IMG/VR virus record: IMGVR_UViG_3300037991_001833
Span: 1 to 35,689 of that record
Reading direction: 5' to 3' (one strand)
Source: a virus
Taxonomy: Duplodnaviria > Caudoviricetes
Length of the DNA: 35,689 nucleotides
Positions 1-35,689 of the stretch are shown one piece after another. Numbering within the stretch: the stretch's first letter is position 1; every line of letters starts with the position of its first letter. The position numbers were made by a program, and so were the translations under genes. A model generated the notes under the pieces. It made no database searches and was not told the origin of the DNA. It was given only the letters and a program-made list of their open reading frames with translations.

Positions 1-401
1 CCTCCTGAGATAACAGTAGTCTGACCACCAAGTACAGGGAGACTTGCTATACCGCTTGATGGAGTGATTGCAGATTGTGTTACGTCACCAGCTTGATAAC
101 TCTCCGATAGTGAAAACGCTGATCCAGCCGTTGTAACCGATTTATTTGTATTAACTAAAGCTGGTACTCCATTACTTAAGCTACCAAGATTTAATCCACC
201 TATCCCATTTGTAACCACACTGTCCCCTGTTCCTGTTGAAGTTGTTATATTGTTTCCGCTTATGCTGTAACTCGATGGTGCAGCATTTGTAATCACATAA
301 GGTGAGTCAATAGAAATTTGTGCAGAAGTTACAAATTCCTGTTTGATATTAGCGTAAGCAGGTGTTATTGCTAATAGTAAAAGTGGGATTAGTTTTTTCA
401 T
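1..401 (-). CDS. Exported protein with Sec signal peptide, Ser/Thr/Gly-rich (3' end beyond window)
   Basis: Not in ORF track; hand-translated MKKLIPLLLLAITPAYA|NIKQEFVTSAQISIDSP..., open to base 1; ATGA overlap with stop of 398..808; AYA signal peptidase site. Confidence 0.8.
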   Translation of the reverse strand, partial: MKKLIPLLLLAITPAYANIKQEFVTSAQISIDSPYVITNAAPSSYSISGNNITTSTGTGDSVVTNGIGGLNLGSLSNGVPALVNTNKSVTTAGSAFSLSESYQAGDVTQSAITPSSGIASLPVLGGQTTVISG

Positions 402-808
402 TTTTTAGGTGGTGTACGGTCACGATTAACAACTTCCGCACCAAGAATCTTGATGGGTGTTTCTATTCTAATTGTTTGATAGCTTCCTGACTGTGATGCT
501 AGTAACGCTTCTACTTCTTTTTTGTTTAATGGTTTATCTTCTGGCTTGTATGTCCCATCACCTCTTTTCTTAGCACCTTCCAATCCGAAACTGGCAAGTG
601 CCCCCGTTAGCAAGCTGGCAGGAAACGTGATGTCCTTGGGTTCATTACTATATCCTGGGATTGATATATAGTTTAGAGAAACTATGAACCCACTCCAAGC
701 AACAACGACAAGTCTTACTACGACTGAGATAAAAGCTAATTGCTCTTCCTTGTCAGTAATGTTTTCCTTGAGTTTTTGGAGAGGACCTTTTTTGACTTCT
801 TCTGCCAT
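398..808 (-). CDS. Membrane protein, 1-2 TM helices, function unknown
   Basis: Hydrophobic LAFISVVVRLVVVAWSGFIVSLNYI and ITFPASLLTGALASFGL segments. Confidence 0.75.
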   Translation of the reverse strand: MAEEVKKGPLQKLKENITDKEEQLAFISVVVRLVVVAWSGFIVSLNYISIPGYSNEPKDITFPASLLTGALASFGLEGAKKRGDGTYKPEDKPLNKKEVEALLASQSGSYQTIRIETPIKILGAEVVNRDRTPPKK

Positions 809-854
809 AACTAGGTTTTATTAGTCATACTATACATAAATATAGCTTAAATCA

Positions 855-1016
855 ATGCCAGAGGTATATGGAGCGTTAATAGGAGCAGCAGCCACCGCTT
901 TTCTTATGGTGTTATCCAACATGAGTAACCGAAGAGAGCGTGATATTCGAGAATTATTTAACAGAGTAAATCAGTTAGAAAGAGCCGTAAGTCGTATAGA
1001 AGGTCAGAATCGTTAA
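855..1016 (+). CDS. Small single-TM plus coiled-coil protein (holin-like)
   Basis: Hand-translated MPEVYGALIGAAATAFLMVLSNMSNRRERDIRELFNRVNQLERAVSRIEGQNR, 53 aa. Confidence 0.7.
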   Translation: MPEVYGALIGAAATAFLMVLSNMSNRRERDIRELFNRVNQLERAVSRIEGQNR

Positions 1017-1052
1017 TCTTTGGTATGTTTGAGATATAACATATATCTTTTT

Positions 1053-1214
1053 ATGTACAAAATTTTAAAACCAATCTTGATGACGTTTTTAACAACGACT
1101 GCTGTTAAAAGATTAGTTATAGATTTATTGAAGTCAATCGCAAAGCAAACTACAAATACTTTGGATGATAAAGCGGTTGCGATTTTAGAAAAGCAACTTT
1201 TTCCTCCAGCATGA
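1053..1214 (+). CDS. Small amphipathic cyanophage-type protein, possibly lysis-related
   Basis: MYKILKPILMTFL...LVIDLLKSIAKQTTNTLDDKAV resembles a small family seen in cyanophages; ATG 1053 preferred over TTG 1020. Confidence 0.7.
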   Translation: MYKILKPILMTFLTTTAVKRLVIDLLKSIAKQTTNTLDDKAVAILEKQLFPPA

Positions 1215-1486
1215 AAATCACTAAATTTCTCAACATTGACATCGAACCAGCACCTCCAGAGTTGGAGTTAGAGATTGAGATGCAATGTAGAGAGATTATG
1301 AAGAGTAATGATTTGGATAATATAAAAAGATATTGCACTCATATGGTTAGAAAGAAATTTGACCAAGATATATTTATGGCTTCTTTGTTGAATAGGCTTA
1401 TAGAATTAGAAGCTAATCGTGTTGTAGGAGAGATGCGAAAGGTAAAACCTAAGAATCCTTTAAAAAAGTGGTTTCGTATTCGTTAA
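1211..1486 (+). CDS. Hypothetical protein
   Basis: ATGA-coupled to upstream ORF; 91 aa. Confidence 0.7.
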   Translation: MKITKFLNIDIEPAPPELELEIEMQCREIMKSNDLDNIKRYCTHMVRKKFDQDIFMASLLNRLIELEANRVVGEMRKVKPKNPLKKWFRIR

Positions 1487-1733
1487 GCTCTTTATCGGTA
1501 AAATCTTTTACAAATAATTTATCAATTTTATCTATTTCATAATTAAATTTAAGAATTGCTGTTTTAATATGTTCTGTAATCCATCCACCTTGTCTTGAAA
1601 CAACTTGAGCTTTGTTTCTTTCGTTAATAAAAATATAGTGATCGTAACCTTTAAGTTCTATATCTAAAAGATTTTTTTCAAGATTTTTACGTCTTATTTC
1701 TTTTAACCGTCTTAGTTTTATTGAATCACTCAT
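1449..1733 (-). CDS. Hypothetical protein
   Basis: Start overlaps end of 1726..2022; 94 aa. Confidence 0.65.
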   Translation of the reverse strand: MSDSIKLRRLKEIRRKNLEKNLLDIELKGYDHYIFINERNKAQVVSRQGGWITEHIKTAILKFNYEIDKIDKLFVKDFTDKELNEYETTFLKDS

Positions 1734-2022
1734 TTGTTTCTTTGTTTTTGATTGAATTAAGAATCCTAGAAAGTGCTCTACCTTGTAATCGGTTTTGAAT
1801 CGCTCTATTCCAGTTTTCTTGATCTTTTTTCAATGCTTCATCATACACTTCTTTTTGAATCTTGTCTTGTAAGAATTTATAAACTGCATCTCTTATCCAA
1901 GAAGTAGGTTTAATTTTTAATTTCGTACGAATATATTCATCAAACAGTTCACCTCTGTTTATATCTATAAGAACGTGATAATATTTCTTGTTTCCTCTAG
2001 GATTTTTACCAGACTGAGCCAT
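1726..2022 (-). CDS. Putative ribbon-helix-helix DNA-binding protein
   Basis: YYHVLID strand followed by two helices (ELFDEYIRTK, PTSWIRDAVYKFL). Confidence 0.55.
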   Translation of the reverse strand: MAQSGKNPRGNKKYYHVLIDINRGELFDEYIRTKLKIKPTSWIRDAVYKFLQDKIQKEVYDEALKKDQENWNRAIQNRLQGRALSRILNSIKNKETNE

Positions 2023-2062
2023 AAATATCTTTTTAGAATTATATTATCACATTCTCATTGTA

Positions 2063-2149
2063 TTAACTTTTTGTTTGCCAAGCTTTAATTAATCGTTCCA
2101 ATTCAGCAATTCGTTGTTTTGCAGCTTCGATTCTCTGTTGAGTTGTCAT
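2063..2149 (-). CDS. Tiny coiled-coil peptide, 28 aa
   Basis: Hand-translated MTTQQRIEAAKQRIAELERLIKAWQTKS. Confidence 0.55.
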   Translation of the reverse strand: MTTQQRIEAAKQRIAELERLIKAWQTKS

Positions 2150-2204
2150 AGATTCAGATTCTAATAGTGTTATTTAGTGTTTTCTCTGGGGAGAGTGGCT
2201 GAAA

Positions 2205-2374
2205 TTGTCCCATTCTCTATAATCACGCTCCACGACATTGATTTGGTATGGGACAAGGGTATGGGACAAGTAAAGTTGTCTCACGTTCCAATTATAATGG
2301 GACAATCTATCTTGTCTCACGTAGTTGTCCCACTGAAATCTATTGGTACGACTAAGATTCTTCTAATGGGACAA
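2205..2374. repeat. Symmetric array of eight TG(G/A)GACAA iterons; putative replication origin
   Basis: Copies at 2205(-), 2249(+), 2262(+), 2276(-), 2298(+), 2312(-), 2325(-), 2367(+); includes tandem GGTATGGGACAAG x2 at 2245-2270; lies at the 3' end of the primase-helicase gene. Confidence 0.8.
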
Positions 2375-4484
2375 GATATGCACCCTCTCCCCGTGCGAGG
2401 ACTGCTCTATAAGACTTATTAGAATTATCATCTTCTATAAGTTCAATAAGACCTTTTTTAATTAATCTTTGGAACGATTTTCTTATCGCAGCATCTTTAC
2501 CATCAACCATTGGATCGTGAATCATTTGATTTATGGTATAAGTCTCAGGATGAATCTTTCTTAGCTTCTGAAGAACTTTATCTTGAACAGTTGTAGGAGA
2601 ACCAGAATCAGCAGAAACTTCAGGAGTGTAATCAGCGATAGCAAAGGTAAGATCATCTTTCATCTTCATTATCATTTGAGTACCCATTCTTCCAGACCTA
2701 GATTTCTCGATAGTAATAAATCTGCTATTACGACCAACCTTGTTTATTTGTTCTTGGGTCGGTTTAGATAATTTCCAAGTTTCATCAACAGCATCTCTGA
2801 TGGCTGAAGTTCCTCTAAATCCACCATTCTTATTAGCGTGATGAATTATAAGGATTGTAGTCCTTGGAAAGAGAACCCCGTTATTTCTAGTTAGCCAATA
2901 TAAAGGTTGAGCAAAGTCTGATTTGTTTTCATCAAAAGCTCTACCACCACTACAACCAATCAAAGAGTCAATAACAACTAACTTTGGTGTATAGGTTTGC
3001 ATTAACTTAATAAACTGAGCATATCTCTGTAACTGCCAATCAGTCTGAATTTTTACGTTGCTTTCAATAGGAAAGTTAACTTCTTCTAACTGTTCTTTTA
3101 GTTGAGATAATGGTTGATCGCCATTCAGTAGTAAAACATTTCCTTGATCTACAGGAACTTTACTACCTCTAACTAAGAAAGGATCTCCAGTAGCAATATG
3201 TTTTGCCATAGTCCAAGCACTCATGGATTTACCATCTCCACCAGCACCATATATAAGAACAACTGAAGGAGTAGGAAGAATGTCAGGTATCAAGTATTCC
3301 CTCTGAATGTCTAATGCAAAAAGATCAGCTATATCAAGAATACCTTTTTGACTTTCATATTGAATCTGATCGACAATAAGTTTTTCTAATGCTGATTGAT
3401 CTCTATAGCCAGCTTTCAATGCCAAAGTATTTAACTTGTAGTTCATCTCAGCAGGGTTATCCAAGTCAAGGATATTTTTGGCACGTTTAATTACATCACC
3501 AAAATCAAGAGTTGATGTTCTAACTTCCTGAACTTTCTTTTCTTCAGCTTCTTTGACGATCTTTTTATTTTCAGCAGAGAATCTATGTCTTTCAGGATCT
3601 TCCCTATCAGCTAACCAGATAAGAGTACCTAATCCGATACCGCCACTTTTGAATGAATACCAAGCAGTTGTGCAAGGAGTGTCATAATCTCCTGCATCTT
3701 CCCATTCAGCAGCAAAGTCAGGATCTTGAGCAGACCAGAATGACCATAAAGATAAACCAAGATCATTAGGTAAAGCAGAATGTATAGCCATTCCAACTCT
3801 TACCCAATGCTCTCTGCTACCTAAACCCTGATGAGAAATAACTGATAAGCAATCATGGATAATCTGAGCAATCTCATCTTCTGTTCTATCGCTAAAATCT
3901 AAATCCTTCTTATTTTGTACAGGTTTTGGAGGAGCTTTCATCTCAGCCAATAACCAAGCAGGAGCTACAGGTATTTTTGAAAGATTACCAGTTAATGTAT
4001 AGAACCCTTCTTCTGAACTATGTCCACCTGGGTAAGCACCAAAGATAACACCCTGCCTTCTTCCCCAAAGTATTTCATAATTACCACCTTCTTCTTTACG
4101 AAGCCCATGACCCTTTACTTCACCCCATAGAGCTTCTGGAACGCTAAAGATATACTTTGCTGCATCTTTTTTAGTAGAAGTTATCTTAGGAGCACCTACA
4201 AGTGTCTCAGACCATTTTCTTTTCAATGCTGCATGGTCTTTATCAATATCTAGGATTACGATACCTTTACCTCTGATTCCTGTATAAAGTCCAACTGCTT
4301 GTAGATCAGGATTCTTTTCAATAGCAAGTTCTACGTCATGCTTATCAAAATCTCTTTCCCATGATTCTTCTAATGGGTTTTTACCAGTAGCCTTACGGCC
4401 TGATTTCATCAGTGCATCTTTTTTATAGATAGGTGCATAAACTAAGTTCTCAGGAAGAGTCTTGACGAAACTAATAATTGTCAT
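2352..4484 (-). CDS. Primase-polymerase (AEP Prim-Pol) + PriCT-2 + RecA-fold AAA_25 helicase, probable C-terminal winged helix
   Basis: GKNP, VILDID, GVIFGAYP Prim-Pol motifs; REHWVRVGMAIH...WS PriCT-2; Walker A GAGGDGKS, Walker B LVVIDS, IIHHANK, RGTSA. Confidence 0.9.
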   Translation of the reverse strand: MTIISFVKTLPENLVYAPIYKKDALMKSGRKATGKNPLEESWERDFDKHDVELAIEKNPDLQAVGLYTGIRGKGIVILDIDKDHAALKRKWSETLVGAPKITSTKKDAAKYIFSVPEALWGEVKGHGLRKEEGGNYEILWGRRQGVIFGAYPGGHSSEEGFYTLTGNLSKIPVAPAWLLAEMKAPPKPVQNKKDLDFSDRTEDEIAQIIHDCLSVISHQGLGSREHWVRVGMAIHSALPNDLGLSLWSFWSAQDPDFAAEWEDAGDYDTPCTTAWYSFKSGGIGLGTLIWLADREDPERHRFSAENKKIVKEAEEKKVQEVRTSTLDFGDVIKRAKNILDLDNPAEMNYKLNTLALKAGYRDQSALEKLIVDQIQYESQKGILDIADLFALDIQREYLIPDILPTPSVVLIYGAGGDGKSMSAWTMAKHIATGDPFLVRGSKVPVDQGNVLLLNGDQPLSQLKEQLEEVNFPIESNVKIQTDWQLQRYAQFIKLMQTYTPKLVVIDSLIGCSGGRAFDENKSDFAQPLYWLTRNNGVLFPRTTILIIHHANKNGGFRGTSAIRDAVDETWKLSKPTQEQINKVGRNSRFITIEKSRSGRMGTQMIMKMKDDLTFAIADYTPEVSADSGSPTTVQDKVLQKLRKIHPETYTINQMIHDPMVDGKDAAIRKSFQRLIKKGLIELIEDDNSNKSYRAVLARGEGAYLVPLEES

Positions 4485-4507
4485 GTATCATTCTATTAGG
4501 ATAAGTG

Positions 4508-4557
4508 AAAGCCTCCGTTTTCTGGTTTGCAATTCGCCAGACTTCGGAGGTTTTTTC
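4508..4557. promoter_or_regulatory. Hairpin in primase 5' leader; terminator-like on + strand
   Basis: CCTCCG..TCTGG-loop-CCAGA..CGGAGG followed by T6. Confidence 0.6.
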
Positions 4558-4597
4558 ATTTTAGGCTATTTACAATTAAGGGTCAAGCTATTAGAAT
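4558..4597. promoter_or_regulatory. Overlapping divergent sigma70-type promoters (primase and SSB-like gene)
   Basis: Minus: TTGACC(4586-4581)-N17-TAAAAT(4563-4558). Plus: TTTACA(4569)-N17-TAGAAT(4592). Confidence 0.65.
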
Positions 4598-4657
4598 GAG
4601 ATTGTGCAAATATATTTTGCCCATTGATTACAAACGCTATTTAACAATTTCACTCTT

Positions 4658-5260
4658 ATGAAATTTTCAGCCACTTTTGAAGAAAAAGTCAAAAAAGCAG
4701 AAGAGCAGGGGGATCGCCCACTTGTTTCTTCATATTTAAACCCATCAAAAGTAGACCCAAAAGAACCCGTTTCTTTCGCATTATTGGAAGAAGATCCCCT
4801 AATCTTTTGGAAAATCTACGGAGAGTCTGTTCACGGAGAGAAAGGTAAGTCTTTCAGATTTATCGAAAAGCCTTCCGAAGAAGAGATCCTTACTGAAATG
4901 GGTGGTTCTTATACAAGAGGAACAAAATTCCAAAGTACAGAACCAGCAGAAGCAAAAGAAACATACGTTTGGCCTATCTACGATTACAAGAACAAAATGG
5001 TTCGGATCTTAGAAGCAGACCAATATCAAATTCTTAGCAAGATTAGAAAACTATCTTTAAACAGAAAGTATAAAAATCTAATGGCATGGGATTTATCTCT
5101 TTCATTAGATAGAGAGGGTGGTCGTTGGAACTATGACGTTCAAATAGAGCCACAAGATGAAGACGATCAACCAGAGTTGGAAGCAGCATGGGAGAAAGTT
5201 AAGTCAAAAGGTTTCGATTTAAAGAAACTTTTATCCTATGAAGATCCTTTCGGGGGATAA
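4658..5260 (+). CDS. Putative single-stranded DNA-binding protein
   Basis: Position in replication module; aromatic beta-rich core (WPIYDY, VRILE, WDLSL); acidic C-terminus ending YEDPFGG. Confidence 0.55.
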   Translation: MKFSATFEEKVKKAEEQGDRPLVSSYLNPSKVDPKEPVSFALLEEDPLIFWKIYGESVHGEKGKSFRFIEKPSEEEILTEMGGSYTRGTKFQSTEPAEAKETYVWPIYDYKNKMVRILEADQYQILSKIRKLSLNRKYKNLMAWDLSLSLDREGGRWNYDVQIEPQDEDDQPELEAAWEKVKSKGFDLKKLLSYEDPFGG

Positions 5261-5283
5261 TAATAAAGGGAAAATCTGAGGTT

Positions 5284-5313
5284 ACTGCCAGTTTAATCGC
5301 TGGCAGTTTTTTT
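5284..5313 (+). terminator. Rho-independent terminator
   Basis: ACTGCCAG-tttaatcg-CTGGCAGT followed by T run. Confidence 0.85.
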
Positions 5314-5327
5314 ATGTAAAGATATAG

Positions 5328-5356
5328 TTGTCAGGGTGCTATATGTATGCAATAAT
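5328..5356 (+). promoter_or_regulatory. Putative promoter
   Basis: TTGTCA-N17-AATAAT with extended TG, directly after terminator. Confidence 0.45.
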
Positions 5357-5379
5357 GATGGTACAGTTATGATTTTGCA

Positions 5380-5670
5380 ATGTCTAATCAATCCGATGCT
5401 AATTCTTTACAGAGAATTACCATTCAAATTACTAAATCTCAGCATGATTTACTAAAAAAATATGCTCGCCCTGGTACTTCAGTTTCTTCAATGATTAGAA
5501 GAGCTATTGATGATATGTTTCAGCCAGTAAGAGAACAGGCAATCGAAAATGCTAAATATGAAAAGTGGGAAAGAGAAGCTATAGCTAATAAACAAATTAT
5601 GCCTGAAGCTCCTGAAATGGAATTATGGAAAGATTTACAACCAAAACAAACAACAAATGCAGCGTCTTAG
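5380..5670 (+). CDS. CopG/RHH-family transcriptional regulator
   Basis: QRITIQITKSQHDLLKKYARPGTSVSSMIRRAIDDM fits the RHH pattern. Confidence 0.75.
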   Translation: MSNQSDANSLQRITIQITKSQHDLLKKYARPGTSVSSMIRRAIDDMFQPVREQAIENAKYEKWEREAIANKQIMPEAPEMELWKDLQPKQTTNAAS

Positions 5671-5944
5671 TTTTTTAAACCTTCAAAGTTACATTCAAGA
5701 AAAAGGATTTATAGTTTTAGGCCATTGTTATAAATGCGATAAGGTCAGTTATAAATCAGAAGAAGAAGCAAAAATCATTGCAGCAGAAATGTGCAAGAAA
5801 GGAAAAGGTCATTCATATGCTTATGAGTGTCCTAAAGGAAATGGTTGGCACTTAACCTCAAGAAAACCCAAAAGTCATAACGTGCTTAAGTTCAGAAGAA
5901 AAAGCCATTCATATAGAAACAAAAAAGGTTGGCAAGCAGTATGA
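5657..5944 (+). CDS. Small zinc-finger phage protein
   Basis: C..KVSY.SEEEA...YECP....WHLTS motif. Confidence 0.75.
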   Translation: MQRLSFLNLQSYIQEKGFIVLGHCYKCDKVSYKSEEEAKIIAAEMCKKGKGHSYAYECPKGNGWHLTSRKPKSHNVLKFRRKSHSYRNKKGWQAV

Positions 5945-6126
5945 GCATTTATTTCAGGTCATCAATGGGAATAGATTTTCCAAAAGCTCCATATATAGGT
6001 CAGGTTCATTACGACTTTGACCTAAAAAGGACTTTCAGATATGAAGAAAAAGATTTTGGAGATTGTATTTTAAAATCAACAATAGATTGGTTTCATTGGG
6101 TCGATATAACTGAGAAAGATTTATGA
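5941..6126 (+). CDS. Hypothetical protein with FPxxPYxGQVxY motif
   Basis: ATGA coupling at 5941; similar to ORF 8028..8192. Confidence 0.7.
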   Translation: MSIYFRSSMGIDFPKAPYIGQVHYDFDLKRTFRYEEKDFGDCILKSTIDWFHWVDITEKDL

Positions 6127-6680
6127 ACATTCAGGATAATTGTGCTGACATTCCTGAGAAACCAACGGAAAATAATTTCGGCCTTTTATTATCTAAAAAA
6201 TATAGAGCTAAAATATCTGAAAGATATAGTAATTTTTTCTATAAAAAGTTTTTTAAAAGAATACCAAATAAATATGTTTTAAAATTTGATGCTTATTCAG
6301 ATTTAGAAATCATTCAATATGCTTTAAATTGCCTTGAATCTGGAGAAATTAAATCTAGATCAGATTTACCGATAGAAAATATTGAAAAATTAAAGGAAAA
6401 TATAGATTCTCAACTTAGTGAATATCGTAAACTAACTTTAAATAGTTGGGTTTCAACTGCTGACATGGCAGAGTGTCTTGGAGTTACAGAAAAGCAACTT
6501 TTAGAATGGAGAAAACAAGGCTATCGACCTTTGGATAATAAGAAAAACAAGAAATTAGCTTTAAGAGAAGGAATTACTTGGAGGTTAAAAAAAGGGCATA
6601 CCAGAACTTACGAATGGAACTTTACTCATACAGCGTATTGTGATGATGTCTTTTGGAGTGATAAGGCTTACTTCGATTAA
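6123..6680 (+). CDS. Protein with C-terminal excisionase/MerR-like HTH
   Basis: WVSTADMAECLGVTEKQLLEWRK...LREGITWR. Confidence 0.65.
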   Translation: MNIQDNCADIPEKPTENNFGLLLSKKYRAKISERYSNFFYKKFFKRIPNKYVLKFDAYSDLEIIQYALNCLESGEIKSRSDLPIENIEKLKENIDSQLSEYRKLTLNSWVSTADMAECLGVTEKQLLEWRKQGYRPLDNKKNKKLALREGITWRLKKGHTRTYEWNFTHTAYCDDVFWSDKAYFD

Positions 6681-6853
6681 ATTTTGTACTTAACGAAATG
6701 AAACATTTAATTTAGCCCTAATTTCTGGTGAATATATATTTAGGTACAGAAAAAATTCATAACTTTTATTGTAATACGGCAGATTACAGTCATAGTAAGA
6801 AAATTGAGTGAAAAATTAGCTGCTATATTGAATTTACATTTAGTTGAATCACT

Positions 6854-7120
6854 ATGATTAATTTAATGAAGCATATATTATTCTACCCAAATGTAGAAAG
6901 TATATTACCTCGATCTTCAACAGAAGAAGCTCTTAAAAGAGTAGAAACATATTTACCAAGAACTAAATTAGAAAGTTTTGATAATTTAGTCGCAATATTT
7001 TGGGAATTTGTAACTGGAGAAATAGTAGAAGAACATAAATTTAGATATTCTCATATATGGATAGATGCTTTAGTAATACTTGCAATTAGATTTAGACCCT
7101 ATTATTTTTATGATGAATAA
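6854..7120 (+). CDS. Hypothetical protein
   Basis: 88-aa ORF in a very AT-rich segment. Confidence 0.55.
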   Translation: MINLMKHILFYPNVESILPRSSTEEALKRVETYLPRTKLESFDNLVAIFWEFVTGEIVEEHKFRYSHIWIDALVILAIRFRPYYFYDE

Positions 7121-8031
7121 TGACAATCTTGCAATTCAGAAGGAAAGCGGATAAAGTTAGAAGAAATCCTTATAAACAAATGACTCTTGCCTTACCTCAA
7201 GATACGGATAGGCAAAACTTATTAGCTGGATTACGTCATTCATCTTTGGTGCGTGACGACTCAGGAAAGCACCGAGTTTATAGAGATGAAGAAGAAAGAG
7301 AATATCATTCAGTAACTTCGATATTAAAACACACTGCACCTGCGGAACAAAAAGCAGCATTAATGAAATGGGCTAAACGCCCAGGTAATTTAGAACAGAG
7401 AGATATGGCCTGTAGTATTGGTACAGCAGTCCATTCATATTGCGAGAAAATATTAAAAACTGCGTCTATAATGGCAATAAATTCAGCAAACAAAAGGAAT
7501 GGTTGGAAAACTTATGAAGATGGTTTGGCACGACCTAGCCAAGCAATTACAACATGGGCATTACAAAACGCCATTCATGGTAAAAATAAAATCCCAGAAC
7601 AATGGGCGTGTAGTGAGTACACCCGAAATATACAACCTTTTTTAGAAGATATAAAAGCCATTCATCTTAGTGAATTTAATGTAAACCATTCATCAGGATA
7701 TGCTGGTCAATGTGACGCTTTAATAGATACAGAAAACCCTGACGGCCATTCAGAATTAACAATAGTAGATTTCAAAACATACGGAAAAGATACTGATAAA
7801 CCAGAAAAATATTTACAGGATCACTTATTACAAATAGGAGCGTATAACGAGGGATTGTACGAAAAAACTGGAGTGCGAGCGAAAAGAGGATTAATATGTA
7901 TAATAAGAAAGAACGGATTACAACTTCGGTGGGTAACTGCTATGGAGTTGATAGGTTGTGGTGCGTTATTTAAGGAAAAGGTAGCAGAGTTTCAAGATAT
8001 GGTAAAGAACGATCAATTAGTAGCAGCTTAG
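7120..8031 (+). CDS. PD-(D/E)XK exonuclease (MGME1/Cas4-like superfamily); true start may be ATG 7180
   Basis: YHSVTSIL, GTAVH, AGQCDAL, IVDFKT, LQIGAY motifs; promoter-like TTGCAA-N17-TAAAGT at 7129-7157 favours start 7180. Confidence 0.85.
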   Translation: MTILQFRRKADKVRRNPYKQMTLALPQDTDRQNLLAGLRHSSLVRDDSGKHRVYRDEEEREYHSVTSILKHTAPAEQKAALMKWAKRPGNLEQRDMACSIGTAVHSYCEKILKTASIMAINSANKRNGWKTYEDGLARPSQAITTWALQNAIHGKNKIPEQWACSEYTRNIQPFLEDIKAIHLSEFNVNHSSGYAGQCDALIDTENPDGHSELTIVDFKTYGKDTDKPEKYLQDHLLQIGAYNEGLYEKTGVRAKRGLICIIRKNGLQLRWVTAMELIGCGALFKEKVAEFQDMVKNDQLVAA

Positions 8032-8192
8032 TAAGGTTTAGAAAAATCTTGATGAGTAATCATAAGCCATTGTCCTTCGCCTGTTTTTTTTGAAGGAGCG
8101 ATATAAGTAAAGGTATCTTCAGTAGGAGGATAATAGAAAACTTGTCCATCATAAGGATTGTCAGGAAAGTTAATCCAGTTGTTGTTGGGCAT
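8028..8192 (-). CDS. Hypothetical protein with FPxxPYxGQVxY motif
   Basis: Hand-translated MPNNNWINFPDNPYDGQVFYYPPTEDTFTYIAPSKKTGEGQWLMITHQDFSKPY. Confidence 0.7.
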   Translation of the reverse strand: MPNNNWINFPDNPYDGQVFYYPPTEDTFTYIAPSKKTGEGQWLMITHQDFSKPY

Positions 8193-8379
8193 CATCAATC
8201 TTATGTTGTTTTTTAGCGACTTCGCTATTAATGGTTTGAGCTAATATATATGGCTCATATTTTAAGTCTAGGTCAAGAGACTCTCTGGCATATTGAAAGT
8301 CATCAATATTACCAGAAAGATAGTCCTGATCTAGTGCGGAACGTTTGATTTGATATTCGTAGTATTTACCTTTAGGCAT
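8170..8379 (-). CDS. Hypothetical early protein
   Basis: Tightly packed in leftward operon. Confidence 0.7.
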   Translation of the reverse strand: MPKGKYYEYQIKRSALDQDYLSGNIDDFQYARESLDLDLKYEPYILAQTINSEVAKKQHKIDDAQQQLD

Positions 8380-8383
8380 AATC

Positions 8384-8578
8384 TTATAGTTTTGAATGTT
8401 TACCTTTTTCTATGAACCAATCGTATTTATCTATCATAGCTTTACAGTTTTGACAGCCAAGTGCTGACCAAGAAAGATGATAGATAGTTTTGATTGAGTT
8501 ACACTCAGGACATTTTATTAATGCACCTGAGTATCTTTTACACCTAGAGTAACGTGTCATTGGAACGAAGTTAGTCAT
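8384..8578 (-). CDS. Zinc-ribbon protein
   Basis: CPEC...CQNC; YHLSWSAL. Confidence 0.75.
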   Translation of the reverse strand: MTNFVPMTRYSRCKRYSGALIKCPECNSIKTIYHLSWSALGCQNCKAMIDKYDWFIEKGKHSKL

Positions 8579-8862
8579 TACCAGTTGTGTGAATAGTATC
8601 TATGGGCATGAGATTCTCTTTTGCTGTTCATAGCATTTCTATCTCTCTCTTCAGGAGTGATAATATATTCAGCATCACTATATGGAAAATCTCCATCAGG
8701 AGTTGGGTCGTAATTGATAACATAATCAAGTTCATCAATAACTTCGCAAAGTTTATCTTCAAAAGCAAAGACCTCCCAATCTCTGCTAGCAGGGTCGATA
8801 GCAAGTTGATCTTCAATATATTTATTGAGATCATTTCTAATTTGTTCTAATTTAGAAGTCAT
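8578..8862 (-). CDS. Hypothetical acidic early protein
   Basis: Stop/start coupled on both sides. Confidence 0.75.
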   Translation of the reverse strand: MTSKLEQIRNDLNKYIEDQLAIDPASRDWEVFAFEDKLCEVIDELDYVINYDPTPDGDFPYSDAEYIITPEERDRNAMNSKRESHAHRYYSHNW

Positions 8863-9155
8863 TTTTTAATCTCCATATAAGGTGAATCGAAATCGTCAAA
8901 AAGGTAGGATTCAGCTTCCCACCAATCGACTATGTAATCAGAATCTAAAATAAAGAAACAAGGATCAAACAGATCAGGATTCTGTTCCATATAATTGTGA
9001 TACCACTCTGCAAAGTATTCATGTAAGTCATCATGTACTTTGAAGTGTTCAGCAATTTCTTTTGCATAAGTTTTACAGGAGTCCTCGAAGTGAACATTTT
9101 TTGAGATCATGTCTAGCTCCTGCATAACTTGATCTGGTAGTGGGTTGTCAATCAT
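8859..9155 (-). CDS. Highly acidic, aromatic-rich early protein
   Basis: D/E-rich 98 aa; ATGA coupling downstream. Confidence 0.75.
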   Translation of the reverse strand: MIDNPLPDQVMQELDMISKNVHFEDSCKTYAKEIAEHFKVHDDLHEYFAEWYHNYMEQNPDLFDPCFFILDSDYIVDWWEAESYLFDDFDSPYMEIKK

Positions 9156-9173
9156 AATTCGCTAGCGAAATTC

Positions 9174-9509
9174 TCAGTTGAAAGTAATTTTTTTAAGATA
9201 AGTATTATTTAATATAGCTCCGATTTTTCTACGTAACTCATCATCTTTATCAGTTTTAGCTTTATGATAATCACGAATTAAATCCTGATAAATTTCAGAT
9301 TTTAATTCAGATTTTTGTTGCTGCAAAATAGATTCGATTGGTTCGATGTCATACATTTCCTCCACTCTGGTAATCCATTTGTAGACTGTTTTATCACTTA
9401 CGCAATAATCAGCAGCAAGTTGAGAAGCTATCTTTGTTTTCTTCACATTGGAACGTAGCATTTCTGCTATGGCTTCAAAGGCTTCGTCACGACTTTCGGT
9501 TATGTTCAT
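9174..9509 (-). CDS. HTH-domain protein
   Basis: KKTKIASQLAADYCVSDKTVYKWI; start reassigned to ATG 9509 by ATGA coupling. Confidence 0.7.
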   Translation of the reverse strand: MNITESRDEAFEAIAEMLRSNVKKTKIASQLAADYCVSDKTVYKWITRVEEMYDIEPIESILQQQKSELKSEIYQDLIRDYHKAKTDKDDELRRKIGAILNNTYLKKITFN

Positions 9510-9724
9510 TCCTCCTCCTCGTCTTCGCAAGTTGTTTCAGCCCAGTGGCAATTTTCACTTACTAATCCATTTTCATAAGTATCAACAGCCCAATCTGCAT
9601 CAGGATCGTAATTATATCCTGATCTATCATAGGCTTCATCTTCATCTTGAGCTTTTACTACATAGTAAGTAGCAGTACACATTCCCCAAAGGACTGTGTA
9701 TGTTTTTTCTTTTGGTTCGTTCAT
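9506..9724 (-). CDS. Small acidic phage protein
   Basis: KTYTV...VKAQDEDEA motif; ATGA coupling at 9721-9724. Confidence 0.7.
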   Translation of the reverse strand: MNEPKEKTYTVLWGMCTATYYVVKAQDEDEAYDRSGYNYDPDADWAVDTYENGLVSENCHWAETTCEDEEEE

Positions 9725-9849
9725 TGACATAAATCCTCAAATCGTTTTTGTACTTCTGCGATAACAAAAGGTTCTAACGCATTAGGAAATTCTTCTTTAA
9801 CTTCTTCGTATAAGTTTTCAAGAATTTCATCATTTACTGGGTGCGACAT
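9721..9849 (-). CDS. Small cyanophage-type peptide, 42 aa
   Basis: Hand-translated MSHPVNDEILENLYEEVKEEFPNALEPFVIAEVQKRFEDLCQ. Confidence 0.7.
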   Translation of the reverse strand: MSHPVNDEILENLYEEVKEEFPNALEPFVIAEVQKRFEDLCQ

Positions 9850-9851
9850 AA

Positions 9852-10010
9852 TTAATACTTTTTTTTGAATTTAAAATTATGAGTATATAAATAAGCAGTA
9901 GCTAGAGTTACGTCAAATTTAGATACTATTTTTTTTAAAACACTAGATCTTGAATGTCCTTGTAAGACTTGTTTTTCTATGTGTTTTTTGATGATTTCTT
10001 TTTTGTTCAT
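9852..10010 (-). CDS. Small basic HTH-like protein, 52 aa
   Basis: Hand-translated MNKKEIIKKHIEKQVLQGHSRSSVLKKIVSKFDVTLATAYLYTHNFKFKKKY; fills the operon gap. Confidence 0.6.
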   Translation of the reverse strand: MNKKEIIKKHIEKQVLQGHSRSSVLKKIVSKFDVTLATAYLYTHNFKFKKKY

Positions 10011-10015
10011 AGTTT

Positions 10016-10546
10016 TTACCAAGATGATTGATAATAGAAGCTATCGAAACATTTACCTGTTCCTGCCATTTTGTTTTGCCAATCTAAACAGGCTTGCATA
10101 CGTTTCTTAGTGTATTCAAGATCCTCAAAATAATACTTATCGTATTCTTGAGAACCGAAGAAACAACCTGTTGTATTAGGTAAGTTAGCTTCTGCCTTTG
10201 CCAGTTTTGTTTTTGGATCGGGTTCAGATAAAATATTGTCAATTTCTTCAACTAACTCTTTTATCTTTTCATCACTAACGTAATGACGATCACAGTTATC
10301 GTTACCACCCTGAACATTTTCAACAAACCAGTTGTGAATACAATTAACTTTTCTCCAATAAGCAATCGGAAGGTTAACTGAATAATAATTCCAGTTAGTT
10401 ATTTCTATTGGAGCGTTTTCAAAGCCAATAGATTCAAGAGTAGTTTCAAAGTCAGGGTCAATTTCAGCGTTTCTTCTGTCATCAAATTTTCTTTCAGTAA
10501 AAGCTCTTGTTGAAAAAGTTCCCTCGAAGTACATATCTAAACCCAT
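10016..10546 (-). CDS. Conserved phage protein (MGLDMY...YWRKxNxIHxWF...YYQSSW family), function unknown
   Basis: Recognisable family motifs. Confidence 0.85.
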   Translation of the reverse strand: MGLDMYFEGTFSTRAFTERKFDDRRNAEIDPDFETTLESIGFENAPIEITNWNYYSVNLPIAYWRKVNCIHNWFVENVQGGNDNCDRHYVSDEKIKELVEEIDNILSEPDPKTKLAKAEANLPNTTGCFFGSQEYDKYYFEDLEYTKKRMQACLDWQNKMAGTGKCFDSFYYQSSW

Positions 10547-10785
10547 TAGTTGCTACCTCCTATTTTTTGTAAAAATTGAATAATGTCAGACATACTATTT
10601 CCAAGCATTTTGATACCTTCACCTAAATCTTTATTAAGCTCAGATTGCTCTTTGTTCAACGCTTGCTGGCTCGTTGCATAGGTAACATTAGCTTCTGCTA
10701 ATTGTCTAACAACATCTTCTAAAGTTGATAATTTCTTATCAAAAGTAGTTAAGGCTTGTAAAACCTTTTGAAAGTCTCTGTCCAT
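10546..10785 (-). CDS. Coiled-coil protein
   Basis: Heptad pattern; stop/start coupled. Confidence 0.7.
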   Translation of the reverse strand: MDRDFQKVLQALTTFDKKLSTLEDVVRQLAEANVTYATSQQALNKEQSELNKDLGEGIKMLGNSMSDIIQFLQKIGGSN

Positions 10786-10812
10786 AAATTTAGAATAAGT
10801 GAATACTTCATA

Positions 10813-10858
10813 ACAATACCATCATATTTGCAATATCGTCAATGCGTTATGCTAGGAT
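10813..10858. promoter_or_regulatory. Divergent promoter pair inside early region
   Basis: Minus: TTGACG-N18-TATTGT with TG. Plus: extended -10 TGcTAGGAT at 10850-10858. Confidence 0.5.
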
Positions 10859-10881
10859 GTTATCGTATCTTAATAAATTAA

Positions 10882-11067
10882 ATGTCTTTAATTAAAACGT
10901 TTTTACTAGAAATTGAAAGTTTAGGCTTCAATCCTTACCAACTCAACTCTTTAACAGAAAATGAGTGGGATATTTTAATAACAAAGGCTTTAAGTAAAGA
11001 TAAAAAATTGTACGAAACATTAATCCTGACTAGGTGCAAACTAAAATTAGAAAAAGGGCTTACTTGA
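10882..11067 (+). CDS. Hypothetical protein, counter-oriented
   Basis: Fills a gap with no minus-strand ORF; has its own -10 element. Confidence 0.6.
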   Translation: MSLIKTFLLEIESLGFNPYQLNSLTENEWDILITKALSKDKKLYETLILTRCKLKLEKGLT

Positions 11068-11362
11068 AGCCCTTCTTTTTTGTTTTGTAATACCTAAAGA
11101 CTAGCTCGAAGCTATGAAGCATTTCATGTTGAAAGACGCATAGTTGAGTCTCCAAGTTATGTTGTTCATCAAGTATGTCCTCATATCTCTGAAGAAAATG
11201 TGACTTTAATTCAGAAATTTGACATAATTTCCTTTGGATCGTTGCTAATTCATCAAATAAATCTTGATCGTTAGTAATTACACGATCAGATAAATTTGAC
11301 ATTTCAGCCAAGTCTTTTTGAGCCTGAATCATTTCAGGATCGGTTGCTTTGTATTCTTTCAT
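11060..11362 (-). CDS. Coiled-coil protein
   Basis: 100 aa; ATGA coupling. Confidence 0.7.
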   Translation of the reverse strand: MKEYKATDPEMIQAQKDLAEMSNLSDRVITNDQDLFDELATIQRKLCQISELKSHFLQRYEDILDEQHNLETQLCVFQHEMLHSFELVFRYYKTKKKGFK

Positions 11363-11538
11363 TCTGATAATTCTCCATTATCTATAGCTTTTTTAGCATC
11401 ATTAATACTTGAATAATCAGTTCCCCATATTTCATAGTATGGGTCATCTTGAAATTCTTTAGCGATATTGTAATAAAGTTTTTGTTGCTCATCATAAAGC
11501 TCATTAATTTGAAAACCTTTGTAAATTTCTTGAATCAT
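11359..11538 (-). CDS. Small phage protein, 59 aa
   Basis: Hand-translated MIQEIYKGFQINELYDEQQKLYYNIAKEFQDDPYYEIWGTDYSSINDAKKAIDNGELSE. Confidence 0.7.
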   Translation of the reverse strand: MIQEIYKGFQINELYDEQQKLYYNIAKEFQDDPYYEIWGTDYSSINDAKKAIDNGELSE

Positions 11539-11576
11539 AAATTTAGAAAAATAAAGAATAAAAAGTAGAAGGTGAG

Positions 11577-12485
11577 CTATTGCTCACCAATTACCATATC
11601 TGCTGCTTTACTAGCATTAGCTAGTGATTTGAAAAGGATTTTTGGATCGCTTTTCAGCATTGGACACCACGCTTCTAAATATGCAGCATGATTTTTTGTA
11701 TCAAGATTAGAAATTTCTAACCTGCTACAAATTAGATAAGCTCCAAGTTCAGCAACTAATTCTTCTTGAGCATAAGTTAAGTCCTTACGATCAAGCCTTT
11801 TCATAGTTGAGTGAATACACTCATGAGCGAAAGTAGCTAGATAAGATTCGTCATTCTTAAAGTTGTATCTTTTTGGAATAACGATTTCATCAGTTGTTGG
11901 TCGATAGTATGCTCTATCGCCACCCTTAACGACTCCTTTAACTTGATGCTCCCATTGGAATAAACGATCATGAGCTTGTTTAACCCGTTCATCCAAAGGT
12001 CTAGGAGCAGAAGTTAAGACAGCCTTATCAATTAGCTCCTGAAGCTTTTTCTCTGACTGCTCATCCATTCCTCGAACATCAGCGACATTAAATACTGGAA
12101 CGCATTTATAACTCATGTAAGAGCCATACTTAGCTTCCCCATTTTCGTCTTTTTCTTTGAGTTCAAAAGACCTTTGTAAGGGCTGCATAATTCGAGCAGA
12201 TTTAGAGCCTTTCTTAGGTAGGCAGCCAATCGACTTGGCCTGACCTCCTCCGATAAATAACGGAAGATGCCAGCCCCTGACCGCAGAAGATATACAGAGT
12301 AAAGCAGGATTTGAACCCTGATATGTTTTCCCTGTTAATAAATTTCTGAAGCCACCTTTAACAGTCCATTCTTTTCGCCATACTGGAACGCCATCCTCTA
12401 AAGCCTTAATTAACTCATTCACAATAAGCTCTTCAGGTTTTACATAAGATTTTTTGCCATTCATTCGGCCATTCATAACAGTCAT
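11577..12485 (-). CDS. ardC: ArdC-family antirestriction protein (ssDNA-binding domain + zincin-like domain)
   Basis: ALEDGVPVWRKEW, N..TGKTYQGSN, PVFNV, RAYYRP..DEIVIP, HECIH (HExxH), YAQEELVAELGA, HAAYLEAW. Confidence 0.9.
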   Translation of the reverse strand: MTVMNGRMNGKKSYVKPEELIVNELIKALEDGVPVWRKEWTVKGGFRNLLTGKTYQGSNPALLCISSAVRGWHLPLFIGGGQAKSIGCLPKKGSKSARIMQPLQRSFELKEKDENGEAKYGSYMSYKCVPVFNVADVRGMDEQSEKKLQELIDKAVLTSAPRPLDERVKQAHDRLFQWEHQVKGVVKGGDRAYYRPTTDEIVIPKRYNFKNDESYLATFAHECIHSTMKRLDRKDLTYAQEELVAELGAYLICSRLEISNLDTKNHAAYLEAWCPMLKSDPKILFKSLANASKAADMVIGEQ

Positions 12486-12534
12486 AATTTTTTTAGGATA
12501 AATGAAAAATTTTTACAGAAAAAAAAAGGGGAAA

Positions 12535-12756
12535 TTATTCCCCAATTTTTATAGTAATTTCGTTGGTAATTTGAGTCTCATCAAATAAAGGCCTCATATA
12601 GTTTTTAAACTTTTCGGCTTTGTATTCTGCTAAAACTCTTAATTCATCATCAGTTATCATTTCATATGATGAGCCTTTTAGTTCATCTAGGCACGCTTGG
12701 AACGTGCCTTGATTTGTTAACGGATAATCTGCAAAATCAACATTTTTGAAAAACAT
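12535..12756 (-). CDS. Hypothetical early protein
   Basis: Tight operon packing. Confidence 0.7.
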   Translation of the reverse strand: MFFKNVDFADYPLTNQGTFQACLDELKGSSYEMITDDELRVLAEYKAEKFKNYMRPLFDETQITNEITIKIGE

Positions 12757-12757
12757 T

Positions 12758-12985
12758 TTAAGCTCCTAATAAATTATCTAAAACACTTTGTTCAACCTTT
12801 TTGGCTTTTAAGCCTCCAAGATATTGTGTAATGTGTTTCTGGGTCGTTCTTGACCAGTTTTTAGAAGTCCTGATGCAGTCCCCATTTTTCAAACGGGCTG
12901 CAACTGGTGTTTCATAAGAAATAAAAATTTCATGTTCTGGAAATTGAAGGAGCGTTTTAGACGCTCCGAGTTTTTTAATCTTCAT
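12758..12985 (-). CDS. Conserved phage early protein (SYxTxVA...SxTTxKH family)
   Basis: FISYETPVAA and WSRTTQKHI motifs. Confidence 0.85.
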   Translation of the reverse strand: MKIKKLGASKTLLQFPEHEIFISYETPVAARLKNGDCIRTSKNWSRTTQKHITQYLGGLKAKKVEQSVLDNLLGA

Positions 12986-13100
12986 TTTTAGTTAGCTCCT
13001 GAAATTCTGGATCGTAAGTGATTTCTAATTTTGGGAATAGATCGAAGGTTGCCCCCCAATCTATGCCAGCAAAATAAATTTCAAATTCTGTTTCAGACAT
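12975..13100 (-). CDS. Small acidic peptide, 41 aa
   Basis: Hand-translated MSETEFEIYFAGIDWGATFDLFPKLEITYDPEFQELTKNED; TAATG coupling. Confidence 0.6.
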   Translation of the reverse strand: MSETEFEIYFAGIDWGATFDLFPKLEITYDPEFQELTKNED

Positions 13101-13396
13101 TAGAAGAACCTCCCAAGAATTGAAAGAATCCAATTTCTTTTTTTAATTACTTTGAATGAAGCAGGAATTGTTATTGCTCCTGAATCATTTTTTGCAACTT
13201 TAAGCACGCTGAACTTTGGAAGCTCAACAGCCTTTACAACTTCAACTCTATGAAAATAGGGTTGCCTTTGATTGAGTGTTTGACACACAGCCAAAGCTTG
13301 TTGTTGTGTTCTACGCTCTGCTACTAGGTTCCATTTAGGAGACTTAGTAGAATAATCAATCCCGTTGAATTGAGTTACCTGATACGCATAAGTCAT
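13100..13396 (-). CDS. First ORF of early operon, hypothetical
   Basis: Amphipathic C-terminus KKRNWILSILGRFF. Confidence 0.7.
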   Translation of the reverse strand: MTYAYQVTQFNGIDYSTKSPKWNLVAERRTQQQALAVCQTLNQRQPYFHRVEVVKAVELPKFSVLKVAKNDSGAITIPASFKVIKKRNWILSILGRFF

Positions 13397-13439
13397 AATT
13401 TAAAAATTAACTTTTGGATAAGTGAACAGTAAAAGAAAA

Positions 13440-13734
13440 GTATTACCTTTTCTCCGTAGGCTGACCTATTGCTCAGGCTCTAAGGCTGTTTGAAAATCTC
13501 AGAGCTAGAAAGTAACTAAGAGAGGTTCAGGAGCTTCAGGGCTGCGAGTAGGTCAGCCTAGAGAGAAAAGAAAAAATCTTTTTATGAAATAATTTTTAGA
13601 TTGATCCGTGGCATCATTTCCCATCTAGCCAAGAAACTTATTGGGGAGTTTCAGAGATCACAAAAGATGAGAGCGAACAAGTCGCAAGTGGCGTCCCGAT
13701 AGGGTCAAAATAAATTATTTATTTTTCAAGGTAC
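13440..13734 (-). ncRNA. Candidate structured leader RNA / ncRNA with two domains
   Basis: No long ORF; perfect 12-bp stem TAGGCTGACCTA/TAGGTCAGCCTA extended by CTTTTCTC/GAGAAAAG; several internal hairpins. Confidence 0.6.
13722..13734 (-). promoter_or_regulatory. boxA-like antitermination element
   Basis: GTACCTTGAAAAA at predicted TSS resembles cyanobacterial rrn boxA GAACCTTGAAAA. Confidence 0.6.
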
Positions 13735-13740
13735 ATTAGT

Positions 13741-13769
13741 AATGTAGTCTATATGCTGCAAAAGTGCAA
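13741..13769 (-). promoter_or_regulatory. Major early sigma70-type promoter
   Basis: TTGCAC-N17-TACATT with AT-rich upstream tract. Confidence 0.7.
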
Positions 13770-13889
13770 GCATTTTATTTACATTTTGTTGTAATTATTA
13801 TTCCTCCGAGAATCGCTTCAGGCAGGCCAAAATTTTGAAGGTACTATAGCATCATTACGCCAGCAGAAGGGTCTTCCTGCGTCTCCTAG

Positions 13890-13940
13890 GCCGCTTAGAG
13901 CGTACAGGGGGGAGGGTTGCAAAAAAAATTTTTACATATG
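13890..13940. other. Candidate packaging (cos/pac) site or genome end
   Basis: GGGGGGAGGG then A8T5 tract in a noncoding, relatively GC-rich gap beside terS. Confidence 0.4.
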
Positions 13941-13995
13941 GTATGCCGAGGAACTTAAATATATATCCGTAATCTTCGTTACTAATAAAGATGTA

Positions 13996-14442
13996 CTACT
14001 TTGTTTCTACTTTAATAGATAGTTCAGGTGCTTGAATATTGACTGTCTCTACTGACTCTCCGATAACCTTACCTAATGAATCTAATATTTGGGCTGCTGT
14101 CTGTAATTGACCTTTTGAAACTGCCTTGTTGAATAATCTAACTCTCATTGCCTGAAGTCTTGGAAGCATATTTTCTCTATCTTTTTCCCAATCTTCGTTA
14201 TTCCATTGTTTCACTCGACTCCAATCGCTCCAAGCGGAAGTTTCTGCGATGCCTTCAATCTTTGCGTGTTCTAAAACTAGCTGTCTTGTAGTTTTACCCT
14301 CAAGTTGACGAGAGTATAATCTTTGACTTCTAGCTTGGATATGCTCTTTTGTATTGCAAGCAAACTTAGAACGTCTTTTTCTTTTTTCTTGTTGTTGTTT
14401 ATGATCTTCTGGAACGAAACCAGACATAAAAGATTCAGCCAC
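13996..14442 (-). CDS. terS: Putative terminase small subunit (GTG start)
   Basis: N-terminal HTH-like segment, helical middle, C-terminal AAQILDSLGKVIGE..VNI; adjacent to terL. Confidence 0.65.
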   Translation of the reverse strand: MAESFMSGFVPEDHKQQQEKRKRRSKFACNTKEHIQARSQRLYSRQLEGKTTRQLVLEHAKIEGIAETSAWSDWSRVKQWNNEDWEKDRENMLPRLQAMRVRLFNKAVSKGQLQTAAQILDSLGKVIGESVETVNIQAPELSIKVETK

Positions 14443-14543
14443 GGACTCAATCAGATAAGGTATTATTTGAATGATAACCTAGAAAATGTAAATTAGGCTA
14501 TAAAAAGGGGGTAATAGTTGAAAAATTTGTTATTTTTTAGTGT

Positions 14544-15800
14544 ATGCCTGTAAAAACCGCACCAGAAATCAGTTTAAGATATGCCCAGGGCCAAGTTTTT
14601 AACTGTGAAAAACGATTTCGTGTCCTCGTAGCTGGTCGAAGATTCGGAAAATCATATTTATCTTGTATTGAATTAATTCGTGGAGCGATAAATCGACCAG
14701 GGGAGACATATTTTTACTGTGCACCGACATATCGCATGGCAAAAGACATTGCATGGAAAGAATTAAAGAGATTAGTCCCAAAAATCTGGATAAAAAGCAA
14801 AAATGAGACAGATTTAAGGATCGAATTGATTAATGGATCGACAATCGAGTTAAAAGGAACAGAAAATGCGATGGCTTTGAGGGGAAGAAGTCTTTCGGGG
14901 GTGGTATTAGATGAAGCAGCGTTTATGGATCAAGATGTATGGGCGGAAGTTATCAGACCAGCTTTAGCAGATAAGCAGGGGTGGGCGTTGTTTATTTCTA
15001 CACCTGATGGAACTGCGAGTTGGTTTTATGATATGTGGTGTTTTTGCGGAGAAACTGATCGAGATGATTGGCAAAGGTGGAGTTTTACTACGATTGAAGG
15101 GGGTAATGTCGCTCCAGAAGAAGTCGAAGCAGCTAGAGGTCAATTAGATTCGAGAACATTTAGACAGGAATTTGAAGCTAGTTTTGAGAATCTTACTGGT
15201 TTAGTAGCGATTAGTTTTGATGATGAGAATATTTCTAAGGAAGTGCAGGATTTACATATGATGCCTTTGTTAATCGGATTAGATTTTAACGTAGATCCGA
15301 TGGCAGGAATTTGTGCTGTAAAGCATAATGATTGTCTTTATGTGTTTGATGAGATCATGTTGACGGGCGGAGCAACAACTTGGGATTTTGCAGAAGAGGT
15401 TACAAGAAGATATGGGGTAGATCGAAGAGTAATTGCGTGTCCTGACCCTACGGGTAGTGCAAGAAAAACCAGTGGAGTGGGTGTTACTGACCATACGATC
15501 TTAAGAAGGAATGGTTTTACTGTTATGAGTCCTAAATCACCCTGGAAGATCAGAGATAAGATAACTTCTGTTAATACTGCTTTGCTTGATGCAAATGGAG
15601 ATCGAAGAACTTTTATTCACCCAAGATGTAAAGAGTTAATAAAATCTCTCAGAACTCTCACTTACGCTCCAAATACAGGTATGCCAAACAAAAACCTGGG
15701 GGTTGATCATGCTTTTGACGCTTTCGGTTATCTTTGTTTGCAACAATTTAACCTTGCCAAACCAGAGACATTAGGCCAAACTTCGTTTAGAATATATTAA
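14544..15800 (+). CDS. terL: Terminase large subunit
   Basis: Walker A AGRRFGKS, Walker B VVLDEAA, FISTP, RNase H GLDFN and DHAFDA. Confidence 0.95.
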   Translation: MPVKTAPEISLRYAQGQVFNCEKRFRVLVAGRRFGKSYLSCIELIRGAINRPGETYFYCAPTYRMAKDIAWKELKRLVPKIWIKSKNETDLRIELINGSTIELKGTENAMALRGRSLSGVVLDEAAFMDQDVWAEVIRPALADKQGWALFISTPDGTASWFYDMWCFCGETDRDDWQRWSFTTIEGGNVAPEEVEAARGQLDSRTFRQEFEASFENLTGLVAISFDDENISKEVQDLHMMPLLIGLDFNVDPMAGICAVKHNDCLYVFDEIMLTGGATTWDFAEEVTRRYGVDRRVIACPDPTGSARKTSGVGVTDHTILRRNGFTVMSPKSPWKIRDKITSVNTALLDANGDRRTFIHPRCKELIKSLRTLTYAPNTGMPNKNLGVDHAFDAFGYLCLQQFNLAKPETLGQTSFRIY

Positions 15801-15818
15801 GAGTTTCCTTGTTTCCTC

Positions 15819-15896
15819 ATGTATTATTCCACTACAAAGAAGAAGAAGAAAAAGAAGAAGGGAGGTAAAAAACGTGGCGAATGTTCCTGTAAATAA
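15819..15896 (+). CDS. Poly-Lys peptide, 25 aa
   Basis: Hand-translated MYYSTTKKKKKKKKGGKKRGECSCK. Confidence 0.5.
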   Translation: MYYSTTKKKKKKKKGGKKRGECSCK

Positions 15897-16038
15897 AACT
15901 CTTTACGCTAGAGTAAAAGCCGAAGCCAAGCGTAAGTTCAAAGTATATCCTAGTGCTTATGCTAATGCGTGGCTTGTACGAGAGTATAAGAAACGTGGCG
16001 GTACTTATCGAGTGGAGAGAAAAAGTGGCAAGAAGTAG
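15874..16038 (+). CDS. Basic protein, DUF5872-like N-half
   Basis: GTG start after GGAGG; LYARVKAEAKRKFKVYPSAYANAWLVREYKKRGGTY. Confidence 0.8.
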   Translation: MANVPVNKTLYARVKAEAKRKFKVYPSAYANAWLVREYKKRGGTYRVERKSGKK

Positions 16039-16279
16039 TGGCGGTCTAACCCGTTGGTTTAAAGAAAAGTGGGTAGATGTTAAAACAGGTAAGCCTTGTG
16101 GTCGTTCCAAAGGTGAAAAACGAGGCTATCCTGCCTGTAGACCAAGTAAACGTGTATCAAGTAAGACACCTAAGACTGCTGGAGAGATGTCAGCAGCCGA
16201 AAAAGCTAGATTTAAACGTGAAAAAACAGGCAGTAAGAAGATAAGTTATCAACATAGACGAAAAAAGAAGAAAAAATAA
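16025..16279 (+). CDS. Basic protein, DUF5872-like C-half
   Basis: GTG 16025 after GGAG; GLTRWFKEKWVDVKTGKPCGR...YPACRP. Confidence 0.8.
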   Translation: MARSSGGLTRWFKEKWVDVKTGKPCGRSKGEKRGYPACRPSKRVSSKTPKTAGEMSAAEKARFKREKTGSKKISYQHRRKKKKK

Positions 16280-16337
16280 CTGTGAAAGTTGCAGTTTCAA
16301 GGTAATATATTGTTATAAGTAAAATTTTCTTAGAATC

Positions 16338-16754
16338 ATGGCATTTTTTCGTGGTGAAGAAGGCTCTGTATCATTTGATAACGGAACTGGATCAGTTGGA
16401 GCAGTAGCTTCTACAACAGCTTGGACATTAGATACAACAAAAGATACTCTTGAGTGTACTGCTCATGGAGATACATCAAGAAAGTATGTAGGATCTTTAA
16501 TTTCTGGTTCTGGTACTGTTGATCTTCTTTACACTGCAACATCTGGTGATGATACTGCTGAAATAATTACAGATGTATTAACAACAGAAGATGCTGGTGA
16601 TGCTTCATTTAATTTGTTTTTAGATACATCAGGTACTAAAAAACTAAGTTTTAATGGAATTATTACAGGAACTTCATTTAGTTCTACAGTTGGTGATATT
16701 TCTACAGTATCAGTTAGCTTTGTAACAACTGGTGCTATTACTTCTGCTATCTAA
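16338..16754 (+). CDS. Major tail tube protein
   Basis: G..GSV.F, WTLD...DTLECT, YV..LISGSGTVD, FNGIITG..FSSTVGD...VSVSF..TG pattern; no other tube candidate in window. Confidence 0.8.
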   Translation: MAFFRGEEGSVSFDNGTGSVGAVASTTAWTLDTTKDTLECTAHGDTSRKYVGSLISGSGTVDLLYTATSGDDTAEIITDVLTTEDAGDASFNLFLDTSGTKKLSFNGIITGTSFSSTVGDISTVSVSFVTTGAITSAI

Positions 16755-16876
16755 TGCCTAAATCATCTTATTCGGGCAAACAACGCAAACTTGCTGCTGT
16801 TGCTCCACCACGGGATAAGATTACGGCTGCTGATCTTAAAAAACTACGTTCTAAGAAAAAAAAGAAAAAGAAGTGA
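16754..16876 (+). CDS. Small basic protein, 40 aa
   Basis: Hand-translated MPKSSYSGKQRKLAAVAPPRDKITAADLKKLRSKKKKKKK; TAATG coupling. Confidence 0.75.
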   Translation: MPKSSYSGKQRKLAAVAPPRDKITAADLKKLRSKKKKKKK

Positions 16877-17022
16877 AACTTACCACTCGCCAAAAAAACT
16901 TATTAGAGAAACACTCTGAACACCATAGTGATAAGCATATGGAGTTTATGAAAAGGCGAATGAGAGCAGGAGATACTTTTACCCAAGCTCATAAAAAGGC
17001 ACAGGCAAAGGTGGGCAAATGA
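16873..17022 (+). CDS. Small His/Lys-rich protein, 49 aa
   Basis: Hand-translated MKLTTRQKNLLEKHSEHHSDKHMEFMKRRMRAGDTFTQAHKKAQAKVGK; GTGA and ATGA couplings. Confidence 0.75.
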   Translation: MKLTTRQKNLLEKHSEHHSDKHMEFMKRRMRAGDTFTQAHKKAQAKVGK

Positions 17023-17294
17023 GGAAAAAACGTAAACAGGTAAATTTAAGTGTAGGCAGAGGGGAAAAGTCTAAAACAGGAGGACTTACTGCAAAAGGTC
17101 GTGCGAAATACAATCGTGCCACTGGTAGTAATTTAAAAGCACCAGTTACAGGAAAAGTAAAACCTGGAAGTAAAGCAGCTAAAAGACGAGCATCTTTTTG
17201 TGCAAGGATGTCTGGTATGCCAGGGCCAATGAAAGATAGTAAAGGCAGACCTACAAGAAAAGCGTTAGCTTTAAAGAAATGGAGGTGTCGCTAA
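17019..17294 (+). CDS. Basic conserved phage protein (DUF6321-like)
   Basis: GGLTAKGRAKYN..TGSNLKAPV...SFCARM...W.C. Confidence 0.8.
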   Translation: MRKKRKQVNLSVGRGEKSKTGGLTAKGRAKYNRATGSNLKAPVTGKVKPGSKAAKRRASFCARMSGMPGPMKDSKGRPTRKALALKKWRCR

Positions 17295-18737
17295 ATGACT
17301 TATGCTGTTCCTGGTCCAATTAGAACCAATATTGTTTCATCTACTTCTGTAGGTGGTATTGATAGTCCTTTTACTAGAACTAGAGCAGTTTTAGATATGA
17401 TGAAAGGATGGGAGATAATGAAAGCAGTTAGCGAAGGCACTGATTATTTAAGAACTAATAGTGAGGCATTTTTACCATTAGAGCCAAGAGAAGATTACGA
17501 AGCGTATCTTGCAAGAGTAAATAGAGCAGTATTTAGTCCTTTTACACAGAGATTAATAAGAGCAGCTACAGGTTTAGTTTTAAGAAAACCAATAACACTT
17601 ACTGGAGATCCTTATTGGACAGAAATGTTCAAAATGGATGTTGATGGTTGTAAGTCCGATTTAGATGAATATGCAAGAAGAGTATTGATGTGTTCTCTTA
17701 CTTATGGTCAAAGTCATATTCTTGTAGATTATCCAGCACCATCAGGAGCAGTAAGTCTAGCTGAAGAACGTCAGCAAAATCGTAGACCTTACTGGATCGA
17801 AGTAGACCCAACAAATTTATATGGCTGGAGGCTTGATAGAGAATCAAATTATGGAAACTTGATACAGGTGAGACTGGCTGAGAAAGCTGTATTGCCTGAT
17901 GGTCAGTTTGGTGAAAAGGTTTACGACCAAATAAGAGTAATCGAACCAGGGAGATATAGAGTTTTTCGTAAAAAAGAACAAATCGAAGAAATGTATGATG
18001 TTTCTGATAATAGTGTTACTGGTAATTTTGAAGTAGGTTCAGCAGATAAAGACTATCGACAAGTTGAATCTGGTAGTTTTTCTCTTGGTGAAATACCTTT
18101 AGTAACAATTTATTCGGGTAAAACAGATAATTTAGTAAGCAAACCACCTTTACTTGATATTGCATATCTAAATCTTGCACATTTCCAAAGACAGGCAGAT
18201 TTAATACATAGTTTGCACGTTGCATCTCAACCAATGCTTGTAATGGAAGGATATGACGATCAGACAAAAGATTTAGCTATCTCTGTAAATTATGCAATGG
18301 CAACTCAGCCAGGAAATAAAGTTTATTATGTAGAGCCAGCTTCTAGTGCTTTTGATGCTCAATCTGCTGAGATCAAAGAATTACAAATGCAGATGGCTAC
18401 TCTTGGTATTAGTACTTTAAGTCAGCAGAAGTTTGTAGCTGAATCTGCTGATGCAAGAAGATTAGATCGTGTAGATACTAATTCTATGCTTGCTATGGTT
18501 TCTATGGAATTAGAGCAAAAACTTCAAAAAGCATTTAATTTATCTGCTGAATATGTAGGTATTGAACCACCAGAAGTAAAGATTAGTAGAGATTTTGATA
18601 TTGAAAGATTGATTGGACAAGATATTACAGCATTAACATCATTATTCGATCAACAAGTTATTGATAGAGATGAATTTAGGGATATTTTGGTACAGGGAGA
18701 AGTGTTACCAACAGCGAATGAGGCCAAATCTGAATAG
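17295..18737 (+). CDS. Portal protein (DUF4055-type)
   Basis: FLP.EPRE..E.Y.AR..RA, ILVDYP, KPPLLDIA.LNLAHFQ..AD; size and position. Confidence 0.9.
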   Translation: MTYAVPGPIRTNIVSSTSVGGIDSPFTRTRAVLDMMKGWEIMKAVSEGTDYLRTNSEAFLPLEPREDYEAYLARVNRAVFSPFTQRLIRAATGLVLRKPITLTGDPYWTEMFKMDVDGCKSDLDEYARRVLMCSLTYGQSHILVDYPAPSGAVSLAEERQQNRRPYWIEVDPTNLYGWRLDRESNYGNLIQVRLAEKAVLPDGQFGEKVYDQIRVIEPGRYRVFRKKEQIEEMYDVSDNSVTGNFEVGSADKDYRQVESGSFSLGEIPLVTIYSGKTDNLVSKPPLLDIAYLNLAHFQRQADLIHSLHVASQPMLVMEGYDDQTKDLAISVNYAMATQPGNKVYYVEPASSAFDAQSAEIKELQMQMATLGISTLSQQKFVAESADARRLDRVDTNSMLAMVSMELEQKLQKAFNLSAEYVGIEPPEVKISRDFDIERLIGQDITALTSLFDQQVIDRDEFRDILVQGEVLPTANEAKSE

Positions 18738-18771
18738 TTTGATACAATGATAAACAAGTACATATATTTTC

Positions 18772-18942
18772 ATGGCTGGATCTATTGATAAAGTTCTGCA
18801 ATCTGACGGAACTTATAAATGGGAAGTAGTAGAGCCTAAAACTGAAGCACAAAAAGTCGCTGAAGCTTGTCCTGCTCCCGAACCAAAAGAAACTAAGAAA
18901 AAGGTTTCAAAAAAGAAAACTACTAACCCACTATCTGAATAA
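18772..18942 (+). CDS. Small protein with Lys-rich tail, 56 aa
   Basis: Hand-translated MAGSIDKVLQSDGTYKWEVVEPKTEAQ...KKKTTNPLSE. Confidence 0.7.
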   Translation: MAGSIDKVLQSDGTYKWEVVEPKTEAQKVAEACPAPEPKETKKKVSKKKTTNPLSE

Positions 18943-18945
18943 TTA

Positions 18946-19677
18946 ATGGCAATCGAAGAAAAAGTCATTCAGCCTGATTCCGTGACTCCTGCTGAACAGC
19001 CCGTGGCTGAAACTGCTTCACAACCAACTCAACCACAAGCACCTGATCTTACTGCTGTTAAGACACAGTATGAAGAACAAATTTCAGCTTTAAAAAAACA
19101 AATTGCTGAAGGTGAGGAAAAATTTAAAGGTGCAAAAAATAAACTTGATGAAGTTTACAAGAAAAAAGAAGAACAGAGAAAACAAGAATTAGAAGATCAA
19201 GGACAATGGAAAACTCTTTGGGAAGAGGCCAATAAAACGGCACAAGAAAAAGATCAACAGATTTCAACTTTGTCACAACAATTAGAAGATATGAAAACTT
19301 CTAAAGAAGTAGAATCTACAAGAACAAAAGCATTAGCTGCTATTAGTAATCTTGGTGCTATAAATGCAGAACAAACTTTGGCATTATTGCAAAATAATTT
19401 ACAAAAAAATGCTGAAGGTAAAGTTGTTGTTCTAAATGGTGGAGTTGAGCAAGATTTAAACACCTATCTCAGTAGTCTCAAAAACCCTGGTAGTGGTTGG
19501 GAACATCATTTCAAACCTAGTTCTGCTGCTGGAATGGGAGCAAAACCAAGTCCTGTCGGAAACACTGGCGGAGGTCAAGTAAACCCTTGGAAAACGGGCA
19601 ACCTGACTCAACAAATGCTAATATCAGAACAAGACCCACAGCTTGCAGCAGTGCTCAAGCAAGAGGCTCAAAAATAG
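18946..19677 (+). CDS. Capsid scaffolding protein
   Basis: Charged coiled coil, GxGA linker, NPW...NLTQQ C-terminal motif; immediately before capsid gene. Confidence 0.85.
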   Translation: MAIEEKVIQPDSVTPAEQPVAETASQPTQPQAPDLTAVKTQYEEQISALKKQIAEGEEKFKGAKNKLDEVYKKKEEQRKQELEDQGQWKTLWEEANKTAQEKDQQISTLSQQLEDMKTSKEVESTRTKALAAISNLGAINAEQTLALLQNNLQKNAEGKVVVLNGGVEQDLNTYLSSLKNPGSGWEHHFKPSSAAGMGAKPSPVGNTGGGQVNPWKTGNLTQQMLISEQDPQLAAVLKQEAQK

Positions 19678-19717
19678 TTAGTTTCTGTGAGACTAATCCC
19701 CTTGTCCGTGACTAGGG
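19678..19717 (+). promoter_or_regulatory. Tandem triloop hairpins in capsid 5'UTR
   Basis: TTAGTTTC-TGT-GAGACTAA and CCCTTGTC-CGT-GACTAGGG. Confidence 0.65.
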
Positions 19718-19746
19718 TATCGCAAAACTTAAAAAGGTAAATCTGA

Positions 19747-20835
19747 ATGGCTGCTCCGTTTCAGAATTACTCTGGCGGTGTCCTATTAGCGGATATCGTT
19801 AAGAGAAATAATCTCAGCACATATGTTTCCGAAGCTATCAAGGAACGTAGTGCATTTATTAAATCTGGTGCTGTTGTAAGAAATTCACTTCTTGACGCAT
19901 CAGAAGGTGGAACAAGAATCCAAGTTCCAGAATTTAACCCAATCGCTCCAACTGAGGAAATCTTAGATGGTACAGCAACATGGGGTACAAGTAATTCTGG
20001 TTATTTGACACCACAGAAGATTGGTACAGGAACACAGATCGCAACTATCTGTCACAGAGGTTTTGCGTATGCTGTTGATGATGTAGCTGTATTGGCTGCT
20101 GGTGAAGATCCAATGGGTCACATCAGAAACCAAATTGCAGATGCTATCAACAAGCTAAACTCTGCAAGACTATTCAGTCTATTAGATGGTTTATTTGCTT
20201 CTGGTACTGGTCCTTTAGGTGCAAACTCACTTGACGTAGCTAAAGCTGGTACAAGTGCTGTTGAAGCAAACTTTTTAACAGCTTCTACAGTTGCAAGAGG
20301 TAGATCACTTCTTGGAGAGAGAGGCGAAGAGCTAGATACTCTAGTTGTTCATCCATCTGTTGCTTACTACTTATATCAAGTAGGTTTACTTACATTCTCA
20401 ACATCTGCTCTATCTACTGGTGGTGCAGTAACTTGGGGTGGCGGTGGAGTTGGTGTAACTGACAGAAGTATCGGTCAATTTGCTGGTATGAATGTTGTTA
20501 TTGACTCTCAAGTTAATACAGTTGCTCCTGGTTCTTCTGGTCATCAGACTGAGTTCCGTTGCTTCTTAATTAAGTCAGGAACAATTCTTGAAGGTGAGCA
20601 ATCTCCTCTAAGCATTGAATCAGATAGAAACATCTTATCTAAGCAAGATGTTATGTCTGTTGACTACCACAGTGCTTATCACGTTATGGGAACTAAGTGG
20701 ACATCTGCTACTGACAACCCAACTAACGCACAGTTAGGTAACTCAAACAACTGGGCAATTACATATGATGCAGACCTAATTCCTATGGTTGAAATCATTG
20801 TTAACTCACCACTTGATACATCTAATATTTCTTAA
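19747..20835 (+). CDS. Major capsid protein (HK97 fold)
   Basis: LADIV, SAFIKSG, GG..I.VP.F, AAGEDPM.HI..QIA, VHPSV, VVIDS; followed by terminator. Confidence 0.92.
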   Translation: MAAPFQNYSGGVLLADIVKRNNLSTYVSEAIKERSAFIKSGAVVRNSLLDASEGGTRIQVPEFNPIAPTEEILDGTATWGTSNSGYLTPQKIGTGTQIATICHRGFAYAVDDVAVLAAGEDPMGHIRNQIADAINKLNSARLFSLLDGLFASGTGPLGANSLDVAKAGTSAVEANFLTASTVARGRSLLGERGEELDTLVVHPSVAYYLYQVGLLTFSTSALSTGGAVTWGGGGVGVTDRSIGQFAGMNVVIDSQVNTVAPGSSGHQTEFRCFLIKSGTILEGEQSPLSIESDRNILSKQDVMSVDYHSAYHVMGTKWTSATDNPTNAQLGNSNNWAITYDADLIPMVEIIVNSPLDTSNIS

Positions 20836-20857
20836 TAATATTAGAAAGTGGTCATCC

Positions 20858-20888
20858 AAAACCTCATCAATTATTGGTGGGGTTTTTT
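20858..20888 (+). terminator. Rho-independent terminator after capsid gene
   Basis: AAAACCTCATCAA-TTA-TTGGTGGGGTTTT plus T run. Confidence 0.85.
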
Positions 20889-20925
20889 CTTTACGCTACA
20901 ATAAAACTAAATTACTTTACTAATC

Positions 20926-21456
20926 GTGGCAGCTACTATAGACGCAACAGTAAAAGGAGCAAATGCTAATAGCTATGTCACATTAGCTGAAGCAGACGCA
21001 TATTTTGAAACTGTTCCAGATTCTACTCAATGGGATAATAAACAAGATGATAAAAAGAATCGTGCATTAATATCAGCTACAAGGTGGATTGATAGTTTTG
21101 TTTATTATGGAGACAGATGTGATGATGGACAGGCACTTAAATTTCCAAGAAATAATTATCAGGTAGATGGTGTAGAACTTTCCTGTGATTTAATCCCACA
21201 AAATATTAAATATGCACAATTTGAATTAGCTAGAGCTTTGGCAAATGATACTGATGCTATTACTGGTACTACTGGTAAAGACGGTAATTTTTCTGAGGTG
21301 CAATTAGGAGATTTGCAAGTTAAATATAATACTGATAGTCAGGGAACAGGATCAATAAATAATATTCTTGATGTTTACCCCTGGTTACAAAGTTATCTTG
21401 GAGCGTATATGCTAGGTGGAGCAGGTAGTTTTCAGATGAGGGTAGTTAGAGGATAA
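20926..21456 (+). CDS. Head-tail adaptor (DnaT-like family)
   Basis: ANSYVTLAEADAYF, ALISATRWID, QALKFPR, IP..IK.AQ.ELA. Confidence 0.9.
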   Translation: MAATIDATVKGANANSYVTLAEADAYFETVPDSTQWDNKQDDKKNRALISATRWIDSFVYYGDRCDDGQALKFPRNNYQVDGVELSCDLIPQNIKYAQFELARALANDTDAITGTTGKDGNFSEVQLGDLQVKYNTDSQGTGSINNILDVYPWLQSYLGAYMLGGAGSFQMRVVRG

Positions 21457-21839
21457 TGGCAGGACAACTTGATAATTTATTTAAAAACGTAGCCAAAAGT
21501 GTTGTATCTCAATTAGGTGCATCATTAGATCATAGTATTACTTATACAAAAAAAGCATCTCCTTCTTACAACACTTCTACAGGAGCTTTGACTACAACTG
21601 ATACTACTTACAATATAGACGTACCAATATCTTTTATTAGATCAGAAGAAGAAACGGGTCAAGAAATGAGAGAGGCAAAATTATATATAACTCCAGACCA
21701 GATAGGAGATAATCAAGTTGATTTAGATGATGAAATTACACTAAATTTTGCTGGTTCTAATAGAATTGCACAAATAGTTAATGTTGAAACTAAAAAGGGC
21801 GGACAAGTTTATCTATTTAGTATTTTGGTGCGGTTCTAA
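21456..21839 (+). CDS. Head closure/stopper protein
   Basis: Position; YN.STG motif; beta-rich. Confidence 0.7.
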   Translation: MAGQLDNLFKNVAKSVVSQLGASLDHSITYTKKASPSYNTSTGALTTTDTTYNIDVPISFIRSEEETGQEMREAKLYITPDQIGDNQVDLDDEITLNFAGSNRIAQIVNVETKKGGQVYLFSILVRF

Positions 21840-22390
21840 TGGCAATAAGACGTTTAAAAGATTTACCTAAAGATTTAGATACAAAAATTAGCGAAGATTT
21901 TAATAGTCTTATAAAAGATGTTCATTTTCAGTTATCTAATCAACATAAAAAAAGACCAATTACTATGCCAGTATGGACAGGATTTTTTGCGTCTAGCTGG
22001 AAAGCATCAAACTCTGCTGTTCATGCTACACACAAGGTAGAAAATTATGAACCTTGGGCATCAATAAAAAGAGAGCGTAGTTTGAATTTTTTTGAAAAAA
22101 GAAAACGAAAAGATTTTACGCCACAGACTAAACCTAAAAAGCCTGAAGTTAGACCAAGATTTCCAGTTGGACAAGGTAAAAGAATATTTAATTACAGAAA
22201 ATCAGTTTTTATTGGAAATAAAGCAGAATATTCTCAATATGTTTTAGAGAGTGGAGAGATTCAAAGATTTGTTCAAGGTCAATTAGGTCGTTTAATAAAA
22301 GAAAATATGTCAGATAAAGGTAAGCTATTTATAGGAGGAGGAGTATCAGAGAAATACTCAGGTACTACACAAACAGGATTTGAAGCATGA
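21839..22390 (+). CDS. Neck/tail completion protein (HK97 gp10-like)
   Basis: PVWTGFFASSW; IGNKAEYS..V.E. Confidence 0.75.
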   Translation: MAIRRLKDLPKDLDTKISEDFNSLIKDVHFQLSNQHKKRPITMPVWTGFFASSWKASNSAVHATHKVENYEPWASIKRERSLNFFEKRKRKDFTPQTKPKKPEVRPRFPVGQGKRIFNYRKSVFIGNKAEYSQYVLESGEIQRFVQGQLGRLIKENMSDKGKLFIGGGVSEKYSGTTQTGFEA

Positions 22391-22815
22391 CTTTAGTGAA
22401 CGCAAGAGCAGCATTTGAAAAAGCAGTTACAGATGCAGTTGCAGCAGCAGATAATACTGTTGAGATGGTATATGATAATGTTCATTTTGTAACTCCTGGG
22501 AAAAGTAAAAAATATATTTTGATGAGTGTAAACTTTACGCAATCAACTTTGCAGAATCAAGGAGCAGCTTCGGATTACTATGCTGGTGTTATTCAATGTA
22601 ATATTTACGTTCCAAAAAGTAAGGGTACTTCTGTTTTATCTGCGATAGGAGAAGCTGTAATTGATGGGTTAACTTCAGTAAATGCTTCTAATTATTCAGA
22701 TACTTTTAGTTGTAAACCTAGAGTATTAGACATAAACGGTCCAACTCCATTGGAAATAGAGGATAGAAGTCATTTTATTGGAATAATATCTTGTCAATTT
22801 TCAGCAAATGCCTAG
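22387..22815 (+). CDS. Tail terminator protein
   Basis: YDNV.F..P; GVIQCNIYVPK.KG; position. Confidence 0.75.
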   Translation: MTLVNARAAFEKAVTDAVAAADNTVEMVYDNVHFVTPGKSKKYILMSVNFTQSTLQNQGAASDYYAGVIQCNIYVPKSKGTSVLSAIGEAVIDGLTSVNASNYSDTFSCKPRVLDINGPTPLEIEDRSHFIGIISCQFSANA

Positions 22816-22843
22816 TATAATAGAATAGCAATCTAATAAATTT

Positions 22844-23197
22844 ATGGAAGCGATTGAACTGCTTAAGAACAAATTTGGTGTAAACCAAAAATATTTGTAC
22901 GAATTGAAAGATGGGGAGGAAACAATTTTAGAGATTTACTGGAATCCATTAACACTTGCCGAAAGAGAATCCATTGTTGCTTTATCTGGAGACAATTCAT
23001 CTGCTGATGATTTTGCTTTGACACTTATGATTACAAAAGCTCTTGATAAAGATGGTAAAAGATTATTCCAAGATGGTCATAAAGCCTCATTAAGAAGAGA
23101 AGTAAATGCTTCTATTCTTCAGGAAATCCAATTAGCTATGTTAAATTCTGGATCTGAATATAAAATGGAGGAAGCGAAAGCAGATTTAAAAAGCTAA
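22844..23197 (+). CDS. Tail assembly chaperone (gpG-like)
   Basis: PLTLAERE, KALDKDGKRLF; precedes tape measure gene. Confidence 0.85.
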   Translation: MEAIELLKNKFGVNQKYLYELKDGEETILEIYWNPLTLAERESIVALSGDNSSADDFALTLMITKALDKDGKRLFQDGHKASLRREVNASILQEIQLAMLNSGSEYKMEEAKADLKS

Positions 23198-23378
23198 TAA
23201 TCACTGGCATTTTGTATATTTTTTAGCTTCAGAGTTAGGACTTACTGTTCGAGAGTTATGTAAACAGATGACTCAAGAAGAATTAATAGGTTGGTCTGGA
23301 TATTATGAATTAAAAAGAGAATTAGAAGAAAAAACAATTCAAGAAGCAAAAAATAAATCACGGGCAAGAAAACGCTAA
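23190..23378 (+). CDS. gpT-like frameshift extension of tail chaperone
   Basis: Frame KANNHWHFVYFLASELGLTVRELCKQMTQEELIGWSGYYELKRE... has no start codon before the LASELG motif; +1 relative to gpG. Confidence 0.8.
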   Translation, partial: KANNHWHFVYFLASELGLTVRELCKQMTQEELIGWSGYYELKRELEEKTIQEAKNKSRARKR

Positions 23379-23412
23379 AAGCGGTACACTAAGATAAAGT
23401 TTTGTTTTTGCT

Positions 23413-25323
23413 GTGGCCGATTACGGTGTAAATATAAAATTTAATATTGTAGGAGAATCTGGTCTTGATAGAGCAAAAAAGAAAGCAGAGGAATTAGCAA
23501 AAAGTGTAGATAGTATTCGTGGTATTGACATAGAAAATCCTAGAAATGTTGGAGGAAAAGGAGGAAAAAAATCTCGTAATCAAATAAAAAAATACAGACA
23601 AGATATGGATAATCTTGTAAAAGATATTAATAAAACAGGAGAAGCCTTTGGCAAAACTAATGATATACAAAACGCAACAGCAGAATCTTTACAGAAATAT
23701 GTTAATCAAGTAGAAAGAGGAACACCAAGACATAAAGCTGCTACTAATGCTTTAAAAACACAAACTAAAAATTTAGATTTAAATAATAGTCAATATCTTA
23801 AAAATACTAAACTTCAGCAAGCAAACACAAAAGCAACTAACCAGAACTCAAAAGCTAAACAACAGAACGCTAAATATCAGAGAGGCAATATGGGCAATAT
23901 TGCTAGTAGTGCAATTATCGGTGGTGCGTTTCCTTTACTATTTGGGCAAACAGGTGCAGCAGCAACAGGCGGTGCAATCGGTGGTTTAGCAGGAGGGATG
24001 CTAGGAGGACAATTTGGATTTGCATTATCAATCCTTGGAACTGCGGTAGGGCAATTTACAACACAACAAGACAAAATGAATGAGTCAGTAGCTCAACTTG
24101 ATTTTGTATTAAGAAATGCTGGTAGTTCTGCAGGATTTACTAGAGATAATATTAGAGAACTTGCAACAGCTTTAAATATAACTAAAGAAGAAGCTACTCA
24201 AATGGCTGGTGCATTTGCAAGATTTGGAGACACAGGACAAGCTGCTGCTTTTATTTTTGGGGATAATCCTAATACTTTTAAAAATTTAGCTGCTGTACAA
24301 GATACTAGAACTGCTATGGCAGCTATTTTAGATACAAGTAATAAATTGAGTATTCAACAACAAATTCAATTATTAAGAGAAGCAAAAATAACAGGATTTA
24401 AAAATTTGCAACTTTCGGTATCTAAAGCACTATTAGAAGCAAATCTTGAAGCAGAATTAGCAACTGCTAGACAAATAAAAAATGTAGATAAAGCAAGATT
24501 TATTGTTAGTGAATTTTTTCGTATTACTAATTTAATAGCTACTTTTGGACAGGTTGATTTAGGAGAAGTTGATCCAGGTTTATTTTTAAATGCTGCTCAA
24601 AGAATGGAACAACGTGTTGCAAAAGTTTTAGAAAAATTTGAGGAATTAGAAGAAGGATTGCCAACCATTCAGGAATTAATGAAAGAGCTTAATAGAGAAA
24701 TGGAATCCATGAGCTATTCTATTCCTACCGCTATGGATAAAACATCAGCAGAGCTTAGAAAACTGATGTCAACTTCTTTTATGGTTGTAACAGCAGCCGA
24801 AACTATTGGAAATGCTTTTGGAGAATCATTCAAAGGTATTGTGAAAGGTTCAATGACAGCACAAGAAGCATTAAGAAATTTATTTATGCGTACAGCAGAT
24901 GCGTTTTTAGATATGGCAGCACAGATGATTGCACAACAAATAAGAATGAAAATATTAGGAATTGGATTGAGATTCTTTGGAGGAGGTAGTGGTGGTGAAA
25001 CTGATGTTTTTGCAGGTAAGGGTTTCACTGCAGCAACACCAGGCGAAGTTACGATGAAGAATTTTGCTAATGGTGGTAGACCTCCCGTTGGTAAGCCTTC
25101 AATAGTAGGAGAAAGAGGTCCAGAACTTTTTGTTCCTAATAGTGCAGGTACTATAATTCCAAATCACAATCTTGGTTCAACAACTGTAGTAGTAAATGTA
25201 GATGCTTCTGGTTCTTCTGTTGAAGGAGATGAAGAACAAAGTAGAGAACTTGGTCGTATGATTTCAGTTGCTATACAATCAGAATTAATTAAACAAAAAC
25301 GACCAGGAGGTATGCTTGCATAA
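23413..25323 (+). CDS. Tape measure protein
   Basis: Helical Ala/Gly-rich; C-terminal FANGGRPPVG...VGERGPELFVP and RPGGML. Confidence 0.92.
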   Translation: MADYGVNIKFNIVGESGLDRAKKKAEELAKSVDSIRGIDIENPRNVGGKGGKKSRNQIKKYRQDMDNLVKDINKTGEAFGKTNDIQNATAESLQKYVNQVERGTPRHKAATNALKTQTKNLDLNNSQYLKNTKLQQANTKATNQNSKAKQQNAKYQRGNMGNIASSAIIGGAFPLLFGQTGAAATGGAIGGLAGGMLGGQFGFALSILGTAVGQFTTQQDKMNESVAQLDFVLRNAGSSAGFTRDNIRELATALNITKEEATQMAGAFARFGDTGQAAAFIFGDNPNTFKNLAAVQDTRTAMAAILDTSNKLSIQQQIQLLREAKITGFKNLQLSVSKALLEANLEAELATARQIKNVDKARFIVSEFFRITNLIATFGQVDLGEVDPGLFLNAAQRMEQRVAKVLEKFEELEEGLPTIQELMKELNREMESMSYSIPTAMDKTSAELRKLMSTSFMVVTAAETIGNAFGESFKGIVKGSMTAQEALRNLFMRTADAFLDMAAQMIAQQIRMKILGIGLRFFGGGSGGETDVFAGKGFTAATPGEVTMKNFANGGRPPVGKPSIVGERGPELFVPNSAGTIIPNHNLGSTTVVVNVDASGSSVEGDEEQSRELGRMISVAIQSELIKQKRPGGMLA

Positions 25324-25670
25324 TGGCTACGTTTCCTTCAATAAAACCTACATACGGACAACAAAAAAGATCCGCACCAAATACTAGAACAATTCGTTTT
25401 GCTGATGGTTATGAACATAGAATATTATTTGGATTAGCACAACATCAAAATCCTAAAGTTTATAACTTTACTTTTAATGTTTCTGAAGTGGAAGCAGATG
25501 AAATAGAAACCTTCCTTGATGCCCGTGCAGAAGATAATGATAGTTTTGATTTTACTGCTCCAGGAGAAGCTACTGCACAGAAATTTGTTTGTGAGGCATG
25601 GAATAAATCTATACCTTATAACAATAGAGCTACAATACAGGCAACATTTAGAGAAGTATTTGAACCATGA
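25323..25670 (+). CDS. Distal tail protein (lambda gpM-like)
   Basis: F.DGYE.R...G; IETFLD; ATFREVFEP. Confidence 0.9.
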   Translation: MATFPSIKPTYGQQKRSAPNTRTIRFADGYEHRILFGLAQHQNPKVYNFTFNVSEVEADEIETFLDARAEDNDSFDFTAPGEATAQKFVCEAWNKSIPYNNRATIQATFREVFEP

Positions 25671-26245
25671 GTACTGCTCCGATTATTACTGATCTACAAA
25701 AGATCAATCCTTCAGCAATAATTGAATTATTCAGTATTACAACTGATGCTGCATTACATGGATCAACAGCTACTTATAGATTTCATAACGGAACAAATGC
25801 ACTAAGTAATGGAGATATTATCTGGGCTGGTAATACTTATATAAAAATGCCAATACAGGCAGAAGGTTTTGCTTTTAGAAAAGGTCAATTACCCAGACCA
25901 ACACTTACTGTCAGCAACGCACTTGGAACTATTACTGCTATTTTGCTGAACGTAAACTCGATAACAACAGGTAATGATTTAACAGGAGCTACTGTGACAA
26001 GAATTAGAACTTTGGCACGTTATCTTGATGGAGCTAATTTTGCTGGTAATACTAATCCACTTGGAACACCAGACCCTACAGCAGAATTTCCTCAAGAGAT
26101 TTACAAGATTGATAGAAAATCAGCAGAAAATAGAGAAGTTGTTTCCTTTGAATTAGCTGCTGTTTTTGATCTTGCTGGTGTTCGTGCTCCCAAAAGACAA
26201 TGTACTAGAACAGAGTTTCCTTCGATTGGTACGTTTATAGCATGA
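25667..26245 (+). CDS. Minor tail protein (lambda gpL-like)
   Basis: IELF, PIQAEGF, PRPTLTVSN, RIRTLARYLD, FELA, PKRQC. Confidence 0.9.
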   Translation: MSTAPIITDLQKINPSAIIELFSITTDAALHGSTATYRFHNGTNALSNGDIIWAGNTYIKMPIQAEGFAFRKGQLPRPTLTVSNALGTITAILLNVNSITTGNDLTGATVTRIRTLARYLDGANFAGNTNPLGTPDPTAEFPQEIYKIDRKSAENREVVSFELAAVFDLAGVRAPKRQCTRTEFPSIGTFIA

Positions 26246-26943
26246 ATTGGAAAGAAGAAGCACTTACTCATGCGAAAGACCAAGACCCTAAAGAGTCTTG
26301 TGGTTTATTGTTAAATATTCGAGGAAAAGAAAGATATTATCCTTGTCGTAATCTTTCAATGACAGATCATCAATGTTTTATTATCGACCCAGAAGATTAT
26401 GTAAAAGCCGATAATACTGGAGAAATAACAGCCGTTGTTCATAGCCACCCTGTAACACCTCCAACTCCTAGTCAGGCAGATAAAATTAGCTGCGAACAAA
26501 GTAATCTTCCGTGGCATATTGTTAACCCAAAAACAGAACAATGGGGGTATTGCGAACCTTGTGGATATAAACCACCTTTACTAGGTAGACCTTGGGTTTG
26601 GGGCGTAACTGATTGTTGGAGTTTAGTAAGAGATTGGTATAAAGAAGATAAGAATATTGAACTTAGAGATTGGGATAGACCTACAACACCAGAAGAGTTT
26701 ATTCTTAATCCTTTATTTGAAACTTGTGCTTGGAGAACTGGTTTTAGAGAACTAAGGCCAGAAGAAAAAACAATGAATGGAGATTTGTTATTTATGTCTA
26801 TTGGATCTCCTGGTTTAAATCATGTAGCTATTTTTTTAGATGGAGATGTTTTACATCATTTAACCGATAGACTATCTTGTAGAGAGCCTTATTCTCAATG
26901 GTTATTAAAATGCACAGGAGGGAGGTATCGTTATGTTGCGTAA
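26242..26943 (+). CDS. Tail tip assembly protein (lambda gpK-like; JAB + NlpC/P60)
   Basis: ESCGL, HSHP...PS.AD; DCWSLVRDWY, NHVAIF. Confidence 0.92.
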   Translation: MNWKEEALTHAKDQDPKESCGLLLNIRGKERYYPCRNLSMTDHQCFIIDPEDYVKADNTGEITAVVHSHPVTPPTPSQADKISCEQSNLPWHIVNPKTEQWGYCEPCGYKPPLLGRPWVWGVTDCWSLVRDWYKEDKNIELRDWDRPTTPEEFILNPLFETCAWRTGFRELRPEEKTMNGDLLFMSIGSPGLNHVAIFLDGDVLHHLTDRLSCREPYSQWLLKCTGGRYRYVA

Positions 26944-27544
26944 ACTGAAGCTATATGGCGAACTTGCAGAGTTTGTAGGTCATAAAGAATTTGAAATACA
27001 AGTAGATAGTCTTGCCAAAGTAGTTAGTTTTCTTGTTAATAATTTTCCTCAAGTAGAAAAATATATGAATCCTCAATATTATCAGGTAAAAGTTGGTAAT
27101 TATGCTGTCGATGAAGAAGAAATATATCATCCTATAGGCCAAGAAGATATACATATTGTTCCTGTTATTAGTGGTGCTGGTGGTGGAATGAGGAAAGTTT
27201 TATTAGGTGCTGCATTAATTGGTATAGCTTTTGCTACAGGTGGTGCGAGTCTTACAAAATCGGGATTAGTATTTGAAGCCTCAAGATTAGGTGGAGCTTA
27301 TTTAGCACAAGCATTTGTTTATACTGGAGCATTTTTAGTTTTAAATGGTGTTTCTGAAATGCTGTTTCCTTTGCCAAAACCAAAAGAATTTAAATCAGAA
27401 CAAGATCCACAATTATCATTTAGTTTTTCTGGTACGCAAAATACATCAAGAGCAGGTACTCCTGTTCCAATAGTCTATGGAGAAATAGTAACAGGATCAG
27501 TTGTTATAAGTGGAGCAGTCGATACTCAGCAGGTACAAGCATGA
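26933..27544 (+). CDS. Tail assembly protein (lambda gpI-like)
   Basis: LYGELA, IHIVPVISGAG, SFSFSG..N....G.PVPIVYGE..TGS.VIS. Confidence 0.92.
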   Translation: MLRKLKLYGELAEFVGHKEFEIQVDSLAKVVSFLVNNFPQVEKYMNPQYYQVKVGNYAVDEEEIYHPIGQEDIHIVPVISGAGGGMRKVLLGAALIGIAFATGGASLTKSGLVFEASRLGGAYLAQAFVYTGAFLVLNGVSEMLFPLPKPKEFKSEQDPQLSFSFSGTQNTSRAGTPVPIVYGEIVTGSVVISGAVDTQQVQA

Positions 27545-30500
27545 CCAAACCTAAAATTATCAGAGGATCTGGAGCACCTTCTCCTCCTACCCCACCTCAA
27601 CCAACCAGAGCACCTGATACTTTACACAGTAGGCAGTTTGCTACCTTTCTTGATCTTATTTCTGAAGGAGAGATAGAAGGTTTTGCTACTGCTTCAAAAG
27701 AAGGTAGAACACAAGGAACTGCTGCATATAATAATGCTGCATTAAAAGATGTATTCCTTAACGATACTCCTGTTTTAAAATCATCTGCTGATTCTACTAA
27801 TCCAACTACAACTGATTTTAACTTTCAAGATGTGACATTTAATCCTCGTTTTGGAACGTCAGGTCAAACAAAAGTTGAAGGTATTGAAAGTAGTTCTTCT
27901 GTAACGGGAGTAGGTGTAACTGTTACTCAATCTTCTCCAGTTACAAGGCAGATCACAAATTCAAATGTTGATGCCGTTAATGTAACTATTACATTACCTC
28001 AATTACAAAGAGCTACAGATAAAGGAGATTTATTAGGTTCTTCTGTTCGATTAAAGATAGCAGTTCAATATAATTCTGGTGGTTTTACTGATGTTATTGA
28101 TGACACTATTACAGGTCGAAGTGCTGATGCGTACCAAAGAGATTACAGAATAAATCTTACAGGTGCTTTTCCTGTTGATATAAGAGTTACAAGAGTAACA
28201 GCAGATAGTACAACTTCAAGTCTTATTGATGCCTTTGCATGGACAAGTTTTGGTGAAATTATTGATGATGCTTCCACTTACCCGAACAGTGCTTATGCTT
28301 CTGTCAGATTGGATTCTATGCAGTTTCAATCAATACCAACAAGAAAGTATCGTATTCGAGGAATAAAAGTAAGGATTCCTGGTGCTGGTGCAAATAGTTC
28401 TGGAACTCCAACTGTTGATGCTGATACTGGTCGAATAATTTATCCAGATGGATATATTTTTAATGGAGTTATGGGTGCTGCTCAATGGTGTTCATGCCCT
28501 GCGATGGTGTTATTAGACTTACTTTTAGACACACGCTATGGATTTGGAAATCACATAACAGAAAGTTCTCTTGATCTATTTTCTTTTGTTACTGCTAGTA
28601 AATTTGCAAATACATTGGTATCAGATGGATTAGGAGGACAGGAAGCTAGATTTAGTTGTAATGTAAATATTCAATCATCAAGTGAAGCATTTGATCTCAT
28701 AAATGAACTTGCAGGTGTTATGAGATGTATGCCAATATGGTCTGCTGGTAGTATTCAACTTGCACAAGATAGTCCAAAAGATGCAAGCTATTTATTTAAT
28801 TTATCTAATGTAACTTCTGAAGGATTTAGTTACTCAGGAAGTGGATTAAAGACAAGAAATACTGTAATTTCTGTTTCTTACTTCAATATGGATAGTAGAG
28901 AAATAGATTATGAAGTTTATGAAGATACCGCTTCGATAGCCAAGCTAGGAGTAATTATTAAACAGGTAAAAGGATTTGCGTGTACATCCAGAGGTCAGGC
29001 TAGAAGATTAGCAAAAGCTATTTTATTTGCTGAACAAAATGAAAGTGAAATTGTTACTTTTGGAACTTCAATAGATTCTGGAGTTGTTGTAAGACCTGGT
29101 GCTGTTATAGAGATAGCTGATCCTGTACGTTCTGGTGTAAGGAGAGGAGGAAGAATAAGTGCTGCGACAACGACTGAAATAACTGTAGATGATTCTGCTG
29201 CAACTGATTTGGCAACAACAAATAATCCAACTTTATCTGTTATTTTACCTGATGGAACGATGGAAACTAAAGGTGTCTCATCTATCTCAGGTGCAGTAAT
29301 TACAGTTGATAGTGCCTTTTCTCAAGCACCAAATGTAAATGCAGGTTGGCTTTTACAGAATGATACAGTTGAAGCTCAAAAATTTAGAGTGATAACAGTA
29401 GAAGAATCTGATGGTATAAATTATGCGATTACCGCTTTATCTTATGTAAATGCTAAATATGCTTTTATTGAAGATGGTGCAAGTTTACCCACAAGAACAG
29501 TATCAATATTAAACCTGCCAAAAGATCCTCCATCTGCACTACAGGCTGAAGAAAAAATTGTTGTTATCAATAACCAAGCCGTATCTAAGTTAATTCTTAG
29601 TTGGCAACCTATTGTCGGTGTTACACAGTATCAGGTTAACTATAGATTTAATAATGGAAACTTTGTATCACAGACAGTATCTTCTCCTGATTTTGAAATA
29701 TTTAATAGTGATGTTGGAACGTATGAGTTTCAAGTATTTAGCTATAACACAGCATTACAGACGAGTGCTACTTCTGCCAATTTAACTTTCACAGCACAAG
29801 GTAAAACTGCCCTACCAGGAAATGTTACTGGATTAACCGCAGAGCCTATTAGTGAAAAGTTAGTAAGATTACGTTGGAATTTATCTACTGACGTTGACGT
29901 TATTCATGGTGGTCGTGTTTATGTAAGACACTCCACAAAAACTGATGGAAGTGGCACATTTACTAATTCTGTTGATTTGATTGAAGCGTTAGCTGGTAAT
30001 ACAACAACTGCGGAAGTTCCATATCTTGAAGGTGAGTACATTCTTAAGTTCAGAGATGATGGAGATAGATTCAGTCCAGGAGAGACAAGTGTAATCATTG
30101 ATCTTCCTGATAACCAAGCTCCTTTAATAACACAGACCAGAAGAGAAGATACTGATAGTCCTAAGTTTCAAGGAACAAAAACTAGTATTGATTTTGATTC
30201 TGCTACAGGAACTATTAACTTAGCTGGTTCTGGGTTGTTTGATACGATAACTGACTTTGATGCTATTGGTTCTTTAGATGATTTTGGTGGTATTGCAAGT
30301 TCTGGTACTTATGATTTTGGTGGAACTGCTGGTGGAGATACTTTAGATTTAGGTGGTGTGTTCAGTCTTGATCTCAAACGTCACTTCCTGACAGAAGGTT
30401 TCTATCCATCAGATTTATTTGATTCGAGAGGTTTAATTGATGATATTACTGATTTTGACGGAGCTACAGCTACAGAGGTTAATGCTGAAATGTTAGTAAG

Positions 30501-30945
30501 AGTTACGCAAGATAATCCCAGTTCTGGATCTCCTACCTATTCTGATTTTCAAACCTTTGCAAATGGTACTTATAAAGGCAGAGGATTTCAGTTTAGGGCT
30601 AAGTTAACAAGTAATGATACTGCACAGGATATAAGAGTTTCACAGTTAGGCTATACAGCATCTTTACAGAGAAGAACAGAACAAGGTAATGTTATTGCAA
30701 GCGGAGCAGGTGCAAAGGCTGTTACGTTTACCAATCCGTTTTTTGTTGGTACTTCTTCCTTGCTTGGAGCAAATTCCAATCTACCCTCTGTTGGCATTAA
30801 TGCTCAGAATATGGCATCTGGAGATTACTTTGAAGTGTCCAGTATATCTGGAACGGGTTTTACTGTTCACTTTAAAAATTCATCAAATGCTTCGATTGAT
30901 AGAAATTTCACTTATCAGGCTGTCGGATTTGGTAAAGGAGGGTAG
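27541..30945 (+). CDS. Central tail fibre / tip attachment protein (lambda gpJ-like) with FnIII repeats
   Basis: DLISEGEIEG, YPNSA, RGIKVRIP, EARFSCN, ACTSRGQARR. Confidence 0.93.
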   Translation: MTKPKIIRGSGAPSPPTPPQPTRAPDTLHSRQFATFLDLISEGEIEGFATASKEGRTQGTAAYNNAALKDVFLNDTPVLKSSADSTNPTTTDFNFQDVTFNPRFGTSGQTKVEGIESSSSVTGVGVTVTQSSPVTRQITNSNVDAVNVTITLPQLQRATDKGDLLGSSVRLKIAVQYNSGGFTDVIDDTITGRSADAYQRDYRINLTGAFPVDIRVTRVTADSTTSSLIDAFAWTSFGEIIDDASTYPNSAYASVRLDSMQFQSIPTRKYRIRGIKVRIPGAGANSSGTPTVDADTGRIIYPDGYIFNGVMGAAQWCSCPAMVLLDLLLDTRYGFGNHITESSLDLFSFVTASKFANTLVSDGLGGQEARFSCNVNIQSSSEAFDLINELAGVMRCMPIWSAGSIQLAQDSPKDASYLFNLSNVTSEGFSYSGSGLKTRNTVISVSYFNMDSREIDYEVYEDTASIAKLGVIIKQVKGFACTSRGQARRLAKAILFAEQNESEIVTFGTSIDSGVVVRPGAVIEIADPVRSGVRRGGRISAATTTEITVDDSAATDLATTNNPTLSVILPDGTMETKGVSSISGAVITVDSAFSQAPNVNAGWLLQNDTVEAQKFRVITVEESDGINYAITALSYVNAKYAFIEDGASLPTRTVSILNLPKDPPSALQAEEKIVVINNQAVSKLILSWQPIVGVTQYQVNYRFNNGNFVSQTVSSPDFEIFNSDVGTYEFQVFSYNTALQTSATSANLTFTAQGKTALPGNVTGLTAEPISEKLVRLRWNLSTDVDVIHGGRVYVRHSTKTDGSGTFTNSVDLIEALAGNTTTAEVPYLEGEYILKFRDDGDRFSPGETSVIIDLPDNQAPLITQTRREDTDSPKFQGTKTSIDFDSATGTINLAGSGLFDTITDFDAIGSLDDFGGIASSGTYDFGGTAGGDTLDLGGVFSLDLKRHFLTEGFYPSDLFDSRGLIDDITDFDGATATEVNAEMLVRVTQDNPSSGSPTYSDFQTFANGTYKGRGFQFRAKLTSNDTAQDIRVSQLGYTASLQRRTEQGNVIASGAGAKAVTFTNPFFVGTSSLLGANSNLPSVGINAQNMASGDYFEVSSISGTGFTVHFKNSSNASIDRNFTYQAVGFGKGG

Positions 30946-30970
30946 AATAGGCACAATGTTACTTTTTTAA

Positions 30971-31555
30971 ATGGCAGAACACGATTTTATAATTGATAAC
31001 GGGACAGGAAGTGCAGTCCGTAGTGACATCAATAGTGTTTTACAAGCTATTGCGTCTAATAACAGTAAGTCTGGTGCGTTGACAACCAATTATGCGTTCC
31101 AATGGCACGTTGATACATCTGATGGACTTTTAAAGATAAGAAATGCAGCAAATAATGGATATGTAACTGTAGGAACAGCAGCCAGTACTAATTTAGGATT
31201 AATGCCTCAAGCTGGAGGTACTTTTACAGGAAAGATAACTCATAACTATACATCTAGTCTTACAATTCCATCTGGTACAACGGCTCAGAGAGATGGCAGC
31301 CCTGCTGTTGGTATGTTAAGACATAACTCAACTCTTAATCAGTTTGAAGGCTATAACAATGGAGCCTGGGGTGCTATTGGTGGCGGTGCTGGAGCTACGG
31401 GAGGCGGTACAGATGAAGTGTTCTTTGAGAATGACCAAACTGCAACAACTTCTTATAGTATTACTGCTAATAAACACGCTCATAGCGTAAGTCCTACAAT
31501 TAATAACGGAGTCACGATTACCGTGCCTTCTGGTGCAAAATTAGTTATCCTATAG
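30971..31555 (+). CDS. Tail fibre adaptor/proximal protein
   Basis: VRSDIN.VL.A, W.VDT..GLLKIRN, PSGTTAQR, GGGAGATGGGTDEVFFEND. Confidence 0.8.
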   Translation: MAEHDFIIDNGTGSAVRSDINSVLQAIASNNSKSGALTTNYAFQWHVDTSDGLLKIRNAANNGYVTVGTAASTNLGLMPQAGGTFTGKITHNYTSSLTIPSGTTAQRDGSPAVGMLRHNSTLNQFEGYNNGAWGAIGGGAGATGGGTDEVFFENDQTATTSYSITANKHAHSVSPTINNGVTITVPSGAKLVIL

Positions 31556-31557
31556 TT

Positions 31558-32139
31558 ATGCCAATAGCAATCAACGGATCAGGAACAGTTACAGGAATCT
31601 CAGTAGGAGGTTTGCCTGATGGTTGTGTCGATACAGATACATTAGCAACTAGCGTAACAAGGGGTAAAATTCTTCAATTGCTATCAGTTACAAAAACTGA
31701 TACTCAAAGCATTGCACAATCTGCTGGCACTACAGATATTAGTGGTTTATCAATAACAATTACACCTGCAAGTTCATCAAGTAAATTTTACATTACAGGT
31801 AAAGTTCAAGTATCACAGCAATACGCATCTAATGGTCATATACAAATAGATGTAAATGGAACTGACGTTGGCAAAGCAGATGCAGCAAGCAACAGACCTA
31901 TAAGCCATACAGGTATAGGTTACCCTGCTACTACTGGTTATAGTCAATATTCCACTTTTCCTGTAGCTATTGATTTTTTGGTAAACGCAACTGATGGAAA
32001 TGCACATACTATAAAACTTCAAGGTGTAGAAGTAAGTAGCGGTGTAACACTTTACATTAACAGATCACAAACTGACCCTGATAGTACTGCTGGAGCAAGA
32101 TATGTTTCAACACTAACAGTCATGGAGGTAGCAGCATAA
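31558..32139 (+). CDS. Tail fibre / receptor-binding subunit
   Basis: GKILQ, ISGLSITITPASSSSK, STLTVMEVAA. Confidence 0.75.
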   Translation: MPIAINGSGTVTGISVGGLPDGCVDTDTLATSVTRGKILQLLSVTKTDTQSIAQSAGTTDISGLSITITPASSSSKFYITGKVQVSQQYASNGHIQIDVNGTDVGKADAASNRPISHTGIGYPATTGYSQYSTFPVAIDFLVNATDGNAHTIKLQGVEVSSGVTLYINRSQTDPDSTAGARYVSTLTVMEVAA

Positions 32140-32462
32140 TGTCTTTAGATCACGAAGCTATTTATAAAGCATATCCTGATGCTGTAACTGTTGATGATGG
32201 CACAGGTGCTTTTGATAAAGATGGAAAATCTGTAACTCTTGAGCAAAGCAAAATAGATGCTGCACGAACCACACTAGATGCTGAAGCTGCTGCTGTTAAG
32301 TACAAAACCGATAGAACAACTAATGGTTCTACTGTTTACGCTTCTTTTGGAGATCAACTTGATATGTTGTATGTCGACATGAAGGCAGGTAAACTAGATA
32401 CAACTGGAACGTGGGCAACCCACATCAAAGCGGTTAAAGACGCTAACCCAAAACCTAGTTAA
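32139..32462 (+). CDS. Tail fibre assembly chaperone-like protein
   Basis: YK.DR...Y...GDQLDMLY...IKAVKDANPKP. Confidence 0.7.
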   Translation: MSLDHEAIYKAYPDAVTVDDGTGAFDKDGKSVTLEQSKIDAARTTLDAEAAAVKYKTDRTTNGSTVYASFGDQLDMLYVDMKAGKLDTTGTWATHIKAVKDANPKPS

Positions 32463-32464
32463 TT

Positions 32465-33685
32465 ATGGCAAGTATTAAGCTAAAACATAGCGGTGGAAAT
32501 GGAGTTATCATAGCTGCTCCAACCAGCAACCCTGCATCAGATAAAACGCTTACATTACCTAGTGATGTTGATGGAACGGTTGTTAGTAAAGATTCATCAA
32601 ACAGTCTGCAAAATATAACTGGTGTTAATGGAGGGCAGTTAAGTAATAGACGCATTAATATAAATGGTGCAATGATTTGTAGTCAAAGGGGAACTTCGTT
32701 TACAAATATAGGTTCAGCAGGCGATTATGATGACACATACACATTAGATAGATTTTTTATTTCTCAAGGTCTTTCTGCTGGTAGATGTTCAGTAACGCAA
32801 GAAAGTGATGCTCCTTCTGGATTTTCTAAAAGTTTAAAAATAGCTACTACGACTGCCGATACAAGTATTGCTGCTGGTGAATATCATAGATTACTAACTA
32901 ATTTTGAAGGACAGGATCTACAAAGATTTGCTAAAGGTACTTCTGATGCAAAACAATTTACTCTTAGTTTTTATTGTAAAGCAAATGCTTCAGCGACTTA
33001 TGTAGCTGAACTTCGAGATACTGATAACAACAGGACAATATCTAAAACATTTTCTGTAACTACAAGTTGGACAAGAGTTGAATTAACTTTTGCAGCCGAT
33101 ACGACAGGTGCATTTAATAGTGATAATTTACTTAGTATGGAGCTTGCTTGGTGGTTCCATGCTGGTTCAACGTATAGTTCTGGAACACTTCAAACAAACT
33201 GGGGTAGTAATACTGCTGCTAATCGTGCTGTTGGGATAGATTCTATATTTGATAGTACAAATAGAACATTTTTTATTACAGGAGTTCAATTAGAAGTAGG
33301 CGACACGGCAACAGATTTTGAGCATAGGACATTCGCACAGGAGCTTCAGCTTTGTAGACGATATTATATACTATGGATTGAGGGAGATCAAAAGTTTGTT
33401 TGTTTTGGAGATCACTACTCTGCGACACAAGTTGATGGAGGTGTACAATTGCCTGTTGAGATGAGAACAACTCCAACAATAGATGCTAATACTGGTGCTA
33501 ATTATTACACTATATTTTCAGCGGGTGGTTCTTGTAATATAGATGGCGGTTTAACAAGTTATAAAACAAACAAAAATGGAGTTTTATGGTATGCGACAGG
33601 AGATTCCTCAAGAACTGCAGGTCATGCTAATCGTTGGATTAGCAATAATGCCTCAGCAAAAATTGCTTTTTCAGCAGAACTTTAA
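32465..33685 (+). CDS. Tail fibre with carbohydrate-binding-like domain
   Basis: NRRININGAM..SQRG, LDRF, TLSFY, ITGVQLEVG..ATDFEHR...EL.LC.RYY, FSAEL. Confidence 0.85.
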   Translation: MASIKLKHSGGNGVIIAAPTSNPASDKTLTLPSDVDGTVVSKDSSNSLQNITGVNGGQLSNRRININGAMICSQRGTSFTNIGSAGDYDDTYTLDRFFISQGLSAGRCSVTQESDAPSGFSKSLKIATTTADTSIAAGEYHRLLTNFEGQDLQRFAKGTSDAKQFTLSFYCKANASATYVAELRDTDNNRTISKTFSVTTSWTRVELTFAADTTGAFNSDNLLSMELAWWFHAGSTYSSGTLQTNWGSNTAANRAVGIDSIFDSTNRTFFITGVQLEVGDTATDFEHRTFAQELQLCRRYYILWIEGDQKFVCFGDHYSATQVDGGVQLPVEMRTTPTIDANTGANYYTIFSAGGSCNIDGGLTSYKTNKNGVLWYATGDSSRTAGHANRWISNNASAKIAFSAEL

Positions 33686-33687
33686 CT

Positions 33688-33858
33688 ATGTCATTTATTA
33701 AATACAAACTATATAAAGACCCTATCTCATCAGAGATTAATGTTGTAAATAAAATCTATACAAATAGAACGTTATCTATTCCATTTGACGAAGCAAATAC
33801 CGACTACCAAGAGTACCTTGAGTGGGCTAAGACCAACACCGCAGAGGAGGCTGATTAA
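33688..33858 (+). CDS. Small fibre-associated chaperone-like protein, 56 aa
   Basis: Hand-translated MSFIKYKLYKDP...IPFDEANTDYQEYLEWAKTNTAEEAD. Confidence 0.8.
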   Translation: MSFIKYKLYKDPISSEINVVNKIYTNRTLSIPFDEANTDYQEYLEWAKTNTAEEAD

Positions 33859-34283
33859 TGTCAACACTTAAAGTCACTAATGTTGCACACGAAACAAGCA
33901 CATTAAACACGCTTGTATTTGATAATGGTGGTGGTTCTGGTAACGGAAGAGTTACTACAAAAGGAACTATCGGAGAAATATCTGCTGTCTCTTACGCATC
34001 TACAATCACATTAGATTTTAGAACTGCTAATAATTTTTCTACAACACTTACTGGTAATGTTACCTTTGCCAACCCTTCTAATATCTCTGCTGGACAGAGT
34101 GGTGTTTTGTTTATAACTCAAGATGGTACAGGAAGTAGAACCGCAGCATTTGGGTCGTATTGGGATTTCAGTGATGGCACAGCACCTACATTATCAACAG
34201 GTGCAAACCAGGTTGATGTTATTGCTTGGATAGCACGAACCAATACAAACATAGCTGCACAGTTTATTGGAAACTTTAGCTAA
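33858..34283 (+). CDS. Tail fibre-associated protein
   Basis: ITLDF..ANNF..TL.GNVTFANPSN..AGQSG..FITQDGTGSRT. Confidence 0.8.
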   Translation: MSTLKVTNVAHETSTLNTLVFDNGGGSGNGRVTTKGTIGEISAVSYASTITLDFRTANNFSTTLTGNVTFANPSNISAGQSGVLFITQDGTGSRTAAFGSYWDFSDGTAPTLSTGANQVDVIAWIARTNTNIAAQFIGNFS

Positions 34284-35689
34284 TGAGCAGTCTTGGCAGT
34301 CCTAATCCTTTCTTCATAGCAGGGAAGAAAGCATACGAAGTAAAACGTAGTTTAAGGTTTAATAGCGGTGATAGTGCAGAATTAAATAAGACTTTTTCAA
34401 GTACTGGAAATAGAAAGAAATGGACTTGGAGTGCTTGGGTTAAGAGAGCTAATTTAAATGGATCAGGAACACAACAGACTATGTTCTCAGGTGGTGGTGC
34501 TACTAGTGGTAATTTTACAAGTATAAGTATTTATCAAGATTCTTTAACTTATAAAAGAAAAATAAGTAGCTCTAATGATGCTTTAATAACTACTACGCAA
34601 AAACTTAGAGATACAAGTGCTTGGTATCATTTTGTAGTCTATGAAGATGCTGCTAATACAGTTACGAAGTTTTATATAAATGGTGTTGAAGTAACAGATT
34701 TTTCTTCATCAAATCAGCCAAGCAATGTTGATGGTTTTATGAATACTAATCAAGAACACGCAATAGGTAATGCTGTAAATACAACTGAACTTTTTGACGG
34801 TTATATCACAGAAATTAATTTTATTGATGGTCAGGCTTATGACCCATCATATTTTGCTGAAACAGACCCAACAACAGGTCAATGGAATCCTAAAAAATAT
34901 ACAGGAAGTTATGGAACAAATGGATTTTATTTGAATTTTTCAGACAATTCTGGAACGACTGCAACAACACTTGGCAAAGATTCAAGTGGTAATGGCAACA
35001 ACTTCACACCAAATAATTTTTCTGTAGCTGCGAATTTAACTAATGATTCGATGCCAGATACACCTACAAATAATTTTTGTACTTTAAATCCTTTAAATGC
35101 TACAAGCAGTTTTAATTTTGGTGCAGGTGAAGGTAATCTTGTTTTCGATCAATCTTCAAACGATCAAGCTATAACAGGTACATTTTTTATTACGTCTGGA
35201 AAATGGTATTGGGAAATTTATAAAAACTCAGGTCAGAATCCAGAAATAGGAATTTGTGGTCAAGAAACATTAAGTAATAAATCGACAGGCGAAGTTGACT
35301 CAAGACTTGCTTTTATTACCAATGGTGGAACTTTAAGAACAGGAAGTAGTAGTACAACAAGTATTACTGGTGGTTCTGCTCAAACTGGTGCTGGATGGAT
35401 AAGAATTGCTGTTGATATGGACAATAAAAAAATATGGTTTAGTGATACTTCTGGAAATTATTTCAATAGTGGTAATCCAGCTACAGGAACTAATGCAGCT
35501 TACGATTTTAGCAGTCACGCAACAAAAGATGGTTGGACTCCCTATATCTTTATGGGTACAGGATCAGGTCATAACTGTTATGTAAATTTTGGTCAATTTG
35601 AATTAAACAGTTTTTCTTCAAATATACCAACAGGATATAAAGCACTTAATTCAGCAAACTTACCCGACCCAACAATAAAGCTACCTAAT
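34283..35689 (+). CDS. LamG/ConA-like plus SPRY-domain virion protein (3' end beyond window)
   Basis: Not in ORF track; MSSLGSPNPFF...RSLRFN, WTWSAWVKR, WYHFVV, FDGYITEINFIDG, SGKWYWEI, VNFGQ. Confidence 0.85.
   Translation, partial: MSSLGSPNPFFIAGKKAYEVKRSLRFNSGDSAELNKTFSSTGNRKKWTWSAWVKRANLNGSGTQQTMFSGGGATSGNFTSISIYQDSLTYKRKISSSNDALITTTQKLRDTSAWYHFVVYEDAANTVTKFYINGVEVTDFSSSNQPSNVDGFMNTNQEHAIGNAVNTTELFDGYITEINFIDGQAYDPSYFAETDPTTGQWNPKKYTGSYGTNGFYLNFSDNSGTTATTLGKDSSGNGNNFTPNNFSVAANLTNDSMPDTPTNNFCTLNPLNATSSFNFGAGEGNLVFDQSSNDQAITGTFFITSGKWYWEIYKNSGQNPEIGICGQETLSNKSTGEVDSRLAFITNGGTLRTGSSSTTSITGGSAQTGAGWIRIAVDMDNKKIWFSDTSGNYFNSGNPATGTNAAYDFSSHATKDGWTPYIFMGTGSGHNCYVNFGQFELNSFSSNIPTGYKALNSANLPDPTIKLPN

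What the first reader, a model, noticed from the sequence alone, without database searches (positions are those of the whole stretch)
14432..19717. Candidate RNA-hairpin regulon linking terminase, scaffold and capsid translation
Seen: five sense-strand hairpins share a C-(C/U)GU-G triloop cap but have different stems. (1) GAUUGAGUC-CGU-GGCUGAAUC (minus, 14452-14432) contains the terS GUG start codon. (2) UUCAGC..GAUUC-CGU-GACUC..GCUGAA at 18968-18996 and (3) CAGCC-CGU-GGCUG at 18997-19009 lie in roughly codons 8-22 of the scaffold gene. (4) UUAGUUUC-UGU-GAGACUAA at 19678-19696 and (5) CCCUUGUC-CGU-GACUAGGG at 19699-19717 lie in the capsid 5'UTR. Different stems with a constant cap, all near translation starts of head or packaging genes, point to an RNA element. 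Known: P22 scaffolding protein represses its own synthesis post-transcriptionally. Inference: one RNA-binding protein (free scaffold, capsid protein or a small basic protein) sets scaffold:capsid stoichiometry and gates TerS synthesis. I know of no description of this.
Basis: partly seen in the sequence, partly recalled or inferred. Interest (0 to 1): 0.8.

Follow-up and report, generated by a model that had tools for sequence, protein, structure and literature searches.

The report
Scaffold-read RNA hairpins control capsid genes
Small conserved RNA hairpins mark the scaffold and capsid messages of a large group of related marine and freshwater phages, and their loop letters change in step with a short stretch at the front of the scaffold protein, so unassembled scaffold likely binds them, which would switch capsid synthesis on and its own synthesis off.

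Summary
The five hairpins are real, and a sixth lies at 19643-19658. In relatives the stems show compensatory changes and G-U wobbles under a fixed C-NGU-G cap; valine at the three coding sites is GTG in 187 of 187 cases against 67 of 651 elsewhere. Paired hairpins in the capsid leader recur in KBS-S-2A-like and MED4-184-like phages (28-34% capsid identity). There the loop switches (UGC, UGU, UAC, CGU, UUGU, UUGC) at all sites together and follows about 28 residues of the scaffold's N-terminal coiled coil, not the capsid or the rest of the scaffold, across recombinants. Directly downstream, a helix hides the capsid start codon. Likely mechanism: free scaffold binds the hairpins, opening the capsid start and blocking its own. 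Binding and direction are untested. The hairpin at the terS-like start is lineage-limited, and that gene's identity is unproven. No Rfam match; P22 scaffold autoregulation and GP20 leader motifs are the nearest known. This scan noted other scaffold/capsid operators on other DNA, binder unknown; none on this family.

The parts
14432..14452 (-). Capped hairpin holding the GUG start of the terS-like gene (cap 14444-14440); lineage-limited copy
   Evidence: (7 of 7 low-GC genomes, 0 of 4 high-GC)
13996..14442 (-). 148-aa gene divergent from terL; predicted helix-turn-helix plus long helices, terS-like by architecture and position only
   Evidence: no family hit
18946..19677 (+). Scaffold-type gene (243 aa) directly upstream of the capsid gene; homologous to the gene at the same position in MED4-184
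   Evidence: hhalign 89%, E 2e-6; the gene at this position is annotated scaffold in S-H1 and GP20 in S-2L
18968..18996 (+). Capped hairpin in scaffold codons 8-17 (cap 18980-18984); the window's copy has a mismatch most relatives lack
   Evidence: GTG 63 of 63
18997..19009 (+). Capped hairpin in scaffold codons 18-22 (cap 19001-19005); Pro-Val-Ala / Ser-Val-Thr compensatory pairs
19072..19158 (+). Scaffold residues 43-71, start of the predicted coiled coil; likely RNA-reading segment (Lys50 aligns with the residue that tracks the last loop base)
19643..19658 (+).
   Evidence: (GTG 61 of 61)
19677..19697 (+). Capsid-leader hairpin 1 (cap 19685-19689)
19699..19717 (+). Capsid-leader hairpin 2 (cap 19706-19710)
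19721..19779 (+). Predicted helix from the conserved CGYAAA motif (19721-19726) over the ribosome site (about 19734-19739) and AUG into the first capsid codons
   Evidence: not recovered by the clade-A consensus fold
19747..20835 (+). Major capsid protein gene (phrog_247, SPP1 gp13-like)

Best explanation
The hairpins are conserved sense-strand RNA structures, and unassembled scaffold protein likely binds their loops through the start of its N-terminal coiled coil, which would open the helix that is predicted to hide the capsid start codon and would block the scaffold's own start. Shown here: the hairpins, their covariation and strand asymmetry, the concerted loop switching, its tracking of one scaffold segment, and compensatory changes at the base of the capsid start helix in one clade. 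Inferred: direct binding; a dimer reading the hairpin pair; activation at the capsid leader (hairpins end about 30 nt before the AUG, against the 5' foot of the helix); repression at the scaffold start (hairpin 5 nt before the AUG in the KBS-S-2A clade, codons 8-22 in the window's clade). Once scaffold is taken into procapsids the signal would fall, balancing the two proteins. Some low-GC phages, this one included, have likely wired the terS-like start into the same circuit. Odds: RNA element 0.97; scaffold as reader 0.8; this direction of control 0.55-0.6.
For: RNA: non-Watson-Crick stem pairs are G-U 27 vs A-C 2 (clade A) and 19 vs 8 (clade K); the pair under the cap in two coding hairpins is C:G, U:A or U:G in 126 of 126, never C:A, at the cost of paired amino-acid changes. 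One reader: 297 of 300 within-genome site pairs share a loop in clade K, 0.48 when permuted. Scaffold: loop type needs 5 changes on the scaffold tree and 10 on the capsid tree (65 rows); 4 on scaffold columns 33-62, which exclude the hairpin codons, and 8-10 on later columns; capsids 98.8% identical carry different loops. One residue is acidic with loops ending in C (53 of 53) and Arg with U (12 of 12); a second is acidic with middle G (54 of 54) and Lys with A (11 of 11). Held-out MED4-184 clade, with no scaffold 5' hairpins: Arg/Lys with U 51 of 51, Glu with C 4 of 4; L463 and L464 have capsids 99.7% and the later scaffold 96% identical but the segment 37%, and different loops. Third set of 49 new scaffolds: 48 of 49 and 49 of 49; L565 and L568 have 77-nt leaders differing only at the two third-loop bases, scaffold 1-55 42% and last 150 residues 95% identical. 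Codons at both residues vary synonymously, so the constraint is on protein. Hidden start: folding stronger than synonymous shuffles, z below -1 in 24 of 25 (K), 25 of 25 (M), 19 of 25 (A high-GC); leader and synonymous coding bases covary in 45 of 47 and 47 of 47 MED4-184-type loci. [quoted passage not shown]
Against: No binding or expression data. Independent events are few: 5 of 5 and 3 of 3 pairs on capsid trees go the predicted way, neither significant alone, and the same few segment alleles recur. The segment moves as a block; neighbouring columns associate as well, and the residue five places upstream covaries by charge, as a coiled-coil salt bridge would, so the residue-base code is a hypothesis. 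L581 breaks the rule. In the window's clade the first rule fits (0 of 120 acidic) but the second does not in the hhalign register (Lys/Arg 117 of 120 with middle G; the residue before is acidic in 114), and loops there do not vary informatively. The start helix is weak in the window's own low-GC group (z below -1 in 5 of 25), the portal start of clade K is also structured (18 of 25), the clade-A consensus fold did not recover it, its covariation rests on 3 independent pairs, 2 agreeing, and scaffold and capsid starts are equally paired in clade K (0.35 vs 0.36).
Confidence: 0.62

Rival explanations
1. Scaffold binds the hairpins but represses at every site, capsid leader included, as a plain brake on head-gene output.
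Against: Capsid-leader hairpins end about 30 nt upstream of the AUG and the start is already predicted to be hidden; excess scaffold shutting off capsid would worsen the imbalance (inference).
Confidence: 0.12
2. The hairpins tether scaffold to the capsid message so that it catches the nascent capsid protein (co-translational chaperoning), with little change in translation rate.
For: The leader pair is the universal part, kept where scaffold 5' copies are absent; the N-terminal segment is far from the C-terminal helices; SPP1 gp11 chaperones gp13.
Against: Does not explain copies at the scaffold start, the terS-like start or a tail-gene leader, nor the helix over the AUG.
Confidence: 0.1
3. 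A host or other phage protein reads the loops, and the scaffold segment covaries because it contacts that same factor or sets dimer specificity.
For: The best-associated residues fall at positions that also form coiled-coil salt bridges; no known RNA-binding fold was found in the scaffold model.
Against: Leader loops 600 nt away change by point substitution after the segment is swapped inside an otherwise constant gene; this needs a third gene switching in step each time. Genes beyond scaffold, capsid and portal were not tested on trees.
Confidence: 0.1
4. Free capsid protein (or TerS) is the reader.
For: Coat-protein operators are known in RNA phages (recalled); the terS-like protein has a predicted helix-turn-helix and its start lies in a hairpin.
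Against: Capsids 98.8-99.7% identical go with different loops, and no capsid column separates loop types cleanly; the terS-like hairpin is lost in lineages that keep the others. TerS was not put on a tree against loop type.
Confidence: 0.04
5. DNA-level sites (palindromic operators, pac-like sites or cruciforms).
For: One copy overlaps the start of a terS-like gene, where pac sites often lie (recalled).
Against: Arms vary while the asymmetric spacer is fixed, conserved copies always read sense on either strand, G-U is tolerated and A-C is not.
Confidence: 0.02

Closest known systems
Translational autoregulation of phage P22 scaffolding protein (gene 8); Casjens & Adams 1985, Wyckoff & Casjens 1985 (titles seen in a reference list; text not held); N-terminus implicated per bioRxiv 10.1101/2022.12.13.520362 (passage)
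   Same: A scaffold acting on head-gene mRNA through its N-terminal part.
   Different: No sequence link to P22 gp8 found. Here the operator is defined, repeated, centred on the capsid leader, predicted to activate capsid, and comes in switchable loop/segment pairs.
GP20-a (RF02991), GP20-b (RF03003) and six further candidate RNAs upstream of GP20 genes (PMC10690425 section 2.5)
   Same: Structured RNA at the 5' end of scaffold-type genes; S-2L's scaffold-position gene is annotated GP20 and carries two capped hairpins.
   Different: No Rfam match; those motifs are 72-107 nt, within 25 nt upstream of the gene, with no binder proposed in the section read. The alignments of the six candidates could not be searched.
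Roquin constitutive decay element (PMC6294493, passages)
   Same: Stem capped by a YRY/YRN triloop, typically C-UGU-G; tandem copies.
   Different: Mammalian 3'-UTR decay signal read by shape through the ROQ domain; here loop bases are lineage-specific and track a coiled coil. Convergent shape only.
Phage Mu Com activation of mom mRNA (recalled; also named in earlier finding e1-6316434)
   Same: Protein binding just upstream of a helix that hides the start codon switches translation on.
   Different: Com is a dedicated zinc-binding regulator (recalled); here the likely activator is a structural assembly protein.

Membership tests
P22-type scaffold autoregulation | Free scaffold represses translation of its own gene | not testable with these tools
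   Needs reporters; hairpin positions fit
P22-type scaffold autoregulation | Regulatory determinant in the scaffold N-terminus | tested here: met
   By covariation only; P22 statement
P22-type scaffold autoregulation | Homology to P22 gp8 | tested here: inconclusive
   No scaffold among PDB sequence or fold matches
Rfam GP20-a / GP20-b | Match to the covariance model at gathering score | tested here: not met
   window, E up to 5 and 10; six related loci
Rfam GP20-a / GP20-b | Lies at the 5' end of a GP20/scaffold-type gene | tested here: inconclusive
   S-2L gene annotated GP20, Pfam Phage_scaffold only E 0.022; window scaffold has no family hit; core copies precede the capsid gene
Roquin CDE | 6-8 bp stem with YRN triloop | tested here: met
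   Leader hairpin 1 fits; many copies have shorter stems, AGU/GGU loops or tetraloops
Roquin CDE | Eukaryotic 3'-UTR, read by a ROQ domain | tested here: not met
   Phage 5' leaders and coding regions
Iron-responsive element (features recalled) | CAGUGN loop with unpaired sixth base | tested here: not met
   The base after the closing G pairs and covaries; first loop base is free
Terminase small subunit (gene 13996-14442) | Match to a TerS profile | tested here: inconclusive
   No hit in PHROGs, Pfam, NCBIfam; TerS rows in the viral fold search only at E 0.25-0.6
Terminase small subunit (gene 13996-14442) | N-terminal helix-turn-helix plus helical oligomer region, next to terL | tested here: met
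   HTH-type matches, Z up to 6.2, a common level; near terL in either orientation

The most novel reading that the evidence does not exclude
The first turns of a phage scaffold's coiled coil are a sequence-specific RNA-binding module with a readable code (acidic residue for C or G, Arg/Lys for U or A), exchanged between phages by recombination as orthogonal protein-operator pairs; free scaffold thereby licenses capsid translation, silences itself and in some lineages gates the terminase and tail genes, making it the master sensor of head assembly and the probable missing binder of the many orphan RNA motifs before scaffold and capsid genes.
Probability: 0.4. Interest if true: 0.92.

Novelty: new variant of a known kind. 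Interest (0 to 1): 0.82.

Why it matters
How tailed phages match scaffold to capsid supply has rested on one example, P22. Here natural recombinants point to both the operator and a 28-residue reading segment, in a family with cultured members (MED4-184, KBS-S-2A, S-H1, S-2L), so the question becomes a simple swap experiment. It offers a binder hypothesis for orphan GP20-type leaders, and, if the code holds, a tiny coiled-coil RNA-binding module with several orthogonal loop pairs.

Tried and rejected
Genome-wide enrichment in the window alone: not significant. Rfam: nothing above chance. Other conserved target genes: 116 clade-A and 96 clade-K ORF groups scanned; beyond scaffold and capsid only the long major-tail gene of high-GC clade A stood out (0.76 of 17); several antisense shadow frames in clade K scored 0.5 or more under the looser cap and were set aside; start calling failed for the terS-like group there and was redone. 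Readthrough into the capsid: in-frame stops lie between the genes and spacing varies. Terminator or promoter role: no U-tract terminator, no promoter-like site at the leader. Gene conversion among copies: stems differ. Nine distant phages with gp13-like capsids and two Bacillota loci showed no such capped pair by fold and inspection. Fold searches of the scaffold and terS-like models gave no clear PDB match; the protein atlas did not answer. RNA runs: contigs of four metatranscriptomes cover the leader and capsid gene but cannot show strand, start or level. One search's picker chose overlapping decoy hairpins in 7 of 49 rows; the count was redone on the fixed hairpin-2 frame; 113 of 162 loci were dropped first (77 scaffolds already in the training set, 30 incomplete, 5 duplicates, 1 partial). 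Literature searches listed no description of this element; the supplement of PMC5737381 and three supplementary files of PMC10690425 could not be read and may hold the motif.
Full report
Context. The window is a whole 35.7-kb virus record, 36% GC, with siphovirus head and tail genes. Its capsid is 76% identical to a single-cell marine virus and 28-35% to cultured cyanophages S-2L, KBS-S-2A, S-H1 and MED4-184; a cyanobacterial host is inferred, not shown. I call the window's relatives clade A, KBS-S-2A relatives clade K and MED4-184 relatives clade M.

Observation. In the window alone they are unremarkable genome-wide, though four fall within 801 nt. A sixth lies in the last scaffold codons.

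Conservation in clade A. Of 113 distinct capsid leaders 112 hold at least one capped hairpin and 84 hold two or three; of 119 scaffold 5' regions 116 hold at least one. The cap is C-NGU-G. In 32 hand-picked leaders 97% of cells pair and 9 of 15 pairs change on both sides. In 65 scaffolds filtered to 92% identity the valine under each cap is GTG in 63 of 63, 63 of 63 and 61 of 61, against 67 of 651 other valines; the pair below the cap is C:G, U:A or U:G in 126 of 126, so Pro-Val-Ala, Ser-Val-Thr and Ser-Val-Ala occur and Pro-Val-Thr does not. G-U outnumbers A-C 27 to 2. This is single-stranded, sense-strand structure, so RNA (inference). Across the window and ten near-whole relatives only scaffold, leader and terS-like start recur; high-GC members add a copy before a long major-tail gene that the window lacks.

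The terminase arm. The site's core sequence equals that of leader hairpins in 66 of 113 leaders and survives different N-termini, but only 111 of 159 low-GC divergent loci keep a stem, one lineage has lost it while keeping GTG, and 0 of 24 high-GC loci have it. The protein is terS-like by predicted architecture and position only.

Distant clades. Clade K leaders all carry the hairpins (56 of 56 with at least one) and 54 of 59 scaffold starts do, one copy ending 5 nt before the AUG. KBS-S-2A itself and all of clade M have the leader pair only; S-2L has two scaffold copies and no leader. In clade K the loop is UGC, UGU, UAC or CGU, and 297 of 300 within-genome site pairs agree, against 0.48 permuted.

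Who reads it. On the same 65 rows loop type needs 5 changes on the scaffold tree, 10 on the capsid tree, and 7 on a 46-row portal tree. Within the scaffold it needs 4 on columns 33-62, which exclude the hairpin codons, and 8-10 on all later parts, although those lie between the segment and the leader. One residue is Glu/Asp with loops ending in C (53 of 53) and Arg with U (12 of 12); another is Glu/Asp with middle G (54 of 54) and Lys with A (11 of 11); these fit base hydrogen bonding (own knowledge). Held out, clade M (55 rows, no scaffold 5' hairpins): Arg with U-ending triloops 34 of 34, Lys with a UUGU tetraloop 17 of 17, Glu with UUGC 4 of 4; 4 changes on the segment, 6-10 elsewhere, 8 on the capsid; L463 and L464 differ in little but segment and loops. 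A third set of 49 new scaffolds gave 48 of 49 and 49 of 49. L565 and L568 have leaders that differ only at the two third-loop bases and scaffolds that differ mainly in the first 55 residues; L568's hairpin before the scaffold AUG still has the old loop. Codons vary synonymously. Limits: independent pairs are 5 of 5 and 3 of 3; the segment moves as a block and a neighbouring residue covaries by charge as in a coiled-coil salt bridge; L581 is mismatched; in clade A the aligned residue is never acidic in 120 scaffolds, as predicted, but the second rule fails in that register.

What binding would do. Just 3' of hairpin 2, a CGYAAA-type motif is in 98 of 113 clade-A and 49 of 56 clade-K leaders. 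It is predicted to pair with early capsid codons, closing a helix over the ribosome site and AUG; folding beats synonymous shuffles in 24 of 25 (K), 25 of 25 (M), 19 of 25 (A high-GC) but only 5 of 25 (A low-GC), while portal and terL starts of clade A do not and the clade-K portal start does (18 of 25). In clade M two leader bases covary with synonymous coding bases in 45 of 47 and 47 of 47 loci that hold the motif (8 of 55 lack it), on few independent events. The clade-A consensus fold did not find this helix. A start that is off by default, with scaffold sites at its foot, favours activation; a site on the scaffold's own start favours repression. Both are inferred.

Comparison with the known. 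[quoted passage not shown] GP20-a/b and six more candidates upstream of GP20 genes (PMC10690425, passages and section 2.5); six of its supplementary files lacked six test motifs, three could not be searched. PMC5737381: passages only, no mention of capsid, GP20 or scaffold in the main text, supplement unreadable. SPP1 gp11 chaperones gp13 (PMC6316719, passages). Roquin elements share the triloop shape (PMC6294493, passages). IRE, Mu Com and RNA-phage operators are recalled. No Rfam match; searches (listings only) showed no description. Earlier notes of this scan report other shared scaffold/capsid operators with unknown binder on other DNA and nothing on this family; they are leads, not support.

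Verdict. A real, uncatalogued RNA operator family. It works like P22 scaffold autoregulation but is not shown to be a member, and it adds control of the capsid gene and a traceable reading segment. New variant of a known kind; interest 0.82.

Noticed in passing
L060, L167, L170-L172, L174 and other high-GC clade-A loci, about 40 nt before the long major-tail gene: The same capped hairpin precedes the 250-aa major tail gene; low-GC versions (L005, L048) have a U-AGU-A variant. The window has a short major tail gene without it.
   Followed up: partly
window 16338-16754: The short major tail gene sits between terL and portal, far from the tail module, flanked by two small basic proteins (DUF5872 at 15953-16279, DUF6321 at 17019-17294).
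   Followed up: no
window 13996-15800: The terS-like gene is divergent from terL here but co-directional in many high-GC relatives.
   Followed up: partly
window 6123-6680: 185-aa gene with a weak terminase-small-subunit/HTH profile hit (phrog_57, E 3e-4), a second TerS candidate.
   Followed up: no
window 15786-15841 (-): Sub-threshold match to the Cyano-1 RNA (30 bits, E 0.23) just past terL.
   Followed up: no
L581 and L568: Recombinants with mismatched loops: L581 has a UGC-type scaffold with a UGU leader; L568 keeps a UGC loop before the scaffold AUG while all else is UGU.
   Followed up: partly
L015 capsid leader: Three hairpins in the leader and none at the scaffold 5' end.
   Followed up: no
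L024 and L065, scaffold-capsid junction: The leader is missing and the scaffold end runs into the capsid start; possibly assembly artefacts.
   Followed up: no
clade K portal starts: Also more structured than synonymous shuffles (z below -1 in 18 of 25), without the capped hairpins.
   Followed up: no
clade K and M scaffolds, N-terminal segment: An Asn sits at a core heptad position as in dimeric leucine zippers (pattern recalled), fitting a dimer that reads a hairpin pair.
   Followed up: no
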